From NCBI GenBank assembly GCA_007571315.1, contig RKRP01000133.1:1-51414 (forward strand): 51,414 nucleotides of DNA. The letters are read 5' to 3'. A model generated the notes under the pieces. It worked only from the letters and a program-made list of their open reading frames with translations. It did not search any database and had not been told where the DNA came from. Shown here one piece after another: positions 1 through 51,414 of the stretch; positions within the stretch are counted from its first letter, which is position 1, and the number at the start of each line of letters is the position of its first letter. The position numbers and the translations under genes are program-made. Source of the stretch: Gammaproteobacteria bacterium (GTDB lineage: Bacteria; Pseudomonadota; Gammaproteobacteria; Steroidobacterales; Foliamicaceae).

Positions 1-291
1 CTTGGCCCCCAGCGCCTGCCCAGGGTGGCGGCGCAGTTGGGCCGCTGGGTGGGTCAGGCGCGGCGAATGTCGCGCACGCTCATGTACCAGCTCCGTCAGG
101 AAGTGAACCTCGACGACCCCCGGCCGTTTGCGGCTGGCAGGCCGTCAACGCGGGCGGCGCGCGCGGGCAGCGTGAAAGCAAAGGCCAGCGCAGCAGGGGA
201 ACCGGATCAGGAAAAGGATGCCGAAGAGCCGCGAAAAGACTCTGGCGAGCCGGCTCAGGATGCCTCCGCCCAGGCCAAATCCAGTGAATAA
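1..291 (+). CDS. tatB: Sec-independent translocase subunit TatB (5' truncated by the window)
   Basis: Frame reads LGPQRLPRVAAQLGRWV, the TatB hinge and amphipathic helix; lies directly upstream of tatC. Confidence 0.85.
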   Translation, partial: LGPQRLPRVAAQLGRWVGQARRMSRTLMYQLRQEVNLDDPRPFAAGRPSTRAARAGSVKAKASAAGEPDQEKDAEEPRKDSGEPAQDASAQAKSSE

Positions 292-1066
292 CAAGCCGGG
301 GGAGCAGCGGGAAGAAGAGCGGGAGCAACTGGAAGAATCCAGCCTGCTGTCGCACCTGGTGGAACTCCGGTCCAGGCTGATGAAAGCCGCCGCCGCGGTG
401 CTGATCATTTTCATCGGTCTTGTGCCCTTCGCTCAGGAAGTTTTTACCTTGGTGGCGCAGCCGCTGATGAGCAAGTTGCCCGAAGGCGCCTCAATGATCG
501 CGACCCGGGTGGCTTCGCCGTTTTTGACCCCCTTCAAAACGGCGTTCTGGGTGGCGGTGTTCGCCGCCATGCCCATCGTTATCTACCAGGCATGGGCCTT
601 TGTAGCGCCAGGGCTGTACAAACGCGAGAAAAAAGTGGCGCTGCCGTTGGTGCTGTCCAGCATCGCGCTGTTTTATTCCGGCGCCGCGTTCGCTTTCTAC
701 GTGGTATTTCCGCTGATGTTCGGCTTCTTTACTGCCGCCACGCCGGAGGGCGTTGCGATGATGACCGATATTGGCGAGTACCTGGATTTCATTCTGGTGC
801 TGTTTTTCACCTTCGGAATTGCCTTTGAAGTGCCCATCGCCATACTCTTGCTGGTGGGCGCGGGGATCGTCAGCCCCAAATCGCTCAGCAGCAAGCGGCC
901 CTATGTTCTGTTGGGGGCCTTTACGCTGGGCATGCTACTCACGCCGCCCGACATGATTTCGCAAACACTTCTGGCGGTGCCGCTTTTTCTCCTGTACGAG
1001 GTTGGCATCATCATGTCGCGCGTGCTGTTGAGAAAGCGCGCCGCGAAACAGAACGCCTCAAGCTGA
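284..1066 (+). CDS. tatC: Twin-arginine translocase subunit TatC
   Basis: HLVELRSRL, FVAPGLYKREK, FEVP and LTPPD motifs; GTG start at 284 overlaps the tatB stop. Confidence 0.95.
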   Translation: MNNKPGEQREEEREQLEESSLLSHLVELRSRLMKAAAAVLIIFIGLVPFAQEVFTLVAQPLMSKLPEGASMIATRVASPFLTPFKTAFWVAVFAAMPIVIYQAWAFVAPGLYKREKKVALPLVLSSIALFYSGAAFAFYVVFPLMFGFFTAATPEGVAMMTDIGEYLDFILVLFFTFGIAFEVPIAILLLVGAGIVSPKSLSSKRPYVLLGAFTLGMLLTPPDMISQTLLAVPLFLLYEVGIIMSRVLLRKRAAKQNASS

Positions 1067-1086
1067 GCGGCTTTCGGGACAGCGCG

Positions 1087-1440
1087 CTAGTCGGCCGCCG
1101 GCAATACTCCGCTCAAGCCGTCGAAGCCGCGGTCCTGCAGTTCCTCGATTTGTTCGCGGGAAATCGTTTCCACGCGCTTGCCTGCGGTGGTGTTCTTAGC
1201 CTGCTCGCCCCGGCGCCGCACTCGATTGATGCGGGAACCGGTCACGTCTCGACGCTCCAGCGTGGACACATAGCCCCAGCCGCTCTTACGCTGGTCCTCC
1301 CGGGCGGCGGCAGCGGCCTCGGTTGCCGCGGGCGTGGTTTCCGGCTGCTGGGCGGCAGGAGCCCGTTGGGCGGACTGCTGGGCGGCGCAAGCGGCCAGGG
1401 CAAGGGTGAACCCGATGACAAGAAGTTTTTTCACGTGCAT
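1087..1440 (-). CDS. Putative lipoprotein, hypothetical
   Basis: Signal peptide with lipobox LAAC, Ala/Pro/Gln linker, C-terminal VTGSRI...VETISREQIE segment; GAGG upstream of the start. Confidence 0.7.
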   Translation of the reverse strand: MHVKKLLVIGFTLALAACAAQQSAQRAPAAQQPETTPAATEAAAAAREDQRKSGWGYVSTLERRDVTGSRINRVRRRGEQAKNTTAGKRVETISREQIEELQDRGFDGLSGVLPAAD

Positions 1441-1475
1441 TCCTCAATTTCGCGCCGCGAAGAATAGCACGATGC

Positions 1476-1922
1476 TCAGCGCGGTTTTTTTATTGGGCGA
1501 ACCGATGTTGCAAGCCGCGCCACGCTCAGCAACATATCTTCTTCGTTGGTTATGCGAATGTCCCACACATGCACCACACTGCCGGTGCGTATGGGGCGTG
1601 CCGTGCCGTACACGTATCCCGAGCGCGCCGGGCGGAGGTGGCTTAGGTTGATTTCCAGGCCAAGCACCTGGTATTCCCCCGGAGGCGTGCAGAGATAGGA
1701 AGACCAGCTTCCCACCGATTCCGCGAGAACGGCCGAGGCGCCGCCGTGCAGCAGGCCAAAGGGCTGTTGGGTGCGATGATCCACCGGCATGCGCGCGCGC
1801 AGGAAATCGTTGCCTATCTCGACCACTTCCACGCCCAGATGCCCCAGCATCCGGTTCTCTTCCATGGCATTCAACTGTTCGGGGCGGCTGAAAGCCTTGG
1901 GGTGCCATATGCGCCCGGACAC
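1476..1922 (-). CDS. Hotdog-fold thioesterase (PaaI/MenI/EntH-like)
   Basis: MPVDHRTQQPFGLLHGGASAVLAES and GLEINLSHLRP; GTG start overlaps the argH stop. Confidence 0.85.
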   Translation of the reverse strand: MSGRIWHPKAFSRPEQLNAMEENRMLGHLGVEVVEIGNDFLRARMPVDHRTQQPFGLLHGGASAVLAESVGSWSSYLCTPPGEYQVLGLEINLSHLRPARSGYVYGTARPIRTGSVVHVWDIRITNEEDMLLSVARLATSVRPIKKPR

Positions 1923-3112
1923 TATTCCTCCTGCTTCGCAACCTTGCGGTAGGCCTTGCGAAAACTGATGCCTTGCTCCGCAACCAGCCGGTTGGCTCGT
2001 TCGGCGGCCCGCAGGTCCGGCGCCGAGGCCAACTCCTCGCAGCGTTCGGGAACAAAGCGCAAGCCGCGCACTATACGGCATATTACGGCGCAACTCTCGC
2101 CGGTCAGATCGATGCCCCGGAACAACGGCGCCTTGATGCGCTGAAGGTCGCGCTGGTATCCGGAGGGCAGGGAAGCCGGCGCCCCCAGCACTTCCAGCAG
2201 GCAGCCCCGCACCGCAGCTCCTGCGCCTCGAACCAGCTCCAGCGCATCCGGATTACGCTTCTGGGGCATGATGGAAGAACCGGTGGTTACCTCATCCGCC
2301 AGACGAACCAGCGAGAATTCCCGCGTATAGAACAGCAGCAGGTCGCTGGCCAGACGACCGAGATCCTGCATCAGCAAGGCGCATTCGAACAGCAGCCCCG
2401 CCTCAGCTTTGCCGCGCGAGAGCTGCACCGAAGTGACCGGCGCCTGCACTTCGGCAAATCCCAGGCGGGCGCGCGTTTGTTCCCGGTCAATATTCAGCCC
2501 CGGCGCGCCGAAACCCGCGCCGCTGCCGAGCGGATTGCGGTCCATGCGCCGAACGGCTCCGGCCAAACCCGCGGCATCGTCGCGCAGCTCCCCGACAAAG
2601 CCGCATGCCCACAGTCCTACGCTGATGGGCATGGCGGGCTGCATGTGCGTATAGCCGGGCAAGGGCAAGCGGCCCTGGCGCGCGTTCAGGCCGTCCAGTT
2701 CATCCGCCACGGCGTTGGCGGCCCGCCGCAGGTCAAAAGCCGCATCCTTGAGATACAGCCGCAAGGCCGCCAGCACCTGATCGTTGCGGGAGCGTCCCAG
2801 ATGAACGCGCCCGCCGGCCTCGCCTATGCGCGCCGTCAGGCGCCGCTCCAGCGCGGTATGCGCATCTTCCTCTTCCAGGGAGATGGCCCATTCTCCGGCC
2901 GCGTGCTCTTTGCCCAACGCCTCCAGGCCGTCCGCGATTGCGGCCTTGTCCTGATCCGACAGATAGCCCGCCGCATGCAGCATCGCGGCGTGGGCAATCG
3001 AAGCCCGCACGTCGTACGCCACCAGCCGGGAATCCAGCCGATGATCCTCGCCCGCCGTATAGCGCAGCACGGTCTCGTCGAGCTGCCCGCCCTTGTCCCA
3101 CAGCCGGGTCAT
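1922..3112 (-). CDS. argH: Argininosuccinate lyase (short type)
   Basis: LWDKG, HLGRSRNDQ, PGYTHMQPA and GSSIMPQKRNPD signature. Confidence 0.95.
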   Translation of the reverse strand: MTRLWDKGGQLDETVLRYTAGEDHRLDSRLVAYDVRASIAHAAMLHAAGYLSDQDKAAIADGLEALGKEHAAGEWAISLEEEDAHTALERRLTARIGEAGGRVHLGRSRNDQVLAALRLYLKDAAFDLRRAANAVADELDGLNARQGRLPLPGYTHMQPAMPISVGLWACGFVGELRDDAAGLAGAVRRMDRNPLGSGAGFGAPGLNIDREQTRARLGFAEVQAPVTSVQLSRGKAEAGLLFECALLMQDLGRLASDLLLFYTREFSLVRLADEVTTGSSIMPQKRNPDALELVRGAGAAVRGCLLEVLGAPASLPSGYQRDLQRIKAPLFRGIDLTGESCAVICRIVRGLRFVPERCEELASAPDLRAAERANRLVAEQGISFRKAYRKVAKQEE

Positions 3113-4047
3113 TGCCTGCCGGCCTCCTGCTCGGCAGTCGATAGCGCGTCAATGCTGCGCACCACCAGGGTCCCGCAACCCTCGTTGGTGAACACCTCGC
3201 GCAGCAGAGCGTCCTGGGTGCTTCCGGAAACCAGGTGGACGCGCGGCACGCCCCCCTTGATCGCGGCTTCGATAGCCATTGCCTTGGGAAGCATGCCGTT
3301 GGCCAGCGCTCCCTCCGCGCGCAGTTTGCGCAAGCCGGCGAGGTCCAGGTAGGACAAAAGCGTGGAAGCATCCGAGCGGTCCGAAAGAATGCCTGGCGCG
3401 GCCATGGTGAGCACCAGTTTCTCGGCCTGCAGGGCTGTTGCCAACGCCGCGGCAACCGTATCGGCATTGATATTGAGAAGTCCGCCCCCGGAGTCCGCCG
3501 AGAGCGGACTTACGATGGGCAAAAAGCGTTTCTCCAAAAGCATTTTCAGCACTGCCGGGTCCACATTTTGGATATCGCCCACAAAGCCGAAATCCACTGG
3601 CTCCTCGCCTGCGCCTTCCACCTTTACCGGCGGGCGGCGGCGGGCCACAATCAGACCCGCGTCCACTCCGGACAGCCCAACGGCTGGAACGCCGCATGAG
3701 CGGCAGGCGGCGAGCAGCCGGGTATTGACCTCGCCGTTCAGCACACAGGCAGCCACCTTAAGGTCTTCGGCCCCGGTTACGCGGCGCCCGGCCACCATGC
3801 GCGCCTTGTGTTTCAGCCGGGTGGCCAATTCGGTTGATTGCGGGCCGCCCCCGTGCACGATTAGCACGCGAACTCCAAGGGCTTGCAGCACCGCCGCCTG
3901 TTCCACCAGCGCCTCAATGCGGCTGGCCCGGCTCAGCACCTCGCCGCCCAGCTTGACCACAAACACGCGGTCCCGGTAGAGGCGCAGGTACGGCGCGGCG
4001 GCGCGCAGCGCGCCGAATCCCGCGCCGCTTGGCCGCTTGCGGTTCAC
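3109..4047 (-). CDS. argB: Acetylglutamate kinase
   Basis: VVKLGG, VHGGGPQ, NINAD and GMLPK motifs; GTG start overlaps the upstream TGA. Confidence 0.92.
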   Translation of the reverse strand: MNRKRPSGAGFGALRAAAPYLRLYRDRVFVVKLGGEVLSRASRIEALVEQAAVLQALGVRVLIVHGGGPQSTELATRLKHKARMVAGRRVTGAEDLKVAACVLNGEVNTRLLAACRSCGVPAVGLSGVDAGLIVARRRPPVKVEGAGEEPVDFGFVGDIQNVDPAVLKMLLEKRFLPIVSPLSADSGGGLLNINADTVAAALATALQAEKLVLTMAAPGILSDRSDASTLLSYLDLAGLRKLRAEGALANGMLPKAMAIEAAIKGGVPRVHLVSGSTQDALLREVFTNEGCGTLVVRSIDALSTAEQEAGRQ

Positions 4048-5060
4048 AATCCCGGCCCCAGCATGGCGTAAAGAACAGCCATCTGCACCCACATTCGATT
4101 GCGGGCTTCCGCCACCACCACGCTGCGCGGGCCATCCAGCACCGCCTCGCTCACCACCACATTGCGGCGAACCGGCAGACAGTGCATAAACCGGCAGTTG
4201 GTTTCGGCGGGCTGGAACCAGGGCTCGTCCACGCACCAGTCCTCGTGCTGGTTGCGCAGCTGATAGTCGGAATGCTTGTCGCCGTAGTGGCGCGTCGAAC
4301 TCCAGGACTTGGCATAAACCACATGGGCGCCATCCAGCGCCTCGGACCGGTTATCCGTTTCCTGAACGGAACCGCCGAAGCGCTCGGCCAGCCGCCTGGC
4401 CTTGTTCATAACCACGTCCGGCAGCTCAAACCCGCCGGGCCGCAACACGGTTACGTCCATGCCGCGCATGGCTGCCATCTGGATCGTGGCCGCCGGAACC
4501 GCCAGCGGCAGCGCCAGCGGGTGATAGGCCCAACTGAGCACAAACTTGCCCGCGGACACGGGAATGTCCAGGTCGTCCATCGTCTTCCAGTCCGCCAGGC
4601 TCTGGCAAGGGTGGTTGATCGCCGATTCCATGTTGATCAGCGGTGTCGAGACCAGTTCCGCAAGGCCGCGATACTCCCGGTCCTCCAGATCCTCCGTCAG
4701 GTTGCGCCCCTCGGCGAAAGCGCGCAGGCCCAATGCATCGCCGTACGACGCGATTACCGGCACCGCCTCCCGAACATGCTCCGCAGCGGCGCCGTCCATG
4801 ACGATTCCCGGCCGGGTTTCCAGCCCGTGAATCGACATCTCCGGCGAGATTACGAAGGCGCCGCCGCCCAGCCGCGTCATGGAAGCCTGAAACGAGGCCA
4901 GAGTTCGAAGCGAGGGGTTTAGAAACAGCAGCGAAAGAACCTTGCCTTTGAGCGCCTCCGGTTCAGGATGCCGCTCAAGGCGGTTCGATAGCGCCAGCAG
5001 CGCCGATATTTCTTCGGTCGAAAAATCGGCCAGATCATCGAATCGTTTTATTTCACTCAT
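4044..5060 (-). CDS. argF': N-acyl(acetyl/succinyl)-ornithine carbamoyltransferase ArgF'
   Basis: SLRT carbamoyl-phosphate motif, MDG...EH loop, HPCQ, LSWAYHP and HCLPVRRN as in AOTCase/SOTCase rather than classical OTC. Confidence 0.9.
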   Translation of the reverse strand: MSEIKRFDDLADFSTEEISALLALSNRLERHPEPEALKGKVLSLLFLNPSLRTLASFQASMTRLGGGAFVISPEMSIHGLETRPGIVMDGAAAEHVREAVPVIASYGDALGLRAFAEGRNLTEDLEDREYRGLAELVSTPLINMESAINHPCQSLADWKTMDDLDIPVSAGKFVLSWAYHPLALPLAVPAATIQMAAMRGMDVTVLRPGGFELPDVVMNKARRLAERFGGSVQETDNRSEALDGAHVVYAKSWSSTRHYGDKHSDYQLRNQHEDWCVDEPWFQPAETNCRFMHCLPVRRNVVVSEAVLDGPRSVVVAEARNRMWVQMAVLYAMLGPGL

Positions 5061-6261
5061 CGGACTGCTCCCGGTAAACGCCAGGTTGGTGAAGGGTAGC
5101 GGCCAGCGCGGCTGCTTCATTCTCGTGAAGGTTCAGCGGCGGCATAAGGCGCAGCCAGCCCGGCACCGCGCTGGCGCCCGTGAGGATGTTGGCGTCAAGC
5201 AGCCGGTCCCGCGCCGCGCTGGCGCTGCTGTTGCATTTAAGGCCCAGCAGCAAACCTCGGCCCTGTATCGCCTCGACCGGGCCCTGAAGGCAAGTAGCGC
5301 GTATTTGCCGCTCGCGCTCCGCCGCCCTTGCGGGAAGCTGCTCCTCATGCATCGCTTCCAGCACCGCTTCGACCGCGGCGCAAGCCAGCGGGCCGCCCCC
5401 AAAGGTGCTGCCGAGATCGCCCGTGCCGAGCTGCGCGGCGCAATCCTCGCGCATCAGCAGCGCTGCGCAAGGAAAGCCTGCCCCCAGGGACTTGGCAGTG
5501 GTGAGCATGTCGGGCGTCACGCCAGCGTGCGAAACAGCGAAGGGCAAGCCGCTGCGGCCCATTCCACATTGCACTTCGTCGGCAATGAAGAAGGCGCCGC
5601 AGGCATCGCAGGCGGCGCGCGCCGCAACCAGCACCTCGTTGGCTATGGGGTAAGCGCCCCCCAAACCCTGTATGGGCTCCAGTATGACGGCGGCCGTTTC
5701 CTGGTCGATCATTGCGGCAACGGCTGCGGAATCGTCACGCGGCGCAAACACCACGTCGAACGGCGTTTGGGGAAAGCCGTACCAACGGTACGCGCCCCAA
5801 CTGACCGCGGCGGCGGCGGCCGTGCGTCCATGAAATCCGTGCTGAAGAGCAACAACCCGGGAGCGCCCCGTAAGCTGGCAGGCCACACGCAGGGCATTCT
5901 CATTGGCTTCCGCTCCTGAATTCACGAAAAACACCCGGCTCAATCCGTCAGGAGCGAACTCGGCCAGTTTTTCAGCGGCCCGCGCCCGCACCCTCAGCGC
6001 CATTGCATTGCTGGCGAATAACAGCTCGCCGGCCTGCCGCCTGAGGGCTGCCAGCAGGCGTGGATGACCGTATCCCAGGGCGCAAACGGCGTGCCCTCCG
6101 TACAGGTCCAGCAGCCTGCGGCCGTCAGCGCAGATCAGGTAGGCGCCCTCGCCGGCAACCACCTCGAACGGGAACTGGGCATACACCTGCGCCAAATGGG
6201 CCGCTTCCAGGCGGCGCGCGTCGTCGAGAGCGTCTGGCGCCTGTTGCGCGTTCATGTCCAT
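5053..6261 (-). CDS. argD: Acetylornithine/succinylornithine aminotransferase (class III PLP)
   Basis: NSGAEANE, FHGRT, EPIQG, DEVQCGMGR, AKSLG and STFGG motifs; operon context. Confidence 0.9.
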   Translation of the reverse strand: MDMNAQQAPDALDDARRLEAAHLAQVYAQFPFEVVAGEGAYLICADGRRLLDLYGGHAVCALGYGHPRLLAALRRQAGELLFASNAMALRVRARAAEKLAEFAPDGLSRVFFVNSGAEANENALRVACQLTGRSRVVALQHGFHGRTAAAAAVSWGAYRWYGFPQTPFDVVFAPRDDSAAVAAMIDQETAAVILEPIQGLGGAYPIANEVLVAARAACDACGAFFIADEVQCGMGRSGLPFAVSHAGVTPDMLTTAKSLGAGFPCAALLMREDCAAQLGTGDLGSTFGGGPLACAAVEAVLEAMHEEQLPARAAERERQIRATCLQGPVEAIQGRGLLLGLKCNSSASAARDRLLDANILTGASAVPGWLRLMPPLNLHENEAAALAATLHQPGVYREQSDE

Positions 6262-7301
6262 GCCGGCCCCGGCGCGGTCAAACCGGCCGTTTCATCGAAT
6301 CCGTACAGGCGGTTGGCCCATTGCACCGCTCCGCCGGCCGCGCCCTTCACCAGGTTGTCCAGCACCACGAAAACCGCCACCGAGCCGCCATCGACGGCGA
6401 TTGAAATATGCGCATGATTGCTGCCCACCACATTCTTGAGTCGTGGAGGCGTGTCCGTTAAATGCACAAACGGCGCATCGCCGTAACTCTGCTCGAAGGC
6501 GTTTTTGACCTGCCGCTCGCTTACCGAGGGTTTGAGGCCGGCCTGCATCGTAAGGTGGATTCCGCGCGCGAACGGCCCCGAATGCGGAACGAACCGCAAT
6601 TGCGGACGTTGCCCGCTTACCGCCTCGCAGATCTCTTCCACCTCCGGCGCGTGACGGTGCCGCAGCGGCCGGTAAGCAAACAGGTTGGAATGGCGGAGAG
6701 GGTGATGAGTGGTTGGCAGCGGCTGCTTGCCTGCCCCGGTGCTGCCGGTTACGCCGCTGGCGAAAAGCAGGGTGTTGGCGAGCTCGAAGCGCATCAGGGG
6801 CACGGACGCGAGCAGCAAGGCGCTGGCGAAGCACCCGGGGTGCCCCGCATGCGGGGTGTCCGCTTGCGCCCGATGCTCCGGCAGGGCGCAGCAAAACTTC
6901 GGCAACAGCTCCGGCGCGCCGTGCGCGGTCCCGTAAACCTGCTCATAGGCTTGGGCGGTGGCGTAGCGGAAGTCGGCCGAAACATCCACGATCCGAACTT
7001 CGGAGCCGCGCTTTCCGGCGAGTTTCAGGACATGGGCGACCAGCCCTGCGCTGGCCCCGTGCGGCGCGCAGGAAAAAACGGCGCAAGGCTGGCGCAGCGC
7101 TTCCTCCAGTTCGGCCAGGGAACAAAAACGAGAATCGGGCCAGAGGCCGGTGAGATTGGGAAATACGGATTCCACCGTGGCGCCCGCATTGCTCTGCGAT
7201 ACTGCCGCCGCCACCCGGAACTCCGGATGGGCGGCAAGAATGCGCAGGAGTTCGCCGGCCACATAGCCCGAAGCTCCCAGCACTACAGCGGGAATGCTCA
7301 T
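6252..7301 (-). CDS. argC: N-acetyl-gamma-glutamyl-phosphate reductase
   Basis: GASGYVAGEL, DVSADFR, PGCF, HRHAPE and DNLVKGAAG. Confidence 0.95.
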   Translation of the reverse strand: MSIPAVVLGASGYVAGELLRILAAHPEFRVAAAVSQSNAGATVESVFPNLTGLWPDSRFCSLAELEEALRQPCAVFSCAPHGASAGLVAHVLKLAGKRGSEVRIVDVSADFRYATAQAYEQVYGTAHGAPELLPKFCCALPEHRAQADTPHAGHPGCFASALLLASVPLMRFELANTLLFASGVTGSTGAGKQPLPTTHHPLRHSNLFAYRPLRHRHAPEVEEICEAVSGQRPQLRFVPHSGPFARGIHLTMQAGLKPSVSERQVKNAFEQSYGDAPFVHLTDTPPRLKNVVGSNHAHISIAVDGGSVAVFVVLDNLVKGAAGGAVQWANRLYGFDETAGLTAPGPAWT

Positions 7302-8359
7302 TGTTGCTTCAGCCCCAGTCTGCGGACCACGAACTTGCCCAGGTCCGCGCTGTGGGTGATAGCGTTGTAGCCGGGCGCGCCAACACGTTGGCGCAGGATG
7401 TCGAGCCCTACCTGGTTGTCGGTGGCGGGGCCGGTAACGGCGGCCACCTCGATTCCGAATTGCTCCTTCAGGAGGACGGTGCCGCCCCAGGCGGCAACGG
7501 GGTCGCTGGCGCACAGCAGCAGGCAGCTAATGGAGGAGCGTATGTTTTCATCCGCCAGGATAGCCTCCACGCCGTAGGCGCCGAGTATGCCGTCGCCCAG
7601 CTCGAAAACAATCGCGTCGGGCCCAGCGGCCGCCATTCGCCGCAGCATGGCCCGCACCAGGCGGGGCGCATTGCGGGGCGCGGTGCTGACTACCCCGAAA
7701 TCAGTGAAAATCGCGGTATTGCGCGCGCCCGCGTCCTCCATGGCCAGAATATCGCGGCGCAGCGCCACTCCGGTGGCCTTGAAAGCGTCCACCACATAGC
7801 CTTCATGCCGCAGGCGGCCGACGATGGCGCAGGCGGCGGCCGTCTTTCCGGAATTCATGGTGGTGCCGGCCAGAGCCACCACCGGCGCGCCGCCCAGGTC
7901 CAGGTTGCCGGAATCCTCCGGCGGCAGCGCTTCACCGCCTACCCGCGCAGGTATCCCAACGCGCTCGCCCAGATAGGGGAACTCCAGCACTACCCCCAGC
8001 ACGCGGGCATCGAAGGGCGGCCCCATGGTGGCGTTTCCCGAATCGCACACACCCAGCACGCCGCCTATGTTGAGCAACTGCAGCACATCGCCGGGCCGGA
8101 CCGATTCCGGCACGTGCCCCGCGTAGCCGAACAGGGCTTTCCTGTGGCCCAGGGCGCCTACCACAACGTCTCCATTGCGCACGCGAGCCATGCGGCCGCT
8201 GGCCAGCTCCAGCCGGTTGTAGGACGACTTGTCGTTGAGCATCTCCACCGCAACGAGCACGCCTTCCTCGCTGGGAATCTCGTTGCCCACCCGGATTTCG
8301 CGCTCAAGCTCCAGGCCGGAAGCAACCGAGGCAAGCTTATCGACGATCACGCTACGCAT
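7298..8359 (-). CDS. DUF1611/DgcN-like P-loop protein inside the arg operon
   Basis: GTTMNSGKT P-loop, KATG, ELGDG and GPATDN motifs; overlaps both argG and argC; family assigned from motif memory. Confidence 0.65.
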   Translation of the reverse strand: MRSVIVDKLASVASGLELEREIRVGNEIPSEEGVLVAVEMLNDKSSYNRLELASGRMARVRNGDVVVGALGHRKALFGYAGHVPESVRPGDVLQLLNIGGVLGVCDSGNATMGPPFDARVLGVVLEFPYLGERVGIPARVGGEALPPEDSGNLDLGGAPVVALAGTTMNSGKTAAACAIVGRLRHEGYVVDAFKATGVALRRDILAMEDAGARNTAIFTDFGVVSTAPRNAPRLVRAMLRRMAAAGPDAIVFELGDGILGAYGVEAILADENIRSSISCLLLCASDPVAAWGGTVLLKEQFGIEVAAVTGPATDNQVGLDILRQRVGAPGYNAITHSADLGKFVVRRLGLKQQ

Positions 8360-9578
8360 GACCACCGCCTTTTTTTGCTGAAGCCGCTACCCGGCTGTGC
8401 AGCAGGCCGGGCAGCGACAGCACCCGGGCTGCGCCGAGCGCGTCGCGCGGGGTCCATTCTCCGGCGGATTCGCCGTACACGCCGCGGGTGGCCGCAAGCA
8501 GGGAGTGGTCCGATTCCACCCCCTTGATCCAGACGCTTCCCGGCCGCAGCGTCAGGTGGACACGGCCGCTCACAAATTGCTGAGAACTGTCGAAGAAGGC
8601 CTCGATGTTGCGGCACACCGGATCAAGCTGTTTGCCCTCGTGCACCAGGTCGCCATACACAGCCGCCAGCGTGTCCTTCACGCGCAGCTGAGCCGCTCCC
8701 AATGTGAGCTTCTCCAGTTCGCGGTGGGCGGTAAGCAGCACCTCCGCGGCCGGCGCCTCATAGGCCACGCGGCCCTTGGCGCCGAGGATGGTGTCGCCTA
8801 AGTGGATGCCCCTGCCGATGCCGAACCGCGCGCCAGCCGCCTCCACCGCCTCGATCAATTCCACCGGCGGCAGCCGCCGGCCATCCCAGCGCGCTGGCAC
8901 GCCAGCCTTGAACTCCAGTTCATGCTGCTCTTCCGCAAGCGGTTTCTCCAGCGCCCCTGCGGACAGCACCCATGCGGATTCGGGTATCGAATCCGCCGAG
9001 GTGAGGGTTTCCCTGCCGCCAATGGTTGCGCCCCACAGGCCGCGATTGATCGAATAATCGCCGCCCGCTGGAATTTCCGGAGCGTTGCGCTGCCTTAGGT
9101 ATTCCAGTTGCGTTTTGCGCTGAAGCGACTCGTCGCGGACCGGCGCCAGCACCGTAATTTCCGGCGCCAGGGCGCGCATGGCCATCTCGAACCGGAACTG
9201 ATCGTTGCCTGCCGCGGTGCAGCCGTGCGCCACCGTATCGCTGCCCAGTTCGCTGGCGGCGCGGGCCAGAAAGCGCGCTTGTATGCCGCGCTCGGCGCCC
9301 ACGCACAACGGATAGCTCTGGCCTCGGCGCACATTGCCCGCGATCAGATGCCGGATCACCTGGTCGAAGAACTGCGGGCGCGCTTCCACCAGCAGGTGGC
9401 GCCGGGCGCCCAGCGCCAGGGCGCGCTGCTCCAGCTCGGCGGCATCCTCGGAACTGATGCCGCCGGTGTTGACTGTGAGGGTCACTACCGGCCGCTGGTG
9501 CTTCTCGCTGAGCCAGGGCACGCAAAACGAAGTGTCCAGTCCGCCGGAAAAAGCCAGCACGATGGGTGAATTGCTCAT
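8352..9578 (-). CDS. argG: Argininosuccinate synthase
   Basis: LAFSGGLDTS, HGCTAAGNDQFRFE and KGRVAYEAPAA. Confidence 0.95.
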   Translation of the reverse strand: MSNSPIVLAFSGGLDTSFCVPWLSEKHQRPVVTLTVNTGGISSEDAAELEQRALALGARRHLLVEARPQFFDQVIRHLIAGNVRRGQSYPLCVGAERGIQARFLARAASELGSDTVAHGCTAAGNDQFRFEMAMRALAPEITVLAPVRDESLQRKTQLEYLRQRNAPEIPAGGDYSINRGLWGATIGGRETLTSADSIPESAWVLSAGALEKPLAEEQHELEFKAGVPARWDGRRLPPVELIEAVEAAGARFGIGRGIHLGDTILGAKGRVAYEAPAAEVLLTAHRELEKLTLGAAQLRVKDTLAAVYGDLVHEGKQLDPVCRNIEAFFDSSQQFVSGRVHLTLRPGSVWIKGVESDHSLLAATRGVYGESAGEWTPRDALGAARVLSLPGLLHSRVAASAKKGGGHA

Positions 9579-9623
9579 GATTCCTAAAGCCTGTGTTCCA
9601 TGAATGAAGCGCGCGGGGGATGC

Positions 9624-10070
9624 CTAAGCCATCGCGCGGCGCAGGCGGGCCAGCAGGGCCCGTTGCTCGGTTTGGTTGCGCGTTGCTATAAAAATGGTGT
9701 CGTCGCCCGCCAATGTGGCCAGAACCTCCCGCCATCCGCTCCGGTCCAGAAACAGCGCAATGCGCTGCGCCGACCCGGTAGCGGTGCGCACGATGGCAAG
9801 GTGCGGGCCAGCCTGGTCCACGCCGCGTCCGTAGGCCGCCAGCGCCCCGCGGTCGCCGTCGGCTATATCGGAACGGTCAAGAGTGTAGGCGCCGTCCCGC
9901 TTTACCGCGCCGAGCTGGGACAGGTCGCGGCTTATGCAAGATTGGCTAACGCGGATGCCGCGCTCGGCCAGCAGTTCGCCCAATTCGGCCTGACTGCTCA
10001 CGCTGTAACTTCCAACGATGTCCGCGATCAATTCGTGGCGGCGGCTCGTCTGACTGGCGATGTTTTTCAT
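9624..10070 (-). CDS. argR: Arginine repressor
   Basis: SQAEL, VSQSCISRDL winged helix and TLAGDDTIF arginine-binding motif. Confidence 0.92.
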   Translation of the reverse strand: MKNIASQTSRRHELIADIVGSYSVSSQAELGELLAERGIRVSQSCISRDLSQLGAVKRDGAYTLDRSDIADGDRGALAAYGRGVDQAGPHLAIVRTATGSAQRIALFLDRSGWREVLATLAGDDTIFIATRNQTEQRALLARLRRAMA

Positions 10071-10099
10071 AAAATGCTCATAAAAGCACAATAGAGCGA

Positions 10100-10129
10100 A
10101 TAATATTTAGATCGGTGATTCCCTGTCAA
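10100..10129 (-). promoter_or_regulatory. Putative sigma70 promoter of the arg operon
   Basis: TTGACA-18 bp-TATTAT on the minus strand about 30 bp upstream of the argR ATG. Confidence 0.55.
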
Positions 10130-10279
10130 CGCCCTGTTTGGCGCCGTTGATCTCTTCGCGCTTTTTCATTTTCGTGTTTCCTCTTTAATTAGAACAGCGC
10201 ATTGGGACTTTTCAAAGCGTAAAATTATTAGAACTGCATTGCGCGGCATGGCAGCAAGCTGCGGGAAAGGAGTTTTGCG

Positions 10280-11437
10280 ATGATGGAGCAGTACAAGAGC
10301 GTCCCGGTTCGTCTGCCGGATAAGACCCCGGTCGATATCCTGACGATTCAAAGGCGGTTTAATCAAGGATTCAAGCGCGAAGATATTTTTCTCGACGTAT
10401 CCCCTGACGCATGTCTTATCAACGTTCGGGAAGTTGACATGCGAGAATTGCGGGCGACGGTTGGGGAGTTGATCGAAGAGCACGATACAACCGGCGCAAA
10501 GATGGTTTTGCGCGAGGCCTTGCAGGCCGTGGAGTCGATTCGGAGTTATGGACTCAAGGGACGCAAGCGACTTTTTGTCGGCTACAACAGCGAGCGCAAA
10601 GTTCGGCAGCGCCAAGACAAGGAAAAGCGCCGGGGGCGGCACTACTACGCCAACGATCATGCCTTCCCCAGGCAATCAAGCGAACCCCCGGCTGAATATC
10701 TGAACCGCATCGTGTGCGGCGACAGCAGCGAGGTGCTGAAGCGCCTGCCGGACAATTGCGTGGATATGGTGTTTACTTCGCCCCCATACAACTTCGGGCT
10801 GGAATACGGCGAAAGCCCGGACGACTATCAGTGGGAAAAGTATTACGAGAAGCTATTCAGCGTTTTTGACGAATGCATTCGGGTACTGAAGTTTGGCGGC
10901 AGAATCGCCGTAAATGTCCAGCCGCTGTTCTCGGACTACATACCGAGCCATCATGTTATCAGCAATTTCTTTATGCGCCGCAAGTTGGTCTGGAAGGGCG
11001 AGATCATGTGGGAGAAGAACAACTACAACTGCAAATACACGGCTTGGGGCAGTTGGAAGAGTCCCAGCAGTCCCTATCTCAAGTACACGTGGGAGTTCAT
11101 TGAAGTTTTTTGCAAGGGCAGTCTCAAAGCAGCAGGCAATGCGGCGGAGGCCGACATTACCGCCGACGAGTTCAAGCAGTGGGTAAATGCCCGGTGGAGC
11201 GTCGCGCCAGAGCGGAATATGCGGGAATACGGGCATCCCGCCATGTTTCCCGTTGAATTGGCGACTCGTGTTCTAAAGCTCTTTAGTTTCCGGGGCGCTT
11301 TTGTGCTTGACCCCTTTGCCGGTGTTGGCACTACAGCAATTGCCGCGAAAAACAGCGGCAGACGTTATCTGAACATAGATGTTTCTCGCGACTATTGCGA
11401 TGCAGCGAAGAAACGCCTGGCGGAGACGTTGCTGTAA
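10280..11437 (+). CDS. Site-specific DNA methyltransferase, beta class (N4-C/N6-A), with N-terminal extension
   Basis: TSPPY motif IV precedes HPAMFP and LDPFAGVGTT motif I; AGGAG RBS; lower GC than flanks. Confidence 0.9.
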   Translation: MMEQYKSVPVRLPDKTPVDILTIQRRFNQGFKREDIFLDVSPDACLINVREVDMRELRATVGELIEEHDTTGAKMVLREALQAVESIRSYGLKGRKRLFVGYNSERKVRQRQDKEKRRGRHYYANDHAFPRQSSEPPAEYLNRIVCGDSSEVLKRLPDNCVDMVFTSPPYNFGLEYGESPDDYQWEKYYEKLFSVFDECIRVLKFGGRIAVNVQPLFSDYIPSHHVISNFFMRRKLVWKGEIMWEKNNYNCKYTAWGSWKSPSSPYLKYTWEFIEVFCKGSLKAAGNAAEADITADEFKQWVNARWSVAPERNMREYGHPAMFPVELATRVLKLFSFRGAFVLDPFAGVGTTAIAAKNSGRRYLNIDVSRDYCDAAKKRLAETLL

Positions 11438-11454
11438 CTTATACCTGCGGTGCC

Positions 11455-12195
11455 ATGACTGAAGATCAGATGACAGAATGCCTTAAGGGCATCAGAGAGC
11501 ACTATCTGCGTGAAATTTGCGCCATGCAGCGCGAAACCCGGCCTGGAACCCTTCGTGCGCAGAAGGGCAAACTGGTCGAGGAGATAGCGAAAATGCTTGT
11601 TCGCGCAGCTTGGGAAAATCTTGGGCGCCCAAGCCAGACGCTTGAGTTCGGGAAAGGCAAGCACGATATTCCGCTCAACGAAGAATATCTGGGTCGTATT
11701 TCCCCGGATGAATTGCTGAATTCGATCAGGGAAAACAGGGCACAGTACGTTTACAAGCTCGGCTGCGATGTCCAGTGCTATCTGCATGGCAGTTTCGCCT
11801 TGGCCGTGGAATGCAAGTCATATACCGAAGTGGCCATGTTGAAGCGGGTATTGATCGACGCGACCCTTTTGAAAAAGAAATACCCGAACATCGAGTGTGT
11901 TCTGCTGCAGCTTGAGAGTCAATTGGGAGGCGACTATAAGTATGGGAGGTATCCTCCGAGAGGCAGCCCGAGTGCCCATACTGTCATGTCGCACTTCGAT
12001 GTTGACCTGACAATCATTACGCTATTGAAGGGCGAGCGCCGAGTGGATAAGCCGATTCATAAGAAGGGTAAGGAGTATTTCAAGGATTTGACGCTGGATT
12101 CCCTTCGCTCCGCCGTTGGCGAACTGGAGATAGTGCTCAGACGTTGCGGCCATCGTTTCCAGCAGGAAATTTTTATTGCCAGTGAGTCGAAATAG
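11455..12195 (+). CDS. Putative type II restriction endonuclease (PD-(D/E)XK)
   Basis: Directly after the MTase; D...AVECK catalytic-like motif; lower GC. Confidence 0.6.
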   Translation: MTEDQMTECLKGIREHYLREICAMQRETRPGTLRAQKGKLVEEIAKMLVRAAWENLGRPSQTLEFGKGKHDIPLNEEYLGRISPDELLNSIRENRAQYVYKLGCDVQCYLHGSFALAVECKSYTEVAMLKRVLIDATLLKKKYPNIECVLLQLESQLGGDYKYGRYPPRGSPSAHTVMSHFDVDLTIITLLKGERRVDKPIHKKGKEYFKDLTLDSLRSAVGELEIVLRRCGHRFQQEIFIASESK

Positions 12196-12255
12196 TGCTG
12201 AGTGCGTTTAGCCGCATCTTGGGGCAGGACCATCCTCGGGCGCTGCCGGGCGGAG

Positions 12256-12732
12256 TCAGCCGGGAGAGGCTGCTTGGCGGGAGGCGGCGGATAGCATGAA
12301 GCGGCCCCGGGCGGTGGCGGCAATCGCATCGTTGTCGTTCCGATGCGCCTGCGCTTCCATCTCCAGCATGCGCCCCCGGCGGCGCGCCAGGCGGCCTTGC
12401 AGCCTCAGGCTCACGCCCATTGGCACGGCATCGCGGTAGCGCACCTCGCAACGGGCGGTGTGCGCGCGCAGGCCCTGCAGAAAACTCCAGTTGGCCATTA
12501 CGTCGTCCAGCAGGGCGTAAAGAATCCCGCCGTGCAGTATGTTGCTGTAGCCAACATGCGTGGGCCCGGGCGTGAATTCCGCGCGGCAGATGAGTTGGCC
12601 GCCGCTTTCCTCCAGGCGGAACCGCACCTGCAAGCCCCCGGGATTGGATGGGCCGCAAACAAAGCAATGGTTGGCGGGGTCCCGCAGGTCGCCGGAATTC
12701 TTTTTCATGGATTGTGACTTCGCGCCCGCCAT
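12256..12732 (-). CDS. PaaI family thioesterase
   Basis: CFVCGPSNPGGL and HGGILYALLDDVM. Confidence 0.85.
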   Translation of the reverse strand: MAGAKSQSMKKNSGDLRDPANHCFVCGPSNPGGLQVRFRLEESGGQLICRAEFTPGPTHVGYSNILHGGILYALLDDVMANWSFLQGLRAHTARCEVRYRDAVPMGVSLRLQGRLARRRGRMLEMEAQAHRNDNDAIAATARGRFMLSAASRQAASPG

Positions 12733-12823
12733 GTGGTTTCTCTCAGCCGCCAGCGGCCTTGGTGCAACAGGCGGGCTGGGGCATGATTAGGAAAGACGGC
12801 GGAATGATATTCGGACTTGAGTC

Positions 12824-13258
12824 ATGACTTACGATCCAGGCAACGTTTTCGCGCGCATCCTCGCGGGCGAGGCGAAGTGCCACAGTGTTTACGAGGATGC
12901 GCGCGCGCTGGCGATCATGGACGTGATGCCGCGCGCCGACGGCCATGCCCTGGTGTTGCCGAAGGCGCAGGCGGCGGATTTTCTGTCGCTGCCGGGCGAG
13001 GCGCTGCCAGGCGTGTTCGCGGCCACTCAGCAGGTGGCGAAAGCGGTCAAGGAAGCGTTCGCGGCCGATGGCGTTCTGGTGAGAGTGCACAACGGCTCCG
13101 CCGCGGGTCAAGTGATATTTCACATGCATGTCCACGTAATTCCCTGCCATGAAGGCCGCCAGATGAAACCGCCGGGACATGCGTTTGCGGATGATAGTGC
13201 GCTCGCGGAGCACGCGCGGCTTATTCGTCAGGCGCTGGCGCGGCAAGCGGCGGGCTAG
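12824..13258 (+). CDS. HIT family hydrolase
   Basis: [19 protein letters not shown] and histidine triad HMHVH. Confidence 0.92.
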
Positions 13259-13269
13259 CAGCGCAAGCG

Positions 13270-14427
13270 ATGTCCGCCAGCCACCTCGATTGGCCGTTTT
13301 TCGGAACCCGGCATCGCGCGCGGGAGCAGGCGCTGGAAGAGTGGTGCGCGCAGCAGTCCTGGGCGCACGGCGAGTCGGGCGCGGAGCTGGATGCCTCCTG
13401 CAAGGAATTCGCCTTGCGCCTGGGAGAGGCTGGCTTTATCAGAATCGCGGTTCCCCGGCCGTATGGCGAAGACGCAAGCCTGGATGCTCGCAGCCTGTGC
13501 CTGATGCGGGAAACCCTGGCGCGCCACGAGCCTCTGGCGGATTTTGTCTATGCGATGCAGGTGCTGGGCAGCGCTCCTATCAGCCTGTTCGGCAGCCGCA
13601 GCCAAAAGGATGCCTGGCTTGAAGATGTGGCCGCCGGGCGCAAGATTGCCGCGTTCGCGCTCTCCGAAGCGGAGGCGGGCTCCGACGTTGCCGCCATTTC
13701 CACTCGCGCCGAGCCGCGCGATGGCGGCTACGTGCTCAACGGCGCCAAGGCCTGGATTTCAAACGCCGGGGTGGCGGACTTCTACGTGGTGTTCGCCAAA
13801 ACCGGCGAGGGCGCGCGAAGCGTAAGCGCGTTTATCGTGCCAGCGGAAACGCCAGGGCTGGAGATTAGCGAAAGAACGCCGGTTATGGCGGCGCATCCGC
13901 TGGGCAGCCTGCGCTTCACGAACTGCCGGGCGGCGGCGGATTCCATGCTGGGCGAACCGGGCGACGGACTGCGGGTGGCGCTTGGAACCCTGGACCTGTG
14001 CCGCTCCACGGTGGGAGCGGCGGCGCTGGGCATGGCGCGCCGCGCATATGCCGAGGCTCTGCAAAGGTCCCGCCGCCGCCGATTGTTCGGCGGCCGTCTG
14101 GCGGACCTGCAACTTACGCAGGCTGCCCTTGCGGACATGGCCACCGCCGTGGATGCTTCGGCGCTGCTGATTTACCGGGCGGCGTGGCTGCGGGATTCAG
14201 GGCAGCCGCGCATTACCCGCGAGGCCTCCATGGCCAAGCTGTTCGCCACCGAGCAGGCGCAAAAGGTTATCGATCGCGCCGTGCAGCTTTTTGGCGGCGA
14301 AGGAGTGCGCGCGGGCTCGCTTGTCGAGCGCCTGTACCGCGAAATCCGTGCGCTCAGGATCTACGAGGGGGCAAGTGAAATCCAGCAACTGCTGATTGCC
14401 CGCCACGAGTTGCGCGAAAAAGAATAG
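13270..14427 (+). CDS. Acyl-CoA dehydrogenase
   Basis: [21 protein letters not shown] and [10 protein letters not shown]. Confidence 0.92.
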
Positions 14428-14463
14428 GCAGAGTGGGGCGCGCCTTTATTCAGGCATCCGGCG

Positions 14464-15342
14464 TTATTCGCTGTCCGCGGCGCAACGGAAACCCAGGTTG
14501 TTGAGCCCGGAATCGGGCGGAGTCATCATCCGCGCGGCCAGGCGGTAGCCCCGGCAGTAGTTTTCGCTGCATAGCCAACTGCCGCCGCGGTGGACTTTTT
14601 GCGTTCCGCGGTCCGGGCCGCGTGGATTGCGGGCGGGCGAGTTGGCGAAATAACCGGGCGCGTACCAGTCGTGAACCCACTCCCACACATTGCCCGTCAT
14701 ATCGTAGAGTCCATATCCATTGGGCGGAAATTGCCCTGCGGGCGCGAGGCCCGGGTAGCCGTCCAGCGCCCGGTCCTGGTAGGGAAATTGACCCTGCCAC
14801 AGGTTCGCCTGATGCATGCCCCCGGGCGCCAGTTCGTTGCCCCATGCATAGCGTGTGTTCCTGGCCCCGCCGCGGGCGGCATACTCGAACTCGGCCTCAG
14901 TAGGAAGGCGGGCGCCTCGCCAGGCGCAATAGGAAGCGGCATCGTCCCACGAGAGATGCACCGCCGGAAATTCCGGCATGTCTTCATGCGAGGAACCCGG
15001 GCCATTGGGATGCCGCCAGTTGGCGCCGTCGCTCCTGGTCCATTGGCTGAGCGCGGGTTCAAACACGCCCGACCACCCCAGCCTTTCGGATTCGGTAACG
15101 TGGCCAGTCGTTTCGGCAAACCGGGCGAACTGGGCGTTGGTGACCTCGCGCGCATCAATATAGAAGGAATCCACCACCACCCTGTGCGCCGGCCCCTCGT
15201 GCGGCAGTCCATTGTCCGTGCCCATAATGAACTCGCCTCCGCGGATGAGCCGCATTTCGGGGGCATGCGCCGGCTCCCGGGAGCTGCAACCCGCGCATAA
15301 AACAACCCACAGGGTCAGCGCCGCAGCCGTGAACTTGCGCAT
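14464..15342 (-). CDS. Formylglycine-generating enzyme (SUMF1/FGE-sulfatase) family lipoprotein
   Basis: RLPTEAEFEYAARGG, GLYDMTGNVWEW, RGGSWLCSENYC and GFRC; lipobox-like LCAGC. Confidence 0.9.
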   Translation of the reverse strand: MRKFTAAALTLWVVLCAGCSSREPAHAPEMRLIRGGEFIMGTDNGLPHEGPAHRVVVDSFYIDAREVTNAQFARFAETTGHVTESERLGWSGVFEPALSQWTRSDGANWRHPNGPGSSHEDMPEFPAVHLSWDDAASYCAWRGARLPTEAEFEYAARGGARNTRYAWGNELAPGGMHQANLWQGQFPYQDRALDGYPGLAPAGQFPPNGYGLYDMTGNVWEWVHDWYAPGYFANSPARNPRGPDRGTQKVHRGGSWLCSENYCRGYRLAARMMTPPDSGLNNLGFRCAADSE

Positions 15343-15416
15343 AGGTCCTATTATAGAAAGCGGTTGTTCCGTTTGTTTTTTGGCGCCGCCGCGCTGTCCC
15401 GCCGGGCATTGATTCC

Positions 15417-17528
15417 ATGCAAGCAATTTTGATCGCAGCGTTTGCGCTGTTTTTTCTGCCCGGCGCTTTTGCCGTGGCGCAAACGCCTGCCGCAGGGGAT
15501 CAAGCGCAAGGCTGGCAGGCGCAACGCTCCTCTAGCCGCGCCGCGCTTGAGGAAATCGTGGTGACCGCCCGGCGCCGGGCGACAGCCGCCCGCAGCGTCG
15601 CCCGCAGCCTTACTGCCCTGGGCCTGGAGGATGCAGGCCCGTTTCTGGGCCAGACGCATGTGCAGGAGGTGCTGGCGCGGGTTCCGGGCGTGAACCCGCA
15701 AAGGGGCAGCGGCCAGGAGTACCTGCCCGCCCTGCGTTCGCCGGTGCTCACTGGCCCCGGCGCTTGCGGCGCTCTTCTTGCCGCGGAAGACGGCATACCG
15801 CTTACTTCGCCGGGATTCTGCAACATCAACGAGCTGTTCTTCGCTCACCACGAAGCCGCCTCGCGGGTGGAGGTTCTGAGAGGCCCCGGCGCCGCGGTTC
15901 ATGGCGGCAACGCCCTGCACGGCGTAGTGAACGTCATTACGGCGAGTCCTGGCGCTTCGTCCGAGGCTGGATTGGAACTGGGGGCGCATGGGTTTTCCCG
16001 TTTTCAACTTGATTTTCCGGGCCGCTCCGGCTTTGGCATCAAGCTCACGGGAACGCGCGACGGCGGCTTTCGCGAGAACTCCGGCTACCGCCAGCTCAAG
16101 TTCACCGGCTTCGGAACGGGGGGGGAAGGCCGCTGGAACTGGACCGCGGCCGCGGCCGCAAGCGGCTTGGACCAGGACACGGCGGGCTACGTAACCGGCC
16201 TCAACAGCTACCGGGACCCGGTCGCCGCCCGCTCCAACCCGGACCCCGAGGCCTTTCGCAGAGCCATCAATTTGCGTGCGCACTCGCGCCTGGAGCACAG
16301 CCGCGGAGAAGCGCTGACACTGGTTGTAACGCCCTATGCGCGCTACTCGCGCATGCGCTTTCGAATGCACTTTCTTCCGGGCGATCCGTACGAAAGCAAC
16401 CATCACGGCGGCGTGGGCCTGCAAGCGGCCGCCTATCTGGATGCCCCCGCGGGGTCGCTGGCTGCCGGGATGGATGCGGAATACGCCAGGGGGGGGTTAA
16501 GGCAATGGCAGGAGAACGACACGGCCGGCAGCGCATTCGCCCGCGAGGTGTTCCCGCGGGGCGAGCACTATGATTACCGCGTGGGGGCGCTGTGGCTGGC
16601 GCCGTTCGCTCAGTTCGATCTTCCCCTGGGCGAGCGGTGGACGGTTAGCGCCGGGGCCCGCTATGAGCGGGCCCGCTATGACTACCGAACCCGGTTGCCC
16701 GCCGGACGAACCCGCGACGACTTGAGTGTTTGCGGCTTTGGGGGTTGCCGCTACAGCCGGCCGGCCGACCGCGACGATACCTTTACGGCTCTATCGCCCA
16801 AGCTGAGCCTCATGTGGCGGCCCAGCCTGGCCCGCCGCGCCTGGCTGAGCTTCGCGCACGGGTTTCGCATGCCCCAGGCCACGGAGTTGTACCGCCTGCA
16901 AGGGCAGCAGACCACGGCCGAATTGCGCCCGGAGCATGTTCGCGCCGCGGAACTGGGGCTTGCCTTTCGCTTTGCGGCAGGGCGCGCGGGCGCGCAACTG
17001 GTGGCGTACCACATGCGCAAGAGGGATGTGCTGTTTCGCGACGCGGAATTGTTCAACCGCGCGGGCGGCGGCACCCGGCACGATGGCCTGGAGGCGGATT
17101 TCAGTTGGCCGCTGAGCGGAACGGTGACGCTGGAATTGACCGCCAGCCTGGCGCGCCATCGCTACGACCGCGACTTCACGCTGGCGGGTGTCAACCTCAG
17201 GGGGCTGGACGTGGACACGGCGCCGCGGCGGTTCGGCGGGGTCCGCATCCGCTGGCAGGATGCGGACAGGCGCGCGGTGGAACTTGAATGCCTGTGGACC
17301 GGGGCTTACTTTCTGGAGCCGCAGAACCTCCGCCGCTACTCGGGGCACGAGCTGTTCAACCTGCGCGCCAGCATGGCTCTTGGCGATCGGCTGACGGCCT
17401 ACCTGAGGCTGCTGAACCTTACCGGCCGGGCCTACGCGGACCGCGCCGACTACACGGTATTCAGCAGCGAGCGCTACTTTCCCGGCGCGCCGCGCTCCCT
17501 GTATCTGGGGCTGCGGTGGCGCTGGTGA
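15417..17528 (+). CDS. TonB-dependent receptor
   Basis: Signal peptide, EEIVVTAR TonB box, RVEVLRGP plug motif, C-terminal aromatic beta-signal. Confidence 0.92.
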   Translation: MQAILIAAFALFFLPGAFAVAQTPAAGDQAQGWQAQRSSSRAALEEIVVTARRRATAARSVARSLTALGLEDAGPFLGQTHVQEVLARVPGVNPQRGSGQEYLPALRSPVLTGPGACGALLAAEDGIPLTSPGFCNINELFFAHHEAASRVEVLRGPGAAVHGGNALHGVVNVITASPGASSEAGLELGAHGFSRFQLDFPGRSGFGIKLTGTRDGGFRENSGYRQLKFTGFGTGGEGRWNWTAAAAASGLDQDTAGYVTGLNSYRDPVAARSNPDPEAFRRAINLRAHSRLEHSRGEALTLVVTPYARYSRMRFRMHFLPGDPYESNHHGGVGLQAAAYLDAPAGSLAAGMDAEYARGGLRQWQENDTAGSAFAREVFPRGEHYDYRVGALWLAPFAQFDLPLGERWTVSAGARYERARYDYRTRLPAGRTRDDLSVCGFGGCRYSRPADRDDTFTALSPKLSLMWRPSLARRAWLSFAHGFRMPQATELYRLQGQQTTAELRPEHVRAAELGLAFRFAAGRAGAQLVAYHMRKRDVLFRDAELFNRAGGGTRHDGLEADFSWPLSGTVTLELTASLARHRYDRDFTLAGVNLRGLDVDTAPRRFGGVRIRWQDADRRAVELECLWTGAYFLEPQNLRRYSGHELFNLRASMALGDRLTAYLRLLNLTGRAYADRADYTVFSSERYFPGAPRSLYLGLRWRW

Positions 17529-17548
17529 AAGGGCGGACTCAGCGCCCG

Positions 17549-17899
17549 CTATTCCTCAGCGTCCGCTATCCACTCGCCGCCCTGAAAACCGCAGCCGATT
17601 TCAAGCGCGAAGGAATCGCCGGTGTAGTAATGCAGCTTTGAATCGCCTAGGTCGCAAACGCCCACGGTGTCCCGCTCGGCGTCGCATTCTTCGCCCGCCG
17701 CGAAAGAGGCATCGTGGTTGTCGTCGGTTTCGCCCATTTCTGCGCACCGGGCTTCCGTTATCGGCGCCTGGCACACGTCAAAAGGCCCGGCGAACATGTT
17801 TTCCTGGACGTAAGTGCAGGCCCCGGCCACCTCCTCATCGCCCATCGCAGCGCTCATCAGGACGAGAATCAGGCCCGGTAAAAGGCGGATGGTTTTCAT
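17549..17899 (-). CDS. Small secreted acidic six-cysteine protein, hypothetical
   Basis: Signal peptide MKTIRLLPGLILVLMSAAMG, six Cys, Asp/Glu rich, purine-rich RBS. Confidence 0.65.
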   Translation of the reverse strand: MKTIRLLPGLILVLMSAAMGDEEVAGACTYVQENMFAGPFDVCQAPITEARCAEMGETDDNHDASFAAGEECDAERDTVGVCDLGDSKLHYYTGDSFALEIGCGFQGGEWIADAEE

Positions 17900-18002
17900 G
17901 ATTTTGCCCCTTTTCAAAAACGCCGGGAATGATAAACCACCCCTCTGATATGCTAACGGGAGTGGGCGGCGCAATCGCCGCGGGGCGAACGGGGGCCAGC
18001 CT

Positions 18003-19424
18003 GTGTGGAAGAAAAAAAACGAGCATGACCGGCTCGCCGGAGTTCAGCTTCCCATTCCCACGCAGATCGTTTCCAACGAGGAGTACCTGCCAACGCCGCA
18101 GACGCCGGAGCAGCGCAAGGTGGAACTGCTGCTCAAGGAGTGGTCTGCTCAACGCAGCCGGGCGCTGGGGTTGTCGCGGCGCGAGTTCCTGGCCGGAAGC
18201 TGCGGAATGGCGATGGCCTTTATGGCAATGAACGAGGTGTTCGGCCCTTGGTTCCACGTGCATGCGGCGGAAGCCTGCGAGCTGGAGGCCTACCCGGAGC
18301 TATGGCCCAAAACCTCGTTCATTTTCGACGTGCAGACGCACCATGTGCGCACCGGCGGCATGGAGCCGCTGTTCTTCCGCAAGCTCTCCGCCCCCTTCAA
18401 CAAGGAACTGGCCGGCGTGGAGCCGCAGAAGGGCGACCTGCAATTCCGCAATTTCATCAAGGAAGTCTTTTTCGACAGCGATACGCAGGTGGCGGTTATC
18501 AGCGGCGTGGCTTCCAACCTGTTCAACGTGCTGAACTCCGACGAGATGGTGGAGGGCCGCGAGCGCATCAACGCCATGGCGGGGTCGCAGAGGCTGCTCG
18601 CGCACGGCCTGGTGGCGCCGTTCTTCCCGAATTTTCTGGAGGAGACGGAGCGCATGGCGCTGGATCTGAAGGTGGATTCATGGAAGTTCTATCCCGGCGT
18701 GGTGGAGCGCAAGGACGAGTTCCCGTTCTGGATGGACGACGAGGAGTTGATGTATCCGTTCTACGAGAAGATTCTCGGCCACGGCATGAATCTGGTTTGC
18801 GTGCACAAGGGCCTGCCGCTGCCAGGCAGCAGCCTGGAGCACAACCATCCGCGCGACATCGAGAAGGCGGCGCGCGACCACCCGGACATCAACTTCATCA
18901 TCTATCACTCCGGCTTCAGGGCGGCAAATTACGAACTGCCTCCAGGCGACGGCTACGTGCAGGAGGGCGGCTACCTGCCCTGGACCACCGACTTGGCGCG
19001 CATGCGCGAAGCCAACCCCAACATGACGAACGTGTATATGGAACTGGGCACCACCTTCGGCCACACGGTTATTACCCATCCCAACGTGTGCGCGCATTTC
19101 CTGGGCCAGATTCTCAAGGCGTACGGGGCCGACCACGTGATATGGGGCACGGATGCCATCTGGTGGGGGTCGCCGCAATGGCAGATTGAGGCTTTCCGCC
19201 GCTTCCGGATGCCCGAGGCCCTGCAGGAGGAATACGGCTATCCTGATCTCACCACAGAGGACAAGGAAAAAATCCTGGGTTTGAACGCTGCCCGCTTGTA
19301 CGGCATCGACCCCGACGCGGCGCGCAAGGCGCTGCCGGCGGACGGGCTTTCACAACTGAAGAACTGGTACGGCCACGAAGGCGGGCAACCCAGCAACACG
19401 CAATACGGCTGGATCAAGGCCTGA
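18003..19424 (+). CDS. Amidohydrolase_2 family metal-dependent hydrolase with internal Tat-like motif
   Basis: DVQTH, CVHKG, IYHSG and WGTD metal ligands; SRREFL motif. Confidence 0.85.
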   Translation: MWKKKNEHDRLAGVQLPIPTQIVSNEEYLPTPQTPEQRKVELLLKEWSAQRSRALGLSRREFLAGSCGMAMAFMAMNEVFGPWFHVHAAEACELEAYPELWPKTSFIFDVQTHHVRTGGMEPLFFRKLSAPFNKELAGVEPQKGDLQFRNFIKEVFFDSDTQVAVISGVASNLFNVLNSDEMVEGRERINAMAGSQRLLAHGLVAPFFPNFLEETERMALDLKVDSWKFYPGVVERKDEFPFWMDDEELMYPFYEKILGHGMNLVCVHKGLPLPGSSLEHNHPRDIEKAARDHPDINFIIYHSGFRAANYELPPGDGYVQEGGYLPWTTDLARMREANPNMTNVYMELGTTFGHTVITHPNVCAHFLGQILKAYGADHVIWGTDAIWWGSPQWQIEAFRRFRMPEALQEEYGYPDLTTEDKEKILGLNAARLYGIDPDAARKALPADGLSQLKNWYGHEGGQPSNTQYGWIKA

Positions 19425-19434
19425 GCGCAAGCCC

Positions 19435-19572
19435 TTCGATTTTTGGTTTGGGCGGCCCCGTCCCTGTCCTCTGCGGAGCGTCGGCGGCAGGACAGCCGCC
19501 GCCGAGCCCCAGGGGTGGGTTCGTGCGTCTCCGCAGAGGACAGGAGCGGGGCCATTCAAACCAAAAATCGAA
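19435..19572. repeat. Intergenic palindromic element with conserved 50-nt core (copy 1)
   Basis: Imperfect ~44-bp inverted arms around CGTCGGCGGCAGGACAGCCGCCGCCGAGCCCCAGGGGTGGGTTCGTGCGT; between convergent genes. Confidence 0.85.
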
Positions 19573-19575
19573 AAG

Positions 19576-21177
19576 CTATCGTTGGGATGCGGCTCTCAGC
19601 TTGATGATCCGGCCCCCGCTGTCATGCTCCAGCAAAAGGTAGATTTCACCCGCCGGCCCCACTTCGATATCGCGAAAGCGGACCAGATCCTCCAGCAGCG
19701 TTTCCTGATGAACCAGCTGGTGGTCGATCACGGTCAGACGCAGCAGATCGGATGCCCGCAAAGTGCCCACAATGATGTCGCCGTTCCATTCCGGGAACAT
19801 GTCGCCCTGATAGAACACGAAGCTTGACAAGGCGGGCGCGGGCGTGAAGTCAATGAGAGGCTGCTGGATGTCGGCCGGATCAAACTCGATGCCCAGCGCA
19901 TCGCCCCAAGCCACCGGCCTGCCGTCGTAATTGACGCCCAGAGAGAGCAGCGGCCACCCGTAATTGCGCCCGGGTTCAATCAGATTGATTTCATCGCCCC
20001 CGCGCGGACCCATCTCGGTGCTCCAGAGCTCGCTGGTAACGGGATTGAATTCCAGGCCCTGAGGGTTGCGGTGGCCGTAGCTCCAAATGGCCGGCTCCGC
20101 CTCGGGCGCGCCGGCAAAGGGATTGTCGGCCGGCGCCCGGCCGTCGTCGTGCAAGCGCATGATTTTGCCGTAGGGGGTGCTGAGATCCTGCACGCCAATG
20201 TGTTCCAGCGGCCCCTTGATGCCTACGCCAAAATACACAAAGCCCTTGTTGTCGAAGGCGATGCGCCCCCCTGCGGCAATTTCCGGCATCAAGGTGTAGT
20301 GCGGGTAATCCGCCTGCCAGAGCACCTCCTCGTCCACCCAGGCGCCGTCCCTGATACGGCCGCGCGCCAGTTTGTTCATGGACACATCCAGTCCGGACTG
20401 CCTGCTGAGTGCGTTGCACCCGGAGCAGCGGTCGCCGTAATGGATATAAATCCAGCCGTTGTTCTCGTAATCGGGATGCGCGGCCACTTCCATCATCCAG
20501 CCCAGGCCCATTGGCTGACCGACGAAGTTGAAGGAGTCCGCGTAGGCTTTGGGCGCGCCGCGAATCAGGCCGGATTGCCGTCCGTCGGCGGTAATGATGC
20601 TTAAGCCCCGGCGCTTTTCGGACAGCAACAGCTGCCCGCCGGGCAAGGGTTCAATGGAAAACGGCAGCGGGTCCAGTCCTTCGGCCACCGTTTCAATGAC
20701 GAAATTGTGGCGTTCGCTTTCGATGGCGCCGGACGGTATTTCCAGCGGGGCGTTGTAGCGGAAATCCTCCAGGCTGGTGCCCTGACGCTGTTCGGAAACG
20801 TACAGGGCCAGGGCCCATATCTGCTCATCGCTGAGCGCCGGGGAAAACCCGGGCATGCCCCGTTCGGAAAACCCCTGCGCGGTGCTCCTGGCAATGTCAT
20901 CTATCGAATCGCCGCGGAGCAAATCGGCGCCCTTGAGCGCCGTGCCCTGGGGCGCTCCCTGCAAGGCTTCCCCGTGGCACACAGCGCATTCCCTGAGGTA
21001 AAGCCGGGCCACAAGATCGGGCGGCGCCTCAGGCATGTTCAGCTTCCTGAGATCGACAACCGCGGGCGCTCCGGCGGGTTGCGCCGCGGCGGCGTTGAAG
21101 TTGAAGACGCAGCAAGTGGCCGCAGCCAGCGCGGCGCGCATTACGGTTCCAAACATTCCTGTGGCCTTTTTGCGCAT
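19576..21177 (-). CDS. PQQ-dependent sugar dehydrogenase (GSDH) fused to N-terminal cytochrome c
   Basis: Signal peptide, CAVCH heme motif, YGHRNPQGL, EMGPRGGDEIN and NYGWP. Confidence 0.9.
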   Translation of the reverse strand: MRKKATGMFGTVMRAALAAATCCVFNFNAAAAQPAGAPAVVDLRKLNMPEAPPDLVARLYLRECAVCHGEALQGAPQGTALKGADLLRGDSIDDIARSTAQGFSERGMPGFSPALSDEQIWALALYVSEQRQGTSLEDFRYNAPLEIPSGAIESERHNFVIETVAEGLDPLPFSIEPLPGGQLLLSEKRRGLSIITADGRQSGLIRGAPKAYADSFNFVGQPMGLGWMMEVAAHPDYENNGWIYIHYGDRCSGCNALSRQSGLDVSMNKLARGRIRDGAWVDEEVLWQADYPHYTLMPEIAAGGRIAFDNKGFVYFGVGIKGPLEHIGVQDLSTPYGKIMRLHDDGRAPADNPFAGAPEAEPAIWSYGHRNPQGLEFNPVTSELWSTEMGPRGGDEINLIEPGRNYGWPLLSLGVNYDGRPVAWGDALGIEFDPADIQQPLIDFTPAPALSSFVFYQGDMFPEWNGDIIVGTLRASDLLRLTVIDHQLVHQETLLEDLVRFRDIEVGPAGEIYLLLEHDSGGRIIKLRAASQR

Positions 21178-21362
21178 CGGTTTTCAGGCAAGGCAAGGCG
21201 CCCCGGCCTCCTCAATGGACTCCCCCTGGCTGCATTGTGCCAGCGCCAGAATCCACAATGGATGACCGGGCAATCATAATTAGGGTAACCTTGACGGTGC
21301 GCGCGCGGTTTCAGGGTCCGTGCGCGGGCGTCCATTGCGGCCTTTTAAGGGGGGGGGTTGTT

Positions 21363-24179
21363 ATGAAGGCGACTTGCAGCCGGATTCTTGTTCTTTCACT
21401 TTCCATCGCGATTGCAACGGGAGCGCTGATTGCGCGGCCCGCGGCGGCGCAGGACGGCACAGCCTTCGAGGAAATCGTCGTTACCACGCGCAAGAAGGAA
21501 GAAAACCTTCAGGACATTCCGATCGCGGTAACCGCCTTGAGCCGCGAAGACATGGAGCGGGCCGGCGTCAAGGAATTGAACGAAATCGCCCACCATGATT
21601 CCAGCCTGCAATTCGACATGGGCTTTGCGCCCTCCGATACGCGGCTGGTGATACGCGGATTGTCGCCCACCCGCGGCCGGCCCAACGCGGCCACTTTGGT
21701 GGATGGCATCGATATTTCCAGCGAGGCTATTGGCGTGGCCGGCGGCACCTTGCTGATTAACCCTCGCATGCTCGACATTGAGCGCGTCGAGGTGGTAAAG
21801 GGTCCGCAAAGCGCCTTGTACGGCCGCAGCGCGTTTGCCGGCGCGGTTCAGTACGTTACCCGCGACGCTTCGGATTCGCTGCAGGGCGAAGCCTCGCTCG
21901 ACGGCGCCGAGGAGGGGTATTACACGTTCAAGGGCAGCTTGTCCGGCCCCTTAGGCGAAGCCGCGGGCTTCCGCCTTAACGCCATGCGCTGGGGAGAGGG
22001 CGGCTTCTACAAGAACTCCATCACCGGCAACGACATTGGCGGCGGCGAGGGGCTGGGCATTGCCGCCACGCTGAATTTTGAGCCGAACGATTCCTCACGC
22101 TACAAGCTGCGCGTGGAATACGCCGACGACGAGTTCGAGGTTATGCCGCAGGCCAATGTTCCCTTCAACGGGGTCAACCGCGTGCCGGATGCGGCTTCTA
22201 AGTGCAACGGCGGCTTCGTGAACGACGATGACTGCGACGGCCCGGCGAAAATCCTGCAGGATCACCTGTTGCGCACCGGGGCGGCGGACCCCAACGATCC
22301 TGCGGTATTCGACGACATGGAGCATCCCGGCGTTATTGGCGAGATTCCGGATGGCGGGGAACTCATGGTTACATTAACGCCCGATTACCGCCGGGGCATT
22401 GGCAACGACGATTATCCCGGCTCAACGCGGGAAGTGCTTCGATTCTCGCTCACGGCGGATTGGGAAATGGGGCCGGGCACGCTGACTTCGCTCACCGGCG
22501 CGGCGGATGCGGACACGGCGGCCCAAACGGACATCGACCGGATCGCCGAGGCCGGGCCGGGCGGCATGGACATCACCGCCGCAAGCCAGATTCTCAATAC
22601 CTGGACGAACACGTCCCTGCTCAGCCAGGAGTTGCGCTACGTTTCCGATTTCGAAGGGCGGTTCGACTTTGTTCTGGGCGCCCAGTTGTGGCAGGAAGGC
22701 GTGGACCAGAACGACCGCAACCACACCATTGTGACCAATGGCACCTACTGCAGCCTGCTGCGCATCAAGCCCGGCCCGTTTGCGCCCGCGTTCACCATCG
22801 ACACGTTTGGCGGGAATCCTCAATTTGGAATACCCCCCAACCCCATGCGCAACACCTGCAAGTATTCCAGTTATCCCAGCGCGCTGATTACCCAGCAGAT
22901 CTTCGATGCGCGGAAGGTCACCACGGTGAGCCGCGATACAGACCATCGCTCCGTCTATCTGGCCTTCGATTTTGATTTGACAGACACGCTTACGGCCAGC
23001 GCGGAAGCGCGCTGGACCGACGAAACAACGGACCTGACCGCGCCCAATACGTTCAATCCCGACCCTAGAGTCCGCCGCGCGGAGGGCCCGGGGTCGCTGC
23101 AGGCCTGCGGGAGTTCCGGCAACTGCGTGCCCGGCGTGTCCTGGGGCGTTTATCCGCCCGATGGATTCGGCGTGGCCGGCAACTTCTCCACGCCCCTCAC
23201 ATTCAGCCGCAGCGATAGCTACGTCACGCCCAAGGTAGGTTTGCAGTGGGCACCCTCGGATAGCGCGATGATGTACTTCTCTTGGGCCGTGGCCAAGAAG
23301 CCGGGCGGGTTCAGCACGCTGGGGATTGGCGGCTTCGGCGCGGATGCCAACGGCAACGGCGAACCGGACGAGGTGGAGTTCGAGCCCGAGGAAATGCAGG
23401 TGTGGGAACTGGGCATGAAGCGCACCCTTCTGGATGGGCGCCTGCGGTTCAACGGCGCCTGGTTCTTCCAGGACTTTACCGACAAGCAAATCAGCACCCA
23501 GCGGATCATTCGCGGGCAACTGGGCACAGTAATCAGCAATGCCAGCGGCGCCGAAGTGCATGGCGTGGAACTGGACGCGAACTGGCTGCTCAACGACAAC
23601 TGGAGGCTGTCGGGCGGCTACACGTGGCTGGATGGGGAGTACACCGATTACAAGGTGCTGTCCACCGGTTCGGCGGACGCGGCCCGCGTGGGCAATTGCA
23701 CCCTGGTTCAGGCGGCGGGCGCGCCGGTTTGCGAAGTCGATCGCAGCGGCTTCAAGCTGGAGCGGTCGCCGGAGCATTCATGGCAATTCACCCTGGCCTA
23801 CCAGGGGCCTTCCGGCATCCGGCAGGGATGGGATTCCTTCGCGTCCTTCAGCGCCAACTACCAGAGCGAGAGATTCATAGAGGATTTCAACAAGAAAATA
23901 CTCAAGTCCTACTGGCGCGCCAACCTGAATTTGGGGCTGGCCGCGGACGAATGGGAATTCACGGTTTATGTGAACAACCTGTTCGACGACGACACGGTCA
24001 CCTGGGCGGGCGGCGGCCCGGGCATGCCGGTTAGCGACTGGCGATTCGCCATTCTGGTGGACACGACGGGATTGGGAGCGCCGTTCACCATTCTCCCGGC
24101 GCCGCGTATCGCATCCACCGTGTATGGTTATTTGCCGCCTCCGCGGCAGATTGGCGCGCGCCTGACCTTCCGCTTCTAG
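21363..24179 (+). CDS. TonB-dependent receptor
   Basis: Signal peptide, EEIVVTTRKKEENLQD, ERVEVVKGPQSALYGR and terminal Phe. Confidence 0.93.
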   Translation: MKATCSRILVLSLSIAIATGALIARPAAAQDGTAFEEIVVTTRKKEENLQDIPIAVTALSREDMERAGVKELNEIAHHDSSLQFDMGFAPSDTRLVIRGLSPTRGRPNAATLVDGIDISSEAIGVAGGTLLINPRMLDIERVEVVKGPQSALYGRSAFAGAVQYVTRDASDSLQGEASLDGAEEGYYTFKGSLSGPLGEAAGFRLNAMRWGEGGFYKNSITGNDIGGGEGLGIAATLNFEPNDSSRYKLRVEYADDEFEVMPQANVPFNGVNRVPDAASKCNGGFVNDDDCDGPAKILQDHLLRTGAADPNDPAVFDDMEHPGVIGEIPDGGELMVTLTPDYRRGIGNDDYPGSTREVLRFSLTADWEMGPGTLTSLTGAADADTAAQTDIDRIAEAGPGGMDITAASQILNTWTNTSLLSQELRYVSDFEGRFDFVLGAQLWQEGVDQNDRNHTIVTNGTYCSLLRIKPGPFAPAFTIDTFGGNPQFGIPPNPMRNTCKYSSYPSALITQQIFDARKVTTVSRDTDHRSVYLAFDFDLTDTLTASAEARWTDETTDLTAPNTFNPDPRVRRAEGPGSLQACGSSGNCVPGVSWGVYPPDGFGVAGNFSTPLTFSRSDSYVTPKVGLQWAPSDSAMMYFSWAVAKKPGGFSTLGIGGFGADANGNGEPDEVEFEPEEMQVWELGMKRTLLDGRLRFNGAWFFQDFTDKQISTQRIIRGQLGTVISNASGAEVHGVELDANWLLNDNWRLSGGYTWLDGEYTDYKVLSTGSADAARVGNCTLVQAAGAPVCEVDRSGFKLERSPEHSWQFTLAYQGPSGIRQGWDSFASFSANYQSERFIEDFNKKILKSYWRANLNLGLAADEWEFTVYVNNLFDDDTVTWAGGGPGMPVSDWRFAILVDTTGLGAPFTILPAPRIASTVYGYLPPPRQIGARLTFRF

Positions 24180-24318
24180 CGCAAGGAGGGGAGCTGGCGA
24201 ACAATAGCGAACAGCGGCGTTTCCGTCCTCGTTGAGGGCAGCGCGCTCTTGCATGGGGCGCCGAGCCCCGGTTGGCGGGCCGCTGGGCGCGGTGCGCCTG
24301 AAAACTGCTGCGGTTGCG

Positions 24319-24346
24319 CTTGAAAACCAGGAATCCGCCCCCATAA
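24319..24346 (+). promoter_or_regulatory. Sigma32-type heat-shock promoter upstream of rpoH
   Basis: CTTGAAA-13 bp-CCCCATAA, matching the sigma32 consensus. Confidence 0.7.
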
Positions 24347-24382
24347 AGTGGTAAAATCCACCGCGTAATGCCCAAGGATGCG

Positions 24383-25249
24383 ATGAACACAGCGATTGCC
24401 GCAACCCAGCGCGACCTGATCTTGGCGGGCCCGCTGGGCAGTCTGGACGCGTATATACAGGCGGTGGGCTCGGTGCCTTCCCTCAGCGAAGAAGAAGAGC
24501 GCGAGCTGGCGGTCCGGTTGCGCGAAGAAGGCGACTTGGATGCGGCGCGCCAGTTGGTGCTCGCGCACTTGCGGTTCGTGGTGCATGTCGCCAGCGGCTA
24601 CCAGGGCTACGGCCTGCCCATGGCCGATCTGATTCAGGAAGGCAACGTGGGCCTGATGAAGGCCGTAAAGCGTTTCGACCCGTCCGTGGGCGTGCGCCTG
24701 GTTACCTTCGCCGTGCACTGGATCCGGGCCGAAATTCACGAATTCGTCCTGCGCAACTGGCGGCTGGTGAAGGTGGCTACAACCAAGGCCCAGCGCAAAC
24801 TGTTCTTCAACCTGCGCAAGCTCAAGAAGAGGCTGGGATGGATGTCGCCCGGCGAGCAGGAGGTTGTGGCGGACTATCTTGGCGTCAAGCCCCAGGAAGT
24901 GGCGGAAATGGAAATGCGTCTGGCCGGCCAGGACATCGCTTTCGACCCGCCGGAAGCCAGCGGCGACGAAGAGACGTTCTCGCCTTCGCAGTACCTGCCG
25001 AGTTCGGAAGCGGACCCCGCTGCCGAGCTGGAGGAAGCCGATGCCATGGAGCGCGCCAGCGAACAGTTGGCGGAGGCCCTGGAAAGCTTGGACGAGCGTT
25101 CCCGCGACATCATCACTGCCCGCCGCCTCACGGAAAAGAAAACAACGCTGCAAGAACTGGCCAACCGCTACAGCGTATCCCCCGAAAGAATCCGCCAAAT
25201 TGAAAACCTGGCCCTAAAACAACTGCGCGCCGCCATCACCGCCCCGTAG
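24383..25249 (+). CDS. rpoH: RNA polymerase sigma factor RpoH (sigma32)
   Basis: [19 protein letters not shown] and RpoH box QRKLFFNLR. Confidence 0.96.
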
Positions 25250-25365
25250 GAAAGTTCCGAACAGGCCCCCAATGGCGCGAGATGCCGTCATTTGCCATTT
25301 CGGCCAAGACAAAGCCCCCAGAGTCATCAAACTTCTACTTTAGATACGGTCTGCCCGCCACGGCA

Positions 25366-26307
25366 TCACCGCGCCCAAGCATGGTGAATGATTGCTCTGG
25401 CAAGTTTCCAATCCAAGCGTCGGCGATACATCCCGTCTTGTCTGATGCCTTTGTAGCAAGTCATAAGCACATCCCGCGTCTGTTTGCGAAAGTTGTTCAG
25501 ATAACGATTCCATGATGCAATTCTTACAGGACCTTCCACTGACAACTTCGTGATGTGCCTTCCTGTCTTCTTGACCTGATACGCAGCCAACTCTTCTACA
25601 TCACAAAATCGGATAGACGCTGTTCTAGTGTTGTCCAGGGCGATCAGTCCAACATTGCCATTCGGGTCGTTGAACTTGACTTGGGGGCCGTCAGGTTTCG
25701 GTACGGGGCGCATAGCTTCCAACTCAGATAACTTGCCAATTTCTGCAGCGCCAAACCACAATTGTGTATCAGTAGTGCTTGTTGGGGAGAATAGGGCCAA
25801 CCCCACAGGATGCCCTGTGTCGCTAAAAATGTTTGGGGATAGGGATATAAAGTCTGTCAACCGTCCTCGGAAATCCGATGTGCAAATGAATGACTCTGGC
25901 ACGAGAGCGGCCAGCCATTCACAGTGGCTCAAGCATTTTTCCAACGCAAATTTATAGAGATCATCATGCGGCGTTTCCGGGAAATTCATTCCTCGAAAGG
26001 TTGCACTGTTACGCGCTAGCCACGGCGGGTTTGTGACGCATACTTTGTATCCGCTTGGGAATGAAGTTAACGTGTCTCGCCTATCAACACGGTGGTCGGC
26101 GGGACAAATGTCGTAGGACTTAAAGCGTGTGCACAGCTCCATGTTCTCCAGGTGAACAATTAAGCTGTTTGCCCCCGCGAATGGTTCAAGAATAGTGGCA
26201 GCCTTGATTTCGCACTCCCGCGCCCACATGAGGAAAGCGGGGTGGTGAAAGGGGTTGCCGGTTGTGAAGAACTGTCCGTTTCTTCTCTTTTGTTCTTTCT
26301 GACTCAA
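25366..26307 (-). CDS. Putative N6-adenine DNA methyltransferase (gamma order)
   Basis: GQFFT, LEPFAG motif I then TNPPW motif IV; lower GC; TTG start uncertain. Confidence 0.7.
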   Translation of the reverse strand: MSQKEQKRRNGQFFTTGNPFHHPAFLMWARECEIKAATILEPFAGANSLIVHLENMELCTRFKSYDICPADHRVDRRDTLTSFPSGYKVCVTNPPWLARNSATFRGMNFPETPHDDLYKFALEKCLSHCEWLAALVPESFICTSDFRGRLTDFISLSPNIFSDTGHPVGLALFSPTSTTDTQLWFGAAEIGKLSELEAMRPVPKPDGPQVKFNDPNGNVGLIALDNTRTASIRFCDVEELAAYQVKKTGRHITKLSVEGPVRIASWNRYLNNFRKQTRDVLMTCYKGIRQDGMYRRRLDWKLARAIIHHAWAR

Positions 26308-26457
26308 GCCCGCCCCCTGAATCCGTCCGTTACGAAAAGTTCCCTGCTCCGTTTGCGCATGCTAGCCGACAAAGCCATGAAGCGCATTGATGATACACCC
26401 TAGTCTGAATTAGCAGGTCGCCCCCCGCACTTACTCGCAGCACAGGTGAGTCCGGGG

Positions 26458-27933
26458 TTACAAGGCAAGTTCCGGCTGTCGTGTTTTCAGGCGCTTCGGT
26501 TCGATGGTTCCGTAGCGCTCTTCTGCCAGCAATCCGATATCCAGGCTGGCCAGCAGACTAGCGGTTATTGGCCTCTTGGCATCCCAGAAAATAAATGACC
26601 GGAAGAATCCTCTGGCTGTTTCAGAGTTCAGCAAATCCTTCAGGTATTCTGCTTCGCCTTCATTCTCGCAAGGCAGAAAATAGCAAGTGTCGTCAAGCAC
26701 TACCGGCCTGCCATTCACGGGAGCTACCGTCCGAAATTCGAGATGCTTGTAGAACCCCGAAATGGCGACCTTCCACGGAGCGAAACTGTAATTTCCCACT
26801 CCGAAGACGGAATAGCGGGGCCGATTGCGGTAAATCGCGCTTGATCGAGCGTCGAGCGCATCGGAATGGGACTCAAGGTAGCGCCAGGTAAGAGGCGCTT
26901 TGCGGGCGATTCGCGCGGTGTCTTCGCCTATGGCGGTTTGCGTTACGAGCATATAGCGGGACGGCGCGCTGCCTTTCGAGAGATCGGAACTCTTAAGCAT
27001 CGGGAATAGAAATGTTTCCTCCAGCTTGACGGTTTCGCCGAGTCCGTTTCTGTACAAGCCAGGCTTGGCCGCCGGGCGCAACTCCATGACGCGCGAACAA
27101 TCGTGTTTGATCCCGGAACGCCATTTGAGTGGGGACGTTCCGCACAGGCGCTCATAGGCGCCTAGCGAATCCACATCGGCGACCAAACGGTCGTTGCGCA
27201 AGCCAAATGTCGTGTCCGGTTGAGATGACTTGAGCGTGGCAAAGGCATCGCACTCCCGGGAATGAGCGCCCGGTTTCAGGACGGTAACCAGCAGGCAGGC
27301 ATCTGCCGAAGCGCCGAAGTGGTCCAATGCGCTGATGCCATAGGCTGAGGATTTCTCGACCTGGAGATTGTTCTTCCAAGCATGACGCAACACTTTTCTG
27401 GCCACGGTTGTCTTGCATAGCATCGCCAACACTGCGGCGCGGCCCGAAAGCCATTCCAAAAGGCGAGTCAGCATCCATTCCGAAATGTCGAAGTTGCTCT
27501 TTCCGGTAATCGCATCAAGACCGTTGAAACGCTGGAAATTCGATTTGGATGGCAGATTTGAGCCGTTGAAGGAGCCCAATGCGGAATTGGTCACCCAAGG
27601 CGGATTGCCTATTGCCAGTATGGGTTCGCTAAGCTCTTTCAATGTCTTCGGCCAATTCTCCGCAAAGAAGTTTGCTTGGCGGACTTTCGCCCGCTTTGCC
27701 TGACTTCGGGCGGCTTCGACATGCTTGGGGTTAATGTCGAATCCAAGGAACAAATCGCAGTTGGGAAAGGCGGCTTCCGATGCTTGGAGGAAGGCACCGG
27801 TGCCGCATGTGGGTTCGACGACCGCGGCGGGCGATATTTTCAGCCGAACAAGAAGATCGCATACTTGGCTGGCAAGTATCGCTGGCGTCTGAAAATCGCC
27901 AAGTTCCGTCTTTTCTCTGGTCTTTATGCCCAT
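26458..27933 (-). CDS. N6-adenine DNA methyltransferase, gamma class (possibly NspV-like)
   Basis: GDFQTP, EPTCGTG, GNPPW and WRSGIKHDC; follows the REase gene by 4 bp. Confidence 0.85.
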   Translation of the reverse strand: MGIKTREKTELGDFQTPAILASQVCDLLVRLKISPAAVVEPTCGTGAFLQASEAAFPNCDLFLGFDINPKHVEAARSQAKRAKVRQANFFAENWPKTLKELSEPILAIGNPPWVTNSALGSFNGSNLPSKSNFQRFNGLDAITGKSNFDISEWMLTRLLEWLSGRAAVLAMLCKTTVARKVLRHAWKNNLQVEKSSAYGISALDHFGASADACLLVTVLKPGAHSRECDAFATLKSSQPDTTFGLRNDRLVADVDSLGAYERLCGTSPLKWRSGIKHDCSRVMELRPAAKPGLYRNGLGETVKLEETFLFPMLKSSDLSKGSAPSRYMLVTQTAIGEDTARIARKAPLTWRYLESHSDALDARSSAIYRNRPRYSVFGVGNYSFAPWKVAISGFYKHLEFRTVAPVNGRPVVLDDTCYFLPCENEGEAEYLKDLLNSETARGFFRSFIFWDAKRPITASLLASLDIGLLAEERYGTIEPKRLKTRQPELAL

Positions 27934-27937
27934 CCAA

Positions 27938-28591
27938 TCAAGCAATCCTTTGGATACCTCCAACCTTACCCGCCTCTTCGATTGCCCGCTTGTATTGCAG
28001 GCGCCATTGAAGTGCATTGGAAATCGTCAAATACCCTATTTGGGGAGGATTTCGCAGAAGTTCTTCAGCCAGTTCGAGCGCTTCCGTCTCATCGATCGGC
28101 AAGTTGCGGTCGTTCATGAAAGCCATGAGATCTTCGGCGTTGCCATCCCGTGAAATGATTTCTCGAATTCCTTGAGTGGTTTGGTAGTCTGCGGTTCGCG
28201 CCTCCTCAACATAAATGACATGAAGAATGTCCAGTCTCGCGGTTTGAAGTTCTTTGTTATCTGATTTTGAGTAAACAAATACAAGCAGTGAATACCCGAG
28301 TCCGCATACTTTCTGACGCGCGGACCTGAAGGGTGATGACGATTGCGGCTGCTTGATGCTTGTTACCTTCATGTCCACATTTAGATCCGGAAAATCGATC
28401 CCTTTCGCTGAACTGCCAATTTCGCACACGTACTTTTCATTGAGAAGGCGTTTGAATTTGTGCTCCAGATAGGTGCCCACGGCCTTGCCATCAGTAACGC
28501 CATAAAGATTCGGTTCGTCGTGGACGGATTCCGAGGTTGAAAATTTCGTCGCCTCGGATAAGAGAAATGTGATATTGAGCCTCGGTTTCAT
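27938..28591 (-). CDS. Putative type II restriction endonuclease (possibly NspV-like)
   Basis: GVTDGKAVGTYLEHKF, IDFPDLNVDMKVTS (PD...DxK) and LQWRLQY; upstream of the MTase. Confidence 0.7.
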   Translation of the reverse strand: MKPRLNITFLLSEATKFSTSESVHDEPNLYGVTDGKAVGTYLEHKFKRLLNEKYVCEIGSSAKGIDFPDLNVDMKVTSIKQPQSSSPFRSARQKVCGLGYSLLVFVYSKSDNKELQTARLDILHVIYVEEARTADYQTTQGIREIISRDGNAEDLMAFMNDRNLPIDETEALELAEELLRNPPQIGYLTISNALQWRLQYKRAIEEAGKVGGIQRIA

Positions 28592-28811
28592 ATTGTTGTA
28601 GATTTCACCCCAAAGTTGCGACTGCTTTCAAGTGAAAGCATTAATACTGCCCATGCCCGCTCTTGAATCGCCCTCACTACACGGCGTAATCTGAAACTGG
28701 ACACTTCTATTTGTCCGCAACATGCAGGGGCACACGCATTACCGGACAGCTATTTTTGCGTCATAATGTTCGGCTGGGCATCTTAATGAATTCTGGAAAC
28801 CGGGAGGCAGG

Positions 28812-30102
28812 ATGAACTGGAGAGTGGCGGCGGCGCTGGCAGCAGCTTCCGCGTGGCTCGGGGTTGCCGGGTGTGCGAAGACGCAGGTTTCCTGCGATGA
28901 CTGGAACACGACAGCATTTTTCGCGGGTGCGTCCATTGCCGAAGTGTCACGCTGCTCAGCAGCCGACGCCGACCAGAATGCGCGGGATGAATACGGACGG
29001 ACACTCCTGCACTGGGCGGCACTCCTTCACCAGGACCCCGCGGTCATTGTGGCTCTGGTTGACGCGGGCGCTGATCCGAACGGGCGGGATGAACGCGGAT
29101 GGACCCCTCTGCACTCGGCAGTGGCTGATAACGATATCCTCGCGGTCATTGCGGCACTGATGAGCAAGGCCAGGGCCGATTTGAACACGCGGGACGAAGA
29201 GGGCGTAGCCCTCCCGCGCGCGGCTGCGGCCCATAGCGGGATGACCGACTTCATTGCGGCACTGAGCAAGGCCAGGGCCGATTTGAACACGCAGGATGAC
29301 AAGGGAGCGATACCCCTGCGCGCGGCGGCTAATGGCTACGGGGACGGCGCGAAAGTGTATTCCACTCGCGATACCCCTGCGCGCGGCGGCTAATGACCAG
29401 CTTCCCGCGGTCATCGAGGCGCTGATTGATGCGGGCGCTGATCCGAACGTGCGGGAGCGATCTGGAATTACCCCTCTGGCCATTGCTTTATTGAGTAAAC
29501 GGGAACCTGCGGTCATCGAGGCGCTGACCAACGCTGGTGCTGATCCGAACGCGAGGGATAAAAGCGGACTCGGATGGACCCCTCTGCACTATGCGGTCTT
29601 CCTTAATGAGGATGCCTTGGTTACCGCGGCACTAATCGACTCTGGCGCTGATCCGAACGCGCGAAGTAGATCTGGAACTACCCCTCTGCACCTGGCGGCG
29701 CTCCTGGCGGAGGATCCCCTGGTAGTGGCGACGCTAATCGATGCGGGCGCTGATCCGAACGCGCAAGCCAAAGCAGGGTTGACTCCCCTGCACTGGGCGG
29801 CGGGTTTTATTGGGTACCCCGCGGTTATCGCGGCGCTGGTTGACTCCGGCGCCGACCCGAGTGCGCGGGATGATGACGGATGGACGCCCTTGCACTGGGC
29901 GGCGGGTTATATTGAGCACCCTGCGGTCATCGCGGCGCTGGTTGATGCTGGCGCTGATCCGAACGCGCTGTCTGACGACGGATTGACTCCCCTGCACGTG
30001 GCTACTGCCAATGGCGAGGCGAGGCGCGTAATGGCAGCGTTAATGTTCGTCGGCGCTGATATGGAAGCACGGCCCCCGATGGCCCCACTCCTTGAGAATT
30101 AA
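28812..30102 (+). pseudogene. Ankyrin-repeat lipoprotein frameshifted by a 61-bp insertion
   Basis: Lipobox VAGC and many G-x-TPLH...AGADPNA repeats split over two frames; removing 29335-29395 restores one 409-aa ORF. Confidence 0.85.
29307..29395 (+). CRISPR. Single repeat-spacer-repeat unit (candidate off-target neo-CRISPR integration)
   Basis: Exact 28-bp direct repeat GCGATACCCCTGCGCGCGGCGGCTAATG at 29307 and 29368 around a unique 33-bp insert; no cas genes in the window. Confidence 0.5.
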
Positions 30103-30250
30103 TTCGGATAATGCCGCTTTTCACGGAGCCGGATGCGTTCTGCCATCTCAACGCTGCGCGCTTCGAATATCGTGCCGCCATCTTGCATTTCGCAGGGGCG
30201 GTGATTCAGACTTGCGGGCACAATTGCCGCAAGGCTTGGGAGATATAGAC

Positions 30251-31426
30251 ATGATCCGCAGTTTTATTTCATCTGCTTGCCGGAGCGCTCTCGGCGCGCT
30301 GCCGATACTGATTCTGGCGGGATTCGCCGTCTTTCTGGGCGCGCCGAACACGGAAGCGCAGCCGGCTGGCGGGCAGCGGTCGGACCCGCCTGTGCCGGAT
30401 GAAATCGTGTGGCGCAACGACGAGATGCTGCCGTACTACGAAATACCGAACATCCCTGTTTCCGCCGAGGCCTACTTTGCTCCGGACAGCTATCACATGA
30501 TTGCCCAGACCCGCGACAAGGATGCCGTCCAAGGCGAGAACGGCAGGCACGGCAATCTCACCTACACCTACACCATTGAAGGCACCGAGCTGACCCGCAT
30601 CAACGACAAGGGCCAGGATGCCTGCTCGTATTTCTTTCCCGACCAGAAGCGCGTTATTTTCACTTCCACCCGGGACAACCTGCATCTGCCGGTGGGGAAC
30701 TGGTCGGACGAGGACGAGTATCCCATGGGCGCCGAGCTCTATATCGCCAATATCGATGGCAGCGACCGTCGGCGGCTTACCCACAACGAGCACTACGAGG
30801 CTGAAGTGGTCGTGTCGCCCACCGGCGAATGGATCGCTTTTGGACGCAACATCGACGGACGGCAGGACTTGTGGCGCATACGCCCCGACGGCACCGACGA
30901 ACAGCGTATAACAGACACCGGCGATTGGCAGGAAGGCTCTCCATATTTCATGCCCGACGGAGAGAATCTGCTGTTCCGCTCCTGGCGCGACTCGGAGTTC
31001 AAGAAGATCAGGCCCACGCCCATGACGGTGATGACAATCAACATCGACGGCTCCAACTGGCGCCGCTACACCTTTGACAACGATATGAACTGGGCGCCCA
31101 ATCCGGCCCCCAACGGACGGCACTACGTGTTTGTGCGCATTTCCGAAATGACCGGCCGGCTCGGCAACTGGGACCTGTACCTCGGCGATCTTGCAGGCGG
31201 CGAGCCTGTTCGCCTTACCACCTTCGAGGGTTTTGACGGCCTTCCGGGCATGGCGCCCAACGGCAAACTGCTGGCCTGGGCGCGAGCCAAGGGCGGGAGC
31301 TTCATGGCCGGCATACGCACGCACATCATGGACGTGTCTTCGCTGAACCTCGGCCCCGAGCACTATGAACCGCTGAATCCCGAATGGGGCGAAGCCATGT
31401 TCGACGACCCGCCAGCGCCGCAGTAA
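30251..31426 (+). CDS. TolB-like/PD40 beta-propeller periplasmic protein
   Basis: Signal peptide and repeated SPxG/PDG...RLT propeller motifs. Confidence 0.8.
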   Translation: MIRSFISSACRSALGALPILILAGFAVFLGAPNTEAQPAGGQRSDPPVPDEIVWRNDEMLPYYEIPNIPVSAEAYFAPDSYHMIAQTRDKDAVQGENGRHGNLTYTYTIEGTELTRINDKGQDACSYFFPDQKRVIFTSTRDNLHLPVGNWSDEDEYPMGAELYIANIDGSDRRRLTHNEHYEAEVVVSPTGEWIAFGRNIDGRQDLWRIRPDGTDEQRITDTGDWQEGSPYFMPDGENLLFRSWRDSEFKKIRPTPMTVMTINIDGSNWRRYTFDNDMNWAPNPAPNGRHYVFVRISEMTGRLGNWDLYLGDLAGGEPVRLTTFEGFDGLPGMAPNGKLLAWARAKGGSFMAGIRTHIMDVSSLNLGPEHYEPLNPEWGEAMFDDPPAPQ

Positions 31427-31468
31427 CTCACCCAAACTTAGGGACTCGCACTGCTGCTTGGCAGCCGC

Positions 31469-31570
31469 CCCTCCCTTCCGGGAGTGTTGGAGTGCGCGCC
31501 AATAGCTTGGCGCGCACGAATGGCGGAACCAAGCTCCATGGATGTATTCATGCGTCTCCCGCAAGGAGGG
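31469..31570. repeat. Palindromic element (copy 2) with an extra inserted hairpin
   Basis: CCCTCCCTTCCGGGAG arm, inner GTGCGCGCCAA-TAGC-TTGGCGCGCAC hairpin and AAGCTCCATGGATGTATTCATGCGT core. Confidence 0.75.
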
Positions 31571-31621
31571 AGCAAACCGAAAGGCGGGAAAGCGCAACCT
31601 AGTGAAATATCTGCTGCCTGA

Positions 31622-31726
31622 GCCTATCTTTGTCCCTCCCTTCCGGGAGTGTTGGAGCCAGGACGGCGGAACCAAGCTCCATGGATGGATTTATGCGTCT
31701 CCCGGAAGGGAGGGACAAAGATAGGC
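31622..31726. repeat. Palindromic element (copy 3)
   Basis: Perfect 28-bp inverted arms around a 49-nt core ending AAGCTCCATGGATGGATTTATGCGT. Confidence 0.85.
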
Positions 31727-31822
31727 GGAATCAACGCGCCTTTAAGGTTTTTAAGAAAACCGGTACGGCATGCGCGCTGATGCGCTCGTATATCATCCCG
31801 GCGGAGACAAGGGGGCGCCGCC

Positions 31823-33538
31823 GTGGATGTAATGAGCTTCTTCAACGCGCTGAATGCGGTAATTTGGCACAACTGGATGCTCTACGCCGTGCTGGGCACC
31901 GGCGTGCTGTTTACGATCTGGAGCGGATTTTGCCAGTACCGCGCCCTTACCCACGGCGTGGCCATCACCCGCGGAAAGTATGACGACAAGGACCATCCCG
32001 GCGCCATTTCCCACTTTCAGGCGCTGTCCGCAGCCCTTTCCGCCACTGTTGGCCTCGGCAATATCGGCGGCGTGGCCCTGGCCATCAGCCTGGGAGGGCC
32101 GGGCGCCGTGTTCTGGATGTGGATCGTCGGGCTGTGCGGCATGGCGGTCAAACTTACGGAAGTAACGCTCACCATGCTGTACCGGGACACGGACGACCCC
32201 GAAAACCCGCACGGCGGCCCCATGATGGTGGTGGATCAGGGTGTGCCCGCCCGCTGGCCCAAATTGCGGCCCGCTGGAAAAGCGTTCGCCGTTATTTTCA
32301 GCATTTCGGTGATTGTTTCCGCGATTACCGGCGGCAATCTCTTCCAGGCCTGGAATGTGGGCGACGTAACCGAGAGCTATTTCGGAGTGCCCGCCTGGAT
32401 GTGCGGCCTGGCGCTTGCGGCAGCCACGGGGCTGGTGGTTATCGGCGGCATCCGGCGGATTGGGCAGGTGGCCTCGCGCCTCGTGCCTTTCATGGTTGTT
32501 TTGTATTTCCTGGGTTGCCTCGTGGTGCTGGGCCTGAGCTACGAGCAAATTCCTGAATCCTTCTCCCTGATCTTCCGCGGCGCCTTCTCTTCACTGGAAG
32601 GCGTGGGCGCGTTTATCGGCGGCACGGCCGGCTCCGCGTTCGTTTTCGGCATGAAGCGGGCACTCTTCTCGAGCGAAGCCGGACAAGGCTCTTCGCCGAT
32701 CGCGCACTCCGCGGCGCGCACCGACGAACCGGTGCGCGAAGGTCTTGTTGCGGCGCTGGAGCCCTTCATCGACACGCTGGTGGTGTGCACCATCACCGCC
32801 CTGGTGATTCTGAGCACGGGGCAATGGAAGCGCGGCCCGGAAGCGGAATTCCCCGCAGCGCCCGAGGTGGTGGCCGCGGAGGCTTCCGGCTGGTGGACGA
32901 TTGCGGAAACGATCCCGCCGCAACGGGCTGGCGGCGATTGGTCGGGCGGCGAGTCCGTATTCATGGTGGCGGTAGCGGATTACAACCCCGAAACGGACAA
33001 CAACCTGCGCAAGATACCGGGGGAAATTGAACGCGCTGCGAACGGGCAGGTTGAGATTCGCTGGCAGTCCATCAAGAGCGCGGTGGCTCCGGTATTGCGG
33101 GACAGCGGGATATTCGTGTCCTACGAGGGAGCGACGATGACGGCGCGGGCGCTGGATTCCGCCATTCCGGGGCTGGGCAAGTGGCTGGTCAGTCTGGCGG
33201 TGTGGCTGTTCGCTTTCTCCACCATCATTTCCTGGGGGTATTACGCGGAGCAGGCGGTGTGGTTCCTGGGCGCCCGCCAGACTGGCTTGATGATCTACAA
33301 GATAGGCTATTGCCTGCTGGCGCTGGTGGCGACGCTGGGCTGGCTGCAAACGGACGCGGAGCTGGATACGGTAACCACTCTGGGCGCCGGACTGATGCTG
33401 GTGGTGAACATGCCCATCCTGTGGCTGTTCGGCTGGCAGGCGATGCGCGCCTACAAGGAATACATCCGCAGGTTCACCAGCGGCCGAATGCAGCGCGGCC
33501 AGGGCGCGCCCACGCTGGAGCAGCTAACCCGCGGTTAG
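31823..33538 (+). CDS. Alanine/glycine:cation symporter (AGCS/AlsT family)
   Basis: ATVGLGNIGGVA, GGPGAVFWMW, FSSEAGQGS, EPFIDT and FAFSTIISWGYY. Confidence 0.92.
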   Translation: MDVMSFFNALNAVIWHNWMLYAVLGTGVLFTIWSGFCQYRALTHGVAITRGKYDDKDHPGAISHFQALSAALSATVGLGNIGGVALAISLGGPGAVFWMWIVGLCGMAVKLTEVTLTMLYRDTDDPENPHGGPMMVVDQGVPARWPKLRPAGKAFAVIFSISVIVSAITGGNLFQAWNVGDVTESYFGVPAWMCGLALAAATGLVVIGGIRRIGQVASRLVPFMVVLYFLGCLVVLGLSYEQIPESFSLIFRGAFSSLEGVGAFIGGTAGSAFVFGMKRALFSSEAGQGSSPIAHSAARTDEPVREGLVAALEPFIDTLVVCTITALVILSTGQWKRGPEAEFPAAPEVVAAEASGWWTIAETIPPQRAGGDWSGGESVFMVAVADYNPETDNNLRKIPGEIERAANGQVEIRWQSIKSAVAPVLRDSGIFVSYEGATMTARALDSAIPGLGKWLVSLAVWLFAFSTIISWGYYAEQAVWFLGARQTGLMIYKIGYCLLALVATLGWLQTDAELDTVTTLGAGLMLVVNMPILWLFGWQAMRAYKEYIRRFTSGRMQRGQGAPTLEQLTRG

Positions 33539-33545
33539 CCGCATA

Positions 33546-33685
33546 TTGCCTTTGGGCGGGCATCTTTTCCGTCCCCTCCTCTCGGCGGGGCGTCAACGGC
33601 AGGATAGCCGTTGCCGAGCCCCAGGGATGGGTTCATGCGTCCCCGCCGAGAGGAGGGGACGGAAAAGATGCCCGCCCAAAGGCAA
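33546..33685. repeat. Palindromic element (copy 4)
   Basis: Perfect 45-bp inverted arms around CGTCAACGGCAGGATAGCCGTTGCCGAGCCCCAGGGATGGGTTCATGCGT; between convergent genes. Confidence 0.9.
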
Positions 33686-33728
33686 CATTCAGGGCAGCCG
33701 CCGGCATCCTGATCGCAATCGCTAGCGA

Positions 33729-34931
33729 TTATTTTCGGGAAGGCGCGGCGCTGCGGCGGACCGCCCGCCGCAGGCTGCCGGCGCGGCTGGCCACGCAAGC
33801 CAGCGTGAGCGCGCAGAACAACAGCACGCAATAAACCATTGGGTAAGGCGTGTCGATGAGCACGGTTCCCACCAGCTGCATCCCGATTGCACCGAACACA
33901 TGCTGCAAAAAAGCGGTGATGGCCGAAGCGGTGCCGGCGTGCGGGCCGGCGCTGGTGAGCGACCCGGCCTGCGCATTTGGCATGAAGATTCCCGACGCGA
34001 ACGCCCAGGGTGCCATTCCAATGAACAGCACCGTGAGGCTCCATTCCCAGTAGTAGAGCATCGCCAGCAGCGCCACGGCGGCTGCGGTGGTGAGCGTCAT
34101 GCCCAGCATCATGGAGCCGTTCACGCCCAGCCGGGGCCCAAGCCACATTGAACTCATGGTGCCGAAGAAGTAGAAGGAGCTCACTGCCATGGTCCACAGC
34201 CCGTATGTGGTGGGGCTGTGGCCGAGCATGGTTTCCACCACATGCGGCGCGCCGGAGCCGAAACAATAGTAGCCGCCCACGATCATGCCGGTGGCGAACG
34301 CATAGCGCAGGAAACGCGGATTGCCCAGCAGTGCGCGGAACGCCCGGCGGTTGCCGGCCTTTTTGGGCGCGAAGGTTTCCCTGATTCGCGCGAACATGGC
34401 CAGCAGCGCCACGAAGAATGCCGCGAGGAATATGAAGATGCTGCGCCACCCAAAGCTCTCGGTCAGGTATCCGCTCAAGGCCGGCGCCGCCATGGGCCCC
34501 ACCATCATCGCCATGGTCAGTATGGCCAGCATTCGCGGCAGCCGTTTCTGACCGAAGGCGTCCCGCAGCATGACCCGCGCCAGCGTAATGCAGCCCGCAG
34601 CGCCCAGCCCCTGCAGGCAGCGGCCGGTAATCAGCGTTTCCACGTTGGGAGAAAAAATGCACACCACGCTGCCGGCGCATAGCAGCAGCAGGGCGCCCAG
34701 AAGGGGCGGACGGCGGCCGAAGCGATCGGCCAGAGGCCCGTAGATCAAAACGGCCGGTGCCAGGATCAGCGTGGCCAGGGAGGTGGTGAACTGGGCCAGT
34801 TCGCGGGAAATCAAAAAATCGGCTTCAAGCGACGGAAGGGCTGGAAACAGGATGGTGAGCGACATGGGTCCGCTCATGGTGATGAGCGCCAGCACGGTCA
34901 CCAGGTTGCGTTCGGAGCGCGTAAGCGGCAC
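33729..34931 (-). CDS. Bcr/CflA-type MFS efflux transporter
   Basis: PALP, GPLADRFGRRP motif A, GRCLQGLG and GWRSIF. Confidence 0.88.
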   Translation of the reverse strand: MPLTRSERNLVTVLALITMSGPMSLTILFPALPSLEADFLISRELAQFTTSLATLILAPAVLIYGPLADRFGRRPPLLGALLLLCAGSVVCIFSPNVETLITGRCLQGLGAAGCITLARVMLRDAFGQKRLPRMLAILTMAMMVGPMAAPALSGYLTESFGWRSIFIFLAAFFVALLAMFARIRETFAPKKAGNRRAFRALLGNPRFLRYAFATGMIVGGYYCFGSGAPHVVETMLGHSPTTYGLWTMAVSSFYFFGTMSSMWLGPRLGVNGSMMLGMTLTTAAAVALLAMLYYWEWSLTVLFIGMAPWAFASGIFMPNAQAGSLTSAGPHAGTASAITAFLQHVFGAIGMQLVGTVLIDTPYPMVYCVLLFCALTLACVASRAGSLRRAVRRSAAPSRK

Positions 34932-34988
34932 GCGGCCTACTCCCGGGTGCCCGAACAGGGCTGTCTCACACCCCTGGAAACGGGTTTG

Positions 34989-35960
34989 CTAGTCGAGATA
35001 AAGGGAGCTGACCGATTCATCCAGGCTGATTCTTCGCGTGGTTTCGGCCAGTAGTTCGGCGACGCTGAGCTGGCGTATTTTTTCGCATGCGCGAGCCTCG
35101 TCCGACAGCGGGATGGTGTCGGTGACCACCAGCTCGGCAAGGTCCGATTTCGTTATCCGCTCCAGGGCCTTGCCGCTTAGCACCGGGTGCGTAATGTAGG
35201 CCACCACTTCCAGGGCGCCCTCTTCCAGCAGGGTGCTGGCCGCCTGGCAAAGCGTGCCGGCTGTGTCGATCATGTCGTCGATCAAAACACACACCTTGCC
35301 GCGCACTTCGCCGATAATGTTCATAGCCTCGGCCACGTTGGGCTTGGGCCGGCGCTTGTCGATGATGGCCAGGTCGGTGTTGTCGAGGCGCCGCGCCAGC
35401 GCCCGGGCCCGGACCACCCCGCCCACATCCGGAGACACTACCACCACGTCCTGCTCCAGCCGCTTCCAGGCATCCGCCAGCAGAACGGGCGAGGCATAGA
35501 CGTTATCCACGGAAATGGAAAAGAACCCCTGGATCTGGTCGGCGTGCAAATCCACCGTCACCAGGTGATCAATGCCTGAGGCGCCAATCATTTGCGCCAC
35601 CGCCTTGGCGGATATTGGCGCCCGCACCGCGCGCGAGCGGCGGTCCTGCCGGGAATAACCGAAATACGGAATCACGGCGGTGATGCGGTGCGCGGAAGCG
35701 CGCCGGCAGGCGTCGGCCAGCAGGATCAACTCCATGAGATTGTCGTTAACCGGCGGGCAGGTCGATTGCACGATGAACACGTCCCGCCCGCGGATGTTGT
35801 CGAGCACTTCCACGCTGATTTCGCCGTCGCTGAAGCGCTCCACTTGCGCGCGGCCCATCCGCACGCCTAGGGCGCGCGCTATCGACGAAGCAAGGCCCGG
35901 CGTGGCGTTGCCGGCCAGAATCTCGATTTTCGGCAATTCGTAGCTGCGCGTTTCGGTCAT
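34989..35960 (-). CDS. prs: Ribose-phosphate pyrophosphokinase
   Basis: [27 protein letters not shown] and DDMIDTAGT. Confidence 0.97.
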
Positions 35961-35989
35961 GGACTGTGTCGCGGTGAATACCCTCGGGT

Positions 35990-36064
35990 TGGCTGGGGCG
36001 GCAGGATTCGAACCTGCGCATCACGGGATCAAAACCCGTTGCCTTACCGCTTGGCTACGCCCCA
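35990..36064 (-). tRNA. tRNA-Gln(TTG)
   Basis: TGGGGCGTAGCCAAGCGGTAAGGC...TTTTGAT...GGTTCGAATCC...CCA cloverleaf. Confidence 0.95.
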
Positions 36065-36080
36065 ATGCGCCGGGAACTTT

Positions 36081-36110
36081 ATTGTCTTGCCGCGCGCCCG
36101 CGCCTGTCAA
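36081..36110 (-). promoter_or_regulatory. Putative sigma70 promoter for tRNA-Gln/prs
   Basis: TTGACA-18 bp-GACAAT on the minus strand just upstream of the tRNA. Confidence 0.55.
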
Positions 36111-36166
36111 TGTTCGGAAATGGGCGCACGCTGCCATAATAGGCGCGAGGTTGCGGCGGCGCGCGA

Positions 36167-36736
36167 ATGCGCAAGATTGCGTTTTTACAAGTATTGGCGT
36201 TGCGGCGGGCGGTGTTGCTTGCCGGTCTGCTGGCGGCGGCTCCGGCGGGCGCGCAGGTCAACATTGATGCTTATCGGGATTACTTCCTGGTGGGCCGCTT
36301 CGGCGAGGTTTGCACCATGTGCGAAGTAGTTGTGCTGTGCGAGGAGGGAAGCGCGCCGCCCGAGGCCCGGGGTGTTCCTTCCGGCGGCAATTTCACCCTC
36401 TATCATCTCCAAACCCGCACCTTCTGGTCGCAGGTTTCCACAATCTGGGAATGGTTCATTTCCAATTTCACGCCCGCCGACCTGGCCCAGCGCGGCCACA
36501 CCCGCCCGGTGCATGTTTATTCCGTAACCGGCGGCGACTGGTCGGCCAGGGAGGTGATTGAGGGCCGGCTGGCGCTTAATCCGGGAGTGCTGGAGTTCGG
36601 GGCCTGGCGCATTGATCGCGTCAGCCGCGCCTGGCTGCGCGCCGACACTGGCGAGGCTGCGGGCTACTGCGCCCGGCTGCCCTTATGGGATGCGCTGGAG
36701 AGCATCCAGGCCAACGCGCCGGGTAACGAGCAGTGA
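36167..36736 (+). CDS. Secreted hypothetical protein with CxxC
   Basis: Signal peptide ending AGA, CTMC motif plus two more Cys; stop overlaps the next gene start. Confidence 0.7.
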   Translation: MRKIAFLQVLALRRAVLLAGLLAAAPAGAQVNIDAYRDYFLVGRFGEVCTMCEVVVLCEEGSAPPEARGVPSGGNFTLYHLQTRTFWSQVSTIWEWFISNFTPADLAQRGHTRPVHVYSVTGGDWSAREVIEGRLALNPGVLEFGAWRIDRVSRAWLRADTGEAAGYCARLPLWDALESIQANAPGNEQ

Positions 36737-37251
36737 GCCGGGCGATTCAGGAATTCCGGCAGGTATGGAAGCGGGGCTGGATAAAGGCCCACCCGGTTCG
36801 CTTCGCCGGCATGCAGCTGCACCTGCTCTTCAGGACGCTGTTCGCGATCTTCTGGCTGGCCGCGGGCATCAACAAGATCGTCAAGGACTGGCTCACCAGC
36901 GACATTCTCAAGGAAATCTTTCTGGAACGCTTGACGGAAATGCCGCCGGATGCCTTTGCGTCGCTTTTCCTGCAATGGTTCGCGCTGCCGCTGTACGGCC
37001 TGGTGGCCTGGGTGATTACCTGGGGCGAGATTTATTCGGCGCTGGGCTTGCTGCTGGGATTCACAACCCGCATTGCCGCCGCCGTCAGCCTGTTTATCCT
37101 GTGCGGCTTTGCCGCGGGCGGCTACTACGACGCTTCGCTGATTCCGTTCTTCATTCTCACCGCCGTGTTTCTATGGTGGCCGTCCGGCCTATGGCTGGGA
37201 ATCGACCGGCCGCTGGCCAAGCGCTACCCCGCAAGCCGCTGGTTCCGCTGA
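36733..37251 (+). CDS. DoxX/DoxD-like membrane protein
   Basis: R...FWLAAGINKI, GE...LGLLLGFTTRIAA and GIDR. Confidence 0.75.
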   Translation: MSRAIQEFRQVWKRGWIKAHPVRFAGMQLHLLFRTLFAIFWLAAGINKIVKDWLTSDILKEIFLERLTEMPPDAFASLFLQWFALPLYGLVAWVITWGEIYSALGLLLGFTTRIAAAVSLFILCGFAAGGYYDASLIPFFILTAVFLWWPSGLWLGIDRPLAKRYPASRWFR

Positions 37252-37324
37252 ACGCAGCGCGGATGCGGCGCACGCATGACAGCGCGCCAGAATCGCGGCG
37301 CGTGAGCGGCGTGAGCACTGAGGA

Positions 37325-37400
<76 letters not shown>

Positions 37401-37467
37401 TTGGGGAAAGCGAGCGGATTATAGCGTTGCGCGAACCTGCCCACGCTCCCGCATGCAGCGGTGCTCC

Positions 37468-37740
37468 TCACTCGGAGGGCGGCCGGTAGCCTTCGGGCAT
37501 CCGCGCTCCATCGCCGAAGAAGAAAGCTTCCATCTGCTGCTCCAGGAATTTGCGCGCGGCGGGCTCGATGGGCGTAAGCCGGTATTCGTTGATTAGCATG
37601 GTCTGGTGAGAGAGCCACTGCCGCCATGCCTGCCGGGAAACGTTCTCGAAGATGCGCTGGCCCAGTTCGCCGGGGTAGGGGGGGCGCGGCAGGCCCTCCG
37701 CCTCCGTTCCCAGCATCACGCATTGCACCGTTCGGGTCAT
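37468..37740 (-). CDS. yggX: Fe(II)-trafficking/oxidative damage protection protein
   Basis: MTRTVQC...[11 protein letters not shown]...[14 protein letters not shown]; downstream of mutY. Confidence 0.93.
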
Positions 37741-37800
37741 GCTTCAGGGATTGTGCAAGAGCCACGCTCCGCGGTCAACGCGAAGATGACGAAGACGCGC

Positions 37801-38835
37801 TCATGCAACATCAAGGCTGTTGAGGAGGCGGCGAATGGGCGCGGGCAAGCCCAGGGGCTGGTTTCCGGTGTGCCAGAGCCAGGTGTCCGCTTCCCGAAGC
37901 TTGCGGCTGCTGCCGGCGAGCAGGAACTCAACCGGCCGGATTTCCAGTGCGAAGTGACTGAAGCCGTGCCGTATTGGCGGCAGTTCGCCGATGAATTTTG
38001 CGGAAACACCCAGGACTCGCGCGCGCCAGGCCGCGGGATCTTCGTTGTCGTTCAGGACAGGCAGGCTCCATAACCCCGCCCATATGCCGACCGGCGGGCG
38101 GCGCTCAAGCAGCACCGCCCCGTCTGAACGTCTAACCAGGGCCATGGAGCAGCATTTCAGCGGTCGCCGTCTGGCCTTGCGCGGCGCGGGGATTGTGGAT
38201 GTCTTACCCAGTAGCCGCGCCCGGCAGTTGGCACCCAGGGGGCAGGAATCGCAGCGCGGCCGGCGCTGGCGGCACACGGCGGCGCCCAGGTCCATGATCG
38301 CCTGCGTGTAGTCCTGCGTTCTCTCCGCAGGCGTGTTGGATTCGGCCAGCTCCCAAAGCGTCCTGTTGACGGCGGATTTGCCGGGCCAACCCTCCACCGC
38401 GTAGAACCGGGCGAGAACGCGCCGCGCGTTTCCATCGAGGATTGCGTGCCGCTGTCCATGCGCCTGGGCGAGAATCGCTCCGGCCGTGGAACGCCCGATG
38501 CCCGGCAGCGCCACGAGCTGGTCGACTTCCTTCGGCAGCCTGCCACCGTAACGTTGAACAACGATCTTGGCGGCCTGCATCAGGTTGTGGGCGCGGGAGT
38601 AATAGCCCAGCCCGGCCCAAATGGCCAGCACCGAGTTCTCGCTGGCTTCCGCCAGCGCCTCAATGCGCGGAAAGGCTTGCACGAACCGCTCGTAATAGGG
38701 TTTGACGGTTTCCACCCGGGTTTGTTGCAGCATGATTTCAGCAACCCATACGCGGTACGGGTTGCGTTGGCGCTGCCAGGGAAGGTCCTTGCGCCCGTGC
38801 TTATCCCACCAGGCCAGGAGTTGGGGGGCGATCAT
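37801..38835 (-). CDS. mutY: A/G-specific adenine glycosylase
   Basis: EIMLQQT, WAGLGYYSRA, LPGIGRSTAGAI and the CxxxxxxCxxCxxxxxC FeS motif. Confidence 0.95.
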   Translation of the reverse strand: MIAPQLLAWWDKHGRKDLPWQRQRNPYRVWVAEIMLQQTRVETVKPYYERFVQAFPRIEALAEASENSVLAIWAGLGYYSRAHNLMQAAKIVVQRYGGRLPKEVDQLVALPGIGRSTAGAILAQAHGQRHAILDGNARRVLARFYAVEGWPGKSAVNRTLWELAESNTPAERTQDYTQAIMDLGAAVCRQRRPRCDSCPLGANCRARLLGKTSTIPAPRKARRRPLKCCSMALVRRSDGAVLLERRPPVGIWAGLWSLPVLNDNEDPAAWRARVLGVSAKFIGELPPIRHGFSHFALEIRPVEFLLAGSSRKLREADTWLWHTGNQPLGLPAPIRRLLNSLDVA

Positions 38836-40951
38836 CCGCCAAATTGTAGGCGGCTGCCCCGCCATTGCCTGATGACAGGCGCAGCACCTGATCGGCATGG
38901 CGCAGTATGGCCGGACGGTGGGCGGCGCACACTACGGTTACGTCGAGATTCTTGAGCATCTGCACCACCCGCTCCTCGGTTGCGGGGTCCAGGTGGCTGG
39001 TGGCCTCGTCGAGTATCAGCGCGCGCGGGCGGCGATACAGCGCTCTCGCCAGCAGGATTCTCTGCGCCTGGCCGCCCGACAGATTGGAACCCATGTCGCC
39101 AATCTGGCTGGCCATGCCCATGGGGAATTGTCGAATTTCCGCGTCCATGGCCGCCAGGCGAGCAACTTCCTCAATCAGTTCGGCATCCGGCGCCGGGTCG
39201 AAGAAACTGATATTCTCGGCGATGCTGCCTCGGAACAGCACGTCGCCCTGCAGCACAAGGCCCAGTTGCCGGCGATACTCGCGGCGCTGAAGCCTTTCCA
39301 CTTCCGTTCCGTCTGCCAGAAGCCTTCCCTCCGTAGGTGTTTCCAGGCCCGCCAGAAGTTTGAGAAAAGTGCTCTTGCCGCAGCCGGATGGCCCTGTCAG
39401 CACCACCAGCTGGCCCGGTTCAATACGGCAGGAAAATTTGCGCAGCACGAATCCCTCGTTGCCGCTGTAGGCAAATCCCATTCCCTGCGCCTCGAACGCG
39501 CCATCAAGCCGGCCAACCGGCAAGCCATCCTCCGGTTCGGCCTCGTGCTCCACGATATCCCCCAGCCGCTCGGCATGCAGCCGCAGCATGTAAGCCTGTT
39601 GAAACAGCGCAATAAGCGCACTGAGGGCCGCGCTGAACCGGCCGCGCAGCGACATGAAGGCAAACAGCGCGCCGAGCGTGATCTGACCATTAAACAGCGC
39701 CAGCACCCCAACGCCCAGAAACGCGATCTGCTCGGCTTCCCCAAGCGCGCTCAGCCCGGCGCCGGACCACATGCCTATGCGCGCGCTGCGCACATTCAGG
39801 TTGAGCTTATCGACCAGGTGCGTTTGCCAAACCGTGAGGCGCTCGCTCTCGCCGGCCAGCGCCTTTACCGTTTCGCTTCCGCGAAGCGATTCCAGCATCG
39901 CTGAACTCTGCTTCGCCCCCGCCACCAGCCCGTCCCGCGACAACCGTCTCTGCGCGGGAAGAACGCTCCACACCAACCCGGCGCGAAGCGCCAGCCCGGC
40001 CAGGCTGATCATCATCAGGACCGGGCTGTAGATCAGCATCACCACGCCTGCAAGAGTTACCTTGAGCAGATTGATAATGCCTGTGACCACCGAGCCTGTC
40101 GCGAACTGGATGATGGGCGCCAGCGATTGCATGCGCGAGACTACATCGCCCACATGCCGCTCCCGGAAGAAGCGCGCCGGCAGGCTGAACAGCCGCCGGG
40201 TTAGATTGCGGGAGGTTTGCAGGGAAATCGAGGTGGATAGCCAAATTCCAATCCAGCCCTGGAGCAGTTGCAGCGGGATTGTTACCGCCGCCAGCAGCGC
40301 CATGGCGATCAGCATGGAGCGCAGCAATTCGGAATCCTGGGATGTGGTTACTTCGTCGATCAGGATTTGCGAAAGTATGGGTGGCGCCAGGCTGAGTATC
40401 TGCATCGCCAGCGCAATCAGGGTGAGGCCGGACAGCGTGCGCGCGAGACCGTCGAATGAACGGGCTATGGACTTGAGCGGCAGCGCGCCACGCAAGTCGG
40501 AGCGCCTGAAATTCGCGTGCGGGGCGAGTTCCAGCGCCACGCCCGTAAAGCGTTCGTCGAGTTGCGCAACGCGCCACCAGCGGCGCTCGCCCGCAGGGTC
40601 GAGGATCAGCGCGCGCTGCTTGCGGACTTTCTCCAGCACAACATAGTGGTCCAGATTCCAGTGCAGGATGCAGGGAACCTTGAGCTGCGCAAACTCTTCC
40701 AGTTCCAGCCTGAGCGGCCGTCCGCTCAGGCCCAGTTTTTCGGCGGCATCCATCAGCGCTTGCAACGTGTGTCCGCGTCCCGCTCCGCCGGCGCGGGCGC
40801 GGGTTGTGGTCAAGTTCATGCGCAGTCCGTGAAAGTCGGCGATCATCGCCAGACAGGCCAGCCCGCACTCGGACTGCTGGTGCTGGGGAATGTGCCGCAG
40901 CCTCCTGGGGCGGCCGATGGCGGCATCAAACGCCTGCTTGAACGTCGGCAA
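38801..40951 (-). CDS. Peptidase C39-containing ABC transporter (PCAT, CvaB/RaxB-like)
   Basis: QQSECGLACL, HW..DHYVV and DP (C39 triad); TM domain; GPSGCGKST, LSGGQ and LDEATSHLD. Confidence 0.93.
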   Translation of the reverse strand: MPTFKQAFDAAIGRPRRLRHIPQHQQSECGLACLAMIADFHGLRMNLTTTRARAGGAGRGHTLQALMDAAEKLGLSGRPLRLELEEFAQLKVPCILHWNLDHYVVLEKVRKQRALILDPAGERRWWRVAQLDERFTGVALELAPHANFRRSDLRGALPLKSIARSFDGLARTLSGLTLIALAMQILSLAPPILSQILIDEVTTSQDSELLRSMLIAMALLAAVTIPLQLLQGWIGIWLSTSISLQTSRNLTRRLFSLPARFFRERHVGDVVSRMQSLAPIIQFATGSVVTGIINLLKVTLAGVVMLIYSPVLMMISLAGLALRAGLVWSVLPAQRRLSRDGLVAGAKQSSAMLESLRGSETVKALAGESERLTVWQTHLVDKLNLNVRSARIGMWSGAGLSALGEAEQIAFLGVGVLALFNGQITLGALFAFMSLRGRFSAALSALIALFQQAYMLRLHAERLGDIVEHEAEPEDGLPVGRLDGAFEAQGMGFAYSGNEGFVLRKFSCRIEPGQLVVLTGPSGCGKSTFLKLLAGLETPTEGRLLADGTEVERLQRREYRRQLGLVLQGDVLFRGSIAENISFFDPAPDAELIEEVARLAAMDAEIRQFPMGMASQIGDMGSNLSGGQAQRILLARALYRRPRALILDEATSHLDPATEERVVQMLKNLDVTVVCAAHRPAILRHADQVLRLSSGNGGAAAYNLADDRPPTPGLVG

Positions 40952-42251
40952 GCGCAGGCTCCTCCGCGTTTATCAAGGCTTCGCCGGCGCCGCGAATGAG
41001 CGGATCCAAAAGCCAGCGTATGAGTGTGCGCCGGGTTTCAATGATGGTGGCGTCCACCCCCAGCCCCGGGCGCAGCGGCCAGCTCCGGCCCTTGGCTTGC
41101 ATGTGCTGCCGTTCAAGTCTCACGCGCGCCTCGTAGGCGGGAGCAAGCACATTCGGAACCAGGCGAATGGCATGCGCCTCAAGCGGGCTGGAAGTCATTT
41201 CCGTAACCGTGCCCTTCAATACGCCAAACTGGCGCGACGGAAAGGCCGGAAGTTTCAGCACCGCCTCCTGTCCGGCCTCGGCTCGCCCGCCGGCCGCTGA
41301 CGAAAGGTAAAGCCGGGCTTCCATTTCCGCGCCGGGCGGGTGAATGGTAGCTACCGCATCGCCAATGTTGACCGGCTTGCCGGCGCTCGCCAGCACGTCG
41401 GCAAGTTGTCCTCGCATGGGCGCGACGATTGCGCGGCGGGATAACCCGTCCAGCTCCACGGCGCGTTCCGCCAAACGCTCCGATTCAATCTCCAGGCTCA
41501 AATCCAGCGCCTCGAAGGACTGGCGCTCAGCAATCATTCCCTGCGAGAGGCGATCGACAGCGGCCTCGGTTTCAATTCTCTGGGAACGCAGTTGATCCAG
41601 CAGCGCCATGGCTTGCAGCCTCCGCAGTTCCGAAGGCTCCACATCGCGCCTCGCCGCGTGTCCTTGAGACGCCAGCGCCTCCAGCCGCTTGTAGCCGGCA
41701 TCCGCCAGTTCAACCTGGCGGGCCGCGTTTTGAACCCGCGCCTTGAGCAAATCCAGCGTGGATTTGAGTGCCGCCTGCTCAAGACGCATGGAGCGCATTC
41801 TTGCGTCGAAGGCGTTTCGTTCCCTGTGCCGGCGCTGCTGCAGCAATTGCCGCTGTTGCGCCGCCGACCCCGACCGGGTCTCGTAACTGCCGATCCCGTC
41901 GGCAAGAGCGCGGTCCACGGCCAGCGTCATCAACGCGCTGCCGGCCTCCACCGTGTCGCCCGGCTTTACCAGCACTTCCTCGATCACGCCGCTTTGCTCG
42001 GCGGGTATTGTGGTAAGACCGCCCACGGGCAGCAGCACGCCGGGGGCATGCAGCCGGCTTGGCACCTGGACCACGAAGGCCAGGGCAATCAGCGCGGCAA
42101 TGCAAGCGCATGCAATCCACACTGCAAGAGGGGTGGAGGCCGGCCCGGCCAGCAGCACCTTCCCAAGGAAGCGATTCCGCTGACTTGTCAGGGCGTTCTC
42201 GCGGAACAAACCGGGGTCGTTTGGAGAACGCCTTGTTGGATGGTTGCCCAC
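40926..42251 (-). CDS. HlyD-family membrane fusion protein (CvaA/RaxA-like)
   Basis: LFR N-terminus, single TM, coiled coil, AFP..QFG and LRPG...WLLDP. Confidence 0.9.
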   Translation of the reverse strand: MGNHPTRRSPNDPGLFRENALTSQRNRFLGKVLLAGPASTPLAVWIACACIAALIALAFVVQVPSRLHAPGVLLPVGGLTTIPAEQSGVIEEVLVKPGDTVEAGSALMTLAVDRALADGIGSYETRSGSAAQQRQLLQQRRHRERNAFDARMRSMRLEQAALKSTLDLLKARVQNAARQVELADAGYKRLEALASQGHAARRDVEPSELRRLQAMALLDQLRSQRIETEAAVDRLSQGMIAERQSFEALDLSLEIESERLAERAVELDGLSRRAIVAPMRGQLADVLASAGKPVNIGDAVATIHPPGAEMEARLYLSSAAGGRAEAGQEAVLKLPAFPSRQFGVLKGTVTEMTSSPLEAHAIRLVPNVLAPAYEARVRLERQHMQAKGRSWPLRPGLGVDATIIETRRTLIRWLLDPLIRGAGEALINAEEPALADVQAGV

Positions 42252-42285
42252 CGGACCGGCCTCTATGCTTTCTGACTGTTTGACG

Positions 42286-42507
42286 TCACAGCACCTCCGG
42301 CCACTCGTCGCTGCATGGCGGCAGCCAATGCGACGGAACCGGTTTGGACGAATCCTCCATCCCTGTTTCCTGCTGCCTCTCCGGCACCAGGATCCAACGG
42401 TTGGGAGGCTCCTTCCAGCGCGGAATTTCGTGCCGCATAAGGGTGCGAAATTCCTCTGGATGCCCGCCCGCAGGCAAGCGAATTTCCCGCAACGTCAACT
42501 TTCTCAT
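42286..42507 (-). CDS. Putative double-glycine leader peptide precursor 2
   Basis: GGAG RBS; leader MRKLTLREIRLPAGG then a Trp/Pro/Glu-rich 58-aa core. Confidence 0.55.
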   Translation of the reverse strand: MRKLTLREIRLPAGGHPEEFRTLMRHEIPRWKEPPNRWILVPERQQETGMEDSSKPVPSHWLPPCSDEWPEVL

Positions 42508-42570
42508 GTCAATCTCCGTTTGCTGAGCGCCAACGCTCACTCGCCTGCCGCATCTGGAGCGGCAGCGCGG

Positions 42571-42933
42571 CTAGTCGTTGTCAGTAACGACTACCAGCTG
42601 GTACGCGGGAAGCGGGGCGTAATCGTCCGTTATCCCTACAGTCCCTTGCACCACAACGCCACCACTGCCGCCGCCGCTATCCGATTCTTCGCCATCTGAT
42701 TTCTCTTTTTCCTCCATGGCGCATAAGGGCCGCGCAACAACTTCAGCCACGAGCGCGCCCGCTGAAGCGCCAACAATCGCCCCGGGAACCGCGCCCATGC
42801 CTCCTGCTGCGGTGCCGACTATCGCGCCAGTGCCGGCTCCTATGACTATGGCCGCCGCCTTGACGTTTTGCACGCATTCGGATTCGTGTCCGCCAGCAAC
42901 GGCGGCGCATTCGCTATCGAGTAGTACTCGCAT
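42571..42933 (-). CDS. Double-glycine leader, glycine-zipper bacteriocin-like precursor 1
   Basis: AAGGAGGT RBS; leader MRVLLDSECAAVAGG; GxxxG-rich hydrophobic core flanked by two Cys; acidic tail. Confidence 0.8.
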   Translation of the reverse strand: MRVLLDSECAAVAGGHESECVQNVKAAAIVIGAGTGAIVGTAAGGMGAVPGAIVGASAGALVAEVVARPLCAMEEKEKSDGEESDSGGGSGGVVVQGTVGITDDYAPLPAYQLVVVTDND

Positions 42934-43108
42934 GATTTACCTCCTTGTAAGGATTGAATTGCGCGGCGCAACCCCTGCGCCGCTTCGATGAGCACAATGG
43001 ACTTTCCCCGAGATGAAGGAAACCGGAAAATTGCTCGCGTACCGCGAATATTTCTATCCCGCGAGCTTATCCGCCTAACGCGGCACTAATACGGCTATTG
43101 CATGAGCA

Positions 43109-43182
43109 TGGAGCGGACGATGGGAATCGAACCCACATCATCAGCTTGGGAAGCTGAGGTTCTACCTTTGAACTACGCCCGC
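43109..43182 (-). tRNA. tRNA-Gly(CCC)
   Basis: GCGGGCGTAGTTCAAAGGTAGAAC...TTCCCAA...GGTTCGATTCCC...TCCA. Confidence 0.95.
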
Positions 43183-43271
43183 TGCGCGGCTCAGTCTATG
43201 CTAGATTTCCAGTGCCGCAAAGGGGCCGGCGACAGAGGCGGCCAACGGTGGTTGCGGCGGGTGGAGGCGAA

Positions 43272-43949
43272 GTGAATTCCGAGGCTGAAAGACGGGCCGA
43301 CCCACGCAGCTTCGTTCGCAGATCGGGGCGGACCACCTCGGCTCAGAAGCGCGCCCTGAAGGAGCTATGGCCGCGCTACGGCGTGGATGAAACCGGCGCG
43401 CTCCCGCCGCTCAAGGAAGTATTCGGGAGGGAGGCGCGCACGGTGCTGGAGATCGGCTTCGGCAACGGCAAGACGCTGGTGCGCGCCGCCGCGGAATCCC
43501 CGCAGTTCAATTTTCTGGGCGTGGAGGTTCATCGGCCCGGCCTGGGGCGTTGCCTGCTTGAGGCCGAACGCGCCGGGCTTTCAAACTTGCGCCTCATGCA
43601 AGCCGATGCCGTGGAAGTTCTGAGGTCGCAATTGCCGCAGGCTTCCGTGGCGATGGTTTGCCTGTATTTTCCCGATCCCTGGCCACGCAAGCGGCATCAC
43701 AAGCGGCGGCTGGTGCAGCCGGGTTTCATCGCGCTGCTTGAGCGGGCGCTGGAGCCCGGAGGGATGTTCCACGTGGCCACCGACTGGTCGCCATACGCCG
43801 AGCACATCGAAGGCGTGATGGATGGCATGACGGCATTCGAGCGGCTCGCCAGCCCTCCGGCGCGCTGCGCCACGCGTTTCGAGCTGCGCGGCAGCGCGCT
43901 GGGTCACAAAATCTGGGAGGCCGCCTACCGGCTGCGGCCTCTTGCGTAG
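43272..43949 (+). CDS. trmB: tRNA (guanine-N7)-methyltransferase
   Basis: RSFVRRSGR, LEIGFGNG, FPDPWPRKRHHKRR and ATDW. Confidence 0.95.
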   Translation: MNSEAERRADPRSFVRRSGRTTSAQKRALKELWPRYGVDETGALPPLKEVFGREARTVLEIGFGNGKTLVRAAAESPQFNFLGVEVHRPGLGRCLLEAERAGLSNLRLMQADAVEVLRSQLPQASVAMVCLYFPDPWPRKRHHKRRLVQPGFIALLERALEPGGMFHVATDWSPYAEHIEGVMDGMTAFERLASPPARCATRFELRGSALGHKIWEAAYRLRPLA

Positions 43950-44056
43950 CTGTGCGGCTGCGCGAGGCGAAGTTCGATAAAAAAGCGACCGAAACGCCCA
44001 AAAAGAAAATCGCCGCCACCCGCGGGCGCAGGAAGGCGCCGAAGCCCCCGTAGCGG

Positions 44057-44824
44057 TCAGTCCGCATAATCAAGAATCAGCGGCGCGTGGTCGGAGAACC
44101 GCTTGCGCTTGTAGATGGAAGCCGCCCGAACCCGCTCCGCCAGATGCGGCGTGGCCACTTGGTAGTCGATGCGCCAGCCGACATTCCTGGCCCAGGCCTG
44201 GCCGCGGTTCGACCACCAGGTGTACTGATCAGGATGGGGGTTGATGCGGCGGAAGCAATCGACAAAGCCGAATTCCCCAAACAGCCGGTCCATCCAGGCG
44301 CGTTCTTCCGGAAGGAAGCCGGAATTTTTCCGGTTGCCGCGCCAGTTTTTGAGATCAATCCGGCGATGCGCAATGTTGAAGTCTCCGCACAGCAGATGCT
44401 CTCTGCCACTGTCGCGCGCCGCCCTCAGCAGGGGCGTGAACTCATCCAGGAACCGGTACTTGGCCTCCTGGCGGTGTTCCGAAGACGAGCCCGAAGGCAA
44501 GTACAGCGAAACCACGCTCAAGCCTCCGAAGCGCGCTTCCAGATAACGGCCCTCGGCATCGAATTCCACCGAGCCGAAACCGCGCAGCACTTCGTCGGGT
44601 TCGCGCCGGGAATACAGGCCCACGCCCGAATATCCCTTGCGCTCGGCGCTCTCGTAGAAGCAATGCCAGTTGCGGGGCCAGAACTCGCGGCTTTGCAGCT
44701 GGTTCTCCTGCGCCTTCAGTTCCTGCAGGCACACCAAGTCGGCTTTCTGGCGCCGCAGCCAGTTAAAGAAGCCCTTGCGCGCCGCCGCCCGGATGCCGTT
44801 GGCGTTCAGCGTAATAACCCGCAT
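44057..44824 (-). CDS. xth: Exodeoxyribonuclease III
   Basis: NANGIRAA, LQELK, GDFNIAH, GWRIDY and SDHAP. Confidence 0.93.
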   Translation of the reverse strand: MRVITLNANGIRAAARKGFFNWLRRQKADLVCLQELKAQENQLQSREFWPRNWHCFYESAERKGYSGVGLYSRREPDEVLRGFGSVEFDAEGRYLEARFGGLSVVSLYLPSGSSSEHRQEAKYRFLDEFTPLLRAARDSGREHLLCGDFNIAHRRIDLKNWRGNRKNSGFLPEERAWMDRLFGEFGFVDCFRRINPHPDQYTWWSNRGQAWARNVGWRIDYQVATPHLAERVRAASIYKRKRFSDHAPLILDYAD

Positions 44825-44861
44825 GCGGCCCCCGGCGCCTGCGTAACGGAACGCCGCGGCC

Positions 44862-45623
44862 TTACCAGCGCAGGCCGCCGTCGAGATCGATGACTCGTCC
44901 CGATATGTAGTCGTTCTCCAGGATGAATTGCGCAGTCTGCGCCACTTCGTCCGGCTCGCCCAGACGTTTGGCCGGCACCATGGCCGCGAGCCGTTCGCGG
45001 GCCTCGGGCTTCATCGCCGCCACCATCTCCGTATTCATCAGACCTGGCGCGATCGCCGCCGCCCGAATTCCGTGGCGGGCCAGCTCGCGCGCCCACAGCA
45101 CGGTGAGCGCGGCCACGCCGGCCTTGGTGGCGGAGTAGTTGGACTGGCCAAAATTGCCGGCCCGGGAGAGGCTGGAGATGTTGATGATGACGCCTCCGTT
45201 CCCGAAGCTCGCCATATGCGCAGCGGCCTCGCGGGCGCACAAGAAGGTGCCCGTGAGGTTAACGTCAATAACCGCCTGCCAGTCTTGCAGCGGCATCTTG
45301 CCCAGCAATTCGCCGTCCTTGTGTTTGATAAGCAGGCCGTCGCGGGTAATGCCGGCATTGTTGATGAGCGCATCAAGAGCGCCGCAATCCGAGGCCACCG
45401 CATCCATGAAGGCGGTAACGTCCGCTTCCTTCGAGACATTGGCGCCGTAGCAATGAACTTCAGCGCCGGCTCCGCGGCAGCAGGCGGCCGTATCGGCCAG
45501 ACCGTCCTCCTTGAGGTCGCACAAGGCCAGCCGCGCGCCGGCGCTGGCCAGGCGGCGCGCCATGGCCGCGCCTAAGCCGCGCGCCGCTCCCGTAATGATG
45601 ATGGTCTTGCCCTTGATTTCCAC
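44862..45623 (-). CDS. SDR family oxidoreductase (3-oxoacyl-ACP reductase-like)
   Basis: TGAARGLG, NNAGITRD and YSATK. Confidence 0.9.
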   Translation of the reverse strand: MEIKGKTIIITGAARGLGAAMARRLASAGARLALCDLKEDGLADTAACCRGAGAEVHCYGANVSKEADVTAFMDAVASDCGALDALINNAGITRDGLLIKHKDGELLGKMPLQDWQAVIDVNLTGTFLCAREAAAHMASFGNGGVIINISSLSRAGNFGQSNYSATKAGVAALTVLWARELARHGIRAAAIAPGLMNTEMVAAMKPEARERLAAMVPAKRLGEPDEVAQTAQFILENDYISGRVIDLDGGLRW

Positions 45624-45657
45624 TGGAACCGCTCCTCGGATAAAAGTGGGCGCAATC

Positions 45658-46722
45658 CTACTCCATCGCGCTGCTCGCCGCCTCTTGCCGCGGCTTGTTG
45701 CCCGTAACCGCCCAGCCCATCAGCGCCTCGCCCCGGTAGATCAGCGGGAACCAGCCCTCCACCGCAATTCCCGCCCCGCGCAGGCAGCCGAGAAGCCGGT
45801 CGAATTCTCCCTCGCTGGGCGTGGCGGCAAGCAGGTCCTCCATGCGCCTCTGGTATGCCGCGCAGGATTCCTTCAGGCGCCGTATCGTTTGGCGTCTTTG
45901 CGAGGCTTCAATCCGGGGCGCGAAAACGCTGCTCAGCCCTTGCAGGATAAACCCGATGCCGTAGCCGGGGTCGCTGAACCTCGCGGCTTGCTGCTGCACC
46001 CGATCAACCGATGCGTTCAGTTTTCGCCGCAAATGCTCGGCTTTGCCGTCGCCCCGCAACAGGCGCCGCTCAAATGCGCTGCCAGCGCCGGCCATGGCTT
46101 TGACTACCCGGCCGGCTTTCTCCAGCAAGCGCTCTTGCTCCAGGCAAAGACGGTGCTGCTCCAGTCCTTCCCGCGCCTCGCGCACCACCACCGAGTTGGC
46201 GTGATGCGTAATAAGCGCGATGCGCCCGCCAGGCTTGAGGATGCGCATGACCTCCTGCGCGCTGGCCGCGGGGTCCCCGTACTCGAACCCATATTGCGAG
46301 GTTGCCAGGTCCACGCTGCCGCTTTCCAGTCCGGTTCGCTCGTTTGGCGCATTGCCGCGGAAGCGCACCTGGCCCAGCCATGGCCGGGCCGCTTCAGCGC
46401 CGCCTGCATCCCGCTCCGGCTTGATGGCGGCCTTGTCCAGCGCCTCAATTGCAAACTGCTTGCCGCGCGTTGCGGAATACTCCGCCGCCAGAAGAGCCAC
46501 GGCGCCGTTGCCGGTAGCCAGGTCCGCCACTCGCGCTTCGGGAGTGAGGGTGGCGAACTGGCGTTCCCAGAATTCCCGAATCTCCCCGTCGTAATTGGGA
46601 TTGCCGTTCCGCTCGAAGGTTGTAACGCTGCCGTGGCGCCAGAACTGCAGCCACTCGCTGTTATCGAGTTTTCCGCGGCGTTTATCCTTGCTTCTGGGGC
46701 CCTTGCGCCCGGGGTTGCTCAT
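45658..46722 (-). CDS. Class I SAM-dependent methyltransferase
   Basis: DLATGNG, SQYGFEY and RILKPGG. Confidence 0.8.
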   Translation of the reverse strand: MSNPGRKGPRSKDKRRGKLDNSEWLQFWRHGSVTTFERNGNPNYDGEIREFWERQFATLTPEARVADLATGNGAVALLAAEYSATRGKQFAIEALDKAAIKPERDAGGAEAARPWLGQVRFRGNAPNERTGLESGSVDLATSQYGFEYGDPAASAQEVMRILKPGGRIALITHHANSVVVREAREGLEQHRLCLEQERLLEKAGRVVKAMAGAGSAFERRLLRGDGKAEHLRRKLNASVDRVQQQAARFSDPGYGIGFILQGLSSVFAPRIEASQRRQTIRRLKESCAAYQRRMEDLLAATPSEGEFDRLLGCLRGAGIAVEGWFPLIYRGEALMGWAVTGNKPRQEAASSAME

Positions 46723-46734
46723 GCAACATCCGGC

Positions 46735-47523
46735 CTAGGCGCCGGTAAAGCGTGGCGCCCTTTTCTCCAGAAACGCCGCTATGCCTTCGGCCGCGTCCGC
46801 CGAGGCGGCGCATGTTTCCTGTGCTTCGGCCTCGGCCATGAACATGTCCTCAAACGAAAGCGCTGCCGCCTTGCGCACAAGTTTCTTTGTGGCGGCCAGT
46901 GCCAGCGGCGCCTTTATCGCCAGTTCGCCCGCCCAGTTTTCGGCCGTTTGCAGCGCTTGCCCCGGCGGGGCCAGACGGTTGACCAGGTTCAACTCCAGGG
47001 CGCGGCTCGCGGGCATGCGGTCGCCGCCGATGGCGAACTCAAAAGCCGCGCGCTGACCCAGCGCCCGGGTAAGCGTCCAGGTGGCCCCGCCATCAGGAAT
47101 AAGGCCGATGTTGGAAAAAGGGCAAAGCAGAAAGGCGTTTTCTTCCATTACCACCAAGTCGCAGGCGACCGCCAGGGACATGCCAATGCCTGCCGCGCCT
47201 CCCTGAATGGCGGCGATTACGGGCTGCGTAGCCTCCGCGACCGCGTCGAATACAGGCTTGTATTCCTTCAGAAGAATGTCTCGTATCGACTCCGTTCCCA
47301 AGGCGCTCCGTTTAAGGTTTGCTCCGGCGCTGAAGAATCTCCCGCTGCCGCCCAGCACGATCGCCCGCACCGAAGGGTCCTGCGCCGCTTCCATGAGCGC
47401 CGCCGCCAACTGCGCCCTCAACTCCGGCGTGAAGCTGTTGAGATTGCCGGGCTGGTCCATCAGCACCGTGGCCACGGCGCCGCTGTTTCGCGCCCGAACT
47501 ACCGCGTCCTGACTGGCTCCCAC
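46735..47523 (-). CDS. Enoyl-CoA hydratase/isomerase family protein
   Basis: FSAGANL, GAAGIG, GLIPDGG and EGIAAFLEKRAP; GTG start inferred. Confidence 0.9.
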   Translation of the reverse strand: MGASQDAVVRARNSGAVATVLMDQPGNLNSFTPELRAQLAAALMEAAQDPSVRAIVLGGSGRFFSAGANLKRSALGTESIRDILLKEYKPVFDAVAEATQPVIAAIQGGAAGIGMSLAVACDLVVMEENAFLLCPFSNIGLIPDGGATWTLTRALGQRAAFEFAIGGDRMPASRALELNLVNRLAPPGQALQTAENWAGELAIKAPLALAATKKLVRKAAALSFEDMFMAEAEAQETCAASADAAEGIAAFLEKRAPRFTGA

Positions 47524-47537
47524 GCCACGCAGGGCTG

Positions 47538-48149
47538 TTAGGCCGCGCCTCGGGAGCGCGCATAGGCCGGACGCTTCTTGCAACTGTTCATCCACTTGTT
47601 CACCTTGGCCTGCGACGCGATGTCGTAGCCCAGCATTCCCAGCATGTCCAGCACTGAAACGCAGATAAGGTCCGCCGCCGTGAACTGGTCGCCCAGGAGG
47701 TGGGAGCGCCTGGCGAGTTGCTTCTCCAGAACGCCCAGGGGTTCCGCCAGAGCGGCTTCGGCCGCTTGGGCCGCGGCCTCGTTGTGGTTGTCGCCGGTGT
47801 GCACGAATTTCTGCATGAACATCGTTACGATGGGCGGCTCCAGTTCGGTCATGGCGAAGAACGCCCATTGCAGCACATGAGCGCGCTGCGCCTGGGTGGC
47901 GGGCCAAAGCTCCCGGTCATCATATTTAGCGGCCAGGTACAGGTTGATGGCGGTGGATTCAAACAGCTTGAGATTGCCATCTTCCATGGCCGGCGCCTTG
48001 CCGGTAATTGTGACCGCGCCGATCGCTTTCCTGCGTTCCTCCCGCGACAGGTCGTCCATGGGAACGTGCTCGTAAGGGATGGACAATTCTTCCAGCATCC
48101 ACAAGCAGCGCGCCGCTCGAGACTGTAGCGGGCCGTATAAGCGGATCAT
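47538..48149 (-). CDS. Glutathione S-transferase family protein
   Basis: SRA..CLWMLEEL, GKAP, LFESTAI and FTAAD. Confidence 0.9.
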   Translation of the reverse strand: MIRLYGPLQSRAARCLWMLEELSIPYEHVPMDDLSREERRKAIGAVTITGKAPAMEDGNLKLFESTAINLYLAAKYDDRELWPATQAQRAHVLQWAFFAMTELEPPIVTMFMQKFVHTGDNHNEAAAQAAEAALAEPLGVLEKQLARRSHLLGDQFTAADLICVSVLDMLGMLGYDIASQAKVNKWMNSCKKRPAYARSRGAA

Positions 48150-48189
48150 TTATAGCTCTCCTTGGGGTGGCTACCAACCTCTTTTATCG

Positions 48190-48858
48190 CTACGGGCCGA
48201 ACACTGTGCCCGAGAACGCGGCCACAATGGTCATGGCGTAGATAAACAATACCCATCCGTACACCGGTTGCAACTGTGCGTGATACTTCTGCTCCAGTTC
48301 GGCCGTTGACCCCGATTGCGCAATGGTGGCGAAGGTAGCGGTGGCGGGAGCGAAGCCACGGTCCAACGGCACCACCGCGAAACCGATCAGCCCTACCGCC
48401 ACCAGCTTTGCCGCAAGCCACAGCGGGGCCTCAAGCGCGGCCACCGTTTGCGTTGCCGCGGCGAATGCCAGGGCGCCCACGCACAACAGCAGGCTGAATG
48501 GCGTATTGGTTTTCTCGAAGAGTTTTTCGGCGGCGGTTCCCGGATTGAGAAAGCCCCGCCACATGATCAGGACCCAGGCCAAACCCAGGATCCACACCAG
48601 CGCCAGCGCCCAGGCGGGAACACGGATGATCTCCAGGCTGGCGATCAATTGCAGGCCGCTTGGGAAGATCAGCGCGTTGCAGGTGCGCGGCAGCCGGTCC
48701 AGCACCATGCCAAGGCGCAGGACGCTGGAGCGGGTTTCAATGCTCAGCGAGGAGTTTTCCGACATCTTCGCGGCCAGAAACACCCCCAGGTCCGTGCCCA
48801 GCCAGAACACCCATAAGGAAATATGGAAGAAAACCAGTATCTTGTGCTCCAGCATCAT
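48190..48858 (-). CDS. Integral membrane protein, hypothetical
   Basis: About six hydrophobic helices; H...FWLGTDLGVF and DRLPR. Confidence 0.75.
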   Translation of the reverse strand: MMLEHKILVFFHISLWVFWLGTDLGVFLAAKMSENSSLSIETRSSVLRLGMVLDRLPRTCNALIFPSGLQLIASLEIIRVPAWALALVWILGLAWVLIMWRGFLNPGTAAEKLFEKTNTPFSLLLCVGALAFAAATQTVAALEAPLWLAAKLVAVGLIGFAVVPLDRGFAPATATFATIAQSGSTAELEQKYHAQLQPVYGWVLFIYAMTIVAAFSGTVFGP

Positions 48859-49163
48859 TGGCTTGCCTCCTCTCCCATCTCCTCAAACGGCGCCAGAACC
48901 TTGCGGATCAGTTCGGCGTTGGCGGCGGCCCAGGCCGCGGCCTGGGCCGCATCCGGCTCGAAATCGTCGATTTCCTCGCGGCTGGCAAGACCTTTTTGGA
49001 GAATCAGCGTTTCCAGGCTCATCAGCCGTTCCCGCGCCACCCAGTGCTCCGCCATCAGTTTGAGCAAACTGGCCAGCAGCGCGTCGGTGGCGGGGTCCTG
49101 AAAGAAATACTTCCGCCCCCCCTTGATGCGGCGGCTCAGTCGTTCTCCCGCTGCCGCGCTCAC
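48855..49163 (-). CDS. Small hypothetical protein
   Basis: Coupled to both neighbours; FFQDPATD...EHWVARERL helical pattern. Confidence 0.7.
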   Translation of the reverse strand: MSAAAGERLSRRIKGGRKYFFQDPATDALLASLLKLMAEHWVARERLMSLETLILQKGLASREEIDDFEPDAAQAAAWAAANAELIRKVLAPFEEMGEEASQ

Positions 49164-49164
49164 A

Positions 49165-50358
49165 TCAGCCCTGCTTGACCGAGCCGAAGCCGTACCAGAA
49201 GATCACGTCCGACAACCGCCCGGTGTCCTCGCCGAACTCCGGGTCGGTCCTGGCTGCCGCGATGAACTCTTCTTCTTCCGTGTAGGTGTAGCGCGGCATT
49301 ACGCCTTCAAAGTAGCCTTCGGCGGGAAAGCCTGCCGTTACCGTAAGTTCCTTCGGATCCTGGTCGCGGAAGTCCTTGTAGAACGGCTCGTTGTTGTAGT
49401 AGCTGTCCCAGTCCAGATAGAACTGATCGTAGGCCGCCATCCGGTCGTTGGGCGGCAGTTCCATGTTGAGAAGCACGCCGCCCGGGCGCAGCACGCGGTG
49501 GGCCTCGGCCAGATAGTTGCGAATCGCCTTGTTCGGCAGTTCATGCAGGAACATGGAACTGAACACCACGTCCATGGAGTTGTCCGGGAAGCGGATGCTC
49601 TCGGCGCTCTGCTGGTGGAAGTGGGCCTCAATGCCCATGGCCTCGGCGCGGGCATGCGCATAGCGCAGGCACGGCGCGGCCACATCAATGCCATGCACCT
49701 CGGCTTGGGGAAACACCTGCCTCCAGGGCAGGGTGTTGTGGCCAATGGTGCAGCCGGCGTCCAATATTCGGGCCGGTTTGGGGTTGTTGAAGCGCGCCTT
49801 GTAGAAATTCGCCATGGACCAGCCGATATCGTTCAATTCCCTGCCCATGGCGCCAAAGGCGAACACGTTCAATCCCTGGTCGTAGATGGCTCCTGCCGCG
49901 AGGTCTTGGCCGCCGTATTCCTTGTGGTAGCAGCCGGGCATGAGGTGAACGTCCACCGCATCCACGTAGCGCGGAATCTCAAGGTTCGGATCCAGTTCCA
50001 GCGTGCCGCCGGCTTTGGCCTTTTCCGACAGGCTGCGGCCCTTGTCGTTGAGTTGCCCGCGTTGCTGTTCCATGCTGTCCATCACCACGTCCCATACCAT
50101 TTGCTGGGCTGTGCAGCGGGCGGAAGAATAGGCCTTGAAAATTTCCCGGCCGCGCATCGCTCGATGCACGTCCTCGCCGTTCGGCGGCTTGTTGCCGGGC
50201 GTTTCCAGGCTTGCGGAAACGCCGGATTCAAAGTCCTTGCGCATGGTTGCCGCAAGATCGTTGAGCACGAAACCGCGCAGGCCGGAAACAAACCGTTCCC
50301 GCGCCCTTGCGTCGCGGTTTCTATCAAGCGCCAGGGCATGGGTAATTGGCTGTGTCAT
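49165..50358 (-). CDS. Class I SAM-dependent methyltransferase
   Basis: ILDAGCTIG, GIDVA, FLHELP and RVLRPGG. Confidence 0.85.
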   Translation of the reverse strand: MTQPITHALALDRNRDARARERFVSGLRGFVLNDLAATMRKDFESGVSASLETPGNKPPNGEDVHRAMRGREIFKAYSSARCTAQQMVWDVVMDSMEQQRGQLNDKGRSLSEKAKAGGTLELDPNLEIPRYVDAVDVHLMPGCYHKEYGGQDLAAGAIYDQGLNVFAFGAMGRELNDIGWSMANFYKARFNNPKPARILDAGCTIGHNTLPWRQVFPQAEVHGIDVAAPCLRYAHARAEAMGIEAHFHQQSAESIRFPDNSMDVVFSSMFLHELPNKAIRNYLAEAHRVLRPGGVLLNMELPPNDRMAAYDQFYLDWDSYYNNEPFYKDFRDQDPKELTVTAGFPAEGYFEGVMPRYTYTEEEEFIAAARTDPEFGEDTGRLSDVIFWYGFGSVKQG

Positions 50359-50495
50359 TGCTTTGCGCCCCAAGTTTTACTGTGCCGCCGCACAACAGTT
50401 CCGATTGTTGCGGATTCAGCAGGAAAATGCAAAGCGCAGCGTACAATCCGGCGCATGCTGGCGCGCCTTCGTTCAAAGCCGGGAAGCAATCCCTG

Positions 50496-51414
50496 ATGGC
50501 CGGGCCGCTGGAGGGTGTTCGGGTTCTGGAACTCACCAGTGTGGTGCTGGGCCCCTGGGCCTGCCAGTTGCTGGCCGACATGGGCGCCGAAGTCATCAAG
50601 GTGGAACCGCCGTACGGCGACTCCAACCGGTCCCTGGGAGCTTTTCACAATCCCGGCATGGCGGCGCTTTACCTCACCTGCAACCGAAACAAGCGGGGCG
50701 TGGTGCTGAATCTGAAAAAGCCCGCGGGGCGGGAGGCGGTGCTGCGTCTGGCGCGCGGCGCGGATGTTCTGATTCACAACAACCGCCCCGGCGTGATGAC
50801 GCGCCTGGGTCTTGAGTACGACGACCTGCGCGCGGTCAATCCACGCATAATCTATTGCGGAACTTACGGCTACGGAAAAGCCGGCCCCTACGCGCAGCGC
50901 GGCGCCCTGGACGACTCGATTCAGTCCGTGAGCGGCTTTGCCATGCTGCACGAGATGGTGCAGGGGGAACCGCGCTACGCTCCCAGCGTGGTGGCGGACA
51001 AGACTACCGCGATTACGGTTGTATATGGCGTGTTGGCAGCGTTGTTCCATCGCGAGCGGACCGGGGAAGGCCAGGAGCTGGAAGTGCCGATGTTCGAGAC
51101 CATGGTGTCGTTTGTGATGGCGGAGCACTTGTGGGGCCAGGTATTCGATCCGCCGCTGGACACTCCCGGCTACAAGCGGCTGATGAGCAAGCACCGCAAG
51201 CCCTACCGGACGCTGGATGGCTACATTGCCGTGCTGCCCTACCTGGACCGGCACTGGGAGCAGTTTTGCGCCCTCGCCGAACGCCCGGATTTGATTGAGG
51301 ACGAGCGTTTCAGAACGCTTTCCGACCGGGTTCGCAATATTGACGATACCTATTCCGAAACGGGACGCATACTGGCCACCCGCGCCACGGCGGAATGGAT
51401 GGAGCTGTTCGCGG
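50496..51414 (+). CDS. CaiB/BaiF family III CoA-transferase (3' truncated by the window)
   Basis: MAGPLEGVRVLEL...LADMGAEVIKVEPP, NRNKR and HNNRPG. Confidence 0.92.
   Translation, partial: MAGPLEGVRVLELTSVVLGPWACQLLADMGAEVIKVEPPYGDSNRSLGAFHNPGMAALYLTCNRNKRGVVLNLKKPAGREAVLRLARGADVLIHNNRPGVMTRLGLEYDDLRAVNPRIIYCGTYGYGKAGPYAQRGALDDSIQSVSGFAMLHEMVQGEPRYAPSVVADKTTAITVVYGVLAALFHRERTGEGQELEVPMFETMVSFVMAEHLWGQVFDPPLDTPGYKRLMSKHRKPYRTLDGYIAVLPYLDRHWEQFCALAERPDLIEDERFRTLSDRVRNIDDTYSETGRILATRATAEWMELFA

Follow-up and report, generated by a model that had tools for sequence, protein, structure and literature searches.

A polymorphic 61-bp insertion with the dimensions of a type I-E CRISPR spacer integration in an ankyrin-repeat gene of a sponge symbiont

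In the window, a stretch of 51,414 nucleotides from a gammaproteobacterium associated with sponges (GenBank assembly GCA_007571315.1, contig RKRP01000133.1), an ankyrin-repeat gene carries 61 extra bases, which consist of a duplicated 28-bp piece of its own coding sequence and a 33-nt insert that is unique in the genome. It is probable that these bases were left by off-target integration at the ankyrin site by a type I-E Cas1-Cas2, the enzyme being unassembled, strain-variable or since lost. What is observed is the anatomy of the insertion, its polymorphism, the frameshift it causes, and the resemblance of its site to an I-E leader-repeat junction; the enzyme itself, being absent from the assembly, we infer. 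Such an integration had been proposed in a first-pass annotation of this DNA. The geometry, the junction likeness, and the existence of both alleles speak for the proposal, and the lack of a type I-E system in the assembly and of a protospacer for the insert speaks against it.

The duplicated sequence, GCGATACCCCTGCGCGCGGCGGCTAATG, is present as two exact direct copies, whose positions are given in Table 1 with those of the other features. Since the outer neighbouring bases are unlike on both sides of the copies, the length of the duplication is exactly 28 bp. Between the copies lies the insert, the first base of which is G. The sequence is thus as the first-pass annotation had described it, and our hand count agrees with its figure of 15/28 matches to the E. 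coli repeat as quoted there. The insert is single-copy in the 2.2-Mb genome, where the next-nearest site has exactly 10 mismatches and is the sole other site within 10 mismatches. Derivation of the 33-mer from ankyrin sequence had been named as a refutation of the proposal; nothing resembling it was found close to the site or in the rest of the genome. A genome-wide scan for pairs of 28-nt sequences with at least 23/28 matches at a spacing of 60-62 bp returned two places only: the present site, with 28/28, and a hairpin-like pair with 25/28 on a different contig. Therefore, the 28-bp pair is far above chance, and the search for further 28 + 33 duplications in the genome, which had been recommended, ended with this exact pair only.

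Table 1. Positions of the insertion and of the ankyrin-repeat frames in the window, and of three other duplication-plus-insert scars in the same genome.
Feature	Position	Strand	Remarks
Leader-like flank, 28 bp 5' of the duplicated target	29279..29306	+	Within ankyrin CDS; 16/28 vs G016 I-E leader end, in register; without ATCA core
Target-site duplication, copy 1; 'new repeat', leader-proximal, on the CRISPR reading	29307..29334	+	Exact 28-bp copy; 16/28 vs G013/G016 I-E repeat in register; GCGG at positions 16-19
Spacer-like insert, 33 nt	29335..29367	+	G first; genome-unique; length and first base equal the modal G013/G016 spacer
Target-site duplication, copy 2; original target position	29368..29395	+	Exact 28-bp copy; uninterrupted allele joins 29306 to 29368 (X2 contig)
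Truncated N-terminal ankyrin-repeat ORF, 193 aa	28812..29393	+	ORF list; Pfam Ank_2, Ank_4, Ank
Downstream ankyrin-repeat frame, about 7 repeats	29368..30102	+	ORF list; Pfam Ank_2 E = 1e-66; 102-bp repeat period
Scar C76	C76:7054		32 bp + 34 nt
Scar C135	C135:10909		37 bp + 35 nt
Scar C169	C169:35893		37 bp + 16 nt

Ankyrin-repeat coding sequence with a period of 102 bp is present on both flanks of the insertion. Copy 1 is codon-aligned in the upstream ORF and copy 2 in the downstream frame; therefore, the two halves fall into one frame when the 61 bp are removed. The upstream ORF stays in frame through copy 1, reads the insert as junk, and ends at a stop within copy 2 that is exposed by the frameshift. 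In the downstream frame, copy 2 encodes the same residues as copy 1 and is followed by about seven further repeats, the start codon having been severed by the insertion. The 61 extra bases thus split one ankyrin-repeat gene, of which the predicted product is a truncated protein. Restoration of the frame by deletion of the 61 bp had already been pointed out, and this very joint is seen in a natural contig, as described below. Comparison with sister strains found an orthologous ankyrin gene at the DNA level in 0/40 relatives, and at the protein level, with the downstream half as the query for the intact allele, nothing above about 55% identity was obtained among 8,000 candidates scored, so that these include no protein of an intact allele. 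Ankyrin-repeat genes are described in one account as enriched in sponge symbionts, where they are thought to aid persistence in the host (PMC8163846).

Four DNA runs of sponge metagenomes (X1-X4), all from one study, contain this stretch, and their independently built contigs were aligned on positions 28600-30300. Contigs from X1 (685 nt) and X3 (476 nt) span copy 1, the insert, and copy 2 with zero differences. The X2 contig (379 nt, depth 5.2) joins the base before copy 1 directly to the first base of copy 2, the 61 bases being absent. The X4 contig begins at 29368, and its 13 loose letters are the bases which precede copy 1, i.e. the same joint as in X2. The allele evidence consists of contigs rather than reads, at a depth of 3-5 and from a single study, and the MAG itself may have been built from X1. 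With two runs per allele, the insertion is a real natural polymorphism and no artefact of the MAG; an uninterrupted allele, for which the first-pass annotation had advised looking, is present in X2 and X4. The uninterrupted, in-frame allele is likely to be the ancestor; alternatively, it may have re-arisen by deletion between the 28-bp copies. Since the alleles are otherwise identical in the contigs, the insertion event looks recent.

Cas1-Cas2 chooses its target by the leader-repeat junction. A site used off target may be compared with such junctions without any freedom of alignment in this case, since the place of the junction is set by the duplication, and the orientation by the duplication together with the leading G. 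The models were composed of the last 28 nt of the leader and the 28-nt repeat of each congener I-E array, and they were scored along both strands of the whole genome, position by position. With the junction of G016, the site matches at 32/56, and only 4 of 4,408,030 positions are as high. It matches the junction of array 1 of G013 at 29/56 (128 positions as high) and that of G004 at 25/56 (4,432 positions as high). The repeat part alone gives 16/28 (6,260 positions as high), and the leader part of G016 alone, in register, also 16/28 (786 of 4,419,454 positions as high). When eight junction models, four events, and two orientations were combined in a matrix of 64 tests, only the window event in its G-first orientation stood out, the best other cell having 84,133 of about 4.4 million positions as high. 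Comparison with five junctions of types I-C and I-G gave the site an unremarkable 9-22/56 in either orientation, and the opposite orientation is likewise unremarkable for I-E. Within the ankyrin gene itself, the target repeat is the top scorer, ten other repeat-phase positions having given 12-29/56.

The likeness to G016 was noticed by eye before the formal test, and G016 is the best of the four I-E models tested; therefore, a more neutral junction profile was built. A search of genome contigs with the Cas1e of G013 gave 80 loci, from which 66 usable and 52 non-redundant junctions were obtained. With the profile of these 52 junctions, the site ranks 216th of 4,408,030 positions for the leader end of 28 nt plus the 28-nt repeat, and 797th when 40 nt of leader are taken. 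Scored separately, the repeat comes 6,097th and the leader no higher than 37,793rd; the tetranucleotide ATCA, which the site lacks, is the best-conserved leader core of the I-E family. Stated conservatively, the insertion site is among the 0.005% of genome positions that are most like an I-E junction.

The length of the duplication may also be read from a motif within it. In the account of Goren 2016 (PMC5039180), the second inverted repeat of the E. coli type I-E system contains a GCGGG-type motif, and the distal cut is made 8 nt past the end of this motif; another ruler spans 16 nt, counted from a CCCCGCG-type motif, and mutations of the inverted repeats cut adaptation about 100-fold. Positions 16-20 of the duplicated 28-mer are GCGGC, which gives 4/5 bases of the motif of the second inverted repeat in register and leaves 8 nt to the distal cut. 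A length of 28 bp is what a GCGGG-type ruler would predict for a duplication at this site. The motif of the first inverted repeat is partial, with 4/7 bases in register by hand count, and since inverted-repeat mutations lower adaptation so strongly, the site would be a poor substrate.

The unit at the site does not resemble a working array. The predicted fold of the duplicated sequence has an energy of -4.3 kcal/mol, with 190/200 shuffles at least as good, versus -13.9 kcal/mol for a true I-E repeat. Rfam returned no CRISPR repeat family for the window, and none for a true I-E array used as a control either. As the duplicated sequence lacks the repeat hairpin, the reading as an array seed is unsupported. 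Most likely, the unit is dead as an array seed, with neither a hairpin nor genes for processing or effectors. The suggestion that CRISPR adaptation had here acted 'as a mutagen or array seed' is therefore retained in its first half, given the frameshifted gene, and given up in its second.

Type I-E systems occur in the genus. A Cas1e above the family cut-off is present in 3/21 congeners (G016, G013, and G004), and G013 has a full operon of cas3, cse1, cse2, cas7, cas5, cas6e, cas1e, and cas2e. The I-E arrays of all three are built from 61-bp units, in which the repeat has 28 nt, or 29 nt if the following G is included. By the 28-nt convention, the spacers of G013 and G016 have a length of 33 nt in 36/40 cases and begin with G in 38/40; therefore, the 28 + 33 unit in the window, with its leading G, is of the modal kind in these arrays. 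The spacers of G004 have 33 nt in 70/70 cases, but G comes first in only 10/70. By comparison, repeats of 33 nt and units of 66-68 bp are found in the I-C arrays of congeners, and repeats of 36 nt and units of 72-74 bp in their I-G arrays. Cas1e proteins with 80-95% identity are found in MAGs titled Gammaproteobacteria, Alphaproteobacteria, Vicinamibacterales, Bryobacterales, Candidatus Entotheonella, Binatia, and others. Since these titles refer to different phyla, frequent lateral transfer of this I-E family may be assumed, and the protein sequences point to a Cas1e family that moves between lineages.

The assembly from which the window comes (as contig C119) is a MAG of 2.2 Mb in 204 contigs, with 63.5% G+C and an estimated completeness of 91%. 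It contains two Cas1 genes only, one of type I-C and one fused as Cas4g/Cas1g. The type I-C operon on contig C41 consists of cas3, cas5, cas8c, cas7, cas4, cas1, and cas2, with a single 33-nt repeat at the contig end. The Cas4g/Cas1g fusion lies with a Cas2 on contig C58, flanked by yggS and by the gene of a TonB-dependent receptor; no array accompanies it, and a search of the assembly for type I-G effector genes found none. No Cas1e was found in the 91%-complete assembly. Searches for Cas2e and Cas6e in the assembly were also without a match, as they were with their E. coli controls. Translated BLAST of all ORFs of the I-E loci from the three congeners against the assembly gave no cas match, and no I-E Cascade or Cas3. 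Nothing closer to the I-E repeat than 21/28 is present in it. The flanks of the 15.2-kb I-E island of G013 are 80-82% identical to stretches of contig C114 that are only 42 bp apart, which is the empty site. The closest relative, G009, has no Cas1e match. Thus, a type I-E adaptation module, on which the first-pass annotation had made its proposal depend, is found in the genus, in 3/21 congeners, and is not found in this assembly, which has no I-E gene or array and an empty syntenic site. As the event looks recent and the integrase is missing, the I-E system may be strain-variable, unbinned or unassembled, or very recently lost, which the apparent lateral mobility of this Cas1e family makes easier to accept.

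An origin of the contig from another, I-E-bearing organism was also considered and is ruled out by its identity pattern. At the DNA level, C119 shares 85-90% identity with G009 and 79-82% with the I-E carriers G013 and G016, as does C114, and it thus belongs with the remainder of the MAG.

The source of the 33-nt insert was sought in several collections. The exact 33-mer had 0 matches in the viral contigs, metagenome contigs, and genome contigs of three public collections, and in blastn searches of phages and plasmids, the matches were 17-24 nt long and no more than chance. Within 3 mismatches, no site is present in 300 genomes of the order, and in the 118 loci collected, the best match is 22/33. 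A protospacer with an adjoining AAG-type PAM, which it had been suggested to look for, was thus not obtained from the public, phage, plasmid, and order-level genome data: no source was found and hence no PAM.

The chief competing explanation, which we regard as unlikely, is a scar unrelated to CRISPR, left by template switching or by staggered-break repair with filler DNA, in which case the I-E dimensions would be coincidental. A process of this kind is suggested by three further exact duplication-plus-insert scars in the genome (C76, C135, and C169 in Table 1), none of which is like any CRISPR junction, and it needs no I-E enzyme, which the assembly does not have. The three came from a genome-wide list of 30 pairs of identical direct repeats, 18 bp or longer, that enclose an insert; most of these pairs lie in tandem or palindromic repeat elements. 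The insert of C76 recurs without a difference in coding sequence of contig C202, and each joint shares one base. Two of these scars have units of 66 bp and 72 bp, the same lengths as in congener arrays of types I-C and I-G, and a CRISPR origin was considered for all three; it was rejected, as each duplication misses the repeat lengths of 33 and 36 nt by 1 base and the sites are unlike I-C and I-G junctions. The scars may stem from the resident integrases, from another process, or from the assembler. They raise the odds of a generic scar-making process, which would not, however, explain the I-E-specific features of the window. Such a process does not jointly predict a 28-bp duplication, a 33-nt insert, a first G, and a site that ranks between 4 and 216 of 4.4 million positions. 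In addition, the insert in the window has nothing similar nearby or elsewhere in the genome, and end joining is made less likely by a search for Ku genes that found none.

An integrase of the resident systems, either the type I-C Cas1-Cas2 or the orphan Cas4g/Cas1g-Cas2, might also have acted off target. Both modules are present and look intact, and any activity of Cas4g/Cas1g-Cas2, which is without an array or effectors, must be off target because it has no array of its own. Nevertheless, the repeats of 33 and 36 nt and units of 66-68 and 72-74 bp in their arrays, here and in congeners, differ from the 28 and 61 bp in the window, and the low scores of the site against the five I-C and I-G junctions (9-22/56, either orientation) make this origin very unlikely. 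Another CRISPR subtype with a 28-bp repeat, e.g. type I-F, would also fit the length of the duplication. The units of type I-F have 60 bp (28 + 32), versus the 61 bp found here; moreover, no Cas1 beyond those of I-C and Cas4g/Cas1g was found in the assembly, and the site resembles I-E junctions specifically, so that this subtype is an even more improbable source. An error of assembly or sequencing might be suspected in a MAG of 204 contigs, particularly as the independent contigs have a depth of only 3-5. It is hardly credible and largely refuted, since separately built contigs from X1 and X3 share the insertion and those from X2 and X4 carry the clean allele.

Off-target integration by a type I-E enzyme, the reading preferred here, can be potentially described as follows. 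A type I-E Cas1-Cas2 would have targeted a non-CRISPR site which mimics its own leader-repeat junction. The two strands would have been cut 28 bp apart inside the ankyrin repeat, and a 33-nt prespacer ligated, with its first G derived from the PAM. Repair of the gaps would then have duplicated the 28 bp, and the result would be a gene-breaking mutation rather than a functional mini-array. A wider scheme may be put forward as a speculation, and a rather unlikely one: mobile I-E modules would be hit-and-run mutagens that scar host-interaction genes of sponge symbionts in genomes where the island is lost or sporadic, the C76, C135, and C169 scars would be like damage by the resident I-C and orphan Cas4/Cas1-Cas2, and integrases would constitute a recurrent source of small insertions.

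Off-target integration has so far been studied mainly with overexpressed E. coli Cas1-Cas2, and the present case bears on the part it plays in nature, be it as a burden on CRISPR carriers or as a way in which new arrays arise. It offers a wild example in which both alleles segregate, a target preference that can be measured, and a visible cost in the form of a broken ankyrin-repeat gene. A scar may outlive the mobile CRISPR island that caused it; if so, such scars could record past carriage of CRISPR.

In the study conducted by Nivala, Shipman and Church (2018, Nat Microbiol), as described in the papers that cite it, overexpressed E. coli Cas1-Cas2 integrates spacers outside arrays and can spawn new arrays ('neo-CRISPR'); sites near IHF-like motifs are favoured, and circumstantial evidence is given for two other species. 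The insertion in the window is like these events in its spacer-sized insert, its repeat-length duplication, and its junction-like genomic site. Unlike the E. coli events so described, it is natural and polymorphic in the wild, and it interrupts a protein-coding gene in an uncultured symbiont of sponges, with no cognate I-E system assembled. It may overlap with the natural cases of that study.

With the arrays of G013, G016, and G004, the unit shares the 28-nt repeat, the 33-nt spacer, and the total of 61 bp, and with those of G013 and G016 also the leading G. It differs from them in that the 'repeat' of the window matches at 16/28 only and has no hairpin, a single spacer is present, and there is neither an AT-rich leader nor a cas gene. 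As in the ruler described by Goren 2016 (PMC5039180), the GCGG of the window is in register and the cut lies 8 nt beyond the end of the motif, the first inverted repeat being only partial. For the Cas1-Cas2 of Pyrococcus furiosus, off-target integration in vitro is reported with cuts on opposite strands one repeat length apart, in sequences outside CRISPR arrays that have bases in common with the borders and centre of the repeat (PMC6698737). That report, unlike the window, concerns another subtype, with a 30-bp repeat, and plasmid DNA in vitro. Off-target acquisition is listed as one of three proposed origins of orphan or isolated arrays (PMC13142298, citing Shmakov 2020); unlike these arrays, the window holds a single unit within a gene, which is probably unprocessable. 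Overall, the window case appears to be a natural instance of an already known off-target integration, from which it differs by its missing cognate system, its target in a coding gene, and its segregating alleles.

The genome that carries the window has CRISPR modules of its own. On contig C58, a Cas4g/Cas1g fusion and Cas2 form an orphan adaptation module, which has no array, and type I-G effector genes are absent from the entire assembly. The ortholog in the closest relative, G009 (87% identical), belongs to a complete type I-G locus, whose array counts eight or more repeats. The type I-C operon on C41 is complete; its array itself is unassembled, since only the first 33-nt repeat is present, at the contig end.

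Positions of CRISPR modules, scars, genes and repeat elements in the window and elsewhere in the same genome
Feature	Location	Locus	Strand	Description
Orphan adaptation module	C58:4759-6819	L004		Cas4g/Cas1g fusion and Cas2
Type I-C operon	C41:1-8804	L003		complete
Overlapping ORFs, 519 and 217 aa	window 26458-28591		minus	directly upstream of ankyrin gene
Dispersed element	window 28690-28722			about 33 bp; upstream of ankyrin gene
Palindromic REP- or MITE-like elements	window 31469-31740 and about 33540-33690			C-rich and G-rich arms
Hairpin-like pair	C86:1046-1133			28-nt copies, 25/28 identical, 60 bp apart
Duplication-plus-insert scar	C76:7054-7151, outside window			exact 32-bp direct repeat flanking 34-nt insert
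Duplication-plus-insert scar	C135:10909-11017	L005		exact 37-bp direct repeat flanking unique 35-nt insert
Duplication-plus-insert scar	C169:35893-35982	L006		exact 37-bp direct repeat flanking 16-nt G+C-rich insert

Among the 80 loci recovered with the Cas1e of one type I-E-bearing congener (L039-L118), the proteins of this family share 80-95% identity, and the record titles of the metagenome-assembled genomes that encode them name several phyla. Such identity across genomes titled in this way suggests that the whole type I-E system has spread laterally in recent times. Leader-repeat junctions could be read from these loci, 66 of them usable, and conserved leader motifs are common to them. 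In another congener, an ankyrin-repeat-like ORF (G016 locus L035, 8859-9170), encoded on the strand opposite to that of the type I-E array, continues directly into the oldest (trailer) repeat of this array. Judged by eye, this ORF may encode an ankyrin-repeat protein whose N-terminus is hydrophobic and signal-like; its contact with the array may be a coincidence or the result of an ancient rearrangement involving an ankyrin gene.

Of the two overlapping ORFs upstream of the ankyrin gene in the window, the longer has weak methyltransferase matches, below the Pfam cut-offs, and the shorter matches no known family; together they may constitute a restriction-modification pair. The DNA-level match to the closest relative starts only at about position 30182, and therefore the ORF pair and the ankyrin gene may both be confined to this lineage.

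Copies of the dispersed element that are 88-94% identical are found in several congeners as well as on another contig of the genome, often close to the end of a contig, and in all four sponge-metagenome runs contigs attach at this element and then diverge from the window sequence. The REP- or MITE-like elements have dozens of copies in three congeners (G009, G013 and G016) and are also found at many contig ends of the genome itself. By eye, the pair on C86 looks like paired terminator or REP hairpins rather than a spacer unit.

The scar on C169 shifts the reading frame of a small ORF, close to where that ORF starts. On C135 the 37-bp repeat extends across the stop codon that ends an ORF, which, read by eye, may be cytochrome-c-like, and the site bears no likeness to any junction compared. 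The target of the C76 scar is one arm of a palindrome, and its insert matches coding sequence at C202:1244-1279 exactly, over 36 nt when the one base shared at each end is included; comparison of this site with type I-C junctions showed no likeness. In length, the unit of the C76 scar (66 bp) is the same as the type I-C array unit found in the congeners, and that of the C135 scar (72 bp) is the same as their type I-G array unit (72-74 bp, with a 36-nt repeat).
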